Notes under the pieces: model-generated
The model's database searches: none
Seen by the model: the letters and a program-made list of their open reading frames with translations, nothing else
What the model was told of the DNA's origin: nothing
Shown: positions 1 to 64,000 of the stretch, in pieces
Position numbering within the stretch: position 1 is the stretch's first letter
How the letters are laid out: the number at the start of each line of letters is the position of its first letter
Assembly: GCA_965203175.1 (NCBI GenBank)
Contig: OZ241867.1
Coordinates: 352,001 to 416,000, forward strand
DNA: 64,000 nucleotides
Source of the DNA: Candidatus Latescibacterota bacterium
GTDB lineage: Bacteria > Latescibacterota > UBA2968 > UBA8231
Direction of reading: 5' to 3'
Made by a program: the position numbers and the translations under genes

Positions 1-897
1 TATAATTGAATAGCGCGGAAGCGCCGCTCGCTGCGCTTCGATTTCCTCCTGCACGCGGCGCGCTAGGGCCTCGCAATCCGTGATACACACGGCCGCCACC
101 CCCCAGCCGTGCTCGGCTTGCGAGAGCAAATCCGCAGCTACCAAGCGCGGATCGGCCGCCGCGTCGGCGAGCACCACAATTTCCGACGGGCCGGGCAACA
201 GCGCGATGCCCACCGCGCCGAAGACCTGCCGCTGCGCGGCCACCGTATAGGGAGAACCCGGGCCGACGATCTTGTGCACCGGCGGAATGCTCTCCGTGCC
301 ATACGCGAGCGCAGCCACGGCCTGTGCCCCTCCTACGGCGTACACCTCGTCAATGCCCAACAAACACGCGGCCGCCGCAATCGTCGGATGCACCTTGCCG
401 GTTTCCACCGGCGGCGAAACCACGCAGAGCTGGTCCACGCCAGCCACCTGCGCGGGCACGGCCGTCATCAGCAGGCTCGAAAACAGCGGCACCTCGCCAG
501 CCGGCACGCACAAGCCCACCCGCTCGATGGGCGTGATTTTCTTGCCCAGCATCACCCCGTCGCCGTCTTCGACAAACCACGAGTTGAGTTTTTGCCGCTC
601 GTGGAAGGCGCGGATATTAGCTACCGCCGCCTCCATGGAAGCGCGCAGGCTCGGGTCCAGCGCAGCTTCTGCCTCGGCGAGCACGGACGCTGGCACCCGC
701 AACTGCTCAGGGCACACCTCCACGCCATCGAACCGCTGCGTTAGCGCGCACAGCGCGGCATCGCCTTCTTTCCGCACCTGCCGCAGAATGTCTCGCACCG
801 CGTCCTCGACCTTGGGGTCGGATTCGGGGCGGCGTGCAAACAGGGCGGCGAGCGGCTCGGCCAGCGGCTCGGAGGGATAGGACGCAATGGGCACCAT
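1..897 (-). CDS. hisD: Histidinol dehydrogenase (3' part runs off the window)
   Basis: Hand translation, absent from the ORF track: MVPIASYPS...AVANIRAFHERQ...PIERVGLCVPAG...VGGAQAVAALAYGTESI...KIVGPGS...LPGPSEIVVLAD...AADLLSQAEH, typical HisD motifs. Confidence 0.93.
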   Translation of the reverse strand, partial: MVPIASYPSEPLAEPLAALFARRPESDPKVEDAVRDILRQVRKEGDAALCALTQRFDGVEVCPEQLRVPASVLAEAEAALDPSLRASMEAAVANIRAFHERQKLNSWFVEDGDGVMLGKKITPIERVGLCVPAGEVPLFSSLLMTAVPAQVAGVDQLCVVSPPVETGKVHPTIAAAACLLGIDEVYAVGGAQAVAALAYGTESIPPVHKIVGPGSPYTVAAQRQVFGAVGIALLPGPSEIVVLADAAADPRLVAADLLSQAEHGWGVAAVCITDCEALARRVQEEIEAQRAALPRYSII

Positions 898-902
898 CCG
901 TT

Positions 903-1170
903 CAGTGCTATCGGGGTGTGATGTGTTGAGTCATCGTGAGTTCGAGCCGTTTTAGTCCCTGTGAGGAAGGGTGTCTTATACCTAGGCTGACCACTCGACC
1001 TGCTATTCGTAACGCATCCGGCAGGTATTCGGGCGCAACAAGCAAGCAAGGAAAAACATGAAACCAAGTCAACATAAATCGCCTTTCTCTCAGGGAGCAC
1101 AAGGCCCCGTCGAGAAAGCCGCTCCTATCCCCCCGAACGGCTAAAGCCGTCAGTCCCACGGAGATTATTG
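903..1170 (-). mobile_element. Truncated non-autonomous IS200/IS605-type element: left end plus 5' half of a structured RNA
   Basis: 1068-1170 aligns to the tnpB element left end at 48316-48420 (hairpin GACTGACGGCTTTAGCCGTT on minus) and is preceded by CCAT on minus; interior is homologous to the cargo of 3966-4445 and 10746-11282. Confidence 0.75.
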
Positions 1171-1769
1171 ATGGGCTTGGCTTCGTCTCCTCCCTCGGCC
1201 CCCTCGTTGCCGCTCAGTCCGTTTCATCAGGTGAGGTCCCTGAAATTCGATCTAACTGCCTGTTTTTCCTCGAAATCATCAGTACATCAGCATCTGCTGA
1301 CGATTTTGTAGTACAGCCTGATGGGCAACGGTCGTCTTTCGATCTACCAGCCAGCTCGCGGGCGATCCGTGGGGTGCTCGCTCCATCCCTCGGCGCGGGC
1401 GGTTGTCGGTTCGGGTCCTCGTCGCTTTCAATGCCGTTGAGCCAGAACGCCAAGCCCAAAAGACGGCTTGGCGTTCTGGCTTACAAGCGCGTAGCTCGAT
1501 GCGCTCACCTTCGCCTTGGGTTCGTCTAGGAGTGCGCCAGCGCTTGCCCATGCAAGCCGAACTAACATGTAAAGAAGCAGGCTTAGTAAAAGTGCTCGGC
1601 TTGGGTCAACTGCTCGGGGCAGACCGCTTCGCGGGCCATTATACCATCTGGTCTGGGATCTGGAACTGGAAAGGGAATTATATCTCTGAGTGCCCAATCC
1701 GTAGGAAAAACGAAATCGTATCAAATGTCAACCACTGACGGCTGAAGCGCGTCAGCTTGTCCCTGGCCG

Positions 1770-2888
1770 TTACCCCGCCGCAGCGGAGTAGACCGAAACT
1801 ATAGGCTCGTTGACAAGAGCCCTTGCCCGGATGTTCCGGGCGGCGTTGCAATCGGCGTGAGCTTGATGTCCACATCGCTTGCAACAAAACCGGGATTGTG
1901 AGGAGCGATTACCGCGTTCGACATGTTCGCACTGAGAACACATCTGAGAAGTGTATTTGGGATCGACGATCTTGAGCAGTACGCCAGCTTGTTCAGCCTT
2001 GTAGCTGATAAACTGGCGAAGCTGATCGAAGCCCCAACTTCCCATGCGGTTACGTTGCGGCTTGCGAAACCGTATCCGGTCGCGGATGCCCTTGAGGTCT
2101 TCAAGAGCAATACCGAGACCGGTGTCTTTGGCCTTCGCAACGAGTCGCTTAGAGAGGGTGTGATTGGTGTTGCGACGAAAGCGTGCTTCTCTATCGGCAA
2201 TGCGTTTGAGCTTCTTGCGGATACGCTTGCGTCGTCGTGCATTGGCAGCCAAGTCGGCTGCCGATTGAAGAGCTTGCTTGAGCGTCTGGCATTTGACGCG
2301 AACTTCCTCCACGTCTTTACCGGTGTGAAGCTCGCCGTCCGAGTCAGTAGCCAGGTTCTCGACACCAAGATCAACGCCGAGAAAGTCGTCGGTATCACAC
2401 GGCGGCTCGGGTTCATGCTCGACACAGGCCATGATAAACCACTTGCCGTCCTTGCGGCGCACCAGTTCGGCAAACTGCTTGACTTGGTCAAACTGGTTGG
2501 CTTGGTAGTCGCCCATCACCATCGGGATGTCATGGCGAACACCATCCGCCGTCTTGATATTAACGGTCGTCAGGCTTTTGTAGCGGAACGAGCCTTTGCG
2601 GTAGGGAATAGCCGCCAGCGGACGAAACGAGACTTGCTTGGACTTGTCCCGCTTGTAGTTAGCCGCCACCTGAGAAAACGTCAGGATCGCAATATCAGCG
2701 GGCAGATCAAACGTCTCACGGACTTCGTAGTAGTACAGCTTGTGCAGCGCATAGCTGTTGGCCAACTGGCGCTCAAAGGCTTTTTCAGCCACCCAATTAC
2801 ACGCGGCATTAAAGCGGCGCATGGTCTCTTCGAGCGCGTTGGCTTGCTCAGCCATAGGAAGGAGCTTGATTTGTATAGTTCGTTTCAC
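1770..2888 (-). CDS. tnpB: RNA-guided endonuclease TnpB
   Basis: RuvC motifs LGVDLG, ALEDL, HADCNAA intact; Zn finger CSQC/CKRC; GTG start chosen by alignment with the 48452 paralog. Confidence 0.93.
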   Translation of the reverse strand: MKRTIQIKLLPMAEQANALEETMRRFNAACNWVAEKAFERQLANSYALHKLYYYEVRETFDLPADIAILTFSQVAANYKRDKSKQVSFRPLAAIPYRKGSFRYKSLTTVNIKTADGVRHDIPMVMGDYQANQFDQVKQFAELVRRKDGKWFIMACVEHEPEPPCDTDDFLGVDLGVENLATDSDGELHTGKDVEEVRVKCQTLKQALQSAADLAANARRRKRIRKKLKRIADREARFRRNTNHTLSKRLVAKAKDTGLGIALEDLKGIRDRIRFRKPQRNRMGSWGFDQLRQFISYKAEQAGVLLKIVDPKYTSQMCSQCEHVERGNRSSQSRFCCKRCGHQAHADCNAARNIRARALVNEPIVSVYSAAAG

Positions 2889-2895
2889 AAGAATG

Positions 2896-2924
2896 AATAT
2901 AGCCATAAGACGGCAGACTGTCAA
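2896..2924 (-). promoter_or_regulatory. Sigma70-like promoter for tnpB
   Basis: On minus: TTGACA-17 nt-TATATT, 7 nt before the GTG; TTGACA is conserved at the same place in the 48316 element. Confidence 0.6.
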
Positions 2925-3024
2925 GCTATGTCGGCCTTCCCTCAGGGACACTGCGTGCCCATCGTTCAGGCCGCTCTCTTTTCCCCTGCCAGCTAAAGCA
3001 GGCAGTCCCCAAGCGAGATTTTTT

Positions 3025-3824
3025 ATGGGCTACGCGACACAGAAGCCATTAGCATTATTGGAGCGAATCGTAAAAGCCAGTTCTGACGAGGGCGATGTTG
3101 TACTAGATCCTTTCTGCGGCTGCGCTACGACACTTGAGGCGGCTCATAAGCTCAATCGCCGGTGGATAGGTATCGACATCGCTATACACGCTATCAAGCG
3201 CGTGGCGGCCGTACGGCTCAAAGATCGTCTAGGACTTTCTGAAGGTGTAGATTTTGAGATTGGAGGCGTTCCCAAAGACGTTGAGGGAGCAACATTATTG
3301 TGGGAACGAGATAAGTACCACTTTCAAAAGTGGGCCGTAGAGCAGGCCGAAGGCTTTGTTACAAGTAAGCGTTCTGCTGACGGTGGGGTTGATGGTCGCC
3401 TTTACTTCGAGGGCAATGTACCAGAAGGCAAAGGTCGCCAGAAATTGGAGAGCATGATCTTGGAAGTGAAAGGCGGCCAGAATGTAACACAAGCCGATCT
3501 ACGCAGTCTGCGCGGCGCGTTGGCCGATGATTCCTCTGCGTGTATGGCCAGAATGTAACACAAGCCGATCTACGCAGTCTGCGCGGCGCGTTGGCCGATG
3601 ATTCCTCTGCGTGTATGGCTGGTCTGATTATTCGGGTTCCGTTAGGGCCACGTAAACAGACCAACTTTGAGCGCGAAATGACAAGGGCCGGTAAGGTCCC
3701 AATTAGGGGCCGCGAATATCCTGTATTGCAATTACGAACCGTTGAGCAAATTCTTGCTGGCGATCCTTTTGACACCCCTCCCCCGCTAGGTCGCCATCAA
3801 ACGCCCCAGCAGCTTGTCTTTTAG
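3025..3824 (+). pseudogene. C-terminal fragment of an N6/N4 DNA methyltransferase fused to an Mrr-like restriction endonuclease domain
   Basis: GYATQKP..LLERIV..VLDPFCGCATT..WIGIDI then DGGVDG..EVKGG; N-terminal half missing at the IS junction; frameshifted by a 71-bp tandem duplication. Confidence 0.85.
3475..3619 (+). repeat. Exact 71-bp tandem duplication
   Basis: GGCCAGAATGTAACACAAGCC...GCGTGTAT starts at 3475 and again at 3546. Confidence 0.95.
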
Positions 3825-3899
3825 CTGGATTTAGGATTGAATCAGGTGTATATTTCAGTGGTGCTACCCTCCAACAATAGCACTTTTTTACACAGACAG

Positions 3900-3937
3900 G
3901 AGGGCCGTGCAGTTACCCGCTCGCGGCCCTCTTTTTG
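3900..3937 (+). terminator. Possible intrinsic terminator
   Basis: GAGGGCCGTG...CGCGGCCCTC stem followed by TTTTT. Confidence 0.45.
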
Positions 3938-3965
3938 CATCAACTTCAAGCCCATAAATTATCAT

Positions 3966-4445
3966 AAAAATCTCCTTTGGAGCCCCCCGTCTTTAGGCGG
4001 GGGAGGAAAAAGGTGTAGTCTCTGCGACAGGCGGCGCAACGCACCAGGCGTTGTGGCGTCCCCGAGCAGAGGCTTATATTAGGTGTGCGCCCGAATGGCT
4101 CCCGGATGCGTACGAGCAGTCTGGCCACAGTATTGTGGCCACATAGGAGCCCGAGCCAACAGCTTAGGCGATAAGGCACCCTCCAAGAGGGGTAAAACTG
4201 TTTAGCCCTTCGGGGCATGCGCTCAGGATGGCTGTTGGCACTACACGTCGATAGCACTGTATGCGTGGATCGAGTGCGCACTGGTAGTTCAGCCAGCCCG
4301 ACAGTGCGTTCCGAATGCCTCGGGGTCTCGCCCCCCAAGTGGCTGCTTGGTGTCAGCAGGCATATAGTTCCGCTGAGTAGCTCAATGTCGCATCCTGCGA
4401 TGTTAAGCCGCGTCCGTGATTCTCCTATTCGCACGGTGCTCGTGT
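3966..4445 (+). mobile_element. Non-autonomous IS200/IS605-type element with non-coding cargo; right end lost
   Basis: TCAT|AAAAATCTCC left end with CCCCCGTC-TTTA-GGCGGGGG hairpin; near-identical inverted copy of 10805-11282. Confidence 0.85.
4084..4445 (+). ncRNA. Putative structured non-coding RNA carried by the IS605-ended element
   Basis: TATATT just upstream; nested stems GGCTCC/GGAGCC, GCCAACAGC/GCTGTTGGC, GCACTGT/ACAGTGC, a UUCG tetraloop; compensatory changes versus the 903-1040 homolog. Confidence 0.55.
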
Positions 4446-4650
4446 AATGTTTAGGTTGCCTTCCTGTTTCGTTGCATAAGATCTCATGTGGTGTTTGAAA
4501 TGCCAAGCCCTTTCGCGGCCGATGATTGAGCCGATCCATGATGTGTTGTCAGACAGTGTATCGAGGGCCGTGCCTTTGGGCACATACTGGCGAATCAGCC
4601 CGTTGGTGTTCTCGTTGAGTCCGCGCTGCCAGGCATGATAGGGATGGGCG
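4446..4650 (-). pseudogene. IS30-family transposase C-terminal remnant
   Basis: AHPYHAWQRGLNENTNGLIRQYVPKGT...RLNHRPRKGLAFQTPHE. Confidence 0.85.
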
Positions 4651-4844
4651 TTGAATTCAAGTTTTATTATGATTATGATTTTTTGCCTAATTACGGTATA
4701 ATTGGCCCCGCCAGGGCCTATCGCGCCTCAAATCCCGTTGTATCAACGATAACCAAGGGTATCCCGCATCCTGATGGAGGGCGACCTGCTCGACGGGGCG
4801 CACATCAAGACGGGTACGCTACCGGTCAGTCCCGAACCAAGAAG

Positions 4845-5048
4845 GTCTCCAGCTTGGTGGACCGGGCCAAGAACATCTTCCTAAGCAGCGGCGGAAGGCA
4901 CGACCTCGACCTTGACCTCGCGCTGGACCTGCCCCCAATCATGGCAGACCGATCACGCATCGTCCAGGTCCTGTCCAACCTCCTGTCCAACGCGGCACGG
5001 CACTCGCTGGAGTCGTCCGTCATCCGGGTGACCGCCCTGCGGGAGTAC
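4845..5048 (+). pseudogene. Sensor histidine kinase (HATPase N-box) fragment
   Basis: DLPPIMADRSRIVQVLSNLLSNAARHS; no remainder of the kinase. Confidence 0.65.
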
Positions 5049-5051
5049 CCT

Positions 5052-5140
5052 TGCTGGGTATAATAGCGCTGGGAGGGACATAGCACCCTCATAAAGGGTC
5101 ATGCCCAAAGCCGATCCGCCCAGCCGATCGGCGTCAGCAG
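5052..5140 (-). pseudogene. IS701-family transposase scrap
   Basis: LLTPIGWADRLWA*PFMRVLCPSQRYY aligns with LLVPVSWADRIWALPFLTVLCPSERYY of the transposase at 12394-13152. Confidence 0.7.
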
Positions 5141-5188
5141 ATACGAGACAGTTTTCTAACTCAACCGCTTCTACAAGGAGCTTTTCTT

Positions 5189-8170
5189 ATGAAGTCATTG
5201 ATGGTCAGTCTTCTCGGCTTGGTGTTGAGTGTCAGCGTTGGTGCCGAGCCCCTGCTTAAGGGTCGGGTCTGGCTGGCGTCGGGGCCGCCAGCGGCTGGGG
5301 TCCACGTGCGGCTGTTCGACCTAACCGACCTGCGCCGCTCCGTGGGCACGACCTCGGACGAGGCCGGGTATTTTGCCCTGCGGCTGGCAACCGTGGGTGG
5401 GCCGGCCCGTCCGCAGGATTTTGCGTTGGGGCAGAACTACCCCAATCCGTTCAATCCCTCGACGATCATTCCCTACCAACTACCTGATGCGACCCACGTG
5501 CGGTTGGAGGTGTTCAACCTGCTCGGGCAGCGGCTGGCGACGTTGGTGGATGGGGAACGGCCGGCCGGGGCGCATACGGCGCACTGGGACGCTACAGATG
5601 CGGCGGGTCGGGCGGTGGGCGCGGGCGTGTACATCTACCGGCTCAGCGGCGGCGGGCATACGGTGAGCCGGCGCATGGTGCTCATCGACGGACAGGCCGG
5701 CATTTCGGCGGGCGGGTCAGGACCGAGGCAGACGGCGGCTGTAGGCGTAAAAACGGAGGGCTCGGTCTATGGGTTGACCGTGGCCGGTGCCGGCTTGATC
5801 GCGTATGTGAACCCGGCGTTTCGGGTCGGGACAGACCAGGTCAATCTGGTGCTTGCACCGCCCGACGGCCAGGCGCGGATGAAGGTGGCCACGGGCGGGA
5901 TTTTGGGAGACGTGAACAACGATAGCCAAGTGGATGAATTTGATGTGCTGTATGTGGCGCTGTACAGCAAGGATCCCTCTATTACGCTGCCGAATAATGG
6001 CGACATTTCTCTCGGCGATGTCAACGGCGATGGCACGGTTGATCTGGCCGATGGCTTGCTCCTTGCTCTATACAAAGTCAATCCGTCTGATCCGACGTTG
6101 CCACCGGGGATCGGCCAACCCGTCGACGGCGGCGGGGATGATCACGGCGATAGCCCGTCGGCGGCGACGGATCTGGCGGTGGGCAGTTCGCAGTCGGGAC
6201 AGATCGAAACCGGCGGCGATGTCGATTACTTCCGCGTGGAGGTCAGTGAGTCAGGGGACTTGACCGTTCAAACGACCGGCCGCCTCGATACGAAGGGGCA
6301 GTTAGAGGATAGTGCGGGCGTAGTGCTGGCCAGCAACGACGATGGCGGCGACGGCTATAATTTCCGCATCGTCCACGCGGTCAGTGCCGGCACTCATTAC
6401 ATCAAGGTCGAAGGCTATAACGCCTCCGCCACCGGCAGCTATACCATTCTCGCCAGTGGCTCCGGCGGCAGCGACGGCGGGACTGTGAACATTGCAGATG
6501 CCAATCTTCGTGCGGTGATCGCAGACGCCTTGGGCAAGGCGCCGAATGCGCCGATTACCCCGGATGAAATGGCGACGTTGACGGGACTTAGCGCAGCCAA
6601 TGAAGGCATTCGCAACTTGGCCGGACTTGAGTTTGCAACCAATCTGACGGGGCTGGACCTTGGTGTAGAGCGGGTGGATGAGAGGTTGGTCAACAGCAAC
6701 GATATATCTAATCTCTCGCCGCTGGCGGGCTTGACCAACCTGACAAGATTGTACCTTGAATCCAACATCATCGCGGACGTATCGCCGCTGGCGGGCTTGA
6801 CCCGGCTGGAATTACTGAGTCTTGAAGCCAACAACATCACGGACGTATCGCCACTGGCGGGCTTGACCCGGCTGGAATTACTGAGTCTTAGCACCAACAA
6901 CATCACGGACGTATTGCCGCTGGCGGGCTTGACCAACCTGAGATGGTTGAGTCTTAGCACCAACAACATCGCGGACGTATTGCCGCTGGCGGGCTTGACC
7001 AACCTGACAAGATTGTACCTTTACGCCAACAGCATCGCGGACGTATCGCCGCTGGCGGGCTTGACCCGGCTGGAATTACTGAGTCTTTACGCCAACAGCA
7101 TCGCGGACGTATCGCCGCTGGCGGGCTTGACCCGGCTAGAAATAGTGAATCTTGAATCCAACATCATCGCGGACGTATCGCCGCTGGTGCGCTTGACCAA
7201 CCTGACCTGGTTGGATCTTCGAGGAAATCCTCTGAGCGTTGCCTCCATCAACGTTCATATTGCGGCCCTTGTACGTCGCGGGGTTGCGGTATTCTTTGAA
7301 TCGTTCCGCCAAGGAGACTTCGACATTGAACTCGTTTTTCTCGATCCCTTCACTGAATTTCAGAAGCGAGTGGTCGAATATGCGGCTAGGCGCTGGATGT
7401 CGATTATCCCAGAGGATCTACCGGACATTGAATTTCCTCGGAGCGTGTCAGGTCCGTGTTTCGATCGGTCGTTTACCATCTCCCGCGGAGAGCGGATAGA
7501 TGACCTGAGGATCTATGTGACCCACGTGCCCAATGGTGTCCCTGACTTTGTAGCTGGGATAGCTGGTCCAAGATTAATTCGTGTGGACTCCGGTCAGACT
7601 ATCGTCGGTTGCCTAGCACTCAGACCCGTCCCCCGTCTTTCTAGGTTCTTTAGAGAGCTAGCACTCCACGAGATGGGGCACGTCTTCGGAGTGGGGACGC
7701 TCTGGAATTATTTTGGCTTCCTTCAGGCTAGGTATGGCGACACGCACTTCAACGGGCCGCGGGCGACGGCCGCGTTTGACTACGCGGGCGGACGGAACTA
7801 CCCGGGGCCGAAAGTGCCGGTGCAGAGGGAAGTTGGAGCGCACTGGAGGGGTTCTGTGTTCCAGACCGAACTCATGATTCCGTACTTGAATGGGCGGGGG
7901 TGGCTGAGCGCGATCACGGTTCAATCCTTGGCCGATCTTGGCTATCGCGTCGATGTTACCCAGGCCGATCCCTATATCCTGCCCAATGCTGCACAGACCC
8001 GTGAGGAGATCGCGTCGATTGATGCTTGGGATGACCGCTTGAGCGAGGGGCTGAGCCTGTCCACCCATGTGGAGTCAAAGCTACAGTGCGGCGTCGGCAG
8101 CGGCCAAGCGCGGGAGTCGATCTATGTGGTCAATGAGCAGGGGGCTATCATCCGCACCCTAGGCGACTGA
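5189..8170 (+). CDS. Secreted modular protein: FlgD-Ig/T9SS-sorting-like domain, dockerin-like repeat, PPC domain, internalin-type LRRs, leishmanolysin (M8)-like zinc peptidase
   Basis: Signal peptide; QNYPNPFNPST; GDVNxDGxV twice; 22-aa LRRs; HEMGHVFG...AHW...ELM; RBS AAGGAG. Confidence 0.88.
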   Translation: MKSLMVSLLGLVLSVSVGAEPLLKGRVWLASGPPAAGVHVRLFDLTDLRRSVGTTSDEAGYFALRLATVGGPARPQDFALGQNYPNPFNPSTIIPYQLPDATHVRLEVFNLLGQRLATLVDGERPAGAHTAHWDATDAAGRAVGAGVYIYRLSGGGHTVSRRMVLIDGQAGISAGGSGPRQTAAVGVKTEGSVYGLTVAGAGLIAYVNPAFRVGTDQVNLVLAPPDGQARMKVATGGILGDVNNDSQVDEFDVLYVALYSKDPSITLPNNGDISLGDVNGDGTVDLADGLLLALYKVNPSDPTLPPGIGQPVDGGGDDHGDSPSAATDLAVGSSQSGQIETGGDVDYFRVEVSESGDLTVQTTGRLDTKGQLEDSAGVVLASNDDGGDGYNFRIVHAVSAGTHYIKVEGYNASATGSYTILASGSGGSDGGTVNIADANLRAVIADALGKAPNAPITPDEMATLTGLSAANEGIRNLAGLEFATNLTGLDLGVERVDERLVNSNDISNLSPLAGLTNLTRLYLESNIIADVSPLAGLTRLELLSLEANNITDVSPLAGLTRLELLSLSTNNITDVLPLAGLTNLRWLSLSTNNIADVLPLAGLTNLTRLYLYANSIADVSPLAGLTRLELLSLYANSIADVSPLAGLTRLEIVNLESNIIADVSPLVRLTNLTWLDLRGNPLSVASINVHIAALVRRGVAVFFESFRQGDFDIELVFLDPFTEFQKRVVEYAARRWMSIIPEDLPDIEFPRSVSGPCFDRSFTISRGERIDDLRIYVTHVPNGVPDFVAGIAGPRLIRVDSGQTIVGCLALRPVPRLSRFFRELALHEMGHVFGVGTLWNYFGFLQARYGDTHFNGPRATAAFDYAGGRNYPGPKVPVQREVGAHWRGSVFQTELMIPYLNGRGWLSAITVQSLADLGYRVDVTQADPYILPNAAQTREEIASIDAWDDRLSEGLSLSTHVESKLQCGVGSGQARESIYVVNEQGAIIRTLGD
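6715..7215 (+). repeat. 66-bp tandem repeats encoding LRRs
   Basis: About 7 units of AACA(A/T/G)CATC(G/A)CGGACGTAT(C/T)GCCGCTGGCGGGCTTGACC. Confidence 0.9.
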
Positions 8171-8307
8171 AATAGCCTAGCGGGGCGCGTTGTATGAAGA
8201 GGCTCTAACAAAAGGGGGGGCAAACAAACCTCCACAGAGAAAAGGGCTACCAAAATAAGATACGAGACGGTTCTCTAACTCAACCGCTTCTACAAGGAGC
8301 TTTTCTT

Positions 8308-10302
8308 ATGAAGTCATTGATGGTCAGTCTTCTCGGTTTGGTGTTGAGTGTCAGCGTTGGTGCTGAGCCGCTGCTTAAGGGCCGAGTCTGGCTGGCGTCG
8401 GGGCCGCCAGCCGCTGGCGTCCACGTGCGGCTGTTCGACCTAACCGACCTGCGTCGCTCCATGGGCACGACCACGGACGAGGCCGGGTATTTTGCCCTGC
8501 CGCTGGCAACCGTGGGTGGGCCGGCCCGTCCGCAGGATTTTGCGTTGGGGCAGAACTACCCCAATCCGTTCAATCCCTCGACGATCATTCCCTACCAGAT
8601 ACCAACCACTACTCACGTGCGCTTAGAGGTGTTCAACCTGCTCGGGCAGCGGCTGGCGACGTTGGTGGATGGGGAACGGCCGGCCGGGGCACATACGGCG
8701 CACTGGGACGCTACGGATGCGGCGGGTCGGGCGGTGGGCGCGGGCGTGTTCATCTATCGCCTCACCGGCGGTGGGCATACAGTGAGCCGGCGCATGGTGC
8801 TCATCGACGGACAGGCCGGCCTTCCCGCGGGTACGGCGGGGCCGGGACCGATGCAGACGGCGGCTGGGGGCGTGAAAACGGAGGGCTCGGTCTATGGGTT
8901 GACCGTGGCCGGCACCGGCTTGACCGCCTATGTGGACCCGGCGTTTCGGGTCGGGACAGACCAGGTCGATCTGGTGCTTGCACCGCCCGGCGGCCAGGCG
9001 CGGATGAAGGTGGCCACGGGCGGGATTTTGGGAGACGTGAACAACGATGGCCAAGTGGATGCCTTTGATGTGCTGTATGTCGCGCTGTACAGCAAGGATT
9101 CCTCTATTACGCTGCCGAATAATGGCGACATTTCCCTCGGCGATGTCAACGGCGATGGCACGGTTGATCTGGCCGATGGCTTGCTCCTTGCTCTATACAA
9201 AGTCAATCCGTCGGATCCGACATTGCCACCGGGGATTGGCCAACCCGTCGACGGCGGCGGGGATGATCACGGCGATAGCCCGTTGGCGGCGACGGATCTG
9301 GCGGTGGGCGGTTCGCAGTCGGGACAGATCGAAACCGGCGGCGATGTCGATTACTTCCGCGTGCAAGTCAGCGAGGCGGGAGAATTGACCGTTCAAACGA
9401 CCGGCCGCTTGGATACGAAGGGGCAGTTAGAGGATAGTGCTGGTGCGGTGCTGGCCCGCGACGACGATGGGGGTGACGGCTATAATTTCCGCATCACCCA
9501 CGCGGTCAGTGCCGGCACGTATTACCTCAAGGTCGAAGGCTTTGACGCCTCGACCACCGGCAGCTATACCGTTCACGCCAGTGGCCCCGGCGGCGGCAGC
9601 AGCCCCGACCTGATTGTGGCCTCGGCTTCGGTCAGCGATAACACGCTGACGCTGGCGCAATCGTTCACGCTGAATGCCACGGTGCGCAACCAAGGCACGG
9701 CCGCGGCCGCGGCGACGACCGTGCACTATTACCAATCGCCGGATACGACGATCACGGCGAATGATGCACCCGTCGGCACGGATCCGGTGAGCGGCCTGTC
9801 GGCGGATAACACGAGTGCTGTGTCCATTGACCTGACGGCTCCGTCAAGTGCCGGGACGTACTACTACGGCGCGTGTGTCCAAAGCGTCAGGGGCGAGAGC
9901 AATACCGATAACAACTGCTCACCGGGCGTACAGGTCACCGTTGGCAGCGGCGATGGGGATGATCACGGCGATACCCCGTCGGCGGCGACGGATCTGGCGG
10001 TGGGCGGTTCGCAGTCGGGACAGATCGAAACCGGCGGCGATGTCGATTACTTCCGCGTGCAGGTCAGCGGGTCGGGAGAATTGACTGTTCAAACGACCGG
10101 CCGCTTGGATACGAAGGGGCAGTTAGAGGATAGTGCGGGCGCGGTGCTGGCCCGCGACGACGATGGCGGCGACGGCTATAATTTCCGCATCGCCCACGCG
10201 GTCAGTGCCGGCACGTATTACCTCAAGGTCGAAGGCTATGACGCCTCGACCACCGGCAGCTATACCATTCTCGCCAGTGGCCCCGACGGGGGCAGCCCTT
10301 GA
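8308..10302 (+). CDS. Paralogous secreted modular protein: same N-terminal ~430 aa, then CARDB-like domain and second PPC domain; possibly 3'-truncated
   Basis: 8258-9590 duplicates 5139-6465 including the leader; PDLIV...ATVRNQG...GESNTDNNC is CARDB-like; ORF stops at GGSP where the earlier repeat continues PDL. Confidence 0.85.
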   Translation: MKSLMVSLLGLVLSVSVGAEPLLKGRVWLASGPPAAGVHVRLFDLTDLRRSMGTTTDEAGYFALPLATVGGPARPQDFALGQNYPNPFNPSTIIPYQIPTTTHVRLEVFNLLGQRLATLVDGERPAGAHTAHWDATDAAGRAVGAGVFIYRLTGGGHTVSRRMVLIDGQAGLPAGTAGPGPMQTAAGGVKTEGSVYGLTVAGTGLTAYVDPAFRVGTDQVDLVLAPPGGQARMKVATGGILGDVNNDGQVDAFDVLYVALYSKDSSITLPNNGDISLGDVNGDGTVDLADGLLLALYKVNPSDPTLPPGIGQPVDGGGDDHGDSPLAATDLAVGGSQSGQIETGGDVDYFRVQVSEAGELTVQTTGRLDTKGQLEDSAGAVLARDDDGGDGYNFRITHAVSAGTYYLKVEGFDASTTGSYTVHASGPGGGSSPDLIVASASVSDNTLTLAQSFTLNATVRNQGTAAAAATTVHYYQSPDTTITANDAPVGTDPVSGLSADNTSAVSIDLTAPSSAGTYYYGACVQSVRGESNTDNNCSPGVQVTVGSGDGDDHGDTPSAATDLAVGGSQSGQIETGGDVDYFRVQVSGSGELTVQTTGRLDTKGQLEDSAGAVLARDDDGGDGYNFRIAHAVSAGTYYLKVEGYDASTTGSYTILASGPDGGSP

Positions 10303-10490
10303 GAGCCGAGGCGTTAGTGCCAAGGTGATCGCAAGAGACGCCAAGTCGTCGATGTAGGGCCGTATGAATTCGCCCCGGTCCGAACGGCTCAACCGAAAAT
10401 CCGCACGGTAAACCGCCAACCACCATCACACCGGCTCGCCTTCGGCCAACCGCACGAAGGCGAGCCGCTCCGTTATAACCTCAGCTTCTG

Positions 10491-11816
10491 GTGCGACCTT
10501 AAAGTCGCACAATTTGAGTGGGGGCAACCCCTCGACCAGTGTGCAGGTCAATCATCAGTCCTCCCTGCGTTCGGAGTAATCTGGAGGTTGGAAGCAGAGG
10601 ATGAAAAGCCTAATAGCGCGGCGAGCCATCAGCCAAACTTGGGCAAGATGAAGATAGGACGGGAGAACGAGAGTGAATCTGTGGTAGAGGCGTCGTAAAG
10701 GTTGACCGCTGAAAACGATGGATGATACAGCGGATGGGTCCACATGTCAGCCACCGACGGCTAAAGCGGTCGGCTTGTCCCTGCCTTTTCCCCCATCCTC
10801 CTAACACGAGCACCGTGCGAATAGGAGAATCACGGATGCGGCTTAACATCGCAGGATGCGACATTGAGCTACTCAGCGGAACTATATGCCTGCTGACACC
10901 AAGCAGCCACTTGGGGGGCGAGACCCCGAGGCATTCGGAACGCACTGTCGGGCTGGCTGAACTACCAGTGCGCACTCGATCCACGCATACAGTGCTATCG
11001 ACGTGTAGTGCCAACAGCCATCCTGAGCGCATGCCCCGAAGGGCTAAACAGTTTTACCCCTCTGGAGGGTGCCCTATCGCCTAAGCTGTTGGCTCGGGCT
11101 CCTATGTGGCCACAATACTGTGGCCAGACTGCTCGTACGCATCCGGGAGCCATTCGGGCGCACACCTAATATAAGCCTCTGCTCGGGGACGCCACAACGC
11201 CTGGTGCGTTGCTCCGCCTGTCGCAGAGACTACACCTTTTTCCTCCCCCGCCTAAAGACGGGGGTCTCCAAAGGAGATTTTTATGAAAATGGCTTCCATC
11301 ATGGCCATAGTGAACTGGGATCCAGAAGTATCTCAGCGCGCACACTATTGACCCCGGCGCAAAGCAGCCTCCCACCCCTATTGCATCTCAGTTGTGCGGA
11401 AAAGGGCAACCCCGTTAGAGGTCTCAACCTGAGTAACCCGACTGCAAAGAAGGGCCAAACCCTCAGCGGGCACAGGATGCTCCAAAAAGCCAATGCCAGC
11501 CGTGGAAACACACGGGGAATACATAACCCGCTGGATATGCTGACGTGGAGCAGGTGAGTTGACCTTGAGAAGGATAGCAAAAGACCTAAATCGGATGTGG
11601 ATGCGCAGGGCCTTTAGGCGAGCAGAGCATCGGAGGGAAACCAAGGTCTGGAGGCGGTCCGACAAGGAAGCGGGAGCAGTAGAGTCTCTGGAAAGCATGA
11701 TACTCGCTATACATACTCCAGCCCAACTTGCTTGAGCCGTGTGCGTTGAAAGGCGCACGCACGGTTCTGAGGTTCTGAGGGGAGGGGGAGGCAGTGAGGT
11801 CTCCTCCTTACCCGAC
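10491..11816 (+). mobile_element. ORF-less group II intron (IIB-like), interrupted by an IS605-ended element
   Basis: 5' GTGCGACCTTAAAGTCG; domain V GAGCCGTGTGCGTTGAAAGGCGCACGCACGGTTC; domain VI ending CCTTACCCGAC; EBS1 CAGAAG (11323-11328, in a stem-loop) pairs with exon CTTCTG (10485-10490). Confidence 0.9.
10746..11282 (-). mobile_element. Complete 537-bp non-autonomous IS200/IS605-type element with structured non-coding cargo
   Basis: On minus: TCAT|AAAAATCTCC left end; right end CAGGGACAAGCCGACCGCTTTAGCCGTCGGTGGCTGAC| like the tnpB elements; no TSD and no credible ORF. Confidence 0.88.
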
Positions 11817-11845
11817 TATAACGGATGGTACGCAGTTCCTAGGTA

Positions 11846-13208
11846 CTAAGCTCGACTTTATCCATTCATGTAGCATAGCAAACGATATCGATAAGGCGTT
11901 CGACGATTCCCGCTGTTGGTTTTTGCCTGTCTGGGTGTGGAATTGACCTTGAAAAATGTTGCCAGATGTGTTTTCGCACCCAAGCGAGTGCATCGGAGAA
12001 AGTGGGTTTTGTTTTGCGATACCAAGCCCTTTGTCGGACGCTACAGGCTGTTTTTTTAGTGAGGGTATCAGCCAACAGCACCACCATAGCAAATAAGGCC
12101 AACACCAAGGGCGTGCTCCGCGCAATGGCTTGGTCATTCCACTGTCGTTGCGTTTCCATACCCAGATGGGCGCGCGCTTGTTCAAAGGTGGTTTCGACCG
12201 TCCAGCGCTGGATGAGGTGGCAACCCGGAGTGATACCACACGGCCGTGCCCGAAACGATATGGAGGACGCGTTTTCCGGTGGCATACCATGCGTTTATGG
12301 TTAGCTCTTGCCAGCGGGTATTGGGATCGTCTAATCGTGCTTGGAGGGTCGGTAACCGGTCGCCTTTGCAGCGTGGTCGGCCGACCGTACCGGTCAGCCG
12401 AGGGGGGCCGGCTCAAATAGCACCGCATCTAAGCGCAAGCGGGTGATGACGGCGACCTGATGCCGGACGGCATCCAGAAAGGCCAACGCGGAAAAGGCTT
12501 GGTCGGCTACCACCACTGAGCTACGGGTGGGTACCCAGCGCGCCAGCAGACGCAGCATCTGTTGGGCGCGCTCAAGCAGTGGTTGATGCACTCGACCCCG
12601 GACCTGATAATAGCGCTCGGACGGACATAACACCGTCAAGAAAGGCAAGGCCCAGATCCGGTCGGCCCAAGATACGGGCACCAGCAACATCAGCGACAAC
12701 CAGCGTAACCCACTAGCTTTGACAAAGTGCCCCTGTAGAGAGCGCACCGGATCGCGATAGAGGCCCTTGGCCGCAATGTGATCGCCGCGCCGGCGCTCTA
12801 TCGTATCGTCCAAGCCAAAAACCAACCGGCCGCGGGGGGCAAACGTAGCCAGCAGTACCTGCAACAGCCGCCGGCTGCCTTCAAGAGGAGACCATACGCA
12901 GCGATTGAGCACCCGGTGATAGGTTTGAAAATCAGACCGGTGATCCAAACCCATCACGCGCAAAAGGGCACGGACCGTGCGTTTGCCCGGCGCGAGGATC
13001 GCGCCGGGCAACAACACCTGAGCATGAGGCCATACCCGATGAGAAAAAAGGGGTGCAAAATACGACATACATTGTATTATAGTCGGTGGCAGCGGTCCCA
13101 TGACATGCTCCTTGATCGTAGAGATGATTCGACACCATCTATTCGACACCATCTATACTAGGAGCTTCTTGGACCGCTGTCATTGCTTTTGGATAAAGTC
13201 GAGCTTAG
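11846..13208 (-). mobile_element. IS701-family insertion sequence (defective)
   Basis: Perfect 19-bp inverted repeats CTAAGCTCGACTTTATCCA / TGGATAAAGTCGAGCTTAG. Confidence 0.88.
11866..13101 (-). pseudogene. IS701-family DDE transposase, frameshifted near 12405 with an internal deletion near 12213
   Basis: GLDDTIERR..RDPVRS..KASGLRWL..VVADQAF; C-terminal RWTVETTFEQARAHLGMETQRQW in a different frame. Confidence 0.85.
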
Positions 13209-13463
13209 CCGGATCAGACCTACCATCCGTTACAGACTGATATTAGGTATCGTCTTGGCGCTAGGTGCTCGTGCGTAAATCAGTTATTATGTTATATTAT
13301 ATACATTTAATGCCTTAAAATCGCGCGGTGTTCGCGCCGCTGATCTATGAGGCCTTGCTAGACATCGGATGTATATTCATCTGTTGGAACCTCAAAGAAT
13401 TTTGTTAGAGATTCTTATATCATTTTATAAACATCAGGAATGATTTCCTTGGGAGATTGAGTA

Positions 13464-16400
13464 ATGATACACCACGCGAAGTTATTCGTGCGACGGTTGG
13501 CCTATATGCCTTGGTTGTTAGCCGTTGGTTTGGTATTAGGATGGACCGGAGAGGCGGCGGCGCAGGAGCTACCGACGTTATTGGTAGGGAATGGGACCGG
13601 CACAGAGGGTGGTAATGTTACCTTCACGGTGGTGGTGTCGCCCCCGTTGGGAGTGGTTGACGGAGAGGCCGAAACCGCGACAGTAGACTACGTAGCTAGG
13701 GTTGAGGCTGGCAACACAGCAAGCCTAGCCACTGACTTCACGTCGATACCGATGACGCTGACTATTACGGGGGCGGCTGCTCCTGGGACTTCGACGGCGA
13801 CGATTGACATCGCTGCAGTGGACGATGCTCTTGATGAGCCTGACGAGACCTTCACGCTGGAGTTGTCGAGACCGTCTGGCGTAACATTCTCGGGGGGGGG
13901 CACGACCCTGACGGCGACGGGCACGATCGAAGACAACGACGGTCCGGTAACGGTGAACGTGGCTGCGACTGCGACTCCGGCCGTCGTAGCGGAGGGTCCT
14001 AATACGGAGGCGCAGTTCACGGTGACGCTGGGTACTGGGGATGCGCCGACGCCGAGCGGCCAGGTGGTGATGGTAGATTATGAGGCCTCGGCCTCGACTG
14101 GTGCCAGTGCTGATGACTTTGTGGCGACCGAGGGGACGCTGACTTTTGCTGTGGATGAGACCTCGAAGATAGTGCCTGTGCCGATCGTCGACGACGACAT
14201 CCATGAGGTGAGCACTGAGGGCATCACGTTGACGCTGACGCTGGTGGAGGCACCCGCGGTGGGGAACGCAGCGCTTGGGACTGCGACCGCGACGGTCACG
14301 ATCACCGACAACGAAGAGACTCCAGAGTTTAATGTGATGGCTGGCGATCCCGCGGACGAGGGTACCTTTGCGACCTTCACGGTGTCGCTGTCGGGGGCGA
14401 GTAGCGAGCAGACGACGGTAAATTACACGGTCGTCGGGACTCCGACTGACACCGACCTCACGGCGACGGAGGGTACCGACTTTACAGCTACTACGACTGC
14501 GGCGACGCTGAATTTTGCTGCGGGTGAGACCTCAAAGACAGTGTCTGTGCCGATCGTGGCCGACGGCATCGATGAGGGGGACGAGACCTTCGAGTTGAGA
14601 TTGGCTGACCCGGCCGCGCCTGGCGGCACCTTGGTCCCAAACTTGGGCGACATGGCTACCGCGACGGGCACGATCAGAGGCCACTTGCCGTCGTTGAGCG
14701 TGTTTGCTCCTGCTGAGGCCGTGGTCGAGGCTGAGGGTGCGATGGCGGAGTTCACGGTGACGCTGTCGAAGGAGGCTACCGCAGATGTGACGGTGACATA
14801 CAATACCTCGCTTGAGCCTGGCGACACAGCAGAGCAAGCCGACTTCACGGCGGCCACCAACCTCACGGCGACTATTACTGTGGGTGAGACCTCGACGAAG
14901 GTGTCTGTGACCATCTTGGACGACGACGATATTGAGGAGAATGAGACCTTCACGCTGACGCTATCGAACCCGTCGGCCGGTGCCATGTTGGGCGACATGG
15001 CGAGCGCGCAGGCCACGATCGCCGACGACGACAAGCCTTCGTTGAGCGTGTTTGCTCCTGCTGAGGCCGTGGCCGAGGGTGAGGATGTGGTGTTCACGGT
15101 GGCGCTGTCGGATGCGACCGGTCAGGATGTGACGGTGGAGTACGAGATTTCGATTGAGGCGGAAGACTCGGCACACCCAGATGACTTCGAAAACTTCATG
15201 TCAGAAACGGGTACGCTAACTATTACTGCGGGTCAGACCTCGGTAATGGTGCCGCCTGTGGAGACCGTGAACGACGACCTTGTTGAGGACGACGAGACCT
15301 TCACGCTAACGCTGTCGAACCCGTCTGGTGCCGTGTTGGGCGACATGTTGAGCGCGAAGGCCACGATCTCCAGCGAAGATATGTCGCCGTTGCCGTCGTT
15401 GAGCGTGGCTGTTGCGGATGCGACCGAGGGTGGTGCTGTGGATATCACAGTGACCCTGTCGGCGGAAGCCGACGCGGATGTGACGGTCGCCTTTGATATC
15501 TCGACTGAGTCTGGCGGCGACTTCGCGACGACCAGTGGTATGGTGACTATTACTGCGGGTGACACAGAAGGAATGGAGTCTGTGGCGACCGTGGACGACA
15601 ACGATGTTGAGGGGAGCGAGACCTTCAAGGTGACGCTGTCGAACCCTTCGGCCAACGCCGTGTTGGGCGACCCGTCGAGCGCGACGGGCACGCTCACCGA
15701 CAACGATTTGCCGTCGTTGAGCGTGGCTGTTGGGAGCGCGACCGAGGGTGGGGCTGTGGGTATCACAGTGACCCTGTCGGCGGCGACCGACGTGGAGGTG
15801 ACGGTCGACTACAAGGTCTCGATTGAGTCTGACGACACGGCAGGCCCAGATGACTTCGACGACTTCAGCGAGGCATCGGGTACGATGACTATTGCTGTGG
15901 GTGAGACCACGGAGATGGTTTCTGTGATGACTGTGGACGACGACCTTCTTGAAGCGTTGAAGCCTGAGACCTTCACGGTGACGCTGGAGAACCCGATGAA
16001 CGCCGTGTTGGATCCTGCTAGGTCGAGCGCGAAGGGCTCGATCACCGACAACGAGTTGCCGTTGTTGAGCGTGGCTGTTGCGGGTGCGACCGAGGGTGAA
16101 GCCGTGGGTATCACAGTGACCCTGTCGGCGGCAACCGACGTGGAGGTGACGGTCGACTTCGCGATCTCGACTGCGTCTGGCGACGACTTCGCGGCGACCC
16201 CTAGGACGGTGACTATTGATGCGGGTTCGCTCACGGGTATGGCTTCTGTGATGACCGTGGACGACGACGATGTTGAGGGGAGCGAGACCTTCACGGTGAC
16301 GCTGGAGAACCCGATGAATGCCGTGTTGGATCCTGCTGCGTCGAGCGCGACGGGCACGCTCACCGACAACGATTTGCCGTCGTTGAGCGTGGCTGTTGGG

Positions 16401-19400
16401 AGCGCGACCGAGGGTGGGGCTGTGGGTATCACAGTGACCCTGTCGGCGGCGACCGACGTGGAGGTGACGGTCGACTACAAGGTCTCGATTGAGTCTGACG
16501 ACACGGCAGGCCCAGATGACTTCGACGACTTCAGCGAGGCATCGGGTACGATGACTATTGCTGTGGGTGAGACCACGGAGATGGTTTCTGTGATGACTGT
16601 GGACGACGACCTTCTTGAAGCGTTGAAGCCTGAGACCTTCACGGTGACGCTGGAGAACCCGATGAACGCCGTGTTGGATCCTGCTGCGTCCAGCGCGAAG
16701 GGTTCGATCACCGACAACGAGTTGCCGTTGTTGAGCGTGGCTGTTGCGGATGCGACCGAGGGTGAAGCCGTGGGTATCACAGTGACCCTGTCGGCGGCAA
16801 CCAACGTGGAGGTGACGGTCGACTTCGCGATCTCGACTGCGTCTAGCGACGACTTCGAGACGACCAGTGGGACGGTGAGTATTGATGCGGGTTCGCTCAC
16901 GGGTATGGCTTCTGTGGCGACTGTGGACGACGATGATGTTGAGGGGGGCGAGACCTTCACGGTGACGCTGGAGAACCCAATGAACGCCGTGTTGGATCCT
17001 GCTGCGTCCAGCGCGACGGGCACGATCGCCGACAACGATTTGCCGTTGTTGAGCGTGGCTGTTGGGAGCGCGACCGAGGGTGGGGCTGTGGGTATCACAG
17101 TGACCCTGTCGGCGGCGACCGACGTGGAGGTGACGGTCGACTTCGAGGTCTCGATTGAGTCTGACGACACGGCAAGCCCAGATGACTTCGCTAACTTCAG
17201 GGAGGCGTCGGGTACGGTGAGTATTGCTGCGGGTTCGCTCACGGGGACGGCTTCTGTGATGACCGCGCCCGACGACATTATTGAGCCGGACGAGACCTTC
17301 ACGGTGACGCTGTCGAACCCGATGAACGCCGTGTTGAATCCTATTGCGTCGAGCGCGCAGGGCACAATCACCGACAACGATTTGCCGTTGTTGAGCGTGG
17401 CTGATGGGAGTGCGGTCGAGGGTGAGGATGTGGAGTTCACGGTGACGCTGTCGGTGGCGACCGACGAGGCTGTGACGGTGAACTACGCGACCTCTGTTGA
17501 AGACGACGACACCGCAACGCAAGCCGACTTCAAGGCGACCAGTGGGACGCTGACTATTGCTGCGGGTGCCACAGAGGCAACGGTGTCTGTGGAGACCGTG
17601 GACGACGCCGAGGAGGAGGAACCTGAGACCTTCACGCTGACGCTGTCGGACCCGTCCAATGCAGAGTTAAGCGCCACCATGTCGAGCGCACAGGGCTCGA
17701 TCACCGACAACGAGTCGCCGACGCCGAGCGTGTCTGATGCGAGCGCGGTCGAGGGTGAGGATGTGGAGTTCACGGTGACGCTATCGAAGGCATCCGGCGT
17801 GGATCAGGAGTTCTCCTACGGGATCTCGATAGAGGCTGACGACACGGCAAGCCCAGATGACTTCGTCGACTTCGTGGGAGGATCAGGTACGCTGACTATT
17901 GCTGCGGGTGCCACAGAGGCAACGGTGTCTGTGGCGACCAGGGACGACAACCGTGTTGAGGAGGACGAGACCTTCACGCTGACAGTGGGGGGGTTGACCG
18001 CGCAGGGCACGATCACCGACAACGACGTCCGGGTGCCCCCGCCGACAGGTGCTATCACCCTAACGGTGAGTCCTGCTAGTGTGCGCGAGAATGCCGGTAC
18101 GGCCACGGAAGTCTCGGTTACAGCGTCCGTGGACTCGCCGACGGATGCGGCCGTCACCGTATCTCTCGCCTTGAGCGGTACCGCCAAGGAAGGCACGGAC
18201 TACACGATCAGCGGCACGCAGAGCATTACCATCGCCGCCGGGGAGACGTCGGACAAGACGGCCCTGACCTTCACGCCGATCAATGACGCCGTCTACGAAG
18301 GCGACGAGACGATCCTCATCACCGGCACTGGCACCGGCTATACGTCCGGCTCGACGAGGGTGACGCTGATCGATGACGATGAGCCGTCCACGCCGGTATC
18401 GTCGGGAGGAGGGGGGGGCTCGCCACCACCGCCACCACCGCCACCGTCGCCGTCTTTTGACGATAAGACGATTGCAGCGCAATTCTACATACAAGGTACG
18501 GCTATCGACCCCCTCGTCTTCCCCATCGCCCAAGACGGCACCAAACCGCTGACCTACGGGCTATCGCAAACCAGCACCGCGCAAGCGGCCATCGACCCCC
18601 TGACCGGCCTGCCCGACAGCCTCGCGTTTGACCCCAAAACGCGCACCCTTACCGGCACCCCGGCCACGCCGCTGCCAGCGACTGAGTTCAGCTACACGGT
18701 CATCGACGCCGACGGGCGCACCGCCAGCCTCTGCTTCGACATCACCATCTACGCCCTCATCGGCCCGCCGACTCCGCCGACCGACCTGACGGTCGCCTTC
18801 GACGCCGACGGCAAGCTGGTGTTGCACTGGAAGGAACCCGCCCGCAACGGCGGCTACGACCTGACCTCCTACGAGGTGCAATACCAAAAGACGACCAGCG
18901 CCTCGTGGAGGAGATTGGCGATCCGAGTGCCCGCCAATCACCCCACAAAGACCTACACCATCGGCAGCCTACAAGCCGACGCCGAGTACAACGTGCGCGT
19001 ACGAGCGTACAACCTGAACCCACTCCCGGAACTGTCGGTCGGCGAATGGGCCATGGCCAGCACCGACGAAACGGCCATGCCCGACGAAATAGCAGCCGGA
19101 ACGGGCGAACCGGCTGCCGCCGGAGCCGTCTGTAAGCCCGGCCTTGGCGATTTGCTGGCGACCGAGGATGCTGGCGACGGCGAACCGTCCGGCGACGGTG
19201 ACGATGGCGAACCAACGGCTCCCAGTGCTCCGGGCGCACCAACCAATCTGACGGCCACGCCCGGTGATGGTAAGCTGTTGTTACGTTGGAAGGAGCCGAC
19301 CCAAACCGGCGGTTTTGACCTGACGTTCTACGATCTACAATACCAGAAGACGACCAGCACCTCGTGGATCTCGGTCGCTATCCGTATCCCAGCCAATTAC

Positions 19401-19835
19401 CGCACAAAGACCTATTCCATCGGCAGCTTGCAAAACGGTGTAGCATACAACGTGCGGGTGCGCGTCCACAACCTAAATCCCGACCCGGAGCTTTCCCTCA
19501 GTGCGTGGACCACTGCCACCGCTACCCCCACCGAGGACGCGGCGGCCAAACAGGCTGCGTCTTTTGAACTCGCCGCTGCGTATCCCAACCCGTTCAACCC
19601 CTCCACTACCATCAGCTACGCCTTGCCGCAAGCTGCCGACGTGCGCTTAGACATCTATAATGTAATGGGTCAACGAGTGCGGACGCTGGTCGCCGCCCAC
19701 CAACCCGCCGGTTACTACGCCGTCGAATGGAAGGCGACTGACGACAGCGGCCACACCCTATCATCCGGCGTGTATTTCTACCACTTGCAAGCCGGCGCGT
19801 TCCGCGCCACGAAGCGGATGCTGCTAATGCGCTAA
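13464..19835 (+). CDS. Giant secreted adhesin-like protein: many Calx-beta repeats, Ig-like domain, two FN3 domains, C-terminal FlgD-Ig/T9SS-sorting-like domain
   Basis: Signal peptide ending AAAQ; repeated DDxxxExxETFTLTLSNP..ATGTIxDND; PTNLTATPGDGKLLLRW (FN3); AYPNPFNPSTTI...KRMLLMR. Confidence 0.92.
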   Translation: MIHHAKLFVRRLAYMPWLLAVGLVLGWTGEAAAQELPTLLVGNGTGTEGGNVTFTVVVSPPLGVVDGEAETATVDYVARVEAGNTASLATDFTSIPMTLTITGAAAPGTSTATIDIAAVDDALDEPDETFTLELSRPSGVTFSGGGTTLTATGTIEDNDGPVTVNVAATATPAVVAEGPNTEAQFTVTLGTGDAPTPSGQVVMVDYEASASTGASADDFVATEGTLTFAVDETSKIVPVPIVDDDIHEVSTEGITLTLTLVEAPAVGNAALGTATATVTITDNEETPEFNVMAGDPADEGTFATFTVSLSGASSEQTTVNYTVVGTPTDTDLTATEGTDFTATTTAATLNFAAGETSKTVSVPIVADGIDEGDETFELRLADPAAPGGTLVPNLGDMATATGTIRGHLPSLSVFAPAEAVVEAEGAMAEFTVTLSKEATADVTVTYNTSLEPGDTAEQADFTAATNLTATITVGETSTKVSVTILDDDDIEENETFTLTLSNPSAGAMLGDMASAQATIADDDKPSLSVFAPAEAVAEGEDVVFTVALSDATGQDVTVEYEISIEAEDSAHPDDFENFMSETGTLTITAGQTSVMVPPVETVNDDLVEDDETFTLTLSNPSGAVLGDMLSAKATISSEDMSPLPSLSVAVADATEGGAVDITVTLSAEADADVTVAFDISTESGGDFATTSGMVTITAGDTEGMESVATVDDNDVEGSETFKVTLSNPSANAVLGDPSSATGTLTDNDLPSLSVAVGSATEGGAVGITVTLSAATDVEVTVDYKVSIESDDTAGPDDFDDFSEASGTMTIAVGETTEMVSVMTVDDDLLEALKPETFTVTLENPMNAVLDPARSSAKGSITDNELPLLSVAVAGATEGEAVGITVTLSAATDVEVTVDFAISTASGDDFAATPRTVTIDAGSLTGMASVMTVDDDDVEGSETFTVTLENPMNAVLDPAASSATGTLTDNDLPSLSVAVGSATEGGAVGITVTLSAATDVEVTVDYKVSIESDDTAGPDDFDDFSEASGTMTIAVGETTEMVSVMTVDDDLLEALKPETFTVTLENPMNAVLDPAASSAKGSITDNELPLLSVAVADATEGEAVGITVTLSAATNVEVTVDFAISTASSDDFETTSGTVSIDAGSLTGMASVATVDDDDVEGGETFTVTLENPMNAVLDPAASSATGTIADNDLPLLSVAVGSATEGGAVGITVTLSAATDVEVTVDFEVSIESDDTASPDDFANFREASGTVSIAAGSLTGTASVMTAPDDIIEPDETFTVTLSNPMNAVLNPIASSAQGTITDNDLPLLSVADGSAVEGEDVEFTVTLSVATDEAVTVNYATSVEDDDTATQADFKATSGTLTIAAGATEATVSVETVDDAEEEEPETFTLTLSDPSNAELSATMSSAQGSITDNESPTPSVSDASAVEGEDVEFTVTLSKASGVDQEFSYGISIEADDTASPDDFVDFVGGSGTLTIAAGATEATVSVATRDDNRVEEDETFTLTVGGLTAQGTITDNDVRVPPPTGAITLTVSPASVRENAGTATEVSVTASVDSPTDAAVTVSLALSGTAKEGTDYTISGTQSITIAAGETSDKTALTFTPINDAVYEGDETILITGTGTGYTSGSTRVTLIDDDEPSTPVSSGGGGGSPPPPPPPPSPSFDDKTIAAQFYIQGTAIDPLVFPIAQDGTKPLTYGLSQTSTAQAAIDPLTGLPDSLAFDPKTRTLTGTPATPLPATEFSYTVIDADGRTASLCFDITIYALIGPPTPPTDLTVAFDADGKLVLHWKEPARNGGYDLTSYEVQYQKTTSASWRRLAIRVPANHPTKTYTIGSLQADAEYNVRVRAYNLNPLPELSVGEWAMASTDETAMPDEIAAGTGEPAAAGAVCKPGLGDLLATEDAGDGEPSGDGDDGEPTAPSAPGAPTNLTATPGDGKLLLRWKEPTQTGGFDLTFYDLQYQKTTSTSWISVAIRIPANYRTKTYSIGSLQNGVAYNVRVRVHNLNPDPELSLSAWTTATATPTEDAAAKQAASFELAAAYPNPFNPSTTISYALPQAADVRLDIYNVMGQRVRTLVAAHQPAGYYAVEWKATDDSGHTLSSGVYFYHLQAGAFRATKRMLLMR
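15680..17400 (+). repeat. Near-identical intragenic tandem repeats, ~666-bp period (two Calx-beta domains per unit)
   Basis: 15809 and 16475 begin identical sequence; third unit about 660 bp further on. Confidence 0.88.
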
Positions 19836-19855
19836 AACGCATCGTCCCGTACACC

Positions 19856-19893
19856 GCAGGCCCTCCCGACGCAGCCGTCGGGAGGGCCTTTGC
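19856..19893 (+). terminator. Intrinsic terminator
   Basis: AGGCCCTCCCGAC-GCAGCC-GTCGGGAGGGCCT followed by TTG. Confidence 0.75.
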
Positions 19894-20111
19894 GTTGGGG
19901 CAATGGCATGGGGCCTTGACTGGATGCGAAGGCCCCCCCCGCCGAGCGGCCGGCCGCCGACAACGCCCAAGCAGATCGGCCCGCCCCGACCGGGAACTGT
20001 ACAGGAGCGGAGAAAGAGTACTCCCTATTGATCGCCGATGCTCGATACTCCCGCGAGCAAGCCGCCGCCGCCGTGGAAGAGGCCACCCCCACGACCAAAG
20101 ACGACATACTA

Positions 20112-20211
20112 GGCGCGAAGGCACTCGTCAGTAAACTGACAGTTTCGGCCTAACTCCGTATCGGCGGGGTAGGTCAGGGACAAGCCGTCTTCTTTAGGGG
20201 ACGGTGGTTGA
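20112..20211 (+). mobile_element. Orphan right end (omegaRNA-like scaffold) of a tnpB element
   Basis: GCACTCGTCA..AGTTTCGGCCTA..GGCGGGGT..CAGGGACAAGC..GGTGGTTGA aligns to 49512-49610. Confidence 0.8.
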
Positions 20212-21096
20212 TCAATACACGACCTTGTTGAGCGGGTATTCAATGATGCCTTCGGCCCCGAGCCGCTTGAGCTGGGGAATCAACTCGCGCACCACGCGCT
20301 CGTCGGCGACGATTTCCAGCGCCACCCACTCGTCGTCCATCTGGCTGGAGACCGTGGGCGTGTGCAGGGCCGGCAGCCGGGCGATGACGCGGTTGAGCTG
20401 GGCGCGCGGCACGTTCATCTTGAGGCCGACCTTGTGCTCGGCTTCGAGCGCGCCCTTGAGCAGCATCAGCAAGTTCTCGGCCTTCTCCCGCTTCCAGCCA
20501 TCGGCCCACGCGGCCTTGTTGGCAATGAAACGCGGGGTCGATTCGCAGACCGTATCGACGATGCGCAGCCGGTTGGCCTTGAGCGATGCGCCCGTCTCGG
20601 TCGCCTCGACGACGGCATCCACCAGCCCGGGAATGCCGGCCTTGACCTCGGTCGTGCCCCACGAAAACTCCACCTCAGCCTCCACGCCGCGCGCCTGCAA
20701 GAAGCGGCGGGTCACGCCGACTAGCTCGCTGGCGATGCGGTGGCCCTGCAGGTCTTCGACGCCTTGGATGGGAGAATCCTCGGGCACGGCAATGACCCAG
20801 CGCAGGGGCCGCGCCGTGCTCTTGCTGTAGGTCAACTCGCCGACTTCGACGACATCGGCCTCGCTTTCGAGAATCCAGTCCCGGCCCGTCAGGCCCACAT
20901 CGACGACGCCGCGCGCCACGTACTGGGCAATTTCCTGCGCCCGGAACATCAGGCCCGCAAGCTGGGGGTCGTCGATGTCGGGCACGTACGAGCGCGGCGC
21001 GAGCCGCACCCGATAGCCAGCGCGGACAAACAGGTCAAACGTGGAGTCCTTCAGACTCCCGGACGGGAAGCCGATCTTCAATTCCTTGGGATTCAT
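20212..21096 (-). CDS. hisG: ATP phosphoribosyltransferase, long form
   Basis: LKIGFPSGSL..RAQEIAQYV..GVVDVGLTGRDW..WGTTEVK..ETGASLKANRL plus C-terminal regulatory domain (GAEGIIEYP). Confidence 0.96.
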   Translation of the reverse strand: MNPKELKIGFPSGSLKDSTFDLFVRAGYRVRLAPRSYVPDIDDPQLAGLMFRAQEIAQYVARGVVDVGLTGRDWILESEADVVEVGELTYSKSTARPLRWVIAVPEDSPIQGVEDLQGHRIASELVGVTRRFLQARGVEAEVEFSWGTTEVKAGIPGLVDAVVEATETGASLKANRLRIVDTVCESTPRFIANKAAWADGWKREKAENLLMLLKGALEAEHKVGLKMNVPRAQLNRVIARLPALHTPTVSSQMDDEWVALEIVADERVVRELIPQLKRLGAEGIIEYPLNKVVY

Positions 21097-21121
21097 ATAC
21101 ATGCCTACGCAGTATATCTTT

Positions 21122-22266
21122 CTATGAAGTAAGCACTTCTAGTGAAGCGCCTAGTTTGACATATCCTCCCTTCATCTCGGCACTCATCCCCGCCGAGTCA
21201 GAGGCCATTCCTCTGTGAAGGATATTGACGGCCGCGTTGAGTCTCGGTCTAAGGCCATACCACAGGCGTAGCAATGATACATCCTCTGGTCGAGCCCCAG
21301 TTTGTCTCGCGGCATAGCACCGCAGCCGGAGCACTGCTGCGTCGTATTGCGGGGATCTACCTTGACGACCCACCCACCAGCACTCTCGGCCTTGTAGGTG
21401 AGACAATGCACAAAGTAACCCCATTGCTGCTCCACGATGGATCGAGCCAAACGGCGGTTCTTCACCATATTGGGGATCTTCAGGTCTTCTACTACAAATC
21501 GGCAGGCGTGATCCTTGACCAGCGCAGCGGTTATCTCATGTACCTTGCCCTGCTCCCGCTCCGTCACTCGCTGCCATGCCTTGGCCAACAGCCGACGCTT
21601 CTTCTCCCGATTGTTAGACCCCCTCTTGGCACGAGACAGGATGCGCTGGCGTCGCTTGAGATTATTACGATCCACCATGTTTTTGGGAACCTTGTAGCCG
21701 TTAGACAGCGTAGCTCTGTCCTTAACACCCAAGTCGATGCCCACAGGAGGACGAACATCCAGCACCTCGGGGGCCGCCACCTCCATCACAAACTGGAGCT
21801 TGACGCGCCGCGGCGTACGGACCACCCGAACCACCTTGACTGTCCCCTCCGGCAAAGCGTCTCTGAACTTGAGACGACCGATACCTTTTACCTGGTAGGA
21901 GTAGTACCTACCTGACGACTTCACCTTGGCAGGGGCAGGATCCTCAAAAGAATGGATGCCATTGTGCCAGCTCTTGAAGCGAGGATAGCCTCCCCGCTTA
22001 AAAAAATGCTGGTAGGCCCGGTCAAGACGCTTGAGGATAGAACGTTGCACCCGCGCAGGAAAACGGCTCCATTGAGGATCCTCGCGACGCTTGGTCAGCT
22101 TGGCCTGTTGCTGCAAATACGTGACAGAGTGCTTCTCCTGCTCCCAAGCATCTCGACGCTCAGCCAGACTCTCGTTATACAGATGCCGAGCCTGATCGAA
22201 GAAGTCGTCGAGATGGGCGTGTGCTGGCCTGCTCAGATAGGCTTTCCTGATGTATGTCCTCAGCAT
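21122..22266 (-). pseudogene. tnpB: TnpB (second subfamily) with a 1-nt deletion just after DRD
   Basis: GIDLG, VVEDL, Zn finger; GAGAC-TCAACGCG versus GAGACGTCAATGCT in the intact paralog at 50480-51628; NAAVNILHRG continues in another frame to 21122. Confidence 0.88.
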
Positions 22267-22269
22267 CGC

Positions 22270-23178
22270 TTAACACTTCTTCTTAGCCATCGCCTCGGCG
22301 ACTTGGGGGCTTAGCTTGTACAGGGCTAGCCGCGCCGCGATCTGGTCTTTTTCCGTTCCCTCCCTCATCAGCCGCTGCAAGTGCGGCACGGCCCGCTTAT
22401 CGCCCACCTCGGCGAGAGCGTGTATGGCCTTGTCGCGGATGCTCTGCAACTCGTCGGCATCGAGGGCGACCAGCAGGGCCTCGTAGATGGCGTTACGGGC
22501 GGGCGGGCCGAGCGGCGCGTGGCCAATCTGGCCAAGGGCTTGCACGGCCACGTAGCGCACCTCATTTGAAGGATCCACCGACATGCGAATGACCTCTTGC
22601 ACCGCGTCGCGGTACCCGTAGGCACGCAAACTCTGCAAGGCGGCGACTCGCCACTTGGGCTTGGGCGCGCGCAAGGCGCGGCGCACCACGCGGAAAGCCG
22701 AGTCGCTCAAGGCCGGCTCAGCCTCGTACGAATGGCACGGGCCGAGTGCGCCGAGTACGTATTGGCGCACTTCTACCGTGGGGTCGCGCACGTACTTGAG
22801 CAGCGGGGCGAGCGCGGTGGGCGAGCCGATCTGGCCCAGCGCCCACGCAGCCGCAGCCGCCACCCGCGGCGACTTGTCTTTTAGGGCCGCGATCAAGGTC
22901 GGCACGGCGCGCTCGTCCTCAAAGCGGCCCAACAGGTGCATCACCTCAAACCGCACGCGGATGTAGCCAGAGTCGGCCTCCTCAATCAGCAGGGGGACGA
23001 CTTCGTCGGCGTCGAAGCGGATGAGCTGGTTGGCAGCTTTGGTGCGCTCGGCTTTTTGCAGGCTTTTGAGCTGGTAAATGTACTCTTCGGGCGAGGGGCC
23101 TCCACACGCAATGCCCAAGCCCGCGCACAGCAACAGCGCGCTGCCAAATTTTTGCTTTTTAAAAAAAATACCAGCCAT
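22270..23178 (-). CDS. HEAT-repeat (PBS lyase-like) lipoprotein
   Basis: Lipobox GIAC; repeated AVPTLIAALKD..AAAAWALGQIG units. Confidence 0.85.
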   Translation of the reverse strand: MAGIFFKKQKFGSALLLCAGLGIACGGPSPEEYIYQLKSLQKAERTKAANQLIRFDADEVVPLLIEEADSGYIRVRFEVMHLLGRFEDERAVPTLIAALKDKSPRVAAAAAWALGQIGSPTALAPLLKYVRDPTVEVRQYVLGALGPCHSYEAEPALSDSAFRVVRRALRAPKPKWRVAALQSLRAYGYRDAVQEVIRMSVDPSNEVRYVAVQALGQIGHAPLGPPARNAIYEALLVALDADELQSIRDKAIHALAEVGDKRAVPHLQRLMREGTEKDQIAARLALYKLSPQVAEAMAKKKC

Positions 23179-23273
23179 ACCGCATTCTTTTGTTTAATTA
23201 TATACGGCAACGTATTAAGATACGAAGATAAAGGGAGCCTGTAACCTCGTCCACTGCACCCGTTCCCCCGTTT

Positions 23274-23302
23274 TTGACAACGCTCCTAGTGAATTTTATA
23301 CT
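23274..23302 (+). promoter_or_regulatory. Sigma70 promoter
   Basis: TTGACA-17 nt-TATACT upstream of AGGAGG and the GTG at 23333. Confidence 0.8.
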
Positions 23303-23332
23303 TTTCTAACCCTATTCCACAGGAGGTTTCCC

Positions 23333-23566
23333 GTGAACTTGGAACTCGTTTACTGCTCTGCTTGAGGCTACGAAAACAGAGCCGCCAGTTTGGCGGAACA
23401 GCTACTCGTCGCCTATAAGAAAGACATTGCTGCCTTCTTGCTAGTGCCCTCAGACCGAGGGAAGTTTGAACTTAGCCTCGATGGCGAGCTAGTCTTTTCC
23501 AAGCTGCAAGAAGGCCGCTTCCCCGACCACGGCGAAGTCGAAGCCCTGATCGACGCCCGCCGTTAA
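23333..23566 (+). CDS. Rdx/SelW/SelT-family selenoprotein (CxxU), 77 aa
   Basis: MNLELVYCSA[TGA 23363]GYENRAASLAEQLL..LVPSDRGKFELSLDGELVFSK..GRFPD; SECIS-like CCGCCA-GTT-TGGCGG 16 nt after TGA; not in the ORF track. Confidence 0.92.
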
Positions 23567-23609
23567 ACGCCCGCCACGCCTTTGCTTCTTCATACGAGGA
23601 GATCTTGCT

Positions 23610-24668
23610 TTGAAGTACTGCCGCTTGCTCAGTCTCGCCCTCGCGCTTTTGAGCGCCCCGGCCCTCGCCCAGTCGCCCGAAGCCCTCGACTACTTTCGCG
23701 TGGGCTACGACTTGGTCAAAAAGGGTAGCTACCGCAACGCCGTCATCGAGCTAGAAAAGTCCGTGGCGGTCGATGCTTCCTACGGAAACGCCCACTACGT
23801 CCTCGGCATTTCCTACAAGGCCCTCAACGAGTACGACAAAGCCATCCGCAGTTTTGCTGCGGCCCATGCCCTCGGCACCAAGCCGGAACAGGCCGCTAAG
23901 GCTCTAGGCCAGCTCTATCAAAAAGCCGCCCTCAACAGCTTTCGCCAAAAGAAATACCGCGAGGTCATCGACTATTTTACTAGCGCGCGCGACTACGGCC
24001 CGCAAAGCGCCCAAGCCCTCTACGTCATGGGCCTTTCTTACAGTGGCCTACACGAGAAAGACAAGGCCAAAGTGGCCTTTGCCGAGGCCATCGCAGCCGA
24101 TCCCACCGACGCCAGGCCCTACAATGCCCTCGGCGACATCCAGCGCCTCAGCCGCGACTACGGCAAGGCCATTGTCACCTACCAGCGTTCCATAGAGGCC
24201 GACCCCACGTACATGGAATCATACGGCGACTTGGCGCGGTTGAAGTTCGATACCCAAGATATAGAGGGCGTCGTACCGCTTTTGCAAAAGGCCCTAAAGA
24301 TCGACGACACGTACCCCGAAGGGCACCGCTTGCTCGGCATTGCGCTCAACCAGCTCGGCCGTTTCCACGAGGCCATCGCCCCGCTGAACAAGGCAGCCGA
24401 TCTAGACGACGGCTACTGCGAAACGTACTACCGGCTCAGCGAGGCCCACTACGGCATGGGCAATTTCCGCCAAGCCATTGAGTTCGGTCGGCGCGCCACC
24501 AGTTGTCAGGACGACTACCCAGCCGCCGAGACGCTGCTGGGCGACGCGCATTTTCAGCTCGGCCAACGACAGGAGGCGCGGCGCTGGTACAACCAAGCGA
24601 TCAAAGACAGCCGTTTCAAAGACTACGCGGCGAGCAAACTCGCAGAGCTTGACAAACCTCCCCAATAG
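23610..24668 (+). CDS. Secreted tetratricopeptide-repeat protein
   Basis: Signal peptide (ALAQ) and multiple TPR units. Confidence 0.88.
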   Translation: MKYCRLLSLALALLSAPALAQSPEALDYFRVGYDLVKKGSYRNAVIELEKSVAVDASYGNAHYVLGISYKALNEYDKAIRSFAAAHALGTKPEQAAKALGQLYQKAALNSFRQKKYREVIDYFTSARDYGPQSAQALYVMGLSYSGLHEKDKAKVAFAEAIAADPTDARPYNALGDIQRLSRDYGKAIVTYQRSIEADPTYMESYGDLARLKFDTQDIEGVVPLLQKALKIDDTYPEGHRLLGIALNQLGRFHEAIAPLNKAADLDDGYCETYYRLSEAHYGMGNFRQAIEFGRRATSCQDDYPAAETLLGDAHFQLGQRQEARRWYNQAIKDSRFKDYAASKLAELDKPPQ

Positions 24669-24673
24669 CCGCG

Positions 24674-25276
24674 ATGGCGCTGCTTCTGGCCTCGAACAAC
24701 CCCGGCAAGCTGCGCGAAGTCCGCGCCCTGCTTGCCGATGTCGAGGTCGTTGCGCCAGCGGCGCTGGGCCTTGATCTCGACGTCGAGGAAAGCGGCCAGA
24801 CCTTTGCCGCCAACGCCCAGCTCAAGGCCCGCGCCTATGCCGCGGCCAGCGGCCAGATCGCCCTCGCCGACGACTCCGGCCTCGAGGTCGATGCCCTCGG
24901 CGGCGCGCCCGGCATCTACTCGGCCCGCTACGGCGGCCCCGGCCTCGACGACACCGGCCGCTGCCAACTCTTACTCGCCGAGCTTGCATCCCATCCCGAG
25001 CCAGCGCAACGCCAGGCCCGATTCCGCTGCGTCCTCTGCGCAGTAAGCCCCGACGGCCGCCAGTGCCATGCCGAGGGCACGTGTGAAGGGCTGATTGCCC
25101 CGGCCCCGGCCGGGACCAACGGTTTTGGCTACGATCCGGTCTTTTTTGTTCCCGCCTACGCCAAGACCATGGCCCAGCTCGACCCGAAAATAAAAAACCG
25201 CCTTAGTCACCGCGCCCAAGCGCTAGCGGCCGTGCGCCCGCTGCTGGCCAGCACCTTCCCAGAACTCGGCTTCTGA
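24674..25276 (+). CDS. rdgB: Non-canonical purine NTP pyrophosphatase (RdgB/HAM1)
   Basis: ASNNPGKLRE, ADDSGLEVDAL, PGIYSARY, GFGYDP, KNRLSHR. Confidence 0.95.
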   Translation: MALLLASNNPGKLREVRALLADVEVVAPAALGLDLDVEESGQTFAANAQLKARAYAAASGQIALADDSGLEVDALGGAPGIYSARYGGPGLDDTGRCQLLLAELASHPEPAQRQARFRCVLCAVSPDGRQCHAEGTCEGLIAPAPAGTNGFGYDPVFFVPAYAKTMAQLDPKIKNRLSHRAQALAAVRPLLASTFPELGF

Positions 25277-25277
25277 A

Positions 25278-27014
25278 ATGTGGGGCCCGTTCGCTCAATA
25301 CGTCCGTCCCTATCGGGGCCGCATCCTGCTTGGCGCACTCTGCATCGGACTGGGACAGGCGGCGACGGCGCGCATCCCACTGCTGGTGGGCGATGCCGTC
25401 GATGCGGTCTCAGCGCCGGAAACCGCCTCCGCACAAGTCGAGACCTACGTCTTCTACATCCTCGCCTACGCCTTGGGCGTGGCCGTGTGCGGGTACGCCA
25501 TGCGGATGTTCTTGGGCCGCGCTGCCAACCGCATCGAATACGACATCCGCATCGCGTACTTTGCCCACCTACTCAAGCTGCCGCTGTCGTACCACCAGCA
25601 GCGCCGCACCGGCGACCTCATGGCGCGGGCGACCAACGATCTCCACTCTGTGCACATTTTTTGGGTCTATGGCATTCGCGGCATCGTCGATACCGCCTTG
25701 GGGCTGACCTTCACCCTCGCCTGCATGTGCCTGCTCGACTGGAAGCTGGCCCTGCTGGTGCTGGTGCCCATGCCGCTTTTTAGCGTCGTGATGATCCGCA
25801 TCGCCGCAGTCATCAACACCCGCTACAAGGCCATCCAAGATTACTTCGGTCGGATTAGCACCTTCATCCAAGAAAACCTCTCCGGCATCCGCGTGGTCCG
25901 GGCCTACACCCAAGAGCCCGCGCAAAACGCCGCGTTCGACCGACTCAACTGGGCGTATCTCGAAAAAAACCGCGCCTACATCCGCACTCGCGCCAACTAC
26001 CGGCCGCTCTCCTACGTTATCGCCTCACTCTGCTTGGGGTTGAACTTGTGGCTAGGCGGGCGCGCGGTCATCGACGGCGAACTCAGCTTTGGGGCCTTCG
26101 TCGCCTTCAACGCCTACCTGACCCAACTGATCCGCCCGATCATGTACGCCGGCTGGGTCATCGACCGCGCCCAGCGCGCCCTCGTGTCCATGCAGCGCAT
26201 CAACGAAATCCTCGCCGTCGAGCCTGAGATCCAAGACCACGCCCTGCCTCCGGCTAATCCGCGCCCAATTGCCGGCCACGTCGCCTTCCGCAAGCTCAGT
26301 TTCTCCTACGGCGGGGAACAAGTCCTACATCAGATTGATCTCGAAATTCCCCAAGGCACGACACTCGGAATCATCGGCCGCGTCGGCTCGGGCAAGACGA
26401 CGCTGGCGCGCTTGGTGCCGCGCTTGATTCAATCCGGGCCGGGGCAACTGCTCATCGACGGGGTGCCGATCGAGGAATGGCCCCTGACGACCTTGCGCGA
26501 CGCCATCGGCTACGTCCCGCAAAACCCCTTTCTATTTTCCAATACCCTCAATGCCAACCTCGCCTACGGCGTGGACTCTGCCGCAGAGGCCCAGATCCAC
26601 GCCGTGGCCGAAGAGGCTCAACTCAAAAAGGACATCGACCAATTCGACGAGGGTTTCGACACCCTCATCGGCGAGCGCGGCGTCACCCTGTCCGGCGGCC
26701 AAAAGCAGCGCGCGACCTTGGCCCGGGCGCTCATTCGCCGCCCGCAAATCCTCATCCTCGACGACGCGCTCTCCGCGGTGGACACCCACACTGAAGAAGC
26801 CATCCTCGATCACCTGCGCTCCCTCATGCAGGGCCGCACCACCCTGATCATTGCCCACCGCATTTCGACCCTGCGCCACGCCGACCACATCGCCGTACTC
26901 GAAGACGGCCGCATCGCCGAGCAGGGCACCCACGACGAACTGATCAACAGCGGCGGCTTCTACGCCGAACTGTACCAGCGCCAGCAGCTCAGCGCCGAAC
27001 TGGAAACGCTGTGA
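25278..27014 (+). CDS. ABC exporter, fused permease/ATPase (MdlA-like half)
   Basis: TM domain; GRVGSGKT, LSGGQ, ILILDD (degenerate Walker B). Confidence 0.92.
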   Translation: MWGPFAQYVRPYRGRILLGALCIGLGQAATARIPLLVGDAVDAVSAPETASAQVETYVFYILAYALGVAVCGYAMRMFLGRAANRIEYDIRIAYFAHLLKLPLSYHQQRRTGDLMARATNDLHSVHIFWVYGIRGIVDTALGLTFTLACMCLLDWKLALLVLVPMPLFSVVMIRIAAVINTRYKAIQDYFGRISTFIQENLSGIRVVRAYTQEPAQNAAFDRLNWAYLEKNRAYIRTRANYRPLSYVIASLCLGLNLWLGGRAVIDGELSFGAFVAFNAYLTQLIRPIMYAGWVIDRAQRALVSMQRINEILAVEPEIQDHALPPANPRPIAGHVAFRKLSFSYGGEQVLHQIDLEIPQGTTLGIIGRVGSGKTTLARLVPRLIQSGPGQLLIDGVPIEEWPLTTLRDAIGYVPQNPFLFSNTLNANLAYGVDSAAEAQIHAVAEEAQLKKDIDQFDEGFDTLIGERGVTLSGGQKQRATLARALIRRPQILILDDALSAVDTHTEEAILDHLRSLMQGRTTLIIAHRISTLRHADHIAVLEDGRIAEQGTHDELINSGGFYAELYQRQQLSAELETL

Positions 27015-28795
27015 GCACCGAACTCAACAAAGAAGAAGAAATCCAGGAACGCGCCTTCAACTTGGGGCTGACGCTGCAACTGTTGGGGTATCTCAAGCCC
27101 CACCGCGGGCACGTAATCCTCGCCTTCGGCACCATTGCCCTCGCCGCAGGCTTCGGCCAGATCGGTCCCTATCTAACGCAGGTGGCGGTGGATGACTACA
27201 TCGCCGTCGGCGACTGGGTGGGCTTGCGGTGGATGATCGCGGCCTTCTTTGGCAGCGTTGCCGTGCAGTACGGTGCCCAATACGCCCAGACCTTGGTCAC
27301 CGGCATGATCGGCCAGCGCGTCATGTACGACATGCGCCGCGATCTCTTCGCCCATCTGCAAAAGCTGCCGCTGCGCTACTTCGACCGCACGCCGCTGGGC
27401 CGGGTTATGACCCGCGCCACCAACGACATCGACGCCCTCAACGAGTTTTTCAGCGAGGGCGTCGTCTCGGTCTTTATGGACCTGTTCACCCTGCTGGCCA
27501 TCGTCGGCTTCATGGCCTATATCGACATCGAGCTCGCCCTGATCTGCTGCACAGTGGTTCCAGTCATCGCCGTCTCGACCTTCTACCTGCAGGGCCTAGC
27601 CATGCGCGCCTATCGCGAGTTGCGCACGCGCTTGGCGCGGCTCAATGCCTATTTGCAAGAGAATATCACCGGTGTGGAGGTGGTGCAGCTCTTCAACCGC
27701 CAGCAGCGCAATTTGCGCGACTTCGACGCCGAGCACCTACCCTATCGCCGCGCCGAGGACCGCGAAATTCACTGCTTTGCCGTCTTCTTTCCCCTCACCG
27801 AATTACTCGGCACTGTCGGCATGGTGCTGGTGCTGTGGTACGGGGCTTCGGACGTGATCGACGGCCGCATTGAGCTGGGGGTGCTGGTGGCCTTTCTCCA
27901 GTACATCCGCCGCTTCTTCCGCCCGATTATGGACATCTCCGACCGCTATGCCCTGCTACAGAGCGCCATGGCCGCGTCCGAGCGCATCTTCGAACTGTTG
28001 GCCGTCCCCGGCGAACCCACCGGCGGACCGCGGCGCAATCTGCCCGTGGCCAGCCGAGGCGGGCAGATTGAATTCCGCAACGTGTTCTTTAAATACGATC
28101 CAACAGCCGAAGACTGGATTCTCAAGGATGTCTCGTTTGAACTACAGGCCGGGCAGAGCATGGCATTGGTCGGGGCCACTGGTTCGGGCAAGACCACCAT
28201 CGTCAACCTCCTCTGCCGCTTCTACGACATCCAGCGCGGAGAAATCCTCGTCGATGGCCGCGACGTGCGCCAATGGCACGCCGCGGAATTGCGCCGTCGC
28301 ATCAGCATCGTCCAGCAGGAGGTCTTCTTATTTTCTGGGAATATCAGCGGCAACATCCGCCTCGGGGAGGACGCCATCGACGACGCCCAAGTCGAGCGCG
28401 CGGCCCGCTACGTCAACGCCGCGCCCTTCATCGAACGCCTCCCCCAAGGCTACGCCCACGCCGTAGCCGAAGGCGGCTCGACCCTATCGGCCGGCCAGCG
28501 CCAATTGTTGGCCTTTGCCCGAGCCTTGGCCTTCGACCCGGAAATCCTCGTCCTCGACGAGGCCACCTCCAGCATCGACACCGAGACCGAACAACTCATC
28601 CAAGACGCCATCGCCAAGCTGATGAGCGAGCGCACCTCCATCGTCATCGCCCACCGCCTCTCTACCATTCGCAGTGCCGACCAGATCTTGGTGATGCACC
28701 GAGGCGAAGTGCGCGAGCGGGGCCGCCACGAAGACCTCTTGCTCCAAGACGGCATCTATGCGCGGCTCCACCGCCTCAACTACGGCCGCTCTTAG
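27011..28795 (+). CDS. ABC exporter, fused permease/ATPase (MdlB-like half)
   Basis: GATGSGKT, LSAGQ, LVLDE; 4-bp overlap with partner. Confidence 0.92.
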   Translation: MSTELNKEEEIQERAFNLGLTLQLLGYLKPHRGHVILAFGTIALAAGFGQIGPYLTQVAVDDYIAVGDWVGLRWMIAAFFGSVAVQYGAQYAQTLVTGMIGQRVMYDMRRDLFAHLQKLPLRYFDRTPLGRVMTRATNDIDALNEFFSEGVVSVFMDLFTLLAIVGFMAYIDIELALICCTVVPVIAVSTFYLQGLAMRAYRELRTRLARLNAYLQENITGVEVVQLFNRQQRNLRDFDAEHLPYRRAEDREIHCFAVFFPLTELLGTVGMVLVLWYGASDVIDGRIELGVLVAFLQYIRRFFRPIMDISDRYALLQSAMAASERIFELLAVPGEPTGGPRRNLPVASRGGQIEFRNVFFKYDPTAEDWILKDVSFELQAGQSMALVGATGSGKTTIVNLLCRFYDIQRGEILVDGRDVRQWHAAELRRRISIVQQEVFLFSGNISGNIRLGEDAIDDAQVERAARYVNAAPFIERLPQGYAHAVAEGGSTLSAGQRQLLAFARALAFDPEILVLDEATSSIDTETEQLIQDAIAKLMSERTSIVIAHRLSTIRSADQILVMHRGEVRERGRHEDLLLQDGIYARLHRLNYGRS

Positions 28796-29046
28796 GCCGC
28801 CTCTTCCTCCTGTGGGGCCTTCTTTTCGAACCGCGCCGTCACCCCGTTCACAGCCTTCACCACTTGGTCGCGCGTTTCTTCGGCTTGGTCCTTGATCAAG
28901 CGCCGGGTGTCCTCGCCCTTGTTCGGGGCCAGTAACACACCCACGGCTGCGCCAACCGCGACGCCAGCCACAAAACCGGCCAAGAGACACGTCATGCCGT
29001 CGGTCGCGGTCGAATTGTTCCTCGGATAAATTTTTTCGTAGAACAT
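28792..29046 (-). CDS. YtxH-domain protein
   Basis: GVAVGAAVGVLLAPNKGEDTRRLI; RBS AAGGAG. Confidence 0.85.
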   Translation of the reverse strand: MFYEKIYPRNNSTATDGMTCLLAGFVAGVAVGAAVGVLLAPNKGEDTRRLIKDQAEETRDQVVKAVNGVTARFEKKAPQEEEAA

Positions 29047-29184
29047 GTCAAAGCTCCTTTAGCTTATGGATGTGATTGCTATCTATCAAAGAAAATAAAG
29101 TGTGTTGAATAAAACCAATGCTATTTTTATACTCTAAGGCTAAATCCTTCCCTCTTCCCCCCCGCCAACGCTGAGAGGACTTCC

Positions 29185-30666
29185 ATGGCCCAAGTCCTGA
29201 GCACCCCTTCGCACAGCCTCAAAGAATTTCGCATTCTGCCTGGGTACACGCCCACCGACGGCAACGCGCCCAACGCGTCGCTCAAAACCCGGCTCTGCCG
29301 CAAGGGGGACGACTTTCTCTATCTGCACGTGCCCTTTCTCAGCGCCGCCATGCAGGCCGTAACTGGCGGCGAAATGGCCATTGCTTTGGCCCAGCTAGGC
29401 GGCATCGGCATCCTGCCCGTCAGCCAGCCCATTGACGAGCAGTGCGCCAAGGTCGGCCAAGTCAAGCGCTTCAAGGCCGGCTTTCAGACCGATATTCTCA
29501 CCTTGGCCCCTGAGCAACCCATCGCCGAGGTCGTCGAGATCATCTACCGCACCGGCTATACGACCTTCCCGGTCACCACCAGCGGCCAGTTCCACGACCA
29601 GCTCCTCGGCATCCTCACCGACAAGGACTTCGACGAGCGCCGCGACCTCGACTGCCAAGTGGCCTCCCGCATGAAAACCGATGTGCAGGCCGGCCGCGAA
29701 ATAAGCGACCTCAAGGCCGCCAACGAGCTGATGATCCGCTATGGCCGCGGCTTCCTGCCCATCCTGTCCAAGGGGGGCGTGCTACAAGCAGTCGTCTTCA
29801 AAAAGGACCTCGACAAGCACCTGCGGCATCCCAACGAATCCATCGACGAAAAGAAGCGCCTGCTCGTCGGCGCGGCCGTCTCCACCCACCCGGAGGACCG
29901 CGAGCGAGCCGAAGCCCTCATCGCGCAAGAAGTGGACGTGCTGGTCATCGACGCCTCCGACGGCCACACCGAGTACCAGCGGCAGATGATCCAATTCCTC
30001 AAGGAGCGCACCGACGCCCCAGTCATCGGCGGCAACGTCGTCACGGCCGAGGGATTTCGCTTCTTGGCCGAGGCCGGTACCGACGCCATCAAAGTGGGCA
30101 TGGGGATCGGCTCGGGCTGCATTACGCAGGAAGTCAAGGCCACCGGCCGCGGCCAAGGCACGGCCTTGATGGAAATCAACGCGGCGCGCAACCAGTGGCA
30201 GCAGGATTGCAACGCGTACTTGCCCATCATCGCCGACGGCGGCATCTCGGGTCCAGCCGAGATCGCCGTGGCCATGGCCTTGGGTGCCAACGCCGTGATG
30301 ATGGGGCACTTCTTCGCCGGCTACACCGAAAGCCAAGGCAACCTCGTGCGCACCGCGGCTGGCGATGTTGTCAAAGAGTACTGGATGGAAGGTTCGCTGC
30401 GCGCTCACAACATGCGGCGCTATGCACAGACGCGAGAGAATTTCTTCGAGGAGGGCATCTCCGGTTACGTGCCCCACATCGGTTCGATGCACGACAAATT
30501 GCCGATCCGCATCCAGATGCTGCGCGCCACCCTTGCCACGGCTGGTTGCCGCACCATCGACGAGCTACACGAAAAGGCCGTGCTCGAAATGCAGTCGCCC
30601 ACCGCGCTGATGGACAGCCAGATCCACGACATCGTTCCCACCCAGACCGACCAGCAGGTCCTCTAG
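29185..30666 (+). CDS. guaB: IMP dehydrogenase
   Basis: SAAMQAV, CBS pair, IDASDG, GNVVT, KVGMGIGSGCIT, IADGG. Confidence 0.92.
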   Translation: MAQVLSTPSHSLKEFRILPGYTPTDGNAPNASLKTRLCRKGDDFLYLHVPFLSAAMQAVTGGEMAIALAQLGGIGILPVSQPIDEQCAKVGQVKRFKAGFQTDILTLAPEQPIAEVVEIIYRTGYTTFPVTTSGQFHDQLLGILTDKDFDERRDLDCQVASRMKTDVQAGREISDLKAANELMIRYGRGFLPILSKGGVLQAVVFKKDLDKHLRHPNESIDEKKRLLVGAAVSTHPEDRERAEALIAQEVDVLVIDASDGHTEYQRQMIQFLKERTDAPVIGGNVVTAEGFRFLAEAGTDAIKVGMGIGSGCITQEVKATGRGQGTALMEINAARNQWQQDCNAYLPIIADGGISGPAEIAVAMALGANAVMMGHFFAGYTESQGNLVRTAAGDVVKEYWMEGSLRAHNMRRYAQTRENFFEEGISGYVPHIGSMHDKLPIRIQMLRATLATAGCRTIDELHEKAVLEMQSPTALMDSQIHDIVPTQTDQQVL

Positions 30667-30669
30667 GCT

Positions 30670-31359
30670 ATGCGCGTACTCATTACCAACGCCGCTACCT
30701 CGCTCGGCCAAGCCCTAGCCAATGGCCTCGGCGACGAACACCAACTGCGCTTGACCGACCCCGAGCCTAGATTCGAGATTCAGTGCGATCTGGGGCACGA
30801 CTCAGAGACCGACGCGCTCGTCAAAGACATCGACATCATCGTCCACCTCGCCTACGCGCCGCGCGACGGCGACGGCGAGATCACTTGGCTGGACCGCAAT
30901 ACGCGCGGCACGTACAATCTGCTCTTGGCCGCGGCCGCCGCGAAGGTCGAACACGCCATTCTCTTGAGCACGCTCGACCTTTTTGCCCCATACGAAGACG
31001 ATCTCACTGTTGACGAGACTTGGAAACCACTACCCTCCTGCGCGCCGGCTGTTCTCGGCGCTCACCTAGCCGAGTTTACGGCCCGCGAATTTGCCCACAG
31101 CCACGAACTCCACATCACCATTGCCCGCCTTGGCCACCTCGTCCGCGCCGAAGAGGTCGCCGACCAGCCCTACGATTCCATGTGGCTCGACGAGCGCGAC
31201 GCCGTCCAAGCCGTGGCCCAGATTGTGCAAAAGGGGCCAGCCGGCCAGTACAACGCCATCCACATCCAGTCCGCGGCAACGCGCGCCCGCTTTTCCGTTG
31301 AGCGCGCCAAGAGCCACCTAACGTTCGATCCCCAATACAACTTTGAGGCCAACCCATGA
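30670..31359 (+). CDS. NAD-dependent epimerase/dehydratase-family protein (degenerate motifs)
   Basis: MRVLIT..IIVHLA..NTRGTYNLL; lacks GxxG and YxxxK. Confidence 0.75.
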   Translation: MRVLITNAATSLGQALANGLGDEHQLRLTDPEPRFEIQCDLGHDSETDALVKDIDIIVHLAYAPRDGDGEITWLDRNTRGTYNLLLAAAAAKVEHAILLSTLDLFAPYEDDLTVDETWKPLPSCAPAVLGAHLAEFTAREFAHSHELHITIARLGHLVRAEEVADQPYDSMWLDERDAVQAVAQIVQKGPAGQYNAIHIQSAATRARFSVERAKSHLTFDPQYNFEANP

Positions 31360-32090
31360 AAGTTTTGCTCCTCGGTGGCAATGGCTTTCTCGGCCCGCAC
31401 GTGGTTAGGCAACTTCAGGACACCTACGAGTTGCGCATCACTGACATCGTGCCAATCGACAGCCCCCACGAGACCATGCAGGTGGACGTCTCCGATCTCG
31501 ACCAAGTGCGTCGCGCCACCGAAGGCACCGACGTAACCATCAACTGCTCAGTACTGCGCCACGACCGCAAGATCGCCTTTGACGTCAGTACCACCGGCAC
31601 GTACAACGGCATCCGCGCCGCCGTCGAGAACGGCCACACCCGCTTCGTCAACACCGGGCCCCACTTTACCCAAGCCGGGCCCTCGTACGAGCACTACGAT
31701 TTCGACATCAACGAGGAAGTCCCCCTGCATTCGGGCGTCGGCCTCTACGCCCACACCAAATCGCTCGGCCAAGAGATTTGCCGCGTATTCGCCGCCAACC
31801 ACCCCATCCACGTACTCACCACCCTCTTTCTGAGCTTTCGCGACGCCGAGCCGTCAGCCGAGCAACTCGGCAGCGGCACCAATCCCTTTTCCGTCACCTT
31901 TCCCGACGCCGCCCGCGCCCTGCAAAAGTGCCTAGAGGTGGACTTGGCGTCCCTGCCTTCGCGCTGCGAGATTTTTCACATCACCACGGACACACCCCAC
32001 GGCCGCTACAGCAACGCCAAGGCCCGACGCCTGCTGGGCTGGGTGCCGCAAGACCTGTTAGAGGGCTACTGGCGCAAGCCGCAAGGCTAG
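31356..32090 (+). CDS. NAD-dependent epimerase/dehydrogenase (uronate dehydrogenase-like SDR)
   Basis: GGNGFLG, YAHTK. Confidence 0.85.
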   Translation: MKVLLLGGNGFLGPHVVRQLQDTYELRITDIVPIDSPHETMQVDVSDLDQVRRATEGTDVTINCSVLRHDRKIAFDVSTTGTYNGIRAAVENGHTRFVNTGPHFTQAGPSYEHYDFDINEEVPLHSGVGLYAHTKSLGQEICRVFAANHPIHVLTTLFLSFRDAEPSAEQLGSGTNPFSVTFPDAARALQKCLEVDLASLPSRCEIFHITTDTPHGRYSNAKARRLLGWVPQDLLEGYWRKPQG

Positions 32091-32093
32091 CCT

Positions 32094-33119
32094 ATGCCCA
32101 CGGCCTGCGCACAGGTATTCGACGGCCTAGACCATCCGCTGCGCTGCGAAAGTCTGCCACTGCCCGATTCCCTCGCGCCCGGTGAAGTGCTCGTCGAGAT
32201 CGGCCTAGCCACGATCTGCGGCTCCGACCTCCACACGCTGTCCGGCCTGCGCACGGAGCCCACGCCACTGATCCTCGGCCACGAAGCCGTCGGTCGCATC
32301 GTCGCCTCGCAGCGCCCCGACTTCTCGCTGGGCGACCGCGTAAGCTGGAGTATTGCCGACAGTTGCGGTACTTGCGTGCCCTGCACAGAACATCGCTTGC
32401 CGGAAAAATGCGACGCGCTCTTCAAATACGGCCACGCCACCCTCACCGACGGCAGCGGACTCAACGGTTGTTACGCCACGCATCTGCTCATTAGACCCGG
32501 CACCCACATCGTCAACGTGGACGACTGCTTGCCCGACTCCGCAGTCGCCCCGGCCAACTGCGCTTTGGCCACTGCGGTCAACGCCATCGCAGTGCTGCCC
32601 ACCCACTGCCACAGGGTTCTGGTCCAAGGAGCCGGTCTGCTCGGCCTCTATACGTGCGCCCTGCTCGCCGAGCGCGGTATCGAGCAAATCTACTGTACCG
32701 ACATCGACGCAGACCGCCTAGCGCTGTCCAGCGAATTTGGCGCTATACCCGTGACTGATCCGCCACCGGAAGGACTCGACGCCGTTTTTGAAGTCGCCGG
32801 CAACGCGGACTTGATCCCCTCGGGGGTCGCGGCCCTGCGCCCGGGCGGCAGCTACGTCTTCGTCGGCATGGTCCATCCCAACACCCGGCTAGAGTTGACC
32901 GGCGAACAGATCATTCGCAAGTGCCTGACGATCCGCGGCGTCCACAACTACAGCCCGCACCATCTCGACGAGGCGCTCGCCTTTCTCGCCCGCACCGCCG
33001 ATCGCTACCCGTACTCATCGCTGGTCAGCGCCCCCTTTGCCCTCGCCGAGCTAGCGCAAGCCATCGCCTTGGCCGAAACCCGCCAGCACATCCGCGTCGC
33101 CGTTGATCCCAGCGCATGA
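32094..33119 (+). CDS. Zn-dependent alcohol dehydrogenase, phosphonate-catabolism-associated type
   Basis: CGSDLH, GHE, structural Zn cysteines, KYGH..LNGCYATH, APANCALAT; adjacent to phnA. Confidence 0.85.
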   Translation: MPTACAQVFDGLDHPLRCESLPLPDSLAPGEVLVEIGLATICGSDLHTLSGLRTEPTPLILGHEAVGRIVASQRPDFSLGDRVSWSIADSCGTCVPCTEHRLPEKCDALFKYGHATLTDGSGLNGCYATHLLIRPGTHIVNVDDCLPDSAVAPANCALATAVNAIAVLPTHCHRVLVQGAGLLGLYTCALLAERGIEQIYCTDIDADRLALSSEFGAIPVTDPPPEGLDAVFEVAGNADLIPSGVAALRPGGSYVFVGMVHPNTRLELTGEQIIRKCLTIRGVHNYSPHHLDEALAFLARTADRYPYSSLVSAPFALAELAQAIALAETRQHIRVAVDPSA

Positions 33120-34333
33120 TTCAAGTCAATGACCGGGGCTATCGCCCGCGCGAAAAAGCCATTGTCGGCATCTGCCTCGACGGCTGCTCTCAGGCCTACC
33201 TCGACGAAGCTGCTGCTCAGATGCCCAATCTCCGTTCGATCATCGAGCGCGGCGTCCACGGCCAAGTCCACACCGTCATTCCCTCTTTCACCAATCCCAA
33301 CAACGTTGCCATCATCACGGGTGCGCCGCCGGCCATAAACGGCATTCCCGGCAATTTCTACTACGATCTAGACGCCGAGGCGGAAGTGATGATGAACGAC
33401 CCCTGCTTCCTGCGCGCCCCCTCGATCCTCGCCGCCTTCCATCAAGCCGGCCAACAAGTAGCTGCCATCACCACCAAAGACAAGCTGCGCCTGCTTTTGG
33501 CCCACGGCTGGCACGGCATCAATTTTTCTGTCGAAAAAGCGCACGAAGCCGCGCCGTCCACCCACGGCATCGCCGATGTCCTCGACCTAGTCGGCCGGGA
33601 AAACCCCGGCATCTACGATCCCGAAGCCAGCGTGTACTGCATCGAGGCTGGCGCGCGTCTGCTCGAGCGCTACGACCTCGACCTGCTCTACCTTTCGACG
33701 ACCGATTTCGTCCAGCACAAGTGGGCACCCGGCGAGCCGGAGGCCAATGCCTTCTACGCGCGCCTCGACCGCTTTATCGGCGCGCTCGACGCCCAAGACA
33801 TTATCTTGGGCATTACCGCCGACCACGGCATGAACGCCAAAACCAAGGCCGACGGTTCGCCCAAGGTGCAGTTTATCGAGACCCAACTCGTCGCCGCCGG
33901 CATCGCCGAAGCTAGGGTCATTCTGCCCATCACCGACCCCTATGTGGTCCACCATGGCGCGCTAGGCTCCTACGCCACCGTCTATATCGACGACGCGCAC
34001 ACCGAACGAGCCACCGCGGTTCTCCGCGCCATTCCCGGCGTCGAACAGGTACTCAGCCGCGAGCAAGCGGTCGCCACCTATCAACTCCCCCCTGACCGCA
34101 TCGGCGAACTGGTCGTACTCGCCGACCAAGACACCGTCCTCGGCCGCACTCCCGACTGGCACGAACTCGCCGATGTCGCCGAGGGCCTGCGCTCGCACGG
34201 CGGTCTGCACGAAGGCGTGGTGCCCATGATCTGCAATAGACCGCTGACAGATGAATACGCCGAGTTGTTGGCCTCGGGCCGAGCACGCAACTGGGATCTT
34301 TTTGACTTTCTTTGCAATGGAGTCCTAGCCTGA
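33116..34333 (+). CDS. phnA: Phosphonoacetate hydrolase
   Basis: ICLDGC, PSFTNPNN, STTDFVQHK, TADHGMNAK, LPITDPYVVHHGALGS, LRSHGG. Confidence 0.95.
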   Translation: MIQVNDRGYRPREKAIVGICLDGCSQAYLDEAAAQMPNLRSIIERGVHGQVHTVIPSFTNPNNVAIITGAPPAINGIPGNFYYDLDAEAEVMMNDPCFLRAPSILAAFHQAGQQVAAITTKDKLRLLLAHGWHGINFSVEKAHEAAPSTHGIADVLDLVGRENPGIYDPEASVYCIEAGARLLERYDLDLLYLSTTDFVQHKWAPGEPEANAFYARLDRFIGALDAQDIILGITADHGMNAKTKADGSPKVQFIETQLVAAGIAEARVILPITDPYVVHHGALGSYATVYIDDAHTERATAVLRAIPGVEQVLSREQAVATYQLPPDRIGELVVLADQDTVLGRTPDWHELADVAEGLRSHGGLHEGVVPMICNRPLTDEYAELLASGRARNWDLFDFLCNGVLA

Positions 34334-34376
34334 TGCGTCCTCTTCGCGCCTTGCACAACTACCGCCATCACCTACC

Positions 34377-35510
34377 ATGCCCGACCTCAAAGCGGATATC
34401 GCCGTAGTCGGCGCTGGCATCGTCGGGTTGGCCCACGCTCTTGCCGCGGCCAAGCGCGGCCACCGCGTCGTCCTCTTCGAGCGCACTCCCCAAGCCCAAG
34501 GGGCCTCTATCCGCAACTTCGGCATGATCTGGCCCATCGGCCAAGCCCCCGGCACCATTCATCAACGCGCCCTCCACACGCGCCAAATATGGCTGGACCT
34601 CGCCCCCAAAGCGGGCATCTGGAGCGCCCAGACCGGCTCCTTGCACTTGGCTTATGCCGACGACGAGAGCGCCGTGCTGGCGGAGTTTGCCGACCGCGCC
34701 CCAGCCCTCGGCTACGCAGTCGAGTTGCTCGATCGGGACGCCGTACTCGCGCGCAGCCACGCCGTGCAGCCCACTGGACTCAAAGGCGGCCTCTGGAGCG
34801 CGGCCGAACTCTGCGTCGATCCTCGCGAAGCCATCGCCAAGCTGCCAGATTACCTAGCGCGCGAGTATGGCATCACCTTCCGCTTCTCCACCCCAGTCCA
34901 CCACATCGACCTACCCCTGATCCACACGCCAGCGGAAACTTGGTCCGTTGACCGCGCCATCGTCTGCAGCGGTGCCGACTTTGAATCGCTCTACCCCCAA
35001 GTATTTGCCAGCAGCGGACTCACCCGCTGCAAGTTGCAGATGATGCGCACCGCGCCCCAGCCCGGTAACTGGCGTCTCGGGCCGATGCTCGCCGCCGGAC
35101 TTACGCTGCGCCATTACCCGGCCTTCCAGTGCTGCCAAACACTGGCCGCCTACACCCAGCGAATTGCCGCCGAGCGCCCCGAATTCGACCGCTGGGGCAT
35201 CCACGTCATGGCCTCGCAAAACGGCCTCGGCGAGATCACCATCGGCGACTCGCACGAGTACGACTGGGTCGTCAACCCGTTTGACAACCCCGCAATCGAC
35301 CAGCTAATCCTCGACTACCTCCAGACCTTCCTCGCCGCTCCAGCCCTGCACATCGCCCAGCGCTGGCACGGCATCTACGCCAAACACCCCGACCAAGCCA
35401 CTTTCATCGCCGAGCCAGCGCGCGGCGTAACCATCGTCAACGGCATCGGCGGCAACGGCATGACCACTGCTTTCGGGCTGGCCGAGGAAGTCTTCGCCGA
35501 GTGGGAGTGA
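34377..35510 (+). CDS. FAD-dependent oxidoreductase, TIGR03364-like (phosphonate-associated)
   Basis: VGAGIVGLAHA, GASIRNFG, CKLQMMR, IGDSHEY, GGNGMT. Confidence 0.88.
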   Translation: MPDLKADIAVVGAGIVGLAHALAAAKRGHRVVLFERTPQAQGASIRNFGMIWPIGQAPGTIHQRALHTRQIWLDLAPKAGIWSAQTGSLHLAYADDESAVLAEFADRAPALGYAVELLDRDAVLARSHAVQPTGLKGGLWSAAELCVDPREAIAKLPDYLAREYGITFRFSTPVHHIDLPLIHTPAETWSVDRAIVCSGADFESLYPQVFASSGLTRCKLQMMRTAPQPGNWRLGPMLAAGLTLRHYPAFQCCQTLAAYTQRIAAERPEFDRWGIHVMASQNGLGEITIGDSHEYDWVVNPFDNPAIDQLILDYLQTFLAAPALHIAQRWHGIYAKHPDQATFIAEPARGVTIVNGIGGNGMTTAFGLAEEVFAEWE

Positions 35511-35514
35511 GCCA

Positions 35515-36306
35515 ATGAGCCTCAGAGAGCGCGTCTATCACTTTATTGAGCCAGACCACGAGCCGGGGCGCATCGTCGATGTAGCCATCATCGTCCTGAT
35601 CCTGCTCAACATCGTCGCCCTGATCCTCGAAACCGTCGAGCCTATCTACAACCTCAATCGCGCAGCCTTTGAACTTTTTGAGGATTTCTCACTAACCGTG
35701 TTCGCGATTGAATACCTAGTACGCTTGTGGGCCATTACCGCCAATCCGCGGTTTTCGCATCCCGTGACCGGGCGCATTCGCTTTGTCTTGACGCCCCTCG
35801 CCATCATCGACTTCCTCGCTATCCTCCCCTTGTTCCTGCCGCCCCCGACTGTAGATGCGCGCTTTATCCGCGTAATCCGCGTAATCCGCATCTTCCGCGT
35901 CCTCAAACTGGTGCGCTACTTCCGCGCCCTGCGCTTGCTCGGCCACGTCATTGCCGATCGCAAAGAAGAGCTCGTCAGCATCTTCTTAGTGCTCCTGATC
36001 CTGTTGGCCCTCTCCTCGTCGCTGATGTATCTCGTCGAGCACGAAGACCAACCCGAGGTCTTTACCAGCATTCCGGCCACCATGTGGTGGAGCATCGTCA
36101 CCTTGACCACGGTCGGCTACGGCGACACCTATCCGATCACCGCCCTCGGCCAGACCATCGCCGCGGTCATCGCCATCTTGGGGATCGGCATGTTCGCGCT
36201 GCCGGCCGGCCTGCTCGGCGCAGGATTTGTCGACGCTCTAGCGGCTCATCGGTCAGAAGACTCAGAGCGCCGTTGCCCGCACTGCGGCGAGCCACTCGAC
36301 AAATAA
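35515..36306 (+). CDS. Voltage-gated potassium channel (6TM ion transporter)
   Basis: S4 RFIRVIRVIRIFRVLK; pore TTVGYGD. Confidence 0.93.
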   Translation: MSLRERVYHFIEPDHEPGRIVDVAIIVLILLNIVALILETVEPIYNLNRAAFELFEDFSLTVFAIEYLVRLWAITANPRFSHPVTGRIRFVLTPLAIIDFLAILPLFLPPPTVDARFIRVIRVIRIFRVLKLVRYFRALRLLGHVIADRKEELVSIFLVLLILLALSSSLMYLVEHEDQPEVFTSIPATMWWSIVTLTTVGYGDTYPITALGQTIAAVIAILGIGMFALPAGLLGAGFVDALAAHRSEDSERRCPHCGEPLDK

Positions 36307-36340
36307 AGAAGCGGCCGAGGCAAAAGCCCCGGCCGCTTCT
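36307..36340. terminator. Hairpin between convergent genes
   Basis: AGAAGCGGCCGAGGC-AAAA-GCCCCGGCCGCTTCT. Confidence 0.7.
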
Positions 36341-36361
36341 CTACGCTCATTTTTTGCGTCA

Positions 36362-37387
36362 TCAATCGAGCGGCAGTTCCACTCGCCGCCCTTCGGCCAT
36401 GCTGATCTGCACGGCCTCGGTAAATTCCATGTACTTAACCCCGTCGGCAAAGCTGGTATGCGTAACGGACCGACCATCGCGAATGGCATCGACAAAGTCC
36501 TCTTCTACCTGCCAGCCATCGCGCGGATGCTCGGGGATGTCGAAGGACTGGTACTCGTCGTCGCCCTCGCCAGCTATCCATATCCCACTCTCGTCCATCT
36601 TAAACGAGCCTTTGGTGCCGTAAAAGGCAAAGCCAAAGGAAGGGCCTAAGCGCGCGACGCTGCTCAAGTGATAGACCGCGGTCGCGCCGCTTTCCAACTC
36701 GGCGACAATGCCCAAGCTCTCCGGCACATCGGCCGGCGCTCTTTGCCCGGTCTCCTCGTCGAGCCGCTCGGTCGTAAACGTCTTGCCGTAGGCTATCACG
36801 GCCTTTTCGTGCCCGGCATAGCGCCGCACCGTCTCGTTGCCAATGCCCATCGCCATGATGTTGTTGCCCGACAGATCGCGGCGCTGCCGCCAGTGCAAAG
36901 GCGCGTCCGGAGCGTAGCCGCCAGAGAGGCCAGTGAAGTGAATTTCCAACAAGTCGCCGAAAAAACCGCTGTGCAGCTTGTCGAGCAAAAGCGGCTCGGC
37001 CGACAAGTAGAAGGGTGCCGGCACGATCATCGCCACCTTGTCCGTTTGCTGCGAGGCCGCGTACATCTGCCGCGCCTCGGCCAAATTCATGCACATCCGC
37101 GCCTCGGTCAGCACGTGCTTGCCCGCTTCGAGCCCGGCCAGCGTCATCGGACAGTGCATATAGGGCCACGTGCCGATGCAGATTGCATCTACATCATCGC
37201 TTGCAATCAGCGCCCGCCAGTCCTCAAAGACCTGTGGGATCCCGTACTCGTCGGCGATCCGTTGGCCCGATTCGCGCGAGCGGTTGCAGACCGAGGTTAT
37301 TTCGACCCCGTCAATGCCTTGAAAACCGGGAATGTGCTGCAAGCGGGTATTGGCCCCCGCGCCTATTAGTCCTATGCGAAGTGTCAC
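36362..37387 (-). CDS. Gfo/Idh/MocA oxidoreductase
   Basis: IGLIGAG; AGKHVLTEAR. Confidence 0.9.
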   Translation of the reverse strand: MTLRIGLIGAGANTRLQHIPGFQGIDGVEITSVCNRSRESGQRIADEYGIPQVFEDWRALIASDDVDAICIGTWPYMHCPMTLAGLEAGKHVLTEARMCMNLAEARQMYAASQQTDKVAMIVPAPFYLSAEPLLLDKLHSGFFGDLLEIHFTGLSGGYAPDAPLHWRQRRDLSGNNIMAMGIGNETVRRYAGHEKAVIAYGKTFTTERLDEETGQRAPADVPESLGIVAELESGATAVYHLSSVARLGPSFGFAFYGTKGSFKMDESGIWIAGEGDDEYQSFDIPEHPRDGWQVEEDFVDAIRDGRSVTHTSFADGVKYMEFTEAVQISMAEGRRVELPLD

Positions 37388-37461
37388 AGCCGTTTTCCTC
37401 CTGTGTTTGTAGTCCTAGTCGTGGATTGGCTGGCCTAAGCTAGCCGCCCCCTTCGCGCCTG

Positions 37462-38922
37462 TCAACGCCATTCATAAAGCGACTTCCGCGCTAGTCGGTA
37501 CTCATCGGCAGGCCGGTCAATCGCCGTCGCCCCGCCCGAGGCCACCTCGATTAGACGACCGCACACCGGCTCGTAAGCCGCTCTAGGTGCCACCGCGCCT
37601 TTGGCCACCAAGATGCGCTGGTGCTCGGGCTGAATCCCCGCGCAGGTAATCTGGTGGATGCTGTTGGGACAGGACCGCTCGCTGTTGAGCAAGAGCAATC
37701 CTTTGCTACCGGCTTGTTCGACTTGTACAACCGCGGTCGGCCCCTGATTGAAATAGCGGCCTCCACCGTGCCGACGCTCGCGCTCTTCGTACGAGCCATC
37801 GTGTAGCGTCCGCACCCGACCGGCGATTTCCAAAGTTGGCCCGTGCATGTCGTCGGTCTTGCCGCCCACGCGGAGCTGAACTTGCCCGCCGACGCCAGCG
37901 GCAAAACACGCCTGCGCGCTTTCGATATCCCAGACCGATACCACCCATCCGTCCGCCCCCTGCGCGAGCAATTGCTCCAACACAAACGTCGAGTCGCCTG
38001 ACGAGCCGCCGCCGATGTTGTCGCCCATGTCGAGCAGGCACACGGGCGTCTCCTCGCTCGCCAACGCTAACCGCACGGCCTCGGCTGGACCGGGCACCGA
38101 GTGCTTTAGCTGGTCGCGGCTGGCCCACATCTGCTCGCCCAACCGCTCAGCCTCGCGCCTCGCCCTTTCTTCGTCCCCATCGGCAATCACCACAATCGCC
38201 GGCCCCATATAGGGCACGTCCGCGTATTGGTAGCCTCCGGCGATGCTGCACCCGAGGATCCCCGCCTGAGACTCCAACTCAATCACCGCCTGCATCAGCG
38301 GCTGCATGGGCGCGACGCTCGTGTTGTGGAAGTAGATGTTGAAGAGCACTTCCGGCTTGACCAGCGCCATCTCGGGCTGGATCTCACCGCGAATCTGCCG
38401 CGTCAAAATAGACGCGGCCTGCAAGCCTCGTTCCCGCTGGTCAATGTGGGGATTGGTCTTGTAGATGATCAAGGAATCGGCTGCGTCCACCAGCTCCGGG
38501 GGCACGTTGGCGTGGTAGTCGTGGGTCACGGCGATGGGCAAGTCGCCCACCAGCGCGCGCACCCGGCGCACGGTCTCGCCGTCGGCTTGGGGGAACTCTT
38601 CGGCGACCATGGCCCCGTGCAGTGCCAACAGCACCCCGTCGAGCTTGGGGGCCGCCTCAAGCCCGCTGAGGATGCGCCCGACAAAGTGCTCGTATGTGTC
38701 CAGAGTCACCGGACCGCCCGGCATCGCCGACGTCGCCAAGAGCGGATAGAGTTCATAGCTAAACTCCTCGGCCCCGGCGACATAGCCAGCAATCTCGTGG
38801 AAGGTTCCCGCGTACTGGTCGATCACGTCTGTACCTTCGCAGACCCCGAAATCCTCCAACTGCGTCGGCTGCGAATAGAACGAATTCGACTCGTGGGAAA
38901 AACTCGCTGTTGCAATGCGCAT
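37462..38922 (-). CDS. M81-family (MlrC-like) metallopeptidase
   Basis: HESNSF, LALHGAMV, DYHAN, YKTNPHID, DMGDNIGGGSSGD. Confidence 0.9.
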   Translation of the reverse strand: MRIATASFSHESNSFYSQPTQLEDFGVCEGTDVIDQYAGTFHEIAGYVAGAEEFSYELYPLLATSAMPGGPVTLDTYEHFVGRILSGLEAAPKLDGVLLALHGAMVAEEFPQADGETVRRVRALVGDLPIAVTHDYHANVPPELVDAADSLIIYKTNPHIDQRERGLQAASILTRQIRGEIQPEMALVKPEVLFNIYFHNTSVAPMQPLMQAVIELESQAGILGCSIAGGYQYADVPYMGPAIVVIADGDEERARREAERLGEQMWASRDQLKHSVPGPAEAVRLALASEETPVCLLDMGDNIGGGSSGDSTFVLEQLLAQGADGWVVSVWDIESAQACFAAGVGGQVQLRVGGKTDDMHGPTLEIAGRVRTLHDGSYEERERRHGGGRYFNQGPTAVVQVEQAGSKGLLLLNSERSCPNSIHQITCAGIQPEHQRILVAKGAVAPRAAYEPVCGRLIEVASGGATAIDRPADEYRLARKSLYEWR

Positions 38923-39002
38923 TCGGTATCACCTTTCTAGCGAACAGATCGCTTTGTTGCCTCGCTTGTCATGGAATATAATGCTATCTTTCCCAAACGC
39001 TT

Positions 39003-40064
39003 ATGAATCGTTGGCAAAAGATATTCACGTATAAAAAGACCAAGCGCCTGACGCAAATGGTCGCCTGCGGCGGCTGAGCTTCCAAGCTGCGCCCCGACCA
39101 GTTGCGGCGCGCCCTGGCAGGTCTGCCAGCAAACAGCGATCCCAACCTGCTCGTCGGCTTCAACCTCGCCGACGATGCCGGCGTCTATCGCCTCAACGAG
39201 CGCGAGGCCCTCGTGCAAACCGTCGATTTTTTCACCCCCATTGTCGACGATCCCTATACCTTCGGGGCCATTGCCGCGGCCAATTCGCTCAGCGACGTGT
39301 ACGCCATGGGTGGCAAGCCGCTTACCGCGCTCAACATCGCGGGTTTTCCCGCCAGCGATCTCGATCCCGAAGTGTTCAACGAGATTCTGCGCGGCGGCCA
39401 AGCCAAAGCGGCCGAAGCCGGCTGCACGCTCGTCGGCGGACACACTGTGCAAGACCCAGAGCTCAAGTACGGCCTCGCCGTCACCGGCCTCGTCCACCCC
39501 GACCGCATCTACACCAATGCTGGTGCCCAGCCCGGTGACCGCCTCATCCTCAGCAAAAAACTGGGCACCGGGCTGATCGCCAACGCCTTCAAGGCCGGTC
39601 ACCTCACCGAAACCGACCTCGCCGAGGCCGTGGAATCCATGCTCGCGCTCAACAAGGCAGGTGCCGAAATCCTGCCGGACTTCGCCGTCCATGCCTGCAC
39701 TGATATCACCGGCTTCGGCCTTTTGGGGCACGCCGCAGAAATGGCCGAGGGCAGCCAAGTGGGGATAATTTTTTACGCAGCCCAAGTTCCAGCTTTAGCA
39801 CACAGCCTAGCACTAGCCGCCAAGGGCCTCGAAGGCGGCTCCCGCGACAACCAGCTTTTCTTGGAATCCAAAGTCACCGTCGCCGACGGCGTCGATTCAG
39901 CCCGCGCCAATCTCCTCTTCGACGCCCAGACCTCCGGCGGCCTGCTCATCGCCGTGGCCGCAACCGAGGCCGAGGCCCTCCTCCACGCCCTCCAACTAGA
40001 CGCCGCCGCGCTCGTCGGCGAGGTAACCAAAGAAAACCCCGGCCGCATCCTCGTCGAGCCGTAA
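39003..40064 (+). CDS. selD: Selenide, water dikinase, itself a selenoprotein
   Basis: KRLTQMVACGG[TGA 39075]ASKL in frame with DDAGVY..TVDFFTPIVDDP..GGHT..TDITGFGLLGH..DAQTSGGLL; TATAAT at 38978; exact start codon uncertain. Confidence 0.93.
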
Positions 40065-40072
40065 CCGCACCT

Positions 40073-41167
40073 GTGCCAAACCATCACCCGCGCATCCTCT
40101 TCCTCGCCCGCCGCTACCCACCCACCATCGGCGGCATCCAAACCCACTGTCACGCGCTCTATACCCGGCTGGTCAACCAGGCCCAAGTCCACCTCGTCGC
40201 GCTGGGCCGCCAATCGCTTTTGCACCTGACTTGGTTCCTCCCCTATTGCTTTGTGGTCGCCTTGTGGGCCGTGCTCTTTCGCCGCGTCGATGCCGTGTAC
40301 TTCGCCGACGGAGTCGCCGCGGTGCTGGCTCCGCTCTTGCGCCCTTTGGGTCCAGCGCGCTTCATCACCACCGTCTACGGCCTCGAAATGACCTACAAAA
40401 ATCCCCTCGCACGCGCGCTGATGCACTGGGGAGTCCGCGCCTGCGACAAGGTCGTCGTCATCAGCGAAAACAGCCACCGCATTACCGCGGCAAGCGGCGT
40501 TCCAGACACCAAGTTGGAGATCATCTACTTAGGAGTCGAACCGCTGGAGTTGACACCAGACGAGTTGGCAGCGGTCCGAGCGCGCTTTGCGGAAGAACAC
40601 GGGCTGCGCTTTGGCCAAGACCGCATCCTGCTGCTTTTCGGCCGCCAGGTCCCCCGCAAGGGCATGGTCGAATTTCTGGAAAAGGGAATGCCCCTGCTCG
40701 ACGCGGATATTCGCCTCCTGATCTGCGGTCCCCTCGGCAGCGCAACCGCGCGCTTGCAGGCGCTCCGTTGCGAACAGAGCTTAGAGGACCGCGTCGTCCT
40801 GCTCGGGCCAGTCCCCGACGATGTGCTGGCCATGCTGCGCACCAGTTGCGATCTTTTCCTAATGCCCAACATTCACATACCCGGCGATGTCGAAGGCTTC
40901 GGCCAAACTCAACTCGAATGTATGTACGCCGGCACCCCGGCCGTGGCCTTTGCCGTCGATGCCCTTACCGAGAGCGTGCGCGAAGGCGGATTCCTCGTTG
41001 ACCCAGAGGACTACCCAGCCTTCGTCGAACAAATTCACCGCTTCTTCGCCCTCAGTCCAACGGAACGCGCCGATCTAGGCCGCCAGTGCCGCGCCTACGT
41101 CCAGCGCGAATACGCTCAAAAAAAAATCGCCAGCCAATACATGGACCTTTTTACTGGAAAGGCCTAA
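40073..41167 (+). CDS. GT4-family glycosyltransferase
   Basis: YPPTIGGIQ; GRQVPRKG; GDVEGFG..LE. Confidence 0.9.
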   Translation: MPNHHPRILFLARRYPPTIGGIQTHCHALYTRLVNQAQVHLVALGRQSLLHLTWFLPYCFVVALWAVLFRRVDAVYFADGVAAVLAPLLRPLGPARFITTVYGLEMTYKNPLARALMHWGVRACDKVVVISENSHRITAASGVPDTKLEIIYLGVEPLELTPDELAAVRARFAEEHGLRFGQDRILLLFGRQVPRKGMVEFLEKGMPLLDADIRLLICGPLGSATARLQALRCEQSLEDRVVLLGPVPDDVLAMLRTSCDLFLMPNIHIPGDVEGFGQTQLECMYAGTPAVAFAVDALTESVREGGFLVDPEDYPAFVEQIHRFFALSPTERADLGRQCRAYVQREYAQKKIASQYMDLFTGKA

Positions 41168-41172
41168 ACGCC

Positions 41173-42222
41173 ATGCACTTTACCGAACTCGACACCCCCG
41201 CCCTCTGCGTCGATCTCGACGTACTAGAAAAGAACATCCGCGACTTGCAAAACGCCTGCGACCAGCTCGAAATCGGCCTGCGCGTCCATACCAAAACCCA
41301 CAAGACACCGGCCATTGCGCGCCTGCAAATCGCCGCAGGAGCCATTGGCATCGTCAGCCAGAAGTTAGGCGAGGCCGAGGCCATGGCTGACGGAGGCATC
41401 CAAGACATCCTGATTCCCTACAACATCGTCGGCCAGCCCAAGCTAGCCCGTCTGACGCGCCTGATTCAAAGCGGCAAGAGCACCCTAACGGTCGCCTCCG
41501 ATTCCAAGACCACCGTTGACGGACTCTCGCAAGCTGCCACGGCCGCTGGTTGCCGCATCCGCGTGATCGTCGAAATGGACACCGGCGGCGGCCGCGTCGG
41601 CACCCAATCGCCCGCCGACACCCTCGCGCTGGCTCAGCACATCGACCAGCTACCGGGGCTGGACTTCACCGGCGTGATGACCTATCCCAGCAGCGAGCGC
41701 GCCCGTCCCTTCCTCGACGAAGTGCGCGAAGGAGCGCACAAGAGCGGCCTACCGCTGCACATCATCAGCGGCGGCGGCACTGGCAGCGAAACCATCTCCA
41801 AATCCCTCGGCTGCACCGAGACCCGCATCGGCTCGTACGCCTATGAGGGCATGACCCGCGTGGGCAAGCGCGAAGACCTCGACCCTACCCGTTGTCCGTT
41901 GCGCTTGGTCGTCACCGTGGTCAGCACCTCCCGGCCGGGGCAAGCGATCGTCGATGCCGGCCAGAAGGCCTTCACCAGCTACCCGCCGACCCCTTATGGC
42001 TACTGCATCGAACAGCCTGAGCTTTTTCTTAAAGGCATGTCCGTCGAACACGGCCACGTCGATACCACTGCCGCAGACCGTCCAGTCAACGTCGGCGATA
42101 TCCTCTCTTTCATCCCCCTGCACGGCGGAATGACCACCAACCTCCACGATCGCCTCTTCGCCCTCCGCAACGGCGAGGTCGTCGAAGAATGGGCAGTCGC
42201 CGGCCGCGGCCGCGCCCAGTAG
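41173..42222 (+). CDS. Fold-type III PLP enzyme (D-threonine aldolase/D-serine dehydratase-like)
   Basis: LDTPALCVDL, RVHTKTHK, SGGGT, DAGQK, SVEHG. Confidence 0.88.
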   Translation: MHFTELDTPALCVDLDVLEKNIRDLQNACDQLEIGLRVHTKTHKTPAIARLQIAAGAIGIVSQKLGEAEAMADGGIQDILIPYNIVGQPKLARLTRLIQSGKSTLTVASDSKTTVDGLSQAATAAGCRIRVIVEMDTGGGRVGTQSPADTLALAQHIDQLPGLDFTGVMTYPSSERARPFLDEVREGAHKSGLPLHIISGGGTGSETISKSLGCTETRIGSYAYEGMTRVGKREDLDPTRCPLRLVVTVVSTSRPGQAIVDAGQKAFTSYPPTPYGYCIEQPELFLKGMSVEHGHVDTTAADRPVNVGDILSFIPLHGGMTTNLHDRLFALRNGEVVEEWAVAGRGRAQ

Positions 42223-42260
42223 AGCCGACATATCCCCCTTTTCCACTCCAGAAGGACGCC

Positions 42261-43139
42261 ATGGAAATCCAACCCCAACCGCAGATATTCGACGTCGATG
42301 AGCAAAACTTTGAAGAGCTGGTCCTCCAAGGCTCGCAGGAACGCGTCATCGTCGTCGATTTTTGGGCCCCTTGGTGCGGCCCTTGCAAGACCTTAGGTCC
42401 GATCCTCGAAGACGTCGTCGCGGCGCTCGGCCCCGGCGTGGCCCTAGCCAAGGTCAACGTCGATGAAAACCAGCGGCTCGCCATGGCCTTTCGGGTCCAA
42501 GGCATCCCCGCGGTCAAAATCGTCAAGAACGGCCAGCTAGCCCAGGAATTCACCGGCGCGCTGCCCAGAGAGCAAATCGAAGCCATTCTCCGTCCTTTGG
42601 TCGCCGATGCCCCCATCCCCGAAGAAGCCCAAGTGATTGACCAAGCTGACGACTTAGCGGCTACCGGCGATCTCGACGAGGCCGCGCGCCAGTACGAGCA
42701 GGCGCTTGAGGAAAATCCCACCGACGGCCCCGCCCTCCTCGGCCTGGCGAAGATCCACCTGCAGCAGGGCCGCTTTGAGACCGTGCAAGAGCTGGTCAAT
42801 CTCGTCGAATCGGACGCCCCCGAATACCCACAGGCCCAAGCACTGCTCACCCAGATCGAGTTTGCCCACCAGTGCCAGCAGGCTGGGGGACGCGCCGCCT
42901 GCGCCCAGCGAGTACTCAGTCAGCCAGACGACCAAGAAGCCCGCTACTTACTCGCCTGTTGTGCAGCCTCCGAGAGTGACTACGAAACCGCGTTGCAGGA
43001 ATGGCTACACATCGTGGGGAAAAAAGCGAACGGCGACCAAGCCGCCAAGGACGCCATGGTCGCCGTCTTCCACCTACTCGGCCGCGACAATCCGCTGGTG
43101 GCCGACTACCAGCGCAAACTCTACCAAGCCCTGTACTGA
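42261..43139 (+). CDS. Thioredoxin-TPR co-chaperone (YbbN/CnoX-like)
   Basis: VDFWAPWCGPCK then TPR helices ending YQRKLYQALY. Confidence 0.9.
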   Translation: MEIQPQPQIFDVDEQNFEELVLQGSQERVIVVDFWAPWCGPCKTLGPILEDVVAALGPGVALAKVNVDENQRLAMAFRVQGIPAVKIVKNGQLAQEFTGALPREQIEAILRPLVADAPIPEEAQVIDQADDLAATGDLDEAARQYEQALEENPTDGPALLGLAKIHLQQGRFETVQELVNLVESDAPEYPQAQALLTQIEFAHQCQQAGGRAACAQRVLSQPDDQEARYLLACCAASESDYETALQEWLHIVGKKANGDQAAKDAMVAVFHLLGRDNPLVADYQRKLYQALY

Positions 43140-43146
43140 GCACGCC

Positions 43147-44202
43147 GTGCAGATTACCCGCCTCGAACGCACCGTCTGTTGCGTGCCCTTCCTCCCGGGC
43201 ATCCTACCCCCGCCCGAGTACGACGAGCCCTCGCCCGGCTATCCCGAGCCGCTCTCGGCCCGACGCCAAGACATCCTCAGGATCCACACCGACCAAGGAC
43301 TGACCGGCCTCGGCATGAGCGGACCGTACTACGGCGACCGCACAGAACAACCACCCGACCTGATCGGCAAAGACCCCAACACCTTTGAGCCACGCGCCTT
43401 GCGCGGCGGTGGCTGGGACATCGCCCTCCTCGATCTGATCGGCAAAATGATCGGCTGGCCGCTGTGCCGCATTTTCGGCGGCAAGCTGCAGGACAAGGTG
43501 CTGGTTGACTACTGGATCAGTCGGATGAGCGCCGCGGATACCGCCCGCGCGGCCCAACGCGCCGCCGAGCTGGGTTTCCACGGCATCAAGATGAAGTGCA
43601 AGTGGGAAGATGCCAACATGGAGGACCGAGTCCGCGCCGCCCTCGAAGTCGCGCCGCACCTGCGAGTAGTCCTAGACCCCAACGAGCGCTTCTACAATCT
43701 CGAAAACGCCCTCGACCTAGCCCGCCGCCTCGACGGACTCGACGTGGTCTTTGAAGATCCCTTCCCCAAAACCGATCTCAACGAATATCGCCGCCTCAAG
43801 GAAGAGACCAGCGTCCTCGTCGCCCCGCACTTCCAAAACCCCCGCCAGATCATCGACGCAGTGCATCTCGAAGCGGTTGACGCCTTCAACGTCGCGCCCT
43901 CGGATTGGGATTTTCTCGACATGGCGCGCATCGCCGCAAGCGCGGACATCCCCGTGTGGCAAGCCTCCAATGTCGATCTGGGGATTTTCGACGCCTTCCG
44001 CCTCCACGCCTCGGCCGCCGCGCCCAACTGCACCTTTGGCTCAGACCTCTGCGGCAACTTCGCGCACGAGCACAGCCTGCTCAAAGAGCCACTGGTCCAA
44101 GACGGCTACGCCATCGTGCCCACCGGCCCAGGTTTGGGCGTGGAATTGGACGAGAACGCCGTCGCCCGCTACGCAGTCTCCGCGCAGCAGTGGCCCGGCT
44201 AG
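43147..44202 (+). CDS. Mandelate racemase/muconate lactonizing enzyme family protein
   Basis: IALLDLIGK..PL..FGG, KMK, DPN, EDP, VPTGPGLGVELD; GTG start after upstream stop. Confidence 0.9.
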   Translation: MQITRLERTVCCVPFLPGILPPPEYDEPSPGYPEPLSARRQDILRIHTDQGLTGLGMSGPYYGDRTEQPPDLIGKDPNTFEPRALRGGGWDIALLDLIGKMIGWPLCRIFGGKLQDKVLVDYWISRMSAADTARAAQRAAELGFHGIKMKCKWEDANMEDRVRAALEVAPHLRVVLDPNERFYNLENALDLARRLDGLDVVFEDPFPKTDLNEYRRLKEETSVLVAPHFQNPRQIIDAVHLEAVDAFNVAPSDWDFLDMARIAASADIPVWQASNVDLGIFDAFRLHASAAAPNCTFGSDLCGNFAHEHSLLKEPLVQDGYAIVPTGPGLGVELDENAVARYAVSAQQWPG

Positions 44203-44240
44203 GCCGGGATCAGCGCCTCTGCGCCAAAGATCATCGGATA
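43945..44240 (+). repeat. 296-bp direct repeat, copy 1
   Basis: Matches 48083-48315 plus 49611-49673. Confidence 0.92.
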
Positions 44241-44505
44241 ATAAACCTTTAATATCAGAGAATTGGGAGCAAGGAACTCATTCGGCAGGGCTACTATGCG
44301 CTTGATACGTTTGACAGGTTTCAGTATGTGAAGTAAGGTATCAATCTCTTCGCATTCTCCTGACTAATTGCTAAAAAATGCAGAAGATGAAGGGGTGCGA
44401 AAAAATAATCAGGCAAATCTCGCTCCGGTACCCTTAGCCTAGATATGTTTCGTTTCTGCTAGCGTAAAGGAGATAAGACAGATTTGTCGTTTAATAAAAT
44501 TCTTA

Positions 44506-45436
44506 GAAGCCGTCTGAAAACTATATTTTTCCCTTGATCCGTTTGAGTATCAAGTGGATCATGGCAATCTGAATCAAGGCTTCACTATGGCGGGTCAACA
44601 CCTCATAATATCTCGCATGACGACGAAAATTCATCAACCACGCAAACGTACGCTCAACGACCCAACGCCGTTTGAGTACGGTAAATCCACCGCCTTGTTT
44701 GGCGACGACTTCCAAGTCAATCTTGTGCGTCTTTTTTAGGTCGGCTACCCACGTTCGGATGGCCTGACCTTGGTAGCCGCCATCGACCCACAGTTTGCGC
44801 AAGCGGGGTACGTCGGGGGTACTATAGCGGGTCAACACCTGCTTGAGGCCGTCGCGATCATCGACATCGGCGGCGGTAACCACCACCTGTCTAAGCAAGC
44901 CCGAGGTATCAACCAACAGATGCCGTTTGCGGCCTTGAATCTTTTTACCGGCGTCATATCCGGTTGTTTTACCTTGGGTTGCCGTCTTAATCGTCTGACT
45001 GTCGATACAGCCTGCCGACGGCTGAGATACCCGGCCTTGTCGGCGACGCTCTCGTTGGGTGAGTTGATCCAACACCCGGGGCCAGACCCCTTGCAGACTC
45101 CAGCGACGAAAGGAATCATACACGGTTTTCCACGGCCCAAAACAACAAGGCAACAAAGCCCAAGGACACCCAGTCTTAGTCAAATACAAAAGGCCGTTGA
45201 CGATCTGGCGTCGATCCCGCGGGGGCCGACCCGGACCGTTCGGCCACCACCGCGAAGGCGGCAGCAACGGTTGAATCTGCTGCCATTGCGCATCGGTTAC
45301 ATCGGTAGCATATTGGCCATCAGGCGTACTCATCATGCAAGCCTTTCTATTCAGACTTTTGTAGCGAAACCTGAATATGGCCCGATGAGTACGCCGTTTC
45401 AAATGCAGACCACATCAAGGGTTTTCAGACGGCTTC
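44506..45436 (-). mobile_element. IS5-family (IS1031-like) insertion sequence
   Basis: 15-bp TIR GAAGCCGTCTGAAAA, 3-bp TTA target duplication. Confidence 0.92.
44521..45336 (-). CDS. IS5-family transposase
   Basis: YATDVTDAQW, TGCPW, IDSQTIK, GYDAGKKIQGRKRH, WVDGGY, RWVVERTFAW. Confidence 0.93.
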   Translation of the reverse strand: MMSTPDGQYATDVTDAQWQQIQPLLPPSRWWPNGPGRPPRDRRQIVNGLLYLTKTGCPWALLPCCFGPWKTVYDSFRRWSLQGVWPRVLDQLTQRERRRQGRVSQPSAGCIDSQTIKTATQGKTTGYDAGKKIQGRKRHLLVDTSGLLRQVVVTAADVDDRDGLKQVLTRYSTPDVPRLRKLWVDGGYQGQAIRTWVADLKKTHKIDLEVVAKQGGGFTVLKRRWVVERTFAWLMNFRRHARYYEVLTRHSEALIQIAMIHLILKRIKGKI

Positions 45437-45468
45437 TTATGCGGATACGTAACGAAACGGAATCGAGT

Positions 45469-48072
45469 ATGAAACACCAACTCCTCTTCGAAAAAATCGA
45501 TAATCGTATTGTTCGCGACAAGGAGGAGGGCGACTACGCCTATTTTCACGCGTTGACTTTGAAATTGGAGTACGTCACAAAACTCGTGACCGCGGGTGTA
45601 GTTGCTTGCATCGGTGATGACGCGGACCGGAATAGGTACTCACTTGAGCACAAACTTGTCCGCGCCAATTCAGTCGGCGACTGGGTAGCAAACCTCAACA
45701 GTGCGCTGGTAGGACCACCAGCAGGCTCCCTAGATTCCAACGCACGCAACCTAGCTCGTGATTTGACGGAGCGGGTCAATTCTACAGATTGGCGGTATCA
45801 TGCTGTAATCGCTTTGAACCAAGCCGCAGAAGAGATCGGCGCTGTGGAGAAGCTGGGCACAAAAGTTGCGCTTCGCCAGTTTTTCGATATCGGGACAAGG
45901 CTCCGGAATCGGAGTCGAGGTCATGGTGCTCCTACCAACGAACAATGCAGTAAGGCTTGTCCGTTCCTCGACAAGGCCCTGAAGGAGGTCGTGTATAAAC
46001 TCAAACTATTTCAGATTCCGTGGGTATATTTGCACCGGAATCTAAGTGGGAAGTACCGAGTATCTCCGCTTTGGGGTGATGCTTCGTGTTTCGAGTATCT
46101 CAAGAGCGAGCGCAATGTGCGCCTTCCTGATAATGGAGTTTTTCTTTATCTCGATCTCCCAGTGTATGTTCCCTTGGTCTTTAGCGATACCGATGTGCTC
46201 GATATCTCTCTTCCCAATGGAAACCACCGTGGTAATACCTTTGAGGCCCTTTCGTATGTTACTAATCAGACAAAGAACGTAGACGGATCGACATGGTCAG
46301 ACCCACCAGCGCGCCTTCCTCGTAGCGAGACCGAGGGGGATACTATACTTGAACCACTGGGCAATACCTTTGCCAATTTGCCTCCCAAACCTAGCGGCTA
46401 CATTCTGCGGCGTGATCTCGAAAAGCGCCTAAAGGAAGAACTTCTGAAGACTGATAGGCATCCCATAGTTTCACTTACTGGTCCGGGGGGGATCGGCAAG
46501 ACGACCATCGCCATCGCGTCAATCGAAGATATCGCTCAACTCAAGCCAGTGCCTTATCAAGTGGTTTTGTGGATCAGTGCTCGAGATATTGACTTGCTTG
46601 AGTCAGGTCCGAAGTCTGTTTCACCTCGAGTGATTACCCAGCAGGACATCTCGCGCGCCGCCGTTGAATTACTTGAACCCGCGGATAAGTCATCGAACGA
46701 TTTTGACCCAGATACCTATTTCCAGAAATGTCTTGCTGAAGGTGCGGCTGGCACGACACTATTTGTGCTTGACAATTTTGAGACAGTGAAGAGCCCGGCG
46801 GATGTCTTCAGTTGGATTGACACCTATGTCAGGCCCCCAAACAAAGTCCTAATTACAACGAGATTTCGTGACTTCGCTGGCGATTACCCAATCGAGATTG
46901 GGGGTATGACAGATGAAGAAGCCAGTAGTCTTATCGACCAACATGCAAGATTCCTTAAAATTGGATCTCTACTGAATCCAACTTACAAAAGTGAGCTGAT
47001 TCGCGAATCTGACGGCCATCCTTATGTCATGAAAGTCCTCTTAGGGCAGGTGGTAAAAGAGCAGCGTGCTGTCAAACCGCAACGTATTATGGCCAGTGCG
47101 GATCACCTGCTGAAGGCTCTATTTGAGAGGACATACGGTGCTCTTAGCCCGGCAGGACAGCGGGTTTTTTTGCTGCTTTGTAGTTGGAGGGTATTTGTCC
47201 CCGAGGTCGCTGTAGAGGCTGTGTCAATCCGTCCTAGGAGTGAGCGATTTGGGGTTACAGAAGCTCTGGAAGAACTACGTCGGTTTTCGCTTGTTGAGCA
47301 GATTGTTTCAAAAAAAGAAGATGAACTCTTTGTGGGAGTGCCGCTGGCGGCGGCAATGTACGGACAACAGAAACTGGAGACCAGTCCCTTTAAGAGCGTG
47401 GTCGGAGAAGATCGAAAGCTTCTGATGGAGTTCGGGGCTGGTAAGCGAGAGGATGTCCATAGGGGTGTCCTCCCACGAATCGAGCGCCTCGTTCAAACTG
47501 TGGCGGTACGAGCAAGTGCTAGCCCGACAACGTTAGAGGAGAACCTACCAGTATTGGAATACCTAGCGGCAAGAGTGCCAAAGGCATATCTACAACTCGC
47601 CGATTTGGTATTGGAAGCCAGTGAGTTGGCTGACTCCACAGAGCGTGCAAAAGGGTACATTCGGAGTTTCTTGGAGAACGCGGACGCTCCTGATCGACAG
47701 GAGGCATGGCTGAAGCTTGCAGACCTGTGTCAGGTGAGTCAGGACCTAGTAGGTGAAATTCACGCGCTCAGTGAGGCCGCGCTACTACCGACAACAGATC
47801 AGGAAGATCTCGGGCGGTTTGCGAATCGTCTAAACAATCGTATGCGAGACTTCAGAGGTGAACCAGAAGAAGTGCGGGGATTTCTTGAGCTGGTCATAAC
47901 GGCGATGGAAAGGCGTTTGAAAGATCTATCAGCCACGAATTGCTCTAGACTAGCTTGGCTTCACTTAAACGTTAAGAACCCGCAACGCGCGCTAGATGTG
48001 GCGAAGATTGGAATTAAGCTCGATTCGAGTAACGATCACTGCCAAAACCTGATCCGGATACTAGATACCTGA
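45469..48072 (+). CDS. STAND/NB-ARC ATPase with N-terminal HEPN-like motif and C-terminal TPR-like helices
   Basis: RNRSRGH; Walker A GPGGIGKTT; Walker B LFVLDNFE; LITTR; GHP; lower GC than flanks. The ORF track extension to 44770 is IS5 antisense. Confidence 0.85.
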   Translation: MKHQLLFEKIDNRIVRDKEEGDYAYFHALTLKLEYVTKLVTAGVVACIGDDADRNRYSLEHKLVRANSVGDWVANLNSALVGPPAGSLDSNARNLARDLTERVNSTDWRYHAVIALNQAAEEIGAVEKLGTKVALRQFFDIGTRLRNRSRGHGAPTNEQCSKACPFLDKALKEVVYKLKLFQIPWVYLHRNLSGKYRVSPLWGDASCFEYLKSERNVRLPDNGVFLYLDLPVYVPLVFSDTDVLDISLPNGNHRGNTFEALSYVTNQTKNVDGSTWSDPPARLPRSETEGDTILEPLGNTFANLPPKPSGYILRRDLEKRLKEELLKTDRHPIVSLTGPGGIGKTTIAIASIEDIAQLKPVPYQVVLWISARDIDLLESGPKSVSPRVITQQDISRAAVELLEPADKSSNDFDPDTYFQKCLAEGAAGTTLFVLDNFETVKSPADVFSWIDTYVRPPNKVLITTRFRDFAGDYPIEIGGMTDEEASSLIDQHARFLKIGSLLNPTYKSELIRESDGHPYVMKVLLGQVVKEQRAVKPQRIMASADHLLKALFERTYGALSPAGQRVFLLLCSWRVFVPEVAVEAVSIRPRSERFGVTEALEELRRFSLVEQIVSKKEDELFVGVPLAAAMYGQQKLETSPFKSVVGEDRKLLMEFGAGKREDVHRGVLPRIERLVQTVAVRASASPTTLEENLPVLEYLAARVPKAYLQLADLVLEASELADSTERAKGYIRSFLENADAPDRQEAWLKLADLCQVSQDLVGEIHALSEAALLPTTDQEDLGRFANRLNNRMRDFRGEPEEVRGFLELVITAMERRLKDLSATNCSRLAWLHLNVKNPQRALDVAKIGIKLDSSNDHCQNLIRILDT

Positions 48073-48315
48073 GCTAAGCAATGACATCCCCGTGTGGCAA
48101 GCCTCCAATGTCGATCTGGGAATTTTCGACGCCTTCCGCCTCCACGCCTCGGCCGCCGCGCCCAACTGCACCTTTGGCTCAGACCTCTGCGGCAACTTCG
48201 CGCACGAGCACAGCCTGCTCAAAGAGCCGCTGGTCCAAGACGGCTACGCAATCGTACCCACCGGCCCGGGTTTGGGCGTGGAATTGGACGAGGAGGCCGT
48301 CGCCCGCTATGCCCT

Positions 48316-49610
48316 AAGAAATCACCGTGGGACTGACGGCTTTGCGCCGGTTCAGGGGGATAAGTGCAGCCTGCACGAGGGGGCCGCAGGCTCCCTGAGT
48401 GCAGGCTGATATAGCTTGACACGGTCCTGCCACATGGTCATATGTACTATTGTGAAACGGGTGATACAAATCAAGCTCCTTCCGACAGCGGAGCAGGCGG
48501 ATGCGCTGGAGCAGACGATGCGCCGCTTCAATGCCGCGTGCAACTGGGTAGCCCAAAAGGCTTTTGAGCGCCGTCTGGCCAACAGCTATGCCCTGCATAA
48601 GCTGCACTACTATGCGGTGCGCGAGCGCTTTGACCTTCCTGCTGACATCGCCATCCTAACGTTTGCCCAAGTGGCGGCCTGCTACAAGCGCGATAAGAGC
48701 AAGCACGTATCGTTTCGTCCGCTGGCGTCGATTCCCTATCGCAAAGGCGCGTTCCGCTACAAGAGCCTAACGGCTGTCAACATCAAGACGGCCGATGGCA
48801 ACCGCCACGACATCCCGATGATTATGGGCGACTACCAGGCCGAGCAGTTTGGCCATGTCAAGCTATTTGCCGAGCTGGTGCGTCGCAAGGACGGCAAATG
48901 GTTCCTGATGGCTACCGTCGAACACGACCCCGAGCCGCCGTGCGAGCCCGACGATTTCCTCGGCGTCGATCTCGGGATGGAGAACCTCGTCACGGATTCT
49001 GATGGCACGATCCACCCCGGCGGCGACGTTGAAGCGGTGCGCATCAAATGCCAGATACTCAAACAGACTCTTCAATCGGCCGCCGACAAAGCAGCCAATC
49101 ACAGACGACGTAAGCGTATTCGTAAGAAGCTCAAGCGCACCGCCGAGCGCGAGTCTCGCTTTCGTCGCAATACGAACCATGTCCTCTCCAAGCGTATCGT
49201 TGGGAAGGCCAAAGACACCGGCCGCGGCATCGCTCTTGAAGACCTCAGAGGCATCCGCGACCGGATACGGTTTCGCAAGCCCCAACGTAACCGCATAGGT
49301 AGCTGGGGGTTCGACCAGCTCAGGCAGTTTGTCGCCTACAAGGCCGAACAGGCCGGGGTGATGCTCAAGCTGATTGATCCAGCGTACACCTCTCAGACCT
49401 GTTCGTCCTGTGGACATGTCGAGCGCGGTAATCGCCCCTCTCAATCCCGGTTTTGTTGCAAGCAGTGTGGGCATCAAGCCCATGCCGATTGCAATGCCGC
49501 CCGGAATATCCGGGCAAGGGCTCTCGTCAACGAGCCTATAGTTTCGGCCTATTCCGCCGCGGCGGGGTGAGCCAGGGACAAGCTGACTGCTTTAGCTGTC
49601 AGGGGTTGAC
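48316..49610 (+). mobile_element. IS200/IS605-family tnpB-only element
   Basis: Boundaries fixed by comparison with the uninterrupted repeat; no TSD; right end GGGGTTGAC|. Confidence 0.92.
48452..49570 (+). CDS. tnpB: RNA-guided endonuclease TnpB, close paralog of 1770-2888
   Basis: LGVDLG, ALEDL, HADCNAA intact. Confidence 0.93.
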   Translation: MKRVIQIKLLPTAEQADALEQTMRRFNAACNWVAQKAFERRLANSYALHKLHYYAVRERFDLPADIAILTFAQVAACYKRDKSKHVSFRPLASIPYRKGAFRYKSLTAVNIKTADGNRHDIPMIMGDYQAEQFGHVKLFAELVRRKDGKWFLMATVEHDPEPPCEPDDFLGVDLGMENLVTDSDGTIHPGGDVEAVRIKCQILKQTLQSAADKAANHRRRKRIRKKLKRTAERESRFRRNTNHVLSKRIVGKAKDTGRGIALEDLRGIRDRIRFRKPQRNRIGSWGFDQLRQFVAYKAEQAGVMLKLIDPAYTSQTCSSCGHVERGNRPSQSRFCCKQCGHQAHADCNAARNIRARALVNEPIVSAYSAAAG

Positions 49611-49631
49611 CTCCGCGCAGCAGTGGCCCGG

Positions 49632-50402
49632 CTAGGCCGGGACCAGCGCCTCTGCGCCAAAGATCATCGGATAGCCTTCGCCCGTGCGCACGGAACGCGA
49701 GGCCCCGTCCATATAGGCAATGCTAAAGGCGCGGCGCGACTGACCCGTCGGATTGATCCCCGAGCGGTGCAGCAGCAGATTGTTGAGCAAAATCGCCTCG
49801 CCCGCCTCGGCTTCAAGGTCGATTTCCGCGCCCGGCGGCGCGTATTCGGCTAGCTGCTCTTCTGAAGGAAAGTGCCCTTCGGTGATCACCCCGTGCTTGT
49901 GGCTGCCGGGCACCACCTGCATACAGCCGTTTGCCACCGTCGCCGGATCGATCGCAGTCCACACCGTGGTCGTCGGATTGTAATCCACGCCCCAGCCCAC
50001 GCCCACGTCTTGGTGCCAGGGCAGGATCGTGCCCTTTTCCGCCGGCTTGTTCATAAACATCGCCCGGAAAATCGACACGTCCTCGCCGATATAGCGCCGG
50101 GTGATCTGGCGGAAAAAAGGGTGCTGCATGTAGGCGAGATAGACGGGGTCCTGCTCCAAGCCCATGATCTTGCGGTACTGGAGTGTGGTACCCTTGTGGC
50201 CAGCAGAGACGGTGGGCATCTTCGCGTAGTCGGCGTCCTCCCCGTCGAGCTGAAACTCCATCTCCGGGTAGAGGATCTCGCCGAGCATGATCGCGTCAAT
50301 GCGCTGCTGTAGTTCGGCCAATCCCGCGTAGTCGAGGACCTTGCCGAGCCGCACGTACCCGTGCTCTTCAAAGTGGGCGTGCTGTTCGTCGCTGTATTGC
50401 AT
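49632..50402 (-). CDS. Phytanoyl-CoA dioxygenase (PhyH)-family Fe/2OG oxygenase
   Basis: FEEHGYV, PWHQD, NGCMQVVPGSH, LHRSGIN..RR. Confidence 0.92.
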   Translation of the reverse strand: MQYSDEQHAHFEEHGYVRLGKVLDYAGLAELQQRIDAIMLGEILYPEMEFQLDGEDADYAKMPTVSAGHKGTTLQYRKIMGLEQDPVYLAYMQHPFFRQITRRYIGEDVSIFRAMFMNKPAEKGTILPWHQDVGVGWGVDYNPTTTVWTAIDPATVANGCMQVVPGSHKHGVITEGHFPSEEQLAEYAPPGAEIDLEAEAGEAILLNNLLLHRSGINPTGQSRRAFSIAYMDGASRSVRTGEGYPMIFGAEALVPA

Positions 50403-50479
50403 TAGCTGCTTCCCTCCGTTTCCCCTAGAAATGAGCAATGTTCTGGGACTTATATACATGACTAATCACGTATACCTTT

Positions 50480-51628
50480 CTATGAAGTAGGATCGTCTCT
50501 ACGGACCGATCCTGATGGTATATATCCTCCCTTCATCTCGGCGATAATCCCCGCCGAGTCAGAGGTTAGTCCTCTGTGAAGGATATTGACCGCAGCATTG
50601 ACGTCTCGGTCTAAGACCATACCACAGGCATAACAGTGATACATCCTCTGGTCTAGTCCTATTTTGTCTCGGGGTATGCTACCACACCCTGAGCACTGCT
50701 GCGTCGTATTGCGGGGATCTACTTTGATAACCCACCCACCAGCACTCTCAGCCTTGTAGGTCAGGCATTGCACAAAGAATCCCCATTGTTGCTCCAGTAT
50801 GGATCGGGATAGGTGTCTATTCTTCACCATATTGGGTATCTTCAGGTCTTCTACTATAAACCGGCAGCCGAACTCTTTGAGCAAAGCGCTAGTGAGCTCA
50901 TGTACTTTGCCCTGCTCGCGCTCTGTAACACGCTGCCATGCCTTAGCCAACCACCGCCGCTTCTTCTCCCTGTTGTTCGAGCCCTTCTTTGCCCTCGATA
51001 GGATACGTTGGCGGCGCTTGAGCTCTGTCCTGTCGACGACGTTCTTGGGCATTTTATGACCATTGGACAAAACAGCTCTATCCTTGATGCCTAAGTCGAT
51101 GCCCACAGGAGGACGTATGTCCAGCACGTCCGGCTCGGCGACCTCCATGACAAACTGGAGCTTAACGCGTCTCGGTGTGCGAACGACACGCACCACCTTG
51201 ACTTTGCCATCAGGAAGAGTTTCCCTAAAACGCAGACGACCGATGCCTTTGATAGAGAATGAGTAATACTTGCCCGACGATTTGATCTTCGCAGGCGTAG
51301 GATCCTCAAAGGAGTGGATGCCGGTGCGCCAGCTCTTGAAACGAGGATAACCGCCGCGCCTAAAGAAAGACTGATAAGCACGGTCTAAACGACGAAGGAT
51401 AGAGCGTTGTATCCTAGCAGGAAACCGACTCCATTGTGGCTCTTTACGGCGTTCCGTCAGCTTGGCTTGCTGCTGCAAGTACGTAACAGACCGCTCCTCT
51501 GTCTCCCAAGCCTGCTTGCGCTCAGCCAAGCTCTCATTATACAGCCAGCGAGACTGATTGAGAAAATCAGCCAAGTTAGCATGAGCACCACGGCTTAGGT
51601 AGGCTTTTCTAGTATAGGTGCGTAGCAC
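50480..51628 (-). CDS. tnpB: RNA-guided endonuclease TnpB (second subfamily, intact)
   Basis: GIDLG, IVEDL, DRDVNAA; paralog of 21122-22266. Confidence 0.92.
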   Translation of the reverse strand: MLRTYTRKAYLSRGAHANLADFLNQSRWLYNESLAERKQAWETEERSVTYLQQQAKLTERRKEPQWSRFPARIQRSILRRLDRAYQSFFRRGGYPRFKSWRTGIHSFEDPTPAKIKSSGKYYSFSIKGIGRLRFRETLPDGKVKVVRVVRTPRRVKLQFVMEVAEPDVLDIRPPVGIDLGIKDRAVLSNGHKMPKNVVDRTELKRRQRILSRAKKGSNNREKKRRWLAKAWQRVTEREQGKVHELTSALLKEFGCRFIVEDLKIPNMVKNRHLSRSILEQQWGFFVQCLTYKAESAGGWVIKVDPRNTTQQCSGCGSIPRDKIGLDQRMYHCYACGMVLDRDVNAAVNILHRGLTSDSAGIIAEMKGGYIPSGSVRRDDPTS

Positions 51629-51648
51629 GCTCTATCCTTGCTTAGTTA

Positions 51649-52128
51649 ACGTGAGTTCGGTATAAGGTGAGGGACTCCTTTTTGGCTAAATTTAGGTATG
51701 CCGTTCCTAAAACCCAGCCATCGAGGAGCCCTCGTGATGAATTTAGTTGAATTGTTTTGCCACGTCGATGATTTTTGCCAAGCCTTTGAAGTCGACTGGA
51801 TACGCCACCAGTTAACGACCGGCCATCGCCGGCGGCGGCGGACCGGTCGGCTGTGCCTGAGCGAGATTATGACACTGTTGATTTGGTTTCATCAGTCGCA
51901 CTACCGCACGTTCAAAGCCTTCTACCAGCACCATGTATGTATCCACCTACGCGGTGCGTTTCCGGGGTTGGTTAGCTATGGGCGCTTTGTCGAGCTAATC
52001 GAGCACACAAGGCATCGCAGCCTCGTCAACTTTATGGTCAATATCCTACGTGGACTGATTGCCTATTGTCATCAGCCTAAAAATCCAGCAACCGCTCCGA
52101 TTGCAAGCGGCTTAACCCGAACTCACGT
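51649..52128 (+). mobile_element. Internally deleted IS982-family element
   Basis: TIR ACGTGAGTTCGG/CCGAACTCACGT, TAGTTA duplication; ELFCHVDDFC..SEIMT..LVSYGRFVEL joined directly to IEHTRHRS, DDE core missing. Confidence 0.9.
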
Positions 52129-52205
52129 TAGTTACGAATATAAGACCCCAAATTTTCCTACCTTTCTCCCGGCTCGTCCGCTCCGTTCCAAACGAGGAAT
52201 CCACC

Positions 52206-53042
52206 ATGTCCACAGATAGTACTCCCTTCCCCGCGTTGACCCCATCCCAACGCCTGCACCTCGAAATCTATGGCTACGTCATCCTCGAAAAACTCCTGAC
52301 CGAGGCCGAAATCGCCTCGCTCTTAGAGGTTATCTACCAGATTGAAGCCGACTTCCAGCGCACGGGCCAACTCCCCGGAGCAAACTGCCATTTGTCCAGT
52401 TCAACCCAGGAATTTTTCCGCATCGACAATCTCCCTCATCTATCCCCGTGTTTCTACGAATATCTAACCCATCCTAGAATTCTGGGAATGGCCGAGGAGA
52501 TCGTCGGCGGCACCGTCCGCCTGGAGCAGTCAGACGCCCACATCCGGCGTCCGGGTGGAGAGCAGAAGTATGGCTTCCATCGGGGCATCAATCCCGCATA
52601 TTCCCACACCGGCAACGGCCTCTATCACTTCTCCTTCGTCAAGGCCCTCACCAATCTCACCGATCTCGGCCCCGACGACGGCGGCACCACCGTCATCCCC
52701 GGAACGCACAAAATCCCCCAAGAAGTGGATCGCCAAGCGATCATCGACGCGGCCTTAGCCGACCCCGCGCTCGTTCACCAAGTCGAAGCACCGGCTGGAT
52801 CGACGCTGCTCTTTTACGAATCGCTGATGCACTCTTCCGGCATCATCCGCTCGCAGCGGGACCGCGTCTTAATTCTCGGCGGCTACACCCCGACGATGTT
52901 CCAAGCGTGGAACGGCTACGACCCCGATCCCGAATTCGTCGCCGGCTTACCCGCAGAACGGGCCGCCTTGCTCACCGGCGGGGACAAATACGGCTGGCAA
53001 CGCAAACTGCGCGATTTAGCCACACCCGCGGAGACCGTTTAA
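52206..53042 (+). CDS. PhyH-family dioxygenase-like protein
   Basis: GYVIL, GFHRG, GGTTVIPGTH, LMHS; the usual HxD is HRG. Confidence 0.85.
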   Translation: MSTDSTPFPALTPSQRLHLEIYGYVILEKLLTEAEIASLLEVIYQIEADFQRTGQLPGANCHLSSSTQEFFRIDNLPHLSPCFYEYLTHPRILGMAEEIVGGTVRLEQSDAHIRRPGGEQKYGFHRGINPAYSHTGNGLYHFSFVKALTNLTDLGPDDGGTTVIPGTHKIPQEVDRQAIIDAALADPALVHQVEAPAGSTLLFYESLMHSSGIIRSQRDRVLILGGYTPTMFQAWNGYDPDPEFVAGLPAERAALLTGGDKYGWQRKLRDLATPAETV

Positions 53043-53078
53043 ATGCCGAATAAATTGCCCATGCGATACGCAAGCCAA

Positions 53079-54809
53079 ATGCGGATTTGGTTTTCTTGGC
53101 TTTGTTGCGCTTTGCTCCTAGCGTGCGGTGGCGCTGAAGACCAAGCGGAACAAGAGCCAAGTGTGCGGCAAGTCCCCCGCGACCGGACGCTGATCCTCGG
53201 GTTGACCCAGATGCTGGACTACGACGCCTTCAACCCCTTTATCCCCGGCATGGTATCCTCGACGGGATCCAATTTTCTCTTTGAGCCGCTCTATTACTAC
53301 AATGCCTATAGCGAAGAAAACAATCTCATCCCCTGGATCGCGGAAAGCCACCAATACAACGAGGATTACACCGAAGTCACCATCAAAATCCGCGACGGAG
53401 TCCAGTGGAGCGACGGCATGCCGTGGACGGCGCGCGACTTGGTCTTCACCATCAACATGCTCAAGGCCAACGCGCCGGAACTGCTGCTGTCCACCGATAT
53501 GCAAACTTGGGTCGCCGAGGCGGTGGCCGTGGACGAGTGGACGGCGCGCATCACATTGAAGGCATCCAATCCAAGATTTCTGTTTTCGTACTTCACCGAT
53601 TGTTTCGGCAATGGAGTCCGCATCGTCCCCGAGCACATCTGGCAAGACCAAGACGCCAAGACCTTCAAGAATCTCGACCTAGCCAAAGGCTGGCCGGTGG
53701 TCAGCGGGCCTTATCGCCTGGTGATTGCCGCTCCCGAACAGCGAGTTTGGGACCTGCGGCCGGACTGGTGGGCGGCCGGATTGGGATTCCAGCGGCTCCC
53801 CAAGGTGGAGCGCATCATCTACCTGCCCTTCGGCAGTGAAGCCAAGTGGTCCCAGCAACTCTTGGCCAACGAAATCGATTCGAGCATTGACTTGCGCCCC
53901 GTCAATATCAAGACCGTTCTCGAACAAAACCCCAACATCTCCACCTGGACGGGCAGGGAATCACCCTACGGCTATCTGGATTGGTGGCCGCTGTCCCTCG
54001 GTTTCAACAATCTCGAAGAGCCTTTCAGCGATCCGGAGATCCGCTGGGCCATCAACTATGCGATCAATCGCGCCCAAGTAGTTGACGTCGGTTGGCAGGG
54101 AGCGGGCAAGTTCACGCTCTATCCCTATCCCGAGTTTCCCCCGCTAATGCGCTACATCGACCAGATCCAAGATCTTCTCGCGCAATATCAGCTAAATACC
54201 TACGATCCGGCCCGCACGGCAGAGATCATGGAGCGCAAAGGATGGCACAAGGACGAAGATGGGTTTTGGAGCAAGAACGGGACGCGCTTCAAGATAGTGG
54301 TCGATGTTTTCCCCAACCTCTTCCAGGACTTCACGCCGGTGCTGATCGAACAATTGCGCCAGGCCGGTTTTGACGCCAGCTTCCGCGCCACCAACGACGC
54401 CTATACCCGCATGACCCAAGGCACGGCCCGGACCTTTGTGATCGGACACGCAGCTTCAGTGCGAGACCCTTATTTCACCCTGCGCCTCTACCACAGTCGC
54501 TTCGTACAGCCGACGGGGACGGCGGCCGAGTACTTCTGGCGTTGGAAAAATGAGGAATTCGACGCGATCGTCGACCGCATGGCCGAGGTCGCGCCAGACG
54601 ACCCCGAGCTAGTCGAGCTCTTCCGCCAGGCAATGGATATCTGGTTCCGCGAGCTGCCTTCGATCCCGCTGATCCAGTGGTATCACCGAATCCCCCACAA
54701 CGAAACCTATTGGAAAAACTGGCCCACGGCCGAAAACCCCTACGTCAACAGCGCCTACTGGCACCGCACTTGGCTGCTCGTTTTACTCAATTTGGAACCC
54801 ACGCGATAG
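53079..54809 (+). CDS. ABC transporter substrate-binding lipoprotein, family 5
   Basis: Lipobox LLAC; IRDGVQWSDG..TARDLVFT; PFSDPEIRWAINYAINR. Confidence 0.92.
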   Translation: MRIWFSWLCCALLLACGGAEDQAEQEPSVRQVPRDRTLILGLTQMLDYDAFNPFIPGMVSSTGSNFLFEPLYYYNAYSEENNLIPWIAESHQYNEDYTEVTIKIRDGVQWSDGMPWTARDLVFTINMLKANAPELLLSTDMQTWVAEAVAVDEWTARITLKASNPRFLFSYFTDCFGNGVRIVPEHIWQDQDAKTFKNLDLAKGWPVVSGPYRLVIAAPEQRVWDLRPDWWAAGLGFQRLPKVERIIYLPFGSEAKWSQQLLANEIDSSIDLRPVNIKTVLEQNPNISTWTGRESPYGYLDWWPLSLGFNNLEEPFSDPEIRWAINYAINRAQVVDVGWQGAGKFTLYPYPEFPPLMRYIDQIQDLLAQYQLNTYDPARTAEIMERKGWHKDEDGFWSKNGTRFKIVVDVFPNLFQDFTPVLIEQLRQAGFDASFRATNDAYTRMTQGTARTFVIGHAASVRDPYFTLRLYHSRFVQPTGTAAEYFWRWKNEEFDAIVDRMAEVAPDDPELVELFRQAMDIWFRELPSIPLIQWYHRIPHNETYWKNWPTAENPYVNSAYWHRTWLLVLLNLEPTR

Positions 54810-54948
54810 GGGTTGGATGTTCAGCATTGTCTTACCTAGCGACCATTACCCGAACCAATTTTTGGGTACAAGCAGTTAAGTGCAATCGCAGATTTTCCCA
54901 TCCCAAGGCGGCCCGTCCTAGTCCGCCCATGAAACTGGAACTTCCATT

Positions 54949-56766
54949 ATGATTATTGGCCGTAGATTTCAAAGCTATTTCCGCGTACTCAAGTTAGTGT
55001 GGGAAGCCAAGCCTTCGTATATGGTTCTCGCGATTCTTCTTACTGTGATCAGTGCGGCTGTGCTGCCTGCTCAGATTTGGTTATCGAAAGTCATTGTCGA
55101 TCGCATAAGTGAAATTCTTCAAGTATCCTCACAAGCTCGGGTGGTCGATTGGTATGCGCTTCTCGTTCCCATAGGTGCTATTTTCATTGTATGGGCAGTG
55201 GGAGGAACGTGTCAATCATTGAGTACCGAAGCAAGCATGTTTGTCAGCCTGCATTTCCGAAATTATGCGGAGTTTCTTGTCCTCAAGAAGGCTACAGAAC
55301 TGGATGTCGCCTTCTTTGAGACGCCGATGTTTTACGATAAAATGGAGAATGCCCTCAAAAACATTCCAAAGGCTCACAACTTGGCGTGGAGTTCCCTGAG
55401 CTTCTTGGGGTCTCTTCTTTCTTTAAGTGCTGTTCTCGCCCTCCTGCTCAAGCTGCATCCATTAGCAATTGTCGTTCTCCTTCTCACCTCTGCTCCACAA
55501 GCTATCGTCTTGGCTTATTATGCAAACCGGTGGTACCGTATAGAGAACAGCCGTGTGCCGGCAAGACGGATGGCTGCGTATCTTTCGAGTCTGCTGAAAT
55601 CCCGGGATGCCGTAAAAGAAATCCGTGTGTTCGGCCTTGGTAAACCCTTTCTGAGGCGCTTCCGAGAGTTCTGGCAGCAATACTTCGCCGCAGAAAAACG
55701 GGTACGGCTTTCAAAGGAACGCGCGAATGCTTTTTTAGGTCTCGCATCCAGCGCTGGAACCGCGGGTATTTGGATATATGCAGTGGTACAGGCTATCTGG
55801 AGGACTATCACCATTGGAGACGTCGTATTGGTTTTTCAGGCTGCGGAGCGGAGCCGAAGCATGTTGGAGTCCTTTTTCCGGACGACAGGCCGTCTCTACG
55901 AGGACACGCTTTTCGCAGAAAATCTTCTATCCTTTTTGGATCTGTCGCCGGATTCGGTGGAAGGTGCTTTGTCGCGAGGGAATCGATCGCAGCTTCGCGT
56001 TCCAAGGCCAATCCAGCAAGGCATTGAGTTTCGGAATGTCTCATTTCATTATCCACGCTCAGACCGACTTGTCCTTAAAAATCTATCCTTTACACTCAGG
56101 CCAGAAGAGACAATAGCTGTGGTAGGTGAAAACGGTGCGGGAAAAACGACATTGGTAAAACTTCTATCTCGTTTTTACGATCCATCTGAAGGAGTTATCC
56201 TTCTCGATGGAAAGGAGTTGCGCGAATACGATCTGGAGGATTTGCGGCGTCAAATTGGAGTAATCTTCCAAGATTTCATACGCTACGATCTCACGGTAAA
56301 AGAGAATATTGGTTTGGGCCAGATCGAGCATGTAGATAATATGAATCGCATTGTCTGCGCCTCTGAACAGGGAGGAACTAGGTCCATTATTGCTGGACTA
56401 CCCAAAGGATTCGACACCGTTTTGGGACGCACCTTTGAGGAAGGGGTGGATCTATCCGGCGGGGAGTGGCAAAGATTAGCTTTGAGCAGAGCGTTTATGC
56501 GGGATGCGCAGATTCTGATTCTTGATGAGCCAACCGCTGCGTTGGATGCTTTCGCAGAGTATGATATCTACGAACGATTTGCAGAACTTACCGTCGGGAA
56601 AATGACTATTTTTATTTCTCATCGATTCTCAGCAGTTCGCATGGCAAGTCATATTCTCGTCCTGCAAAATGGAGAATTGATAGAAGAAGGCTCTCACGAT
56701 GGACTGATGCGCGAAGATGGCCAATATGCCCGAATGTTCAATACACAGGCAGAACGATACAGATAG
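54949..56766 (+). CDS. ABC exporter, fused permease/ATPase (lower GC)
   Basis: GENGAGKTT, LSGGEWQR, LDEPTAALD, SHR. Confidence 0.92.
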   Translation: MIIGRRFQSYFRVLKLVWEAKPSYMVLAILLTVISAAVLPAQIWLSKVIVDRISEILQVSSQARVVDWYALLVPIGAIFIVWAVGGTCQSLSTEASMFVSLHFRNYAEFLVLKKATELDVAFFETPMFYDKMENALKNIPKAHNLAWSSLSFLGSLLSLSAVLALLLKLHPLAIVVLLLTSAPQAIVLAYYANRWYRIENSRVPARRMAAYLSSLLKSRDAVKEIRVFGLGKPFLRRFREFWQQYFAAEKRVRLSKERANAFLGLASSAGTAGIWIYAVVQAIWRTITIGDVVLVFQAAERSRSMLESFFRTTGRLYEDTLFAENLLSFLDLSPDSVEGALSRGNRSQLRVPRPIQQGIEFRNVSFHYPRSDRLVLKNLSFTLRPEETIAVVGENGAGKTTLVKLLSRFYDPSEGVILLDGKELREYDLEDLRRQIGVIFQDFIRYDLTVKENIGLGQIEHVDNMNRIVCASEQGGTRSIIAGLPKGFDTVLGRTFEEGVDLSGGEWQRLALSRAFMRDAQILILDEPTAALDAFAEYDIYERFAELTVGKMTIFISHRFSAVRMASHILVLQNGELIEEGSHDGLMREDGQYARMFNTQAERYR

Positions 56767-56793
56767 GATTGACAAGAAAAGCCTTCCTATCTG

Positions 56794-56850
56794 CAACAGC
56801 GCCTACTGGCACCGCACCTAGCTACTTGTCTTACGCAACCTAGAACCCAC
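56794..56850 (+). repeat. Degenerate duplicate of the substrate-binding gene 3' end (54746-54802)
   Basis: CAACAGCGCCTACTGGCACCGCAC identical, remainder diverged. Confidence 0.85.
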
Positions 56851-56899
56851 ATAATAAAGGATCGCAAATTCGACTCCACACCAACGAAAGGAATCACCC

Positions 56900-57970
56900 A
56901 TGCAGAAATCCGATCCATTTGAACAAGGTCTCGCAGCCGGTGAGGCCGCGGCTTCTGCCGCCGGAGACGCATCACAAACATCGGCCAACGGCGGGCGCAT
57001 GTACGTGCGCACCCAGAGTTTTGGATCAACCGATGCCGAGTTGCGCTTTTTGCAGCGCTGTGGCGTGCGCCACAAGGCCGCCAACTTTCCCTTCCACCCC
57101 GACCGTGGCTGGGATCTCGACGAGTTGATCCAGGAAAGAGAGCACCACGAGACCTTCGGGCTGACACTGGATATGAGCCTGCTACCCATATATCAGCACT
57201 TGCCCAACATCATCTATTTTGGCAAAAGCCCAGAGCGCGACCGGGAAATTGACCTCGTGTGCGAAATGATCCGTACCGCCTCGCGCGCCGGCATCGATTC
57301 TCTGCGCTATAACACCTGCATTCTGCCCATCGACCGCACTGAACGAGAAGAAGGCCGCGGCGGCTACGTCCACACGGCGTTCCGCCTCGACAAGGTCCCG
57401 GCAGAAGAACAGGCCAAGCTGACCGAAGCCGGGCGCGTCACCGCGGACATGCACTGGGAGCGCATTGAGTATCTGCTCGAACGCATGATTCCGGTGGCAG
57501 AAGAATTCAAGGTTCGCATGGGCAATTCCCAGGAAGACCCTGCCACACCCCCCGGTTATAAGGGCGTTGACAAAGTCCTCAATGACTTTGAGGGCATGAA
57601 GCGTTTCATCGAGATTCAGCGCAGTCCGTGTAACGGCTGGAACTTCTGCGTCGGCTCCATCGCCGAAGGGCTCGAAGATCCGGCTAGTGAAATCTACCCC
57701 ATCATAGAATACTTTGGCAGCCGCAATACGATCTTCCTCGTTCACTATCGCAACCTCCTCGGGGGGCTCTACAGCTTCCGCGAGGCGCTGCCCGACGAAG
57801 GCGATATGGACTTTCACCGGGTATTAAAGGGCCTTAAGGACACCGGCTACTGTTACGGCATTGATCCCGACCACGTCCCGCGCACCGACGACGATCCGAA
57901 GGGCCATTATCAGTCCTATGCGTACTGCTTCGGCTACATCAATGCCATGATTCAGGCGGTCTACGGTTAA
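56900..57970 (+). CDS. Mannonate dehydratase (UxuA)-family protein, copy 1
   Basis: ERDREIDLVCEMIR..AGI..LRYN, IPVAEE, FCVGS, VHYRN, DEGDMD, PDHVP. Confidence 0.8.
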   Translation: MQKSDPFEQGLAAGEAAASAAGDASQTSANGGRMYVRTQSFGSTDAELRFLQRCGVRHKAANFPFHPDRGWDLDELIQEREHHETFGLTLDMSLLPIYQHLPNIIYFGKSPERDREIDLVCEMIRTASRAGIDSLRYNTCILPIDRTEREEGRGGYVHTAFRLDKVPAEEQAKLTEAGRVTADMHWERIEYLLERMIPVAEEFKVRMGNSQEDPATPPGYKGVDKVLNDFEGMKRFIEIQRSPCNGWNFCVGSIAEGLEDPASEIYPIIEYFGSRNTIFLVHYRNLLGGLYSFREALPDEGDMDFHRVLKGLKDTGYCYGIDPDHVPRTDDDPKGHYQSYAYCFGYINAMIQAVYG

Positions 57971-57993
57971 TCCATATTGTAAAGGAATCACCC

Positions 57994-59064
57994 ATGAAGA
58001 CATCCGATCCATTTGAAAAGGGCCTCGCAGCCGGTGAGGCCGCGGCTTCTGCCGCCGGAGGCGCATCGCAAACATCAGCCAACGGCGGGCGCATGTACGT
58101 GCGCACACAGAATTTTGGATCAACCGATGCCGAGTTGCGCTTTTTGCAGCGCTGTGGCGTGCGCCACAAAGCCGCCAACTTTCCCTTCCACCCCGACCGC
58201 GGCTGGGATCTCGACGAGTTGATCCAGGAAAGAGAGCACCACGAGGCCTTCGGCCTGACACTGGATATGAGCTCGCTACCCATATATGAGCAATTTCCCA
58301 ACATCATCTATTTTGGCAAAAGCCCAGAGCGCGACCGGGAAATTGACCTCGTGTGCGAAATGATCCGCACCGCTGCGCGCGCCGGCATCGATTCTCTGCG
58401 CTATAACACCTGCATCCTGCCCATCGACCGCACCGAAGAAGAAGAAGGCCGCGGCGGCTACGTCCACACGGCGTTCCGCCTCGACAAGGTCCCGGCAGAA
58501 GAACAGGCCAAGCTGACCGAAGCCGGGCGCGTCACCGCCGACATGCACTGGGAGCGCATCGAGTATCTGCTCGAACGCATGATTCCAGTGGCAGAAGAAT
58601 TCAAGGTTCGCATGGGCAATTCCCAGGAAGACCCTGCCACACCCCCCGGTTATAAGGGCGTTGACAAAGTCCTCAATGACTTTGAGGGCATGAAGCGTTT
58701 CATCGAGATTCAGCGCAGTCCGTATAACGGCTGGAACTTCTGCGTCGGCTCCATCGCCGAAGGACTTGAAGATTCGGCCAGTGAAATCTACCCCATCATA
58801 GAATACTTTGGCAGCCGCGATACGATCTTCCTGGTTCACTATCGCAACCTCCTCGGGGGGCTCTACAGCTTCCGCGAGGCGCTGCCCGATGAAGGCGATA
58901 TGGACTTCCACCGGGTATTAAAGGCCCTCAAGGACACCGGCTACTGTTACGGCATTGATCCCGACCACGTCCCGCACACCGACGACGATCCAATGGGCGA
59001 CTATCAGTCCTATGCTTACTGCTTCGGCTACATCAATGCCATGATTCAGGCGGTCTACGGTTAA
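57994..59064 (+). CDS. Mannonate dehydratase (UxuA)-family protein, copy 2
   Basis: Near-identical tandem paralog, 1094-bp period. Confidence 0.8.
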   Translation: MKTSDPFEKGLAAGEAAASAAGGASQTSANGGRMYVRTQNFGSTDAELRFLQRCGVRHKAANFPFHPDRGWDLDELIQEREHHEAFGLTLDMSSLPIYEQFPNIIYFGKSPERDREIDLVCEMIRTAARAGIDSLRYNTCILPIDRTEEEEGRGGYVHTAFRLDKVPAEEQAKLTEAGRVTADMHWERIEYLLERMIPVAEEFKVRMGNSQEDPATPPGYKGVDKVLNDFEGMKRFIEIQRSPYNGWNFCVGSIAEGLEDSASEIYPIIEYFGSRDTIFLVHYRNLLGGLYSFREALPDEGDMDFHRVLKALKDTGYCYGIDPDHVPHTDDDPMGDYQSYAYCFGYINAMIQAVYG

Positions 59065-59107
59065 TCCATATGTAACGCGCAGGCAACTTCAGGAGGAGGT
59101 CACTCGC

Positions 59108-59938
59108 ATGGCAAAGGACGACAGCAGCAAGCACGATCTGCCCGAAGGATTCGCAGCGCAGACCATTGTCCGACTTCTGCAACAGGGCAAGAGGGATCGA
59201 TTGTACATGAGGATGGATGACGCACGCGCCCGCTTCAGGGAAGCACTGGAGATGTCCCCGGACCATCCTGAAGCATTGATGGAGTTCGGACGGACCTATG
59301 ACCCAATCAAGGGCCCATCCGAGGAAGAGACAGCAACCCTTCAACGAGCCGCCAAAGCGGCCCCAGATTCCATAGATGTCGCGCTTGAGCTTACCGTTGT
59401 GTGGGCGAGCGACCAAAAAAAGAAAGCCACAGCAATCGAGAAATGCCTAGAGCTGTGCAGTCTTCGGCTTGCGAAGGCCCCCAATGACCTAGTTGCCCTC
59501 ACTGCCCAAGCGCAGATGCTTTTGTGGAAAGGGGACTTTGAAGCGATGGAAGAGGTTGCCCGCCATGCGGCCACCTTGGCCCCAAAAAACCAGCAGTGCC
59601 TGAATTATCTTGCTTTGTCACTCGCCCGGCAGGACCGGTGGGATGAGGCCTATCCGGTGTATGAGACGATATATGGACTAGACAAAAAGACCGTATGGGC
59701 CTACGTTGCACTTCGGCAAATGGGGTCGTGCTTGGCATTCCACAGAGGTGATTGGGACGGGGCTGTGGGCATGCAGGAGAAGGTGTGGAACCTTACCGGG
59801 AGACCAAACGAGGCTAGCAACCTCATCTACTTTTATGGACAAGCCGGATTGGTGGAAAAGGCAAAAGCGCTGTTCAAGGAAGTCAAAGATCACCGCCATC
59901 CAGCGAGGGTTTACGAGATCGTTGGGAAAAATGAGTGA
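59108..59938 (+). CDS. Tetratricopeptide-repeat protein
   Basis: FREALEMSPDHPEAL..; RBS AGGAGG. Confidence 0.78.
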   Translation: MAKDDSSKHDLPEGFAAQTIVRLLQQGKRDRLYMRMDDARARFREALEMSPDHPEALMEFGRTYDPIKGPSEEETATLQRAAKAAPDSIDVALELTVVWASDQKKKATAIEKCLELCSLRLAKAPNDLVALTAQAQMLLWKGDFEAMEEVARHAATLAPKNQQCLNYLALSLARQDRWDEAYPVYETIYGLDKKTVWAYVALRQMGSCLAFHRGDWDGAVGMQEKVWNLTGRPNEASNLIYFYGQAGLVEKAKALFKEVKDHRHPARVYEIVGKNE

Positions 59939-59967
59939 CATATTTCGGATGTGGGAGTAAGGCCCGG

Positions 59968-61386
59968 ATGTTCAAAACTATGACAGTATGTATCGCGGCG
60001 AGTGTGCTAGGTGTACTATCCTGTGGGAAAGAAAAAATGGCCGACGCACAAACGGGAGCAAATACGAATGAAATGCGTACCGGTGTCATCGCGACTCACT
60101 ACGAGCCCGACGCAAGCATCTTTCCCAACCCCGAACGAGGATTTTACATATATACTAATTTGCACAAACTTGACCCCGCGATTGGCAAGAGGCGTGACGA
60201 GGGGCATACGTTACTCCGGGGACGGATCTTCATGGAGGACTATCGCGAGGTCCCGTTCTTGCCGGAATCGTTCCTCGCCGCAGTAGAAAACGGGTTCGCC
60301 ATCGCCCGGGACCAGGGAATGAAAGTCATCGTCCGGGGATCTTACGGTTTCAAAGGTCCAGACGGCGACTACAGATCGTACGAGGATCCGCCAAAGCCGA
60401 ACGTCAAAAACCACATCGCGCAGCTATCTCCCATTTTCGCCGCCAACGAGGATGTCATCGCCCTCTTCGAGGCGGGGTTTATCGGTCCGTGGGGAGAGTG
60501 GCACACGACAGCGATCGCAAACGACTACGATCTGGGTCGGGAGATGCTGTTCCACATCCTCGACCATACTCCCACCGACCGCTTAGTCTTGGTCCGCTAT
60601 CCTTACCTGAAACAGCAGATTTTCAAAAGATCTGGCGGCGGTTTCGCCACAGTGGATGCCAATAATGCCTATAGCGGCGAGCATGTCGCCCGTGTCGGCC
60701 ATCACAACGACTGTTTCCTCTCCTCACCGATCGACGTCGGCACGTACGAGCGGGGAGAAATGACACGCGAGGAGGAAGTGGCCTATCTTGCAAACGAGAC
60801 CCTCTACACCGCGTTCGGCGGGGAGACCTGCCGAACGCATGTACTCAACGATTGCGAGCGGACCATTACCGAACTGGAAACCCTTAAAGGCAGCTATCTC
60901 AATAGCAGCTATCACCCCGCGGTACTCGACAAGTGGGCCGCACAGGGTTGTTTCGACGAGGTAAAGAGGAGGCTGGGAGCGCGGTTCGTCTTGACTCAGA
61001 GCCGCATCGCGGCCACTGCCACCCCCGGTGGGCAACTCGCAGTGGAAATCGACCTAGACAATCGCGGTTTCGCCCCGCTTTACAACAGGCGCGATGTGGA
61101 GATCGTCTTAGAAAACGAAGAGAGCGGAGCGGTCCAAGCCTTTGTGGTCGATGTCGATCCGCGCACTTGGAAGCCGGGGGCATCCCACGTGCTTTCCGCC
61201 GTGGTTCCACTATCCTCCACTATGGCACCGGGCGAGTATATCGCGTACTTGCACTTGCCCGATCCCAGTCCCAGGCTCGTTGGCGATCCACGCTACGCAT
61301 ATCGGATCGCCAACGAGGGGGTTTGGGACGAGAAGCGCGGCTATAACAAACTGGCCAGAGGCATTGTCATCCAAGCTACAGAATGA
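59968..61386 (+). CDS. DUF4874/DUF4832-like lipoprotein (glycoside hydrolase-like fold suspected)
   Basis: Lipobox VLSC; FPNPERGFY, AGFIGPWGEWH, GHHNDCFL, FGGE, NRGFAPLYN; start uncertain. Confidence 0.8.
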   Translation: MFKTMTVCIAASVLGVLSCGKEKMADAQTGANTNEMRTGVIATHYEPDASIFPNPERGFYIYTNLHKLDPAIGKRRDEGHTLLRGRIFMEDYREVPFLPESFLAAVENGFAIARDQGMKVIVRGSYGFKGPDGDYRSYEDPPKPNVKNHIAQLSPIFAANEDVIALFEAGFIGPWGEWHTTAIANDYDLGREMLFHILDHTPTDRLVLVRYPYLKQQIFKRSGGGFATVDANNAYSGEHVARVGHHNDCFLSSPIDVGTYERGEMTREEEVAYLANETLYTAFGGETCRTHVLNDCERTITELETLKGSYLNSSYHPAVLDKWAAQGCFDEVKRRLGARFVLTQSRIAATATPGGQLAVEIDLDNRGFAPLYNRRDVEIVLENEESGAVQAFVVDVDPRTWKPGASHVLSAVVPLSSTMAPGEYIAYLHLPDPSPRLVGDPRYAYRIANEGVWDEKRGYNKLARGIVIQATE

Positions 61387-61484
61387 GGAAAACGGCCGCC
61401 CCTACGCGTTAGGCCGGTAGGCGGACATTGAAAAGATCCCGCGACCAGCAAAAACCAACCTTTAGTTCAGGAATAGGCCAGGCA

Positions 61485-62864
61485 ATGAATCGACCCAACA
61501 TCGTCTTTATCCTCAGCGACGACCAAGGCCCTTGGGCGGCCGGCTGTTACGGCAACGCGGAGATCCGCACCCCGGCGATCGACCGCATCGCCCAAACCGG
61601 CATGCGCTTTGACAATTTCTTCGTCGCAACGCCGGTCTGCTCGCCCAGCCGCGCAACCTTTTTGACCGGTCGCATCCCCTCGCAGCACGGAGTCCACGAC
61701 TGGATCAGAGAGGGCAACGTCGGCGAGTCCGCAGCCGCTTATCTCGCCGGCGAGGTGGCTTATACCGACATCCTCGCTGACAATGGCTGGGTCTGCGGCC
61801 TGAGCGGCAAGTGGCACTTGGGGCACAGCCAACTCGCGCAGCACGGTTTTTCGCATTGGTTCGTGCATCAGCAGGGCGGCGGCCCGTACAATGACGCGCC
61901 CATGATCCGCGACGGCGAGCTGATCACCGAACCGGGCTACGTGACCACAGCAATCACCAACGACGCGCTAGCATTCATCGACCGGCACGGCGACGGCGAC
62001 GCGCCTTTTTACCTAGGCGTACACTACACCGCGCCGCACAGCCCGTGGACTGGCCACCCACAGGAAATCGTCGATTCCTACGACAACTGCGCGTTCGACT
62101 CCTGTCCGCAGGAAGCGATCCACCCCTGGGCGGTGGGACACGGGCTAAGCGAGAATTGTCTGGGCAACCGCGAGATGCTCAAGGGCTATTTCGCTGCGGT
62201 GACGGCCATGGACCGCGACATTGGACGAATCCTCGACAAGCTGGAGGAAAAGGGGCTGCGCGAGAACACGCTGGTAGTCTTCACCAGCGACAACGGCTTT
62301 AGCTGCGGCCACCACGGTTTCTGGGGCAAGGGCAACGGCACCTATCCGCCGAACATGTACGAGAATTCGATCAAGGTGCCTTTCGTCGCCAGCCACCCCG
62401 ACCGCATCCCTGCGGAGAGCGTCCAAGAGGGCATGGTCAGCGCCTACGATTTTATGCCGACCCTGCTCGACTACCTAGGACTGCCACTACCCGAAGGCCC
62501 CAATTTGCCCGGACAAAGCGCGCTGCCACTATTGTTGGGAAAGGACGACACCGGTCGGCAGGAAGTAGTCATCTACGACGAGTACGGGACGACGCGGATG
62601 ATGCGCACCGAGGCGTGGAAATACGTCCACCGCTATCCAGATGGGCCGTGCGAACTCTACGACCTAGCCAACGATCCGGACGAGCGCGCCAATCTGGCGG
62701 ACGATTCCAGCCAAACCGAGCGGATCGGCGATCTAAAGCAGCGGCTGGAGGCGTGGTACCAACGCTACGTGGTACCCGAGCGCGACGGCCGCAATTTCGC
62801 GGTGACGGGCAAGGGCCAGCTCAGACCAGTGGGCGACGGCACCCAACCGTTCGCGGAGGAGTAG
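61485..62864 (+). CDS. Formylglycine-dependent sulfatase
   Basis: RPNIVFILSDDQ, CSPSRATFLTG, GKWHLG, TSDNG, ELYDL. Confidence 0.93.
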   Translation: MNRPNIVFILSDDQGPWAAGCYGNAEIRTPAIDRIAQTGMRFDNFFVATPVCSPSRATFLTGRIPSQHGVHDWIREGNVGESAAAYLAGEVAYTDILADNGWVCGLSGKWHLGHSQLAQHGFSHWFVHQQGGGPYNDAPMIRDGELITEPGYVTTAITNDALAFIDRHGDGDAPFYLGVHYTAPHSPWTGHPQEIVDSYDNCAFDSCPQEAIHPWAVGHGLSENCLGNREMLKGYFAAVTAMDRDIGRILDKLEEKGLRENTLVVFTSDNGFSCGHHGFWGKGNGTYPPNMYENSIKVPFVASHPDRIPAESVQEGMVSAYDFMPTLLDYLGLPLPEGPNLPGQSALPLLLGKDDTGRQEVVIYDEYGTTRMMRTEAWKYVHRYPDGPCELYDLANDPDERANLADDSSQTERIGDLKQRLEAWYQRYVVPERDGRNFAVTGKGQLRPVGDGTQPFAEE

Positions 62865-62881
62865 CCATCCGCATCGCGCGC

Positions 62882-63727
62882 TTACTCCGGCAACACACTC
62901 CGCGCCGGCACAAACCCCAACTCCGCTTCAATCCGCGTAATATCGTACACCGGATCCCGCTCGTGCCCCGCCTGCTCGTAACGCGCCATGTCGATCTTCT
63001 CCGCATCCGCCCCATACCAAATCCGCATCAACTCCGGCACCGTACAGGCCACACAGGCCTGCGTCCCCACCGCGTTCAAAATCCGCACCCCCGCCTTATG
63101 CGCGCGCTCCGCTGCCAGCCGGAAGCACCGCACCGCATCGCTCAAATACATACACGAAATCGCCCCCATCCCCCACGGTCCCACCGGCCCCAGTTGTCGT
63201 GGCGCAGGCACTCGATCCTCGGGCCAAATCGAAGCCAGCCTAATATTGATGAAGTCTAGGTCCTCCCGCTGCCGCGCCAGATAGCGGGTCGTCTCCTCCA
63301 TCATGTATTTGGAAAAACCGTAACCGTCGCGGTCGAAACACGGATGCTCGTCCGACATCGGCAGTTCGAGCGGCCGAAAATGCACCGATTGCATCCCAAC
63401 CGCGGCGATCGACGAGGCCAATGCAAACTTGCTGCAACCCCGATCGATCAAATAGCGCAACAAGCCGTAGGTCCCCATGACATTGACCCGCATCAGATCC
63501 GCTTCAGCGCCCGCGCCCGTCACCGCCCCCAGATGGACCAGCGCGTCGAAATCCCACCGATCCAACCGGTGCAGATCCTCCCCCCGCGTAAAATCTCCAA
63601 CCACCACCTCCACCCCCGCAACCTCCGTCGGCTGGCGCGACAGACAAACCACCTCGTGGTCTGCCGTCATATCCGCGGCCAACGCCCGACCGATAAAACC
63701 GCTAGTTCCCGTAATCAATACGCGCAT
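62882..63727 (-). CDS. NAD-dependent epimerase/dehydratase
   Basis: MRVLITGTSGFIG, YGFSK. Confidence 0.9.
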   Translation of the reverse strand: MRVLITGTSGFIGRALAADMTADHEVVCLSRQPTEVAGVEVVVGDFTRGEDLHRLDRWDFDALVHLGAVTGAGAEADLMRVNVMGTYGLLRYLIDRGCSKFALASSIAAVGMQSVHFRPLELPMSDEHPCFDRDGYGFSKYMMEETTRYLARQREDLDFINIRLASIWPEDRVPAPRQLGPVGPWGMGAISCMYLSDAVRCFRLAAERAHKAGVRILNAVGTQACVACTVPELMRIWYGADAEKIDMARYEQAGHERDPVYDITRIEAELGFVPARSVLPE

Positions 63728-63728
63728 C

Positions 63729-64000
63729 TCAACCTCCCGGCGGAGCAATCCGCTCCAGCACCAAACCTTCGGGACGCACAAAGTCCTTGTAGCGAACCAA
63801 GATTTCCGCTCCATTGATGCTGCGGACAAATCCTGCCCGCGCCTCCAGTTTCTTTACTTCGATCTCGATCCGATTGGCCCCGCGCCTTACCTCCTCCGGT
63901 GCCAAGCGAAAGCGGAACCAGTGCGCCGAAAAACCCAACGGGGCTTGCACCGCCATACCCCCAGCGAGCTGTACGGGAATGGTCAACGCGCGCTCGTCGC
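63729..64000 (-). CDS. C-terminal part of a hypothetical protein (5' end outside the window)
   Basis: Open frame ending HWFRFRL..RRGANRIEIEV; stop abuts the next gene start. Confidence 0.6.
   Translation of the reverse strand, partial: DERALTIPVQLAGGMAVQAPLGFSAHWFRFRLAPEEVRRGANRIEIEVKKLEARAGFVRSINGAEILVRYKDFVRPEGLVLERIAPPGG

What the first reader, a model, noticed from the sequence alone, without database searches (positions are those of the whole stretch)
3966..4445. IS605-ended elements carrying a conserved, covarying, protein-free structured RNA (three copies)
Seen: 10746-11282 (complete), 3966-4445 (near-identical, truncated) and 903-1170 (diverged) have IS200/IS605-type ends and follow YCAT, like the tnpB element at 1727-3024, but carry non-coding cargo (~360 nt in the longer copies). 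The diverged copies keep GCGCCCGAAT, CCGGATGCGT(T)ACGA, CAGC(T/C)TAGG, TAAG(G/A)CACCCT, TAAAAC and CGATAGCACTG. Stems covary: GGCTCC/GGAGCC versus ACCTGC/GCAGGT, and CCCTC-CAA-GAGGG versus TTCCT-CAC-AGGGA. An extra hairpin is present in only one variant, a UUCG loop occurs, and TATATT precedes the motif. Inference: a large functional RNA mobilised in trans by TnpA. It runs into a TnpB-type right end, so it could be an extended trans-acting guide RNA, a ribozyme or an RNP scaffold. I cannot match it to HEARO or a standard omegaRNA by eye, and it may already be catalogued.
Basis: partly seen in the sequence, partly recalled or inferred. Interest (0 to 1): 0.85.

Follow-up and report, generated by a model that had tools for sequence, protein, structure and literature searches.

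The report
Gene-less transposons carrying an enlarged guide RNA
These are small gene-less IS200/IS605 transposons whose only cargo is a conserved, folded RNA built like the guide RNA of the TnpB nuclease but with a large extra domain, a new variant of a kind of element that is already known.

Summary
The window has three copies: A 10746-11282(-), B 3966-4445(+) and C about 898-1170(-). A fourth, complete copy (D) lies elsewhere in the genome, and two relatives lie in other genomes of the genus. All follow YCAT and have IS200/IS605-type hairpin ends. D has a clean empty site in a sister genome. No coding signal was found and no Rfam family matches.

Covariation is strong. Of 88 pairs, 94% are paired, and 29 pairs changed on both sides against 14.6 in shuffles and 2-7 in slid controls.

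The 3' half has the layout of a TnpB omegaRNA:
- a right-end hairpin with a UUUA loop at -20..-17;
- a long-range stem 2;
- a pseudoknot between the last six bases and an upstream loop, which covaries.

The new features are a 5' domain of about 125 nt (about 200 nt counting two hairpins that family-1 tnpB 3' ends also have) and a branched, enlarged stem 3. Two invariant loops in them are complementary.

My best reading (0.6) is a gene-less PATE-type element whose enlarged omegaRNA uses the genome's six intact TnpBs in trans and is moved by TnpA from two autonomous IS605 copies. Gene-less elements that carry omegaRNAs are already in print, so this is a new variant. No expression data were found.

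The parts
10746..11282 (-). Copy A: complete gene-less IS200/IS605 (PATE-type) element, 537 nt. It follows TTTTCAT and ends ...GGTGGCTGAC.
11174..11282 (-). Left end of A, with a subterminal hairpin (about 11245-11264, CCCCCGTCTTTAGGCGGGGG). The left ends of C and D resemble those of the two autonomous tnpA+tnpB IS605 copies.
   Evidence: hairpin hit 11245-11264
11168..11173 (-). TATATT, a possible -10 box ahead of the RNA. With TTGTGG 18 nt upstream it falls below the scan's threshold.
   Evidence: the scan did not list it. Inference only.
11097..11165 (-). 5' hairpin (GGCUCC/GGAGCC) that begins with GUGCGCCCGAAU. In A/B it carries an inserted hairpin at 11105-11134. The stem covaries in C, D and E.
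10977..11102 (-). 5' accessory domain. It comprises long-range helix H1 (11084-11093 with 11010-11019), hairpin Ha (11057-11069), an A/B-only UUCG hairpin, and hairpin H2 (10982-11005) with the invariant loop CGAUAGCACUG.
   Evidence: (helices 1, 3, 4)
10992..10996 (-). AGCAC in the H2 loop. It is a candidate loop-loop partner of GUGCU at 10809-10813. Both are invariant, so there is complementarity but no covariation.
   Evidence: helix 5 (5 of 5 rows paired, never vary)
10915..10972 (-). Hairpins H3 (10941-10972) and H4 (10915-10927). Hairpins in the same order occur in the 3' coding end of family-1 tnpB.
   Evidence: (helices 6, 7). The correspondence to tnpB is by eye.
10892..10897 (-). GUCAGC, the upstream strand of the pseudoknot with the last six bases of the element.
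   Evidence: helix 8; family-1 variants
10875..10882 (-). 5' strand of the long-range helix H6 (equivalent to omegaRNA stem 2). Its partner is 10777-10785 (GGCAGGGAC, positions -40..-32).
   Evidence: helix 9; D aligned to the family-1 model across this helix
10789..10872 (-). Enlarged, branched stem 3: H7 (10838-10872) and H8 (10789-10836, loop GUGCU at 10809-10813). It replaces a hairpin of about 20 nt in family-1 tnpB elements.
   Evidence: helices 10-12; 85-nt insertion in D
10746..10774 (-). Right-end hairpin (equivalent to omegaRNA stem 4, 10753-10774, UUUA loop at -20..-17) and tail GGCUGAC (10746-10751 is the pseudoknot strand). A guide would start at 10745 and run downward.
   Evidence: (helix 13)
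3966..4445 (+). Copy B: 99% identical to A, opposite orientation, follows TTATCAT. It is cut off inside H8, so it lacks the H6 3' strand, the right-end hairpin and the tail.
898..1170 (-). Copy C: diverged, follows GCCCAT. It keeps the left end, the 5' hairpin, H1, Ha and H2, and stops at the start codon of hisD.
   Evidence: (95.8 bits)
1727..3024 (-). Family-1 tnpB element (ORF 1770-2951, 393 aa; Pfam OrfB_IS605 and Cas12f1-like TNB). Its omegaRNA region is 1727-1849. It is the most likely supplier of TnpB in trans.
49491..49610 (+). OmegaRNA/right-end region of a second family-1 tnpB element in the window.
   Evidence: 133.9 bits

Best explanation
The three window copies, with one more in the genome and relatives in two sister genomes, are gene-less IS200/IS605 elements of the PATE type. 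Their cargo is an omegaRNA-type guide-RNA scaffold that has grown larger.

Shown:
- They have subterminal hairpin ends.
- They insert 3' of YCAT without duplicating the target.
- They carry no gene.
- They fold into a conserved structure of about 350 nt.

Inferred from layout:
- The last roughly 230 nt are a TnpB omegaRNA. The right-end hairpin is stem 4, the long-range helix is stem 2, and the final six bases form a pseudoknot with an upstream loop.
- Stem 3 is enlarged into two branches.
- A 5' domain of about 125 nt (about 200 nt counting hairpins H3 and H4, which family-1 tnpB 3' ends also have) may dock on that branch through two complementary loops.

Inferred mechanism:
- The RNA is transcribed from the left end and reads through the right end into the flank. 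This gives a guide that matches the element's own insertion site.
- TnpB made by the genome's six intact family-1 tnpB elements binds it in trans.
- TnpB then cuts the empty YCAT-plus-flank site left after excision by TnpA, which comes from the two autonomous IS605 copies. Recombination restores the element.
- The extra RNA domains would stabilise the RNA, or help it compete for a protein that it does not encode.
For: Ends and mobility:
- The last 37-50 nt match the right ends of the genome's tnpB elements at 82-89%.
- The left ends of C and D match those of the two tnpA+tnpB copies at 83-85%.
- YCAT precedes 6 of 6 cargo copies, 5 of 6 family-1 tnpB elements and 2 of 2 autonomous copies.
- G023 holds the exact empty site of D, CCTTCAT|AGCGTCAACTC.
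- A and B are 99% identical at two loci, which points to a recent move.

Structure:
- 94% of cells are paired, and 29 of 88 pairs changed on both sides. 0 of 500 shuffles reach this; slid controls give 2-7.

OmegaRNA layout, compared with ISDra2 passages read (UUUA loop at -20..-17; stem 2 3' strand near -35..-32; -6..-2 in the pseudoknot):
- Here the UUUA loop is at -20..-17, the stem 2 3' strand is at -40..-32, and the tail at -6..-1 pairs with an upstream loop.
- The pseudoknot pair changes together. It is GUCAGC/GCUGAC in A, D and E, GUAAGC/GCUUAC in F, and GUCAAC/GUUGAC in most family-1 tnpB elements.
- A covariance model of the family-1 omegaRNA aligns D across stem 2, with 85 nt in place of about 20 nt (23.1 bits, E about 1.6e-5). 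It also hits A (30.4 bits) and E (29.5 bits).
- CAGGGACAAGC is invariant in 9 of 9 family-1 rows and is present in A, D and E.

Supply in trans:
- The genome has six intact family-1 tnpB genes and two tnpA genes.
- G020, which holds the complete copy E, has three intact family-1 tnpB genes. G005, which holds the decayed copy F, has only a fragment with a stop codon.

Precedent:
- The discussion of a 2023 preprint says that PATE elements 'often encode' omegaRNAs that TnpB from other elements must act on in trans (passage read).
Against: - There is no evidence of transcription. No listed run that holds the stretch is on record as RNA. The simple promoter scan found no site in the left end of A or D.
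- Sequence homology to tnpB elements is statistically detectable only over the last 40-50 nt (nhmmer). The match of H3-H5 to the tnpB 3' coding end is by eye.
- For A and E the family-1 model did not align through stem 2 as it did for D.
- No element with this RNA next to a tnpB gene was found, so the cognate protein is a guess. The tail and pseudoknot differ from family 1 by one base pair.
- The pseudoknot strand overlaps a possible local hairpin, so two folds compete.
- The loop-loop contact rests on two invariant 5-mers only. A rearranged relative in G044 keeps one loop but shows no partner.
- If TnpB trims omegaRNAs at the 5' side, as is described for other systems, the 5' domain might not stay in the complex.
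- Thermodynamic stability is unremarkable: z = -1.3 for D and -2.5 for A.
- Only six copies (four complete or nearly so) underlie all counts, and the structure was derived from four of them.
Confidence: 0.6

Rival explanations
1. Decaying relic. The elements are internal-deletion derivatives of a tnpB element. They still transpose through their ends, but the RNA no longer does anything. The fold is inherited from the ancestral omegaRNA and the 3' coding end.
For: - PATEs arising by core deletion, one of them keeping part of the tnpB C-terminal coding region, are described (passages read).
- B, C and F are truncated or decayed.
- The family is rare: 3 of 31 genomes of the genus.
- There are no expression data.
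Against: - The copies differ by 26-45% yet keep 94% pairing, with 29 pairs compensated. These include helices that have no counterpart in tnpB elements (H1, H2, H7, H8). That points to selection on the fold while the element was already gene-less.
- A and B are 99% identical, so the element moved recently with the RNA intact.
- Loops of 5 and 11 nt are invariant across all copies.
Confidence: 0.2
2. The enlarged RNA has a function of its own that does not run through TnpB. It could be a ribozyme (for example one that trims its own 5' end), an RNP scaffold for another protein, or a regulatory RNA. It would use the IS605 ends only as a vehicle.
For: - About 125 nt of covarying 5' domain, plus a branched insertion, lie outside the canonical omegaRNA core.
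- Invariant loops suggest specific contacts.
- IStrons show that IS605/IS607 elements can carry a catalytic RNA next to an omegaRNA.
Against: - No Rfam family, ribozymes included, matches at E<=10 or E<=5 on A, D, E or F.
- The best-conserved block shared with tnpB elements is the part that contacts the protein in ISDra2, namely stem 2, stem 4 and the tail.
- No conserved neighbouring gene was seen. The copies sit in unrelated contexts.
Confidence: 0.12
3. An IStron-like element: a self-splicing intron joined to IS605 ends, which removes the element from host transcripts.
For: - The overall plan resembles a gene-less IStron, with a structured RNA after the left end and an omegaRNA-type right end.
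- The 5' flank ends in U (YCAU).
- A, B and D have a GUGCG-like motif.
Against: - No group I or group II match lies inside any copy. The only Intron_gpII hit, at 11732-11816, is on the other strand and belongs to a different element.
- Conservation ends at ...GAC, not at a G.
- The GUGCG motif lies about 115 nt inside the element and is absent from C, E and F.
- Copy D is intergenic, and copy A is antisense to its host intron.
Confidence: 0.03

Closest known systems
PATEs (palindrome-associated transposable elements): gene-less IS200/IS605 derivatives, some of which encode omegaRNAs
   Same: - Subterminal hairpins instead of inverted repeats.
- Insertion after a 4-5 nt motif without target duplication.
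[quoted passage not shown]
- Ends shared with tnpB and tnpA elements of the same genome.
- Dependence on TnpA, and presumably TnpB, in trans.
The definition was read. The statement on omegaRNAs was read.
   Different: The cargo is not just fused ends or a plain omegaRNA. It has a covarying 5' domain of about 125 nt and a branched insertion of about 85-100 nt in stem 3, with two invariant complementary loops. I found no description of such an extension in the papers searched.
ISDra2 TnpB omegaRNA (cryo-EM structure, PMC10097598)
   Same: - The scaffold ends at the right-end boundary.
- Stem 4 carries a UUUA loop at -20..-17.
- Stem 2 is a long-range helix whose 3' strand lies in the -30s.
- The last bases before the guide form a pseudoknot with an upstream loop.
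- Stem 3 is the variable, dispensable part.

   Different: - The ISDra2 scaffold is 116 nt and overlaps or follows tnpB. Here the RNA is about 350-420 nt and has no tnpB in cis.
- There is no detectable sequence similarity. The mapping is by position and pairing, not by a structural alignment.
Family-1 tnpB elements of the same genome (for example window 1727-3024)
   Same: - The last 37-50 nt are 82-89% identical.
- The junction CAGGGACAAGC is the same.
- The order of hairpins before it is the same.
- The target motif YCAT is the same.
- The pseudoknot is in the same place.

   Different: - Stem 3 is a hairpin of about 20 nt there.
- There is no H1/H2 domain.
- The RNA overlaps the end of the tnpB coding sequence.
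- The tail is GUUGAC rather than GCUGAC.
IStrons (group I intron plus IS605/IS607 element)
   Same: A large structured RNA and an omegaRNA share one small transposon, and the two RNA functions can interact.
   Different: No group I core, no splice-site features and no Rfam match.
HEARO / IscB omegaRNA
   Same: A large structured RNA carried by IS200/IS605-superfamily elements that turned out to be a guide-RNA scaffold (recalled; mentioned in the methods passage).
   Different: HEARO lies at the left end, upstream of iscB, with the guide at its 5' side. Here the RNA abuts the right end. No RF02033 match was listed.

Membership tests
PATE (gene-less IS200/IS605 derivative) | Palindromes close to both termini, no terminal inverted repeats | tested here: met
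   The left-end hairpin is CCCCCGTCTTTAGGCGGGGG and the right-end hairpin is CCGACCGCTTTAGCCGTCGG in A. The right-end hairpin covaries (helix 13).
PATE (gene-less IS200/IS605 derivative) | Inserts next to a short target motif without target duplication | tested here: met
   G023 carries CCTTCAT|AGCGTCAACTC uninterrupted where G000 has copy D. YCAT precedes 6 of 6 copies.
PATE (gene-less IS200/IS605 derivative) | Too short to encode a transposase; non-coding | tested here: met
   The elements are 537-565 nt. PF07282 did not hit the cargo at E<=10. 0 of 7 ORFs had a Pfam family at E<=1. Substitutions show no codon periodicity and indels are not multiples of three. No frame is conserved.
PATE (gene-less IS200/IS605 derivative) | Ends related to IS605-type transposons of the genome | tested here: met
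   The right end matches five family-1 tnpB elements, and the left end of A matches the sixth. The left ends of C and D match the two tnpA+tnpB copies.
TnpB omegaRNA | Scaffold abuts the right-end boundary, so that the flank supplies the guide | tested here: met
   Conservation among A, D, E and the tnpB elements stops at ...GAC. The boundary is confirmed by the empty site. Use of the flank as a guide was not tested.
TnpB omegaRNA | Core fold: stem 4 with its loop near -20..-17, long-range stem 2, and a pseudoknot that uses the bases just before the guide | tested here: met
   Positions were read and compared with the passages. Pairing is 97-100% in helices 8, 9 and 13. The pseudoknot has one compensated pair in F and a second state in family-1 elements.
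TnpB omegaRNA | Encoded in cis with tnpB, at or over its 3' end | tested here: not met
   No tnpB lies in any of the six copies. Hence this is 'omegaRNA-like, used in trans' and not a standard omegaRNA.
TnpB omegaRNA | Binds TnpB and directs cleavage next to the target motif | not testable with these tools
   This needs binding and interference assays.
IStron (group I intron + IS605/IS607) | Group I intron core | tested here: not met
   No RF00028 match at E<=10 on A or at E<=5 on D, E and F.
IStron (group I intron + IS605/IS607) | Splice sites at the element boundaries, with a terminal G (established knowledge of group I introns) | tested here: not met
   The element ends in ...GAC in A, D, E and all tnpB copies.
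Group II intron | Domain V/VI, and a 5' GUGYG at the boundary | tested here: not met
   RF00029 hits only 11732-11816(+) and one distant locus, not the cargo. The GUGCG-like motif is internal and is absent from C, E and F.
Any Rfam 15 family | Match to a curated covariance model | tested here: not met
   Nothing on the cargo reached the gathering score. At E<=10 there were only chance-level hits on the left-end hairpin. Nothing was found on D, E or F.

The most novel reading that the evidence does not exclude
The 5' domain and the branched stem 3 form a separate, docked RNA module through the AGCAC/GUGCU loop-loop contact. This module would give a gene-less element a new capability. It might capture TnpB away from the elements that encode it (a guide-RNA hyperparasite), take over a role that the protein or the mRNA context plays in ordinary elements, or process the RNA's own 5' end. 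That would be a natural example of a guide-RNA scaffold evolving new domains once it is freed from overlap with a coding sequence.
Probability: 0.18. Interest if true: 0.75.

Novelty: new variant of a known kind. Interest (0 to 1): 0.45.

Why it matters
If the reading is right, these elements are transposons reduced to two ends and a guide RNA. They would depend on one element for the transposase and on another for the nuclease.

They also show what an omegaRNA does when it no longer has to share sequence with a gene: it grows. That bears on how the large, elaborate guide RNAs of Cas12 and TnpB relatives evolved. It also offers natural scaffold variants for TnpB engineering, in the form of a tolerated insertion site in stem 3 and a 5' add-on.

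As it stands this is a well-supported structured RNA of about 350 nt that is absent from Rfam. It has a narrow known range and no functional data.

Tried and rejected
Group II intron idea. I first took GUGCGCCCGAAU for an intron 5' end. I dropped this because E and F lack the motif, C has UUGCG, no domain V lies in the cargo, and the neighbouring Intron_gpII hit belongs to a host intron on the other strand.

Group I / IStron idea. Rejected: no Rfam match and no terminal G.

Decayed protein gene.
- tblastn with the window's TnpB found nothing at the cargo.
- PF07282 in six frames found nothing there.
- Pfam on the ORFs found nothing.
- Long antisense open frames (89-115 codons) turned out to lie in different, non-homologous frames in different copies. 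In the frame that is open in E and F, A has five stops.
- I ran no further search on them.

Wider search for relatives.
- BLAST in 41 relatives and in all 31 genomes of the genus.
- Covariance model R1 in the genus and in 151 genomes of the phylum. It found only its own six training sequences, plus one weak hit in G050 (22.5 bits, E 0.07) that I did not follow. The first look scored only 24-118 candidates per genome, so weak relatives may have been missed.
- Pattern scans: 2 records in genome contigs, 0 in metagenome contigs with two patterns, 0 in viral contigs. The patterns were strict, so absence means little.

Homology to tnpB elements.
- The nhmmer profile of the cargo reached tnpB elements only over their last 40-50 nt.
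- Global pairwise alignments to the tnpB 3' end were not convincing beyond the right end.

Sequencing runs.
- No RNA holder was listed for the stretch.
- Contigs of four runs laid on it hold pieces 80-99% alike, including one 544-nt contig that matches both ends with 395 other letters between them.
- The sequences themselves could not be retrieved for covariation work.
- Parts without cover are not interpreted.

Promoter scan. No site in the left end of A or D at the tool's threshold.

Supplementary files of the papers were not opened. They may hold PATE or omegaRNA lists that bear on novelty.
Full report
WHAT IS THERE

The window holds three copies of one short element.
- A, 10746-11282 on the minus strand, is complete at 537 nt.
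- B, 3966-4445 on the plus strand, is 99% identical to A over 479 nt. It lies in the opposite orientation 6.3 kb away and is cut off at its 3' side.
- C, about 898-1170 on the minus strand, is diverged and stops after the hairpin whose loop reads CGATAGCACTG.

The whole genome is one contig of 6.58 Mb. It has a fourth copy, D, at 5935750-5936314, which is complete and about 74-78% identical to A. I searched the 31 genomes of the genus with BLAST and with a covariance model of the 5' domain.
- E is a complete relative in G020, 69-74% identical to A.
- F is a decayed relative in G005. It keeps the RNA core and the last nine bases but has lost the right-end hairpin.
- G044 holds a rearranged element that shares only the ends and the last roughly 95 nt.

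IT IS A MOBILE IS200/IS605-TYPE ELEMENT WITHOUT A GENE

Each copy starts right after YCAT: TTCAT, ATCAT or CCCAT. Each has a hairpin with a CTTTAG-type loop near each end. The complete copies end in GGTGGCTGAC.

The last 37-50 nt match the right ends of five of the genome's tnpB elements at 82-89%, and the first 45 nt of A match the left end of the sixth. The left ends of C and D match the left ends of the only two tnpA-carrying copies at 83-85%. The same YCAT precedes 5 of 6 family-1 tnpB elements and both autonomous copies.

In G023 the flanks of D are joined as CCTTCAT|AGCGTCAACTC. That is a clean empty site with no duplication, which fixes both boundaries.

Nothing in the cargo looks coding.
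- tblastn with TnpB found nothing there.
- The TnpB zinc-ribbon model gave 19 genome matches at E<=10 in six frames, none of them at the cargo loci.
- Seven ORFs had no Pfam family at E<=1.
- Substitutions are spread evenly over the three codon positions, and indels are of 1, 2, 5, 14 and 20 nt.
- The long antisense open frames are not the same frame in different copies.

By the published definition (passages read), these elements are PATEs.

THE RNA STRUCTURE IS REAL

RNAalifold on A, D, E and F predicts 92 pairs, 31 of which show compensatory changes. I then made a six-row alignment and gave it a structure with two added pseudoknots.
- 88 pairs are 94.0% paired, against 82.1 +/- 1.3 in shuffles.
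- 29 pairs changed on both sides, against 14.6 +/- 2.6 in shuffles. 0 of 500 shuffles reach the observed value.
- When the 3' partners are slid by 1-3 columns, pairing falls to 36-45% and compensated pairs to 2-7.

The structure was derived from four of the rows, which inflates the percentage paired. The number of compensated pairs is less sensitive to this.

Thermodynamic z-scores are modest, -2.5 for A and -1.3 for D.

Rfam 15 has no match on any copy. The gathering-score scan gave nothing on the cargo. The E<=10 scans gave only chance-level hits on the left-end hairpin.

WHAT KIND OF RNA

I count positions back from the last base of the element.
- The right-end hairpin has its UUUA loop at -20..-17.
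- The 3' strand of a long-range helix (GGCAGGGAC) lies at -40..-32.
- The final six bases, GCUGAC, are complementary to GUCAGC in an upstream loop.

The cryo-EM paper on ISDra2 TnpB (passages read) describes the same plan for a bona fide omegaRNA.
- A UUUA tetraloop sits at -20..-17 in stem 4.
- Stem 2 pairs -35..-32 with -81..-84 and encloses a variable stem 3.
- Nucleotides -6..-2 form a pseudoknot with the loop region of stem 1.

The pseudoknot here changes in step. It is GUCAGC/GCUGAC in A, D and E, GUAAGC/GCUUAC in F, and GUCAAC/GUUGAC in most of the genome's family-1 tnpB elements. Variants with GUCAAU or GUCAGC keep wobble pairs.

I aligned nine family-1 tnpB 3' ends. The same order of helices appears, with covariation in stem 1, stem 2 and stem 4. 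The junction CAGGGACAAGC is invariant in these nine rows and is shared with A, D and E.

A covariance model built from those nine rows finds the cargo copies.
- In D it aligns across stem 2, with 85 nt where the model has about 20 nt of stem 3 (23.1 bits, rough E 1.6e-5).
- A and E score 30.4 and 29.5 bits but are aligned less cleanly.
- B (truncated) and F gave no significant hit.

A profile HMM of the cargo, by contrast, reaches tnpB elements only over the last 40-50 nt. The kinship is therefore one of ends plus architecture, not of long sequence similarity.

WHAT IS NEW IN IT

Two parts have no counterpart in the tnpB elements.
- The first is a 5' region. It comprises a covarying hairpin, a long-range helix H1 that closes a three-way region with conserved single strands, and hairpin H2 with an invariant 11-nt loop. 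Two further hairpins, H3 and H4, lie between it and the core. By eye they seem to correspond to hairpins in the tnpB 3' coding end.
- The second is a branched insertion in stem 3 (H7 and H8).

The H8 loop GUGCU is invariant and complementary to AGCAC in the H2 loop (5 of 5 rows). Because neither loop varies, this is complementarity and not covariation.

No other letter was listed at either loop in the contigs laid from four other runs. However, 49 further differences were not shown.

HOW IT MOST LIKELY WORKS

Steps shown: the ends, the insertion site, the absence of a gene, and the fold.

Steps inferred:
- The RNA is made from the left end and runs through the right end. Its 3' extension then matches the flank.
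- TnpB from one of the six intact family-1 tnpB genes binds the scaffold in trans.
- After TnpA from the two autonomous copies excises the element, the TnpB-RNA complex cuts the rejoined YCAT-plus-flank site. Recombination with a sister copy then restores the element. This follows the published model for tnpB elements, and the same authors suggest it for PATEs.
- The extra domains might stabilise an RNA that is no longer part of an mRNA, or help it compete for a protein made elsewhere.

Two observations are consistent with this dependence.
- G020, which holds the intact copy E, has three intact family-1 tnpB genes. G005, which holds the decayed copy F, has only a fragment with a stop codon. 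This is three genomes, not a test.
- A and B being 99% identical argues for recent movement of an intact RNA.

WHAT SPEAKS AGAINST IT OR IS MISSING

- There is no transcript evidence and no promoter at the scan's threshold.
- No relative has the RNA next to a gene.
- The cognate TnpB is unknown.
- The pseudoknot strand overlaps a possible local hairpin.
- All statistics rest on six related copies.
- The family is rare in genomes: 3 of 31 in the genus, none in about 120 other genomes of the phylum at the sensitivity used, and 2 named records (both titled Latescibacteria/ota MAGs) in the species-representative collection.
- Contigs in four other runs, two of them labelled sponge metagenome, do carry pieces 80-99% alike.

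COMPARISON AND NOVELTY

Gene-less IS200/IS605 elements (PATEs) are known. The 2023 preprint on TnpB homing states that they often encode omegaRNAs that TnpB must use in trans. One haloarchaeal PATE is described as keeping part of the tnpB 3' region. IStrons show a large catalytic RNA and an omegaRNA sharing one element, but this RNA is not an intron.

My four full-text searches, and the passages I read, turned up no description of an omegaRNA-only element with a large conserved 5' domain and an expanded stem 3. Supplements were closed.

I therefore rate it a new variant of a known kind, of moderate interest.

Noticed in passing
window 10537-11816 (+), interrupted at 10746-11282: Copy A sits, antisense, inside domain I of a group II intron derivative that lacks an ORF. 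The flanks match a 2.8-kb intron at genome 4455156-4457930 at 70-87%. Domain V/VI is at 11732-11816 (61.8 bits). The reverse-transcriptase region present in the paralogue is missing here.
   Followed up: partly
window 895-1003 (-): Copy C is truncated exactly at the ATG of a histidinol dehydrogenase gene (ORF 1-897, minus strand; Pfam Histidinol_dh, E 1e-101). The remnant's left end and 5' RNA domain now form that gene's upstream region and may supply its promoter or leader.
   Followed up: no
window 4446-4662: B's homology to A ends at 4445. The sequence that follows reads, on the minus strand, like the C-terminal end of an IS30-family transposase, with a frameshift. The motif is recalled and was not tested against a library. 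The 197-aa ORF 3946-4539(-) has no Pfam hit.
   Followed up: partly
window 20095-20212 (+): An orphan family-1 right end/omegaRNA segment (55.3 bits with model R2). It ends in GGTTGAT instead of GGTTGAC. No tnpB and no obvious left end lie upstream.
   Followed up: partly
window 11105-11134 (-) and 4119-4148 (+): The 30-nt hairpin segment found only in A/B (GAGCAG..GGCCACAGTATTGTGGCC..) recurs at 90-96% identity, one to four times per genome, in at least ten other genomes of the genus. In this genome it occurs almost only in A and B. It may be a small mobile hairpin or part of another repeat.
   Followed up: partly
L014 1080-1212 (G000:C1 about 5935566-5935698) and arrays in G023, G006, G012, G001, G021: A unit of about 130 nt beside copy D occurs as tandem arrays in several genomes of the genus (many hits to query 381-512). 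Its nature is unknown.
   Followed up: no
window 3466-3620: A duplicated segment of about 55 nt (ggccagaatgtaacacaagccgatctacgcagtctgcgcggcgcgttggccgatgattcctctgcgtgtatgg) interrupts a DNA-methylase-like reading frame downstream of the tnpB element. The frame 3025-3824 contains stop codons.
   Followed up: no
L016 about 1193-1586 (G044:C1 3451964-3452357): A rearranged relative of the element. It has a D-type left end and the last roughly 95 nt (H8 with the GUGCU loop, stem 2 3' strand, right-end hairpin, GGCTGAC). Its middle is unrelated and lacks the CGATAGCACTG loop and the pseudoknot strand.
   Followed up: partly
family-1 tnpB 3' coding ends, e.g. window about 1850-1901 (-): A hairpin inside the tnpB coding sequence covaries (GUUGCAA/UUGCAAC against GUUGUAA/UUACAAC), and the change alters an amino acid (Cys to Tyr). 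This suggests that the omegaRNA of this family extends at least 175 nt into the gene.
   Followed up: partly

What the first reader, a model, noticed from the sequence alone, without database searches (positions are those of the whole stretch)
49500..49645. TnpB guide perfectly matches the host chromosome, but the TAM there is changed
Seen: the flank after the right end (CTCCGCGCAGCAGTGGCCCG, from 49611) is identical over 32 nt to 44178-44209 in the intact racemase gene. The element follows GCCCT, and four related left ends in the window follow YCAT, whereas the intact copy has GCAGT. Differences between the repeats cluster just upstream of this site. RuvC residues are intact. Known: TnpB needs TAM plus guide match. 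Inference: a natural self-target tolerated by TAM escape; TnpB cutting may even have driven the duplication or island capture.
Basis: partly seen in the sequence, partly recalled or inferred. Interest (0 to 1): 0.7.

Follow-up and report, generated by a model that had tools for sequence, protein, structure and literature searches.

The report
TnpB guide matches TAM-less duplicate site
A small transposon that carries an RNA-guided nuclease (TnpB) sits in one copy of a duplicated 296-bp stretch, so its guide also matches the other, intact copy, which lacks the short motif the nuclease should need; this fits known TnpB rules and is not a new mechanism.

Summary
A TnpB-only IS200/IS605-type element (48316-49610) splits the right copy of a 296-bp duplication. 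The duplication flanks a foreign, low-GC 3.8-kb island. The sequence after the element's right end, which would be the omegaRNA guide, is identical over 32 nt to 44178-44209 in the element-free left copy (63 nt with one mismatch).

New evidence from relatives:
- The vacant site reads CCAT followed directly by the guide sequence in 16 of 18 close same-genus genomes.
- CCAT precedes 10 of 13 elements of this subgroup, and also both tnpA-bearing elements in this genome. CCAT is therefore the family's insertion motif and presumed TAM.
- In this genome the intact copy reads CAGT (Ala-Ile changed to Ala-Val) and the element-bearing copy reads CCCT.

The simplest account of coexistence is that the matching target lacks the TAM. 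That the TAM was lost because of TnpB cutting is not shown. The AGT allele, plus a linked T 33 nt downstream, also occurs in the closest relative, which has neither the element at this site nor the island.

Nothing supports TnpB cutting as the cause of the duplication or island capture. TnpB activity and omegaRNA expression could not be tested. Verdict: an ordinary TnpB element in an instructive natural arrangement, of moderate interest.

The parts
42706..44202 (+). The longest ORF is given; the true start was not determined.
   Evidence: Pfam MR_MLE_C 1.6e-32. All NCBIfam hits are below their cut-offs. Orthologues at 78-95% identity in 23 of 24 same-genus genomes searched.
43945..44240 (+). 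Copy 1 of the 296-bp duplication: the last 85 codons of the MR/MLE gene plus a remnant of the last 13 codons of the convergent PhyH gene. No IS.
44174..44177 (+). TAM position of the element-free copy. It reads CAGT; 16 of 18 close relatives read CCAT.
44178..44209 (+). Perfect match to the sequence that follows the element's right end (the first 16-20 nt correspond to the presumed guide).
44241..48082 (.). Low-GC island between the two repeat copies. It holds an IS5-type element (44499-45439; DDE transposase ORF 44521-45402, minus strand) and a STAND/NB-ARC NTPase ORF that ends at 48072 (plus strand).
   Evidence: GC 0.42-0.57 against 0.60-0.65 for the flanks. Pfam hits. Two other IS5-type copies at 94% identity. 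The STAND part was found in 0 of 30 other genus genomes.
48083..48315 (+). Copy 2 of the duplication, left part: a 3' fragment of the MR/MLE gene. It ends in CCCT (48312-48315), the altered TAM next to the left end.
48316..49610 (+). TnpB-only IS200/IS605-type element, from the left end with its subterminal hairpin to the right end finishing in GGTTGAC.
   Evidence: Boundaries from the alignment of 6 genomic and 28 genus copies and from vacant sites in relatives.
48452..49570 (+). tnpB, 372 aa from a GTG start, with an intact RuvC D-E-D triad.
   Evidence: Pfam OrfB_IS605 and Cas12f1-like_TNB. NCBIfam guided_TnpB 196 bits against a cut-off of 100. PDB alignments. dN/dS 0.10-0.13 against 11 copies.
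49391..49610 (+). Presumed omegaRNA scaffold: the 3' end of tnpB plus the right end.
   Evidence: RNAalifold on 23 copies gave 55 pairs, 15 of them with compensatory changes. The terminal hairpin is intact in this copy. There is no Rfam match and no RNA data.
49611..49673 (+). Copy 2 of the duplication, right part. 49611-49630 is the presumed guide template.
49632..50459 (-). PhyH-family dioxygenase gene, convergent with the MR/MLE gene in the ancestral arrangement.
   Evidence: Pfam PhyH 4.3e-28. It directly abuts the MR/MLE gene in all 11 relatives inspected.

Best explanation
A TnpB-only IS200/IS605-type element lies in the right-hand copy of a 296-bp duplication. Its omegaRNA guide is templated by the DNA just past its right end. 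The guide therefore also matches the left-hand, element-free copy, inside the only intact MR/MLE gene.

Elements of this subgroup insert right after CCAT, and by the known IS605 rule TnpB should require that same motif as its TAM. The element-free copy reads CAGT, so TnpB should not cut it. Element and intact gene can then coexist without chromosome breakage and without the element being copied into the gene.

The TAM-less allele is a conservative Ile-to-Val variant that also exists in the closest relative. It most likely either predates the element's arrival or came in by allelic recombination. It need not be a new escape mutation.

Shown here: the anatomy, the motif statistics, the state of the vacant site in relatives, and the sharing of the allele. 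Inferred: that TAM equals the insertion motif for this TnpB, that the guide RNA is made, that the nuclease is active, and that CAGT is not cut.
For: Family and intactness:
- TnpB family assignment and aligned catalytic residues.
- Right ends finish in TTGAC in 26 of 28 copies, then diverge.
- Conserved, covarying RNA structure over the last 220 nt.

Insertion motif:
- CCAT on the left flank of 10 of 13 copies of this subgroup; TCAT for 11 of 15 copies of the other subgroup (the remaining 4 have no readable left end).
- Both tnpA-bearing elements in this genome have near-identical end hairpins and follow CCAT.

Vacant site in relatives:
- CCAT directly abuts the guide sequence in 16 of 18 close relatives, without target duplication. 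Seven of the 18 also match the first 16 guide nt perfectly.

The second match:
- Copy 1 reads CAGT.
- It is the only second perfect 20-nt guide match in the genome among six guides tested.

Allele sharing:
- AG at 44175-44176 is shared with G006 and G020a, and T at 44210 with G006 only.
- G006 is the closest of the 10 relatives compared on both flanks (94.6% and 95.1%). It lacks the junction and the island.

Literature, passages read:
Against: - No functional data exist for this TnpB. No RNA run was available.
- Another TnpB tolerates weak TAM variants and cuts them slowly without killing the cell (PMC11043419, passages read). CAGT could therefore still allow some cutting.
- The element's own flank reads CCCT, not CCAT. 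Either the motif mutated after insertion or the specificity is looser than assumed.
- Both copies have lost CCAT, although 16 of 18 relatives keep it. In copy 1 two adjacent TAM bases changed among about 6 derived changes in 296 bp. That is more than a uniform spread of changes predicts (my rough estimate is about 0.005 to 0.09, depending on whether the adjacent pair counts as one event). This leans towards selection on the TAM.
- Sharing with G006 is locally enriched: 3 sites in about 120 nt, against 4 in 2145 nt upstream. This points to recombination in just this tract, and its timing relative to the element's arrival is unknown.
Confidence: 0.55

Rival explanations
1. Active escape. After the element entered copy 2, TnpB cut the CCAT-flanked copy 1. 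Only cells whose copy 1 had lost the TAM survived with an intact MR/MLE gene. The loss came either by mutation or by importing a TAM-less allele from a relative.
For: - The ancestral or majority state is CCAT plus a perfect guide match.
- Two adjacent TAM bases changed while the protein change is conservative: GCC ATC became GCA GTC.
- Copy 1, the functional gene, carries more derived changes than the pseudogene copy (6 against 2-3), and they cluster at 44091-44210 around the target.
- The known TAM sensitivity of TnpB.
Against: - The AGT state occurs in G006 and G020a, which lack the element at this site.
- It is linked in G006 to the same T at 44210. Both lineages then added private changes, so the allele looks older than the G000-specific island and duplication.
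- This is a single locus, so no statistics beyond a rough estimate are possible.
- Nuclease activity is unknown.
Confidence: 0.2
2. Inert fossil. This copy no longer makes active TnpB or omegaRNA, or cannot move, so the second match has no consequence and the TAM states are neutral drift.
For: - The left-flank cleavage motif is mutated (CCCT), which should block TnpA excision. This is an inference from the IS608/ISGst mechanism.
- The -10 hexamer of the promoter in the left end reads CATATG, where copy B has TATATT. The consensus scan finds 0 promoter-like sites in copy A and one scoring 11 of 12 in copy B.
- There is no close sister copy: dS is 0.85-1.4 to all 11 copies compared. The insertion is therefore old or imported.
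Against: - The 372-aa ORF is intact, the catalytic residues are present, and dN/dS is about 0.1.
- The omegaRNA hairpin is intact in this copy.
- Non-canonical -10 hexamers are common among the other copies (read by eye).
- The STAND gene on the same strand upstream could supply read-through transcription.
Confidence: 0.22
3. TnpB cutting created the 296-bp duplication or captured the island.
For: Only proximity: the predicted target lies inside the duplicated stretch.
Against: - The duplication boundaries (43945 and 44240) do not coincide with the expected cut zone at about 44192-44198.
- The island carries its own IS5-type element and has a foreign composition.
- No junction feature links the island to TnpB or TnpA.
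Confidence: 0.03

Closest known systems
IS200/IS605-family TnpB-omegaRNA elements acting as homing nucleases (ISDra2, Karvelis 2021, PMC8612924, listing and abstract start only; G. stearothermophilus ISGst, Meers 2023 preprint 10.1101/2023.03.14.532601, passages read)
   Same: TnpB with a RuvC triad. Subterminal hairpins at both ends. Insertion 3' of a fixed tetranucleotide without target duplication. Guide taken from the right flank. Vacant homologous sites in relatives read TAM plus guide.
   Different: It is TnpB-only; tnpA is supplied, if at all, by two other elements. The TAM is CCAT or TCAT rather than an AT-rich pentamer. The vacant-type site sits in the same chromosome, as a duplicate with an altered TAM.
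Sulfolobus islandicus TnpB7 and its weak-TAM behaviour (Feng 2024, PMC11043419, passages read)
   Same: It shows that TAM variants grade from lethal cutting to tolerated slow cutting. It also shows that the transposon-end motif protects the element's own locus.
   Different: That is an archaeal TnpB with a TTTAA TAM. Nothing comparable has been measured for this element.
Self-targeting CRISPR spacers tolerated through PAM or target mutation (recalled general knowledge, not checked in a call)
   Same: A guide with a perfect chromosomal match, tolerated because the adjacent motif is missing.
   Different: Here the match arises automatically from duplication of the insertion locus, not from spacer acquisition. 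Selection for escape is not shown.
Cas12f nucleases (closest solved structures: 8j12, 7wju, 9nzq)
   Same: The best sequence matches in the PDB (E = 1e-30 over the RuvC/TNB half).
   Different: There is no CRISPR array. The element has transposon ends. NCBIfam Cas12f2 scores 136.8 bits, far below its cut-off of 450.

Membership tests
IS200/IS605-family TnpB element | TnpB protein with RuvC D-E-D and a zinc-ribbon/TNB domain | tested here: met
   Pfam PF01385 and PF07282. NCBIfam guided_TnpB 196 bits against a cut-off of 100. Motifs aligned to solved chains.
IS200/IS605-family TnpB element | Subterminal hairpins in the left and right ends | tested here: met
   Similar hairpins with a TTT loop at both ends. 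The right-end hairpin shows compensatory changes in 23 copies.
IS200/IS605-family TnpB element | Insertion 3' of a conserved short motif without target-site duplication | tested here: met
   CCAT or TCAT on the left flank of 21 of 28 copies. The vacant site in relatives is CCAT followed directly by the right-flank sequence.
IS200/IS605-family TnpB element | Y1 transposase TnpA | tested here: not met
   No tnpA lies inside 48316-49610. Two tnpA genes elsewhere in the genome sit in elements with near-identical end hairpins, so mobilisation in trans is plausible. TnpB-only derivatives are a recognised form of the family (recalled).
IS200/IS605-family TnpB element | omegaRNA made from the 3' end of tnpB plus the right end, with a flank-derived guide | tested here: inconclusive
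   Conserved, covarying structure. No Rfam family matched and no RNA data were available.
IS200/IS605-family TnpB element | TAM-dependent, RNA-guided DNA cleavage | not testable with these tools
   Needs an interference or cleavage assay.
Self-target tolerated by TAM escape | Perfect guide match outside the element's own junction | tested here: met
   44178-44209.
Self-target tolerated by TAM escape | The target lacks the functional TAM | tested here: met
   CAGT against the family motif CCAT. That the motif equals the TAM is inferred from the family rule.
Self-target tolerated by TAM escape | TAM loss arose after, and because of, nuclease pressure | tested here: inconclusive
   The majority state is CCAT. 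However, the AGT allele and the linked T at 44210 are shared with the closest relative, which lacks the element.

The most novel reading that the evidence does not exclude
The MR/MLE 3' end is a recurrent homing site for this TnpB element in the genus. The TAM-less Val alleles (CAGT here and in one G020 haplotype, TAGT in G006) would then be resistance alleles that spread by recombination because they block TnpB cutting and element homing. That would make them a natural counterpart of the resistance alleles seen against engineered gene drives. The CCCT beside the resident element would be the matching change that locks that copy in place.
Probability: 0.12. Interest if true: 0.7.

Novelty: new member of a known kind. 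Interest (0 to 1): 0.35.

Why it matters
TnpB is thought to persist by cutting vacant copies of its own insertion site. Here one chromosome holds both an occupied copy and a vacant-type copy of that site, and the vacant copy is inside a working gene. If this TnpB is active, the locus offers a ready-made natural contrast of three states of one target: CCAT in relatives, CAGT in the intact copy, and the TTGAC transposon end at the element itself. That contrast could be used to measure TAM stringency and to see what self-targeting does in a native host. If the TAM-less alleles prove to be selected, it would be direct evidence that hosts evolve resistance to TnpB homing. As it stands, the arrangement is explained by published TnpB rules.

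Tried and rejected
- **Rfam** (evalue mode) on 48200-49800 gave no match.
- **Junction in the genus.** A search for the right-end/guide junction with up to 2 mismatches hit only G000 and one G017 site. The G017 site has no BLAST similarity to the element, so it is a chance hit.
- **Junction in metagenomes.** A scan of metagenome contigs for the 19-nt junction gave 14 loci. None has right-end context or a continuing match, so all are chance hits. The element at this site was not found outside G000.
- **RNA evidence.** No RNA holder was listed, so expression could not be examined.
- **Reads laid.**
  - X1 contigs bridge the copy 1/island junction (44180-44555) and the copy 2/left-end junction (48265-48542) without differences.
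  - X2 bridges the left-end junction with 2 other letters.
  - The island/copy 2 junction has only 30 letters on one side in the listed records, so it does not count as bridged. The right-end junction is not bridged.
  - These runs may be the source sample and are not independent support.
  - One X2 contig joins 44177 to 49611 across the 32-nt repeat. I set it aside: it could be an assembler path through a repeat barely longer than the word size, or a co-occurring relative with the ancestral arrangement (X2 shows relative-type letters at 44043-44091).
- **Donor lineage.** I tried to name a donor for either repeat copy from site patterns. Two histories each need one recombination event and could not be separated. 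In one, the element-bearing tract was imported into copy 2. In the other, a TAM-less tract was imported into copy 1. G020b, 98% identical over 255 nt upstream, is not especially close within the repeat.
- **Promoter regex** used a greedy spacer and its scores are unreliable. I read the hexamers by eye from its printed sequences.
- **Guide E.** Its 16-nt second match, inside a DNA methylase gene, lies in a different reading frame from the E locus, so paralogy does not explain it. It is left unexplained.
- **Literature.** Two searches listed no paper whose title or abstract start describes a natural chromosomal TnpB self-target tolerated by a TAM change. I read only listings and passages of two papers, and supplements are closed, so this is weak evidence that it is not in print.
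Full report
**What is there**

The window is G000:C1:352001-416000. At 48316-49610 lies a TnpB-only element of the IS200/IS605 type.
- Its ORF (48452-49570, 372 aa from GTG) hits Pfam OrfB_IS605 and Cas12f1-like_TNB.
- It also hits NCBIfam guided_TnpB at 196 bits, against a cut-off of 100.
- The closest solved structures are Cas12f-like proteins (8j12, E = 1.3e-30). ISDra2 TnpB is more distant (5e-9).
- The motifs GVDLG, ALEDL and HADCNAARNI align with the catalytic motifs of those chains.

**Element boundaries and family**

The genome holds six copies with at least 69.5% amino-acid identity. All six right ends finish in GGTTGAC and diverge immediately after it.

Across the genus I examined 28 copies: 25 loci plus three further G000 copies. 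Sixteen of 31 genomes have a match at E <= 1e-60.
- Twenty-six of the 28 right ends finish in TTGAC. One finishes in TTGAT and one has no recognisable right end.
- In the subgroup that contains this element (at least 77% identity, 13 copies), 10 follow CCAT. The exceptions are this element (CCCT), L033 (CTAT) and L031 (unclear).
- In the other subgroup (15 copies), 11 follow TCAT and 4 have no readable left end. L051 and L056 are the same site in two genomes, so they are not independent.
- Position -5 varies among copies, so the motif is four bases long.

Two tnpA (Y1) genes exist elsewhere in the genome. Each sits in an element whose left- and right-end hairpins are nearly identical to those here, and each follows CCAT. 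Mobilisation in trans is therefore plausible.

The last 220 nt of 23 copies fold into a shared structure of 55 pairs, 15 of them with compensatory changes. The terminal hairpin is intact in this copy. Rfam has no matching family.

dN/dS against 11 copies is 0.10-0.13, with dS 0.85-1.4. The protein lineage has been under constraint, and this copy is not a recent intragenomic transposition.

**The second match**

The 32 nt after the right end recur exactly at 44178-44209. The identity runs to 63 nt with one mismatch. This is not an isolated protospacer. It is the right part of a 296-bp duplication: 43945-44240 versus 48083-48315 plus 49611-49673, with 11 differences.
- Copy 1 is the 3' end of the only intact MR/MLE gene, plus a 13-codon remnant of the convergent PhyH gene.
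- Copy 2 is a gene fragment, split by the element and followed by the intact PhyH gene.
- Between the copies lies a 3842-bp island with GC 0.42-0.57. It carries an IS5-type element (two other copies at 94%) and a STAND/NB-ARC ORF. The STAND part was found in none of the 30 other genus genomes.
- In all 11 relatives inspected over this stretch, the MR/MLE gene directly abuts PhyH.
- Among the six guides of this genome, only this one has a second perfect 20-nt match.

**The motif at the site**

I aligned 22 of 23 fetched relatives (L027 gave no hit). Of the 18 close ones (at least 90% identity), 16 read CCAT immediately before the guide sequence.
- Seven of the 18 have CCAT plus a perfect match to the first 16 guide nt. 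Thirteen have CCAT plus at most one mismatch.
- The normal state of this site in the genus is therefore exactly what the published model calls a vacant site or donor joint: TAM abutting the right flank.
- In G000, copy 1 reads CAGT. GCC ATC became GCA GTC, which is Ala-Ile to Ala-Val.
- The occupied copy reads CCCT.
- The codon is naturally variable. It is ATC in 16 relatives, GTC in G006 and one G020 haplotype, and CTC or CTT in four distant species.

**How it most likely works**

[quoted passage not shown] A target flanked by CAGT should therefore not be cut.

That explains why the element and the intact gene coexist. It also explains why the element has not been copied into copy 1 by break-induced recombination with copy 2 as the template.

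This step is an inference. Another TnpB cuts weak TAM variants slowly without killing the cell (Feng 2024, passages read), so some residual activity on CAGT cannot be excluded.

**Was the TAM lost because of TnpB?**

In favour:
- Both copies have lost a motif that 16 of 18 relatives keep.
- In copy 1 two adjacent TAM bases changed.
- Copy 1's derived changes (44091, 44130, 44155, 44175, 44176, 44210) cluster around the target, although it is the functional copy.

Against:
- AG at 44175-44176 is shared with G006 and G020a, and T at 44210 with G006 only.
- G006 is the closest of the 10 relatives compared on both flanks (94.6% and 95.1%). It is also the most frequent exclusive sharer of G000's minority alleles.
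- G006 has no such junction and no island.
- Both lineages added private changes after the shared state arose. The allele therefore looks older than the G000-specific duplication.

Two histories each need one recombination event, and I could not separate them:
- The element-bearing tract was imported into copy 2 from a CCAT-type lineage. This would also explain why the element has no close sister copy in the genome, and why the differences hug the element on both sides.
- A TAM-less tract was imported into copy 1. This fits the local excess of sharing with G006: 3 sites in about 120 nt, against 4 in 2145 nt upstream.

Only the second history allows selection by TnpB, and it does not require it. 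I put active escape at about 0.2.

**Other points**
- The CCCT next to the left end should block TnpA excision, by inference from the mechanism.
- This copy's -10 hexamer is CATATG where copy B has TATATT. An inert copy is therefore a real alternative, at about 0.22.
- The duplication boundaries (43945 and 44240) do not match the expected cut zone at about 44192-44198. Nothing links the island to TnpB, so the idea that cutting drove the duplication is unsupported.
- The junction was not found in other genus genomes or in metagenome contigs.

**Comparison and verdict**

This is a member of the IS200/IS605 TnpB family in its TnpB-only form. All structural features were tested and met, except tnpA in cis. 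Activity was not testable.

The arrangement works like a self-targeting guide rendered harmless by a missing adjacent motif. Whether it qualifies as an escape remains open. It is a new member of a known kind. Its interest is moderate, mainly as a natural test bed for TAM stringency and for host responses to TnpB homing.

Noticed in passing
G000:C1:5372676-5372691 (outside the window), compared with copy E at G000:C1:316918-318219: The first 16 nt of copy E's guide match perfectly inside a DNA methyltransferase gene. The site is preceded by CGCA, not TCAT. The six bases before that equal the bases upstream of copy E's TTTCAT, as if that hexamer were missing. The reading frames differ, so paralogy does not explain it. 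A chance 16-mer hit among six guides is roughly 0.05 by my estimate. The extra 6 nt are unexplained.
   Followed up: partly
window 10746-11281 (-): A roughly 540-nt element with a family-type left end (after TTCAT) and right end (finishing in GGCTGAC) but no TnpB ORF. It looks like a non-autonomous derivative.
   Followed up: no
window 1068-1170 (-): A solo left end, very similar to that of the element studied. It follows CCCAT and lies just upstream of a histidinol dehydrogenase gene (ORF 1-897, minus strand).
   Followed up: partly
window 20120-20211 (+): A right-end remnant only, finishing in GGTTGAT. Its flank equals that of a full-length element (one TAA in its tnpB) at the same site in G012 (L037). 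This is decay of an orthologous insertion down to the omegaRNA 3' part.
   Followed up: no
window 50480-51628 (-): A second, distant TnpB (382 aa, about 32% identity over 218 aa) lies directly beside the PhyH gene. Its left end follows GTCAT at about 51860. The locus is a hot spot for IS605-type insertions.
   Followed up: partly
G000:C1:330595-332300 compared with L033 (G006:C239:52320-53453): The same insertion site (homologous left and right flanks, hence the same guide) holds a tnpA plus distant-tnpB element in G000, but a TnpB-only element of the family studied here in G006. The motif reads CCAT in G000 and CTAT in G006. This suggests cargo replacement between elements that share end hairpins, or repeated use of one site.
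   Followed up: no
left ends of 25 family copies: The foot of the left-end hairpin reads GGGAC in copies that follow CCAT and GAGAC in copies that follow TCAT. This could be the TnpA DNA-guide base that pairs with the first TAM base. The two states coincide with the two sequence subgroups, so it amounts to about one independent contrast.
   Followed up: no
window 45442-48072 (+): A STAND/NB-ARC NTPase ORF in the low-GC island, unique in the genus. Its upstream end abuts an IS5-type insertion (44499-45439), so its true start is unclear. It may be a defence-type gene.
   Followed up: partly
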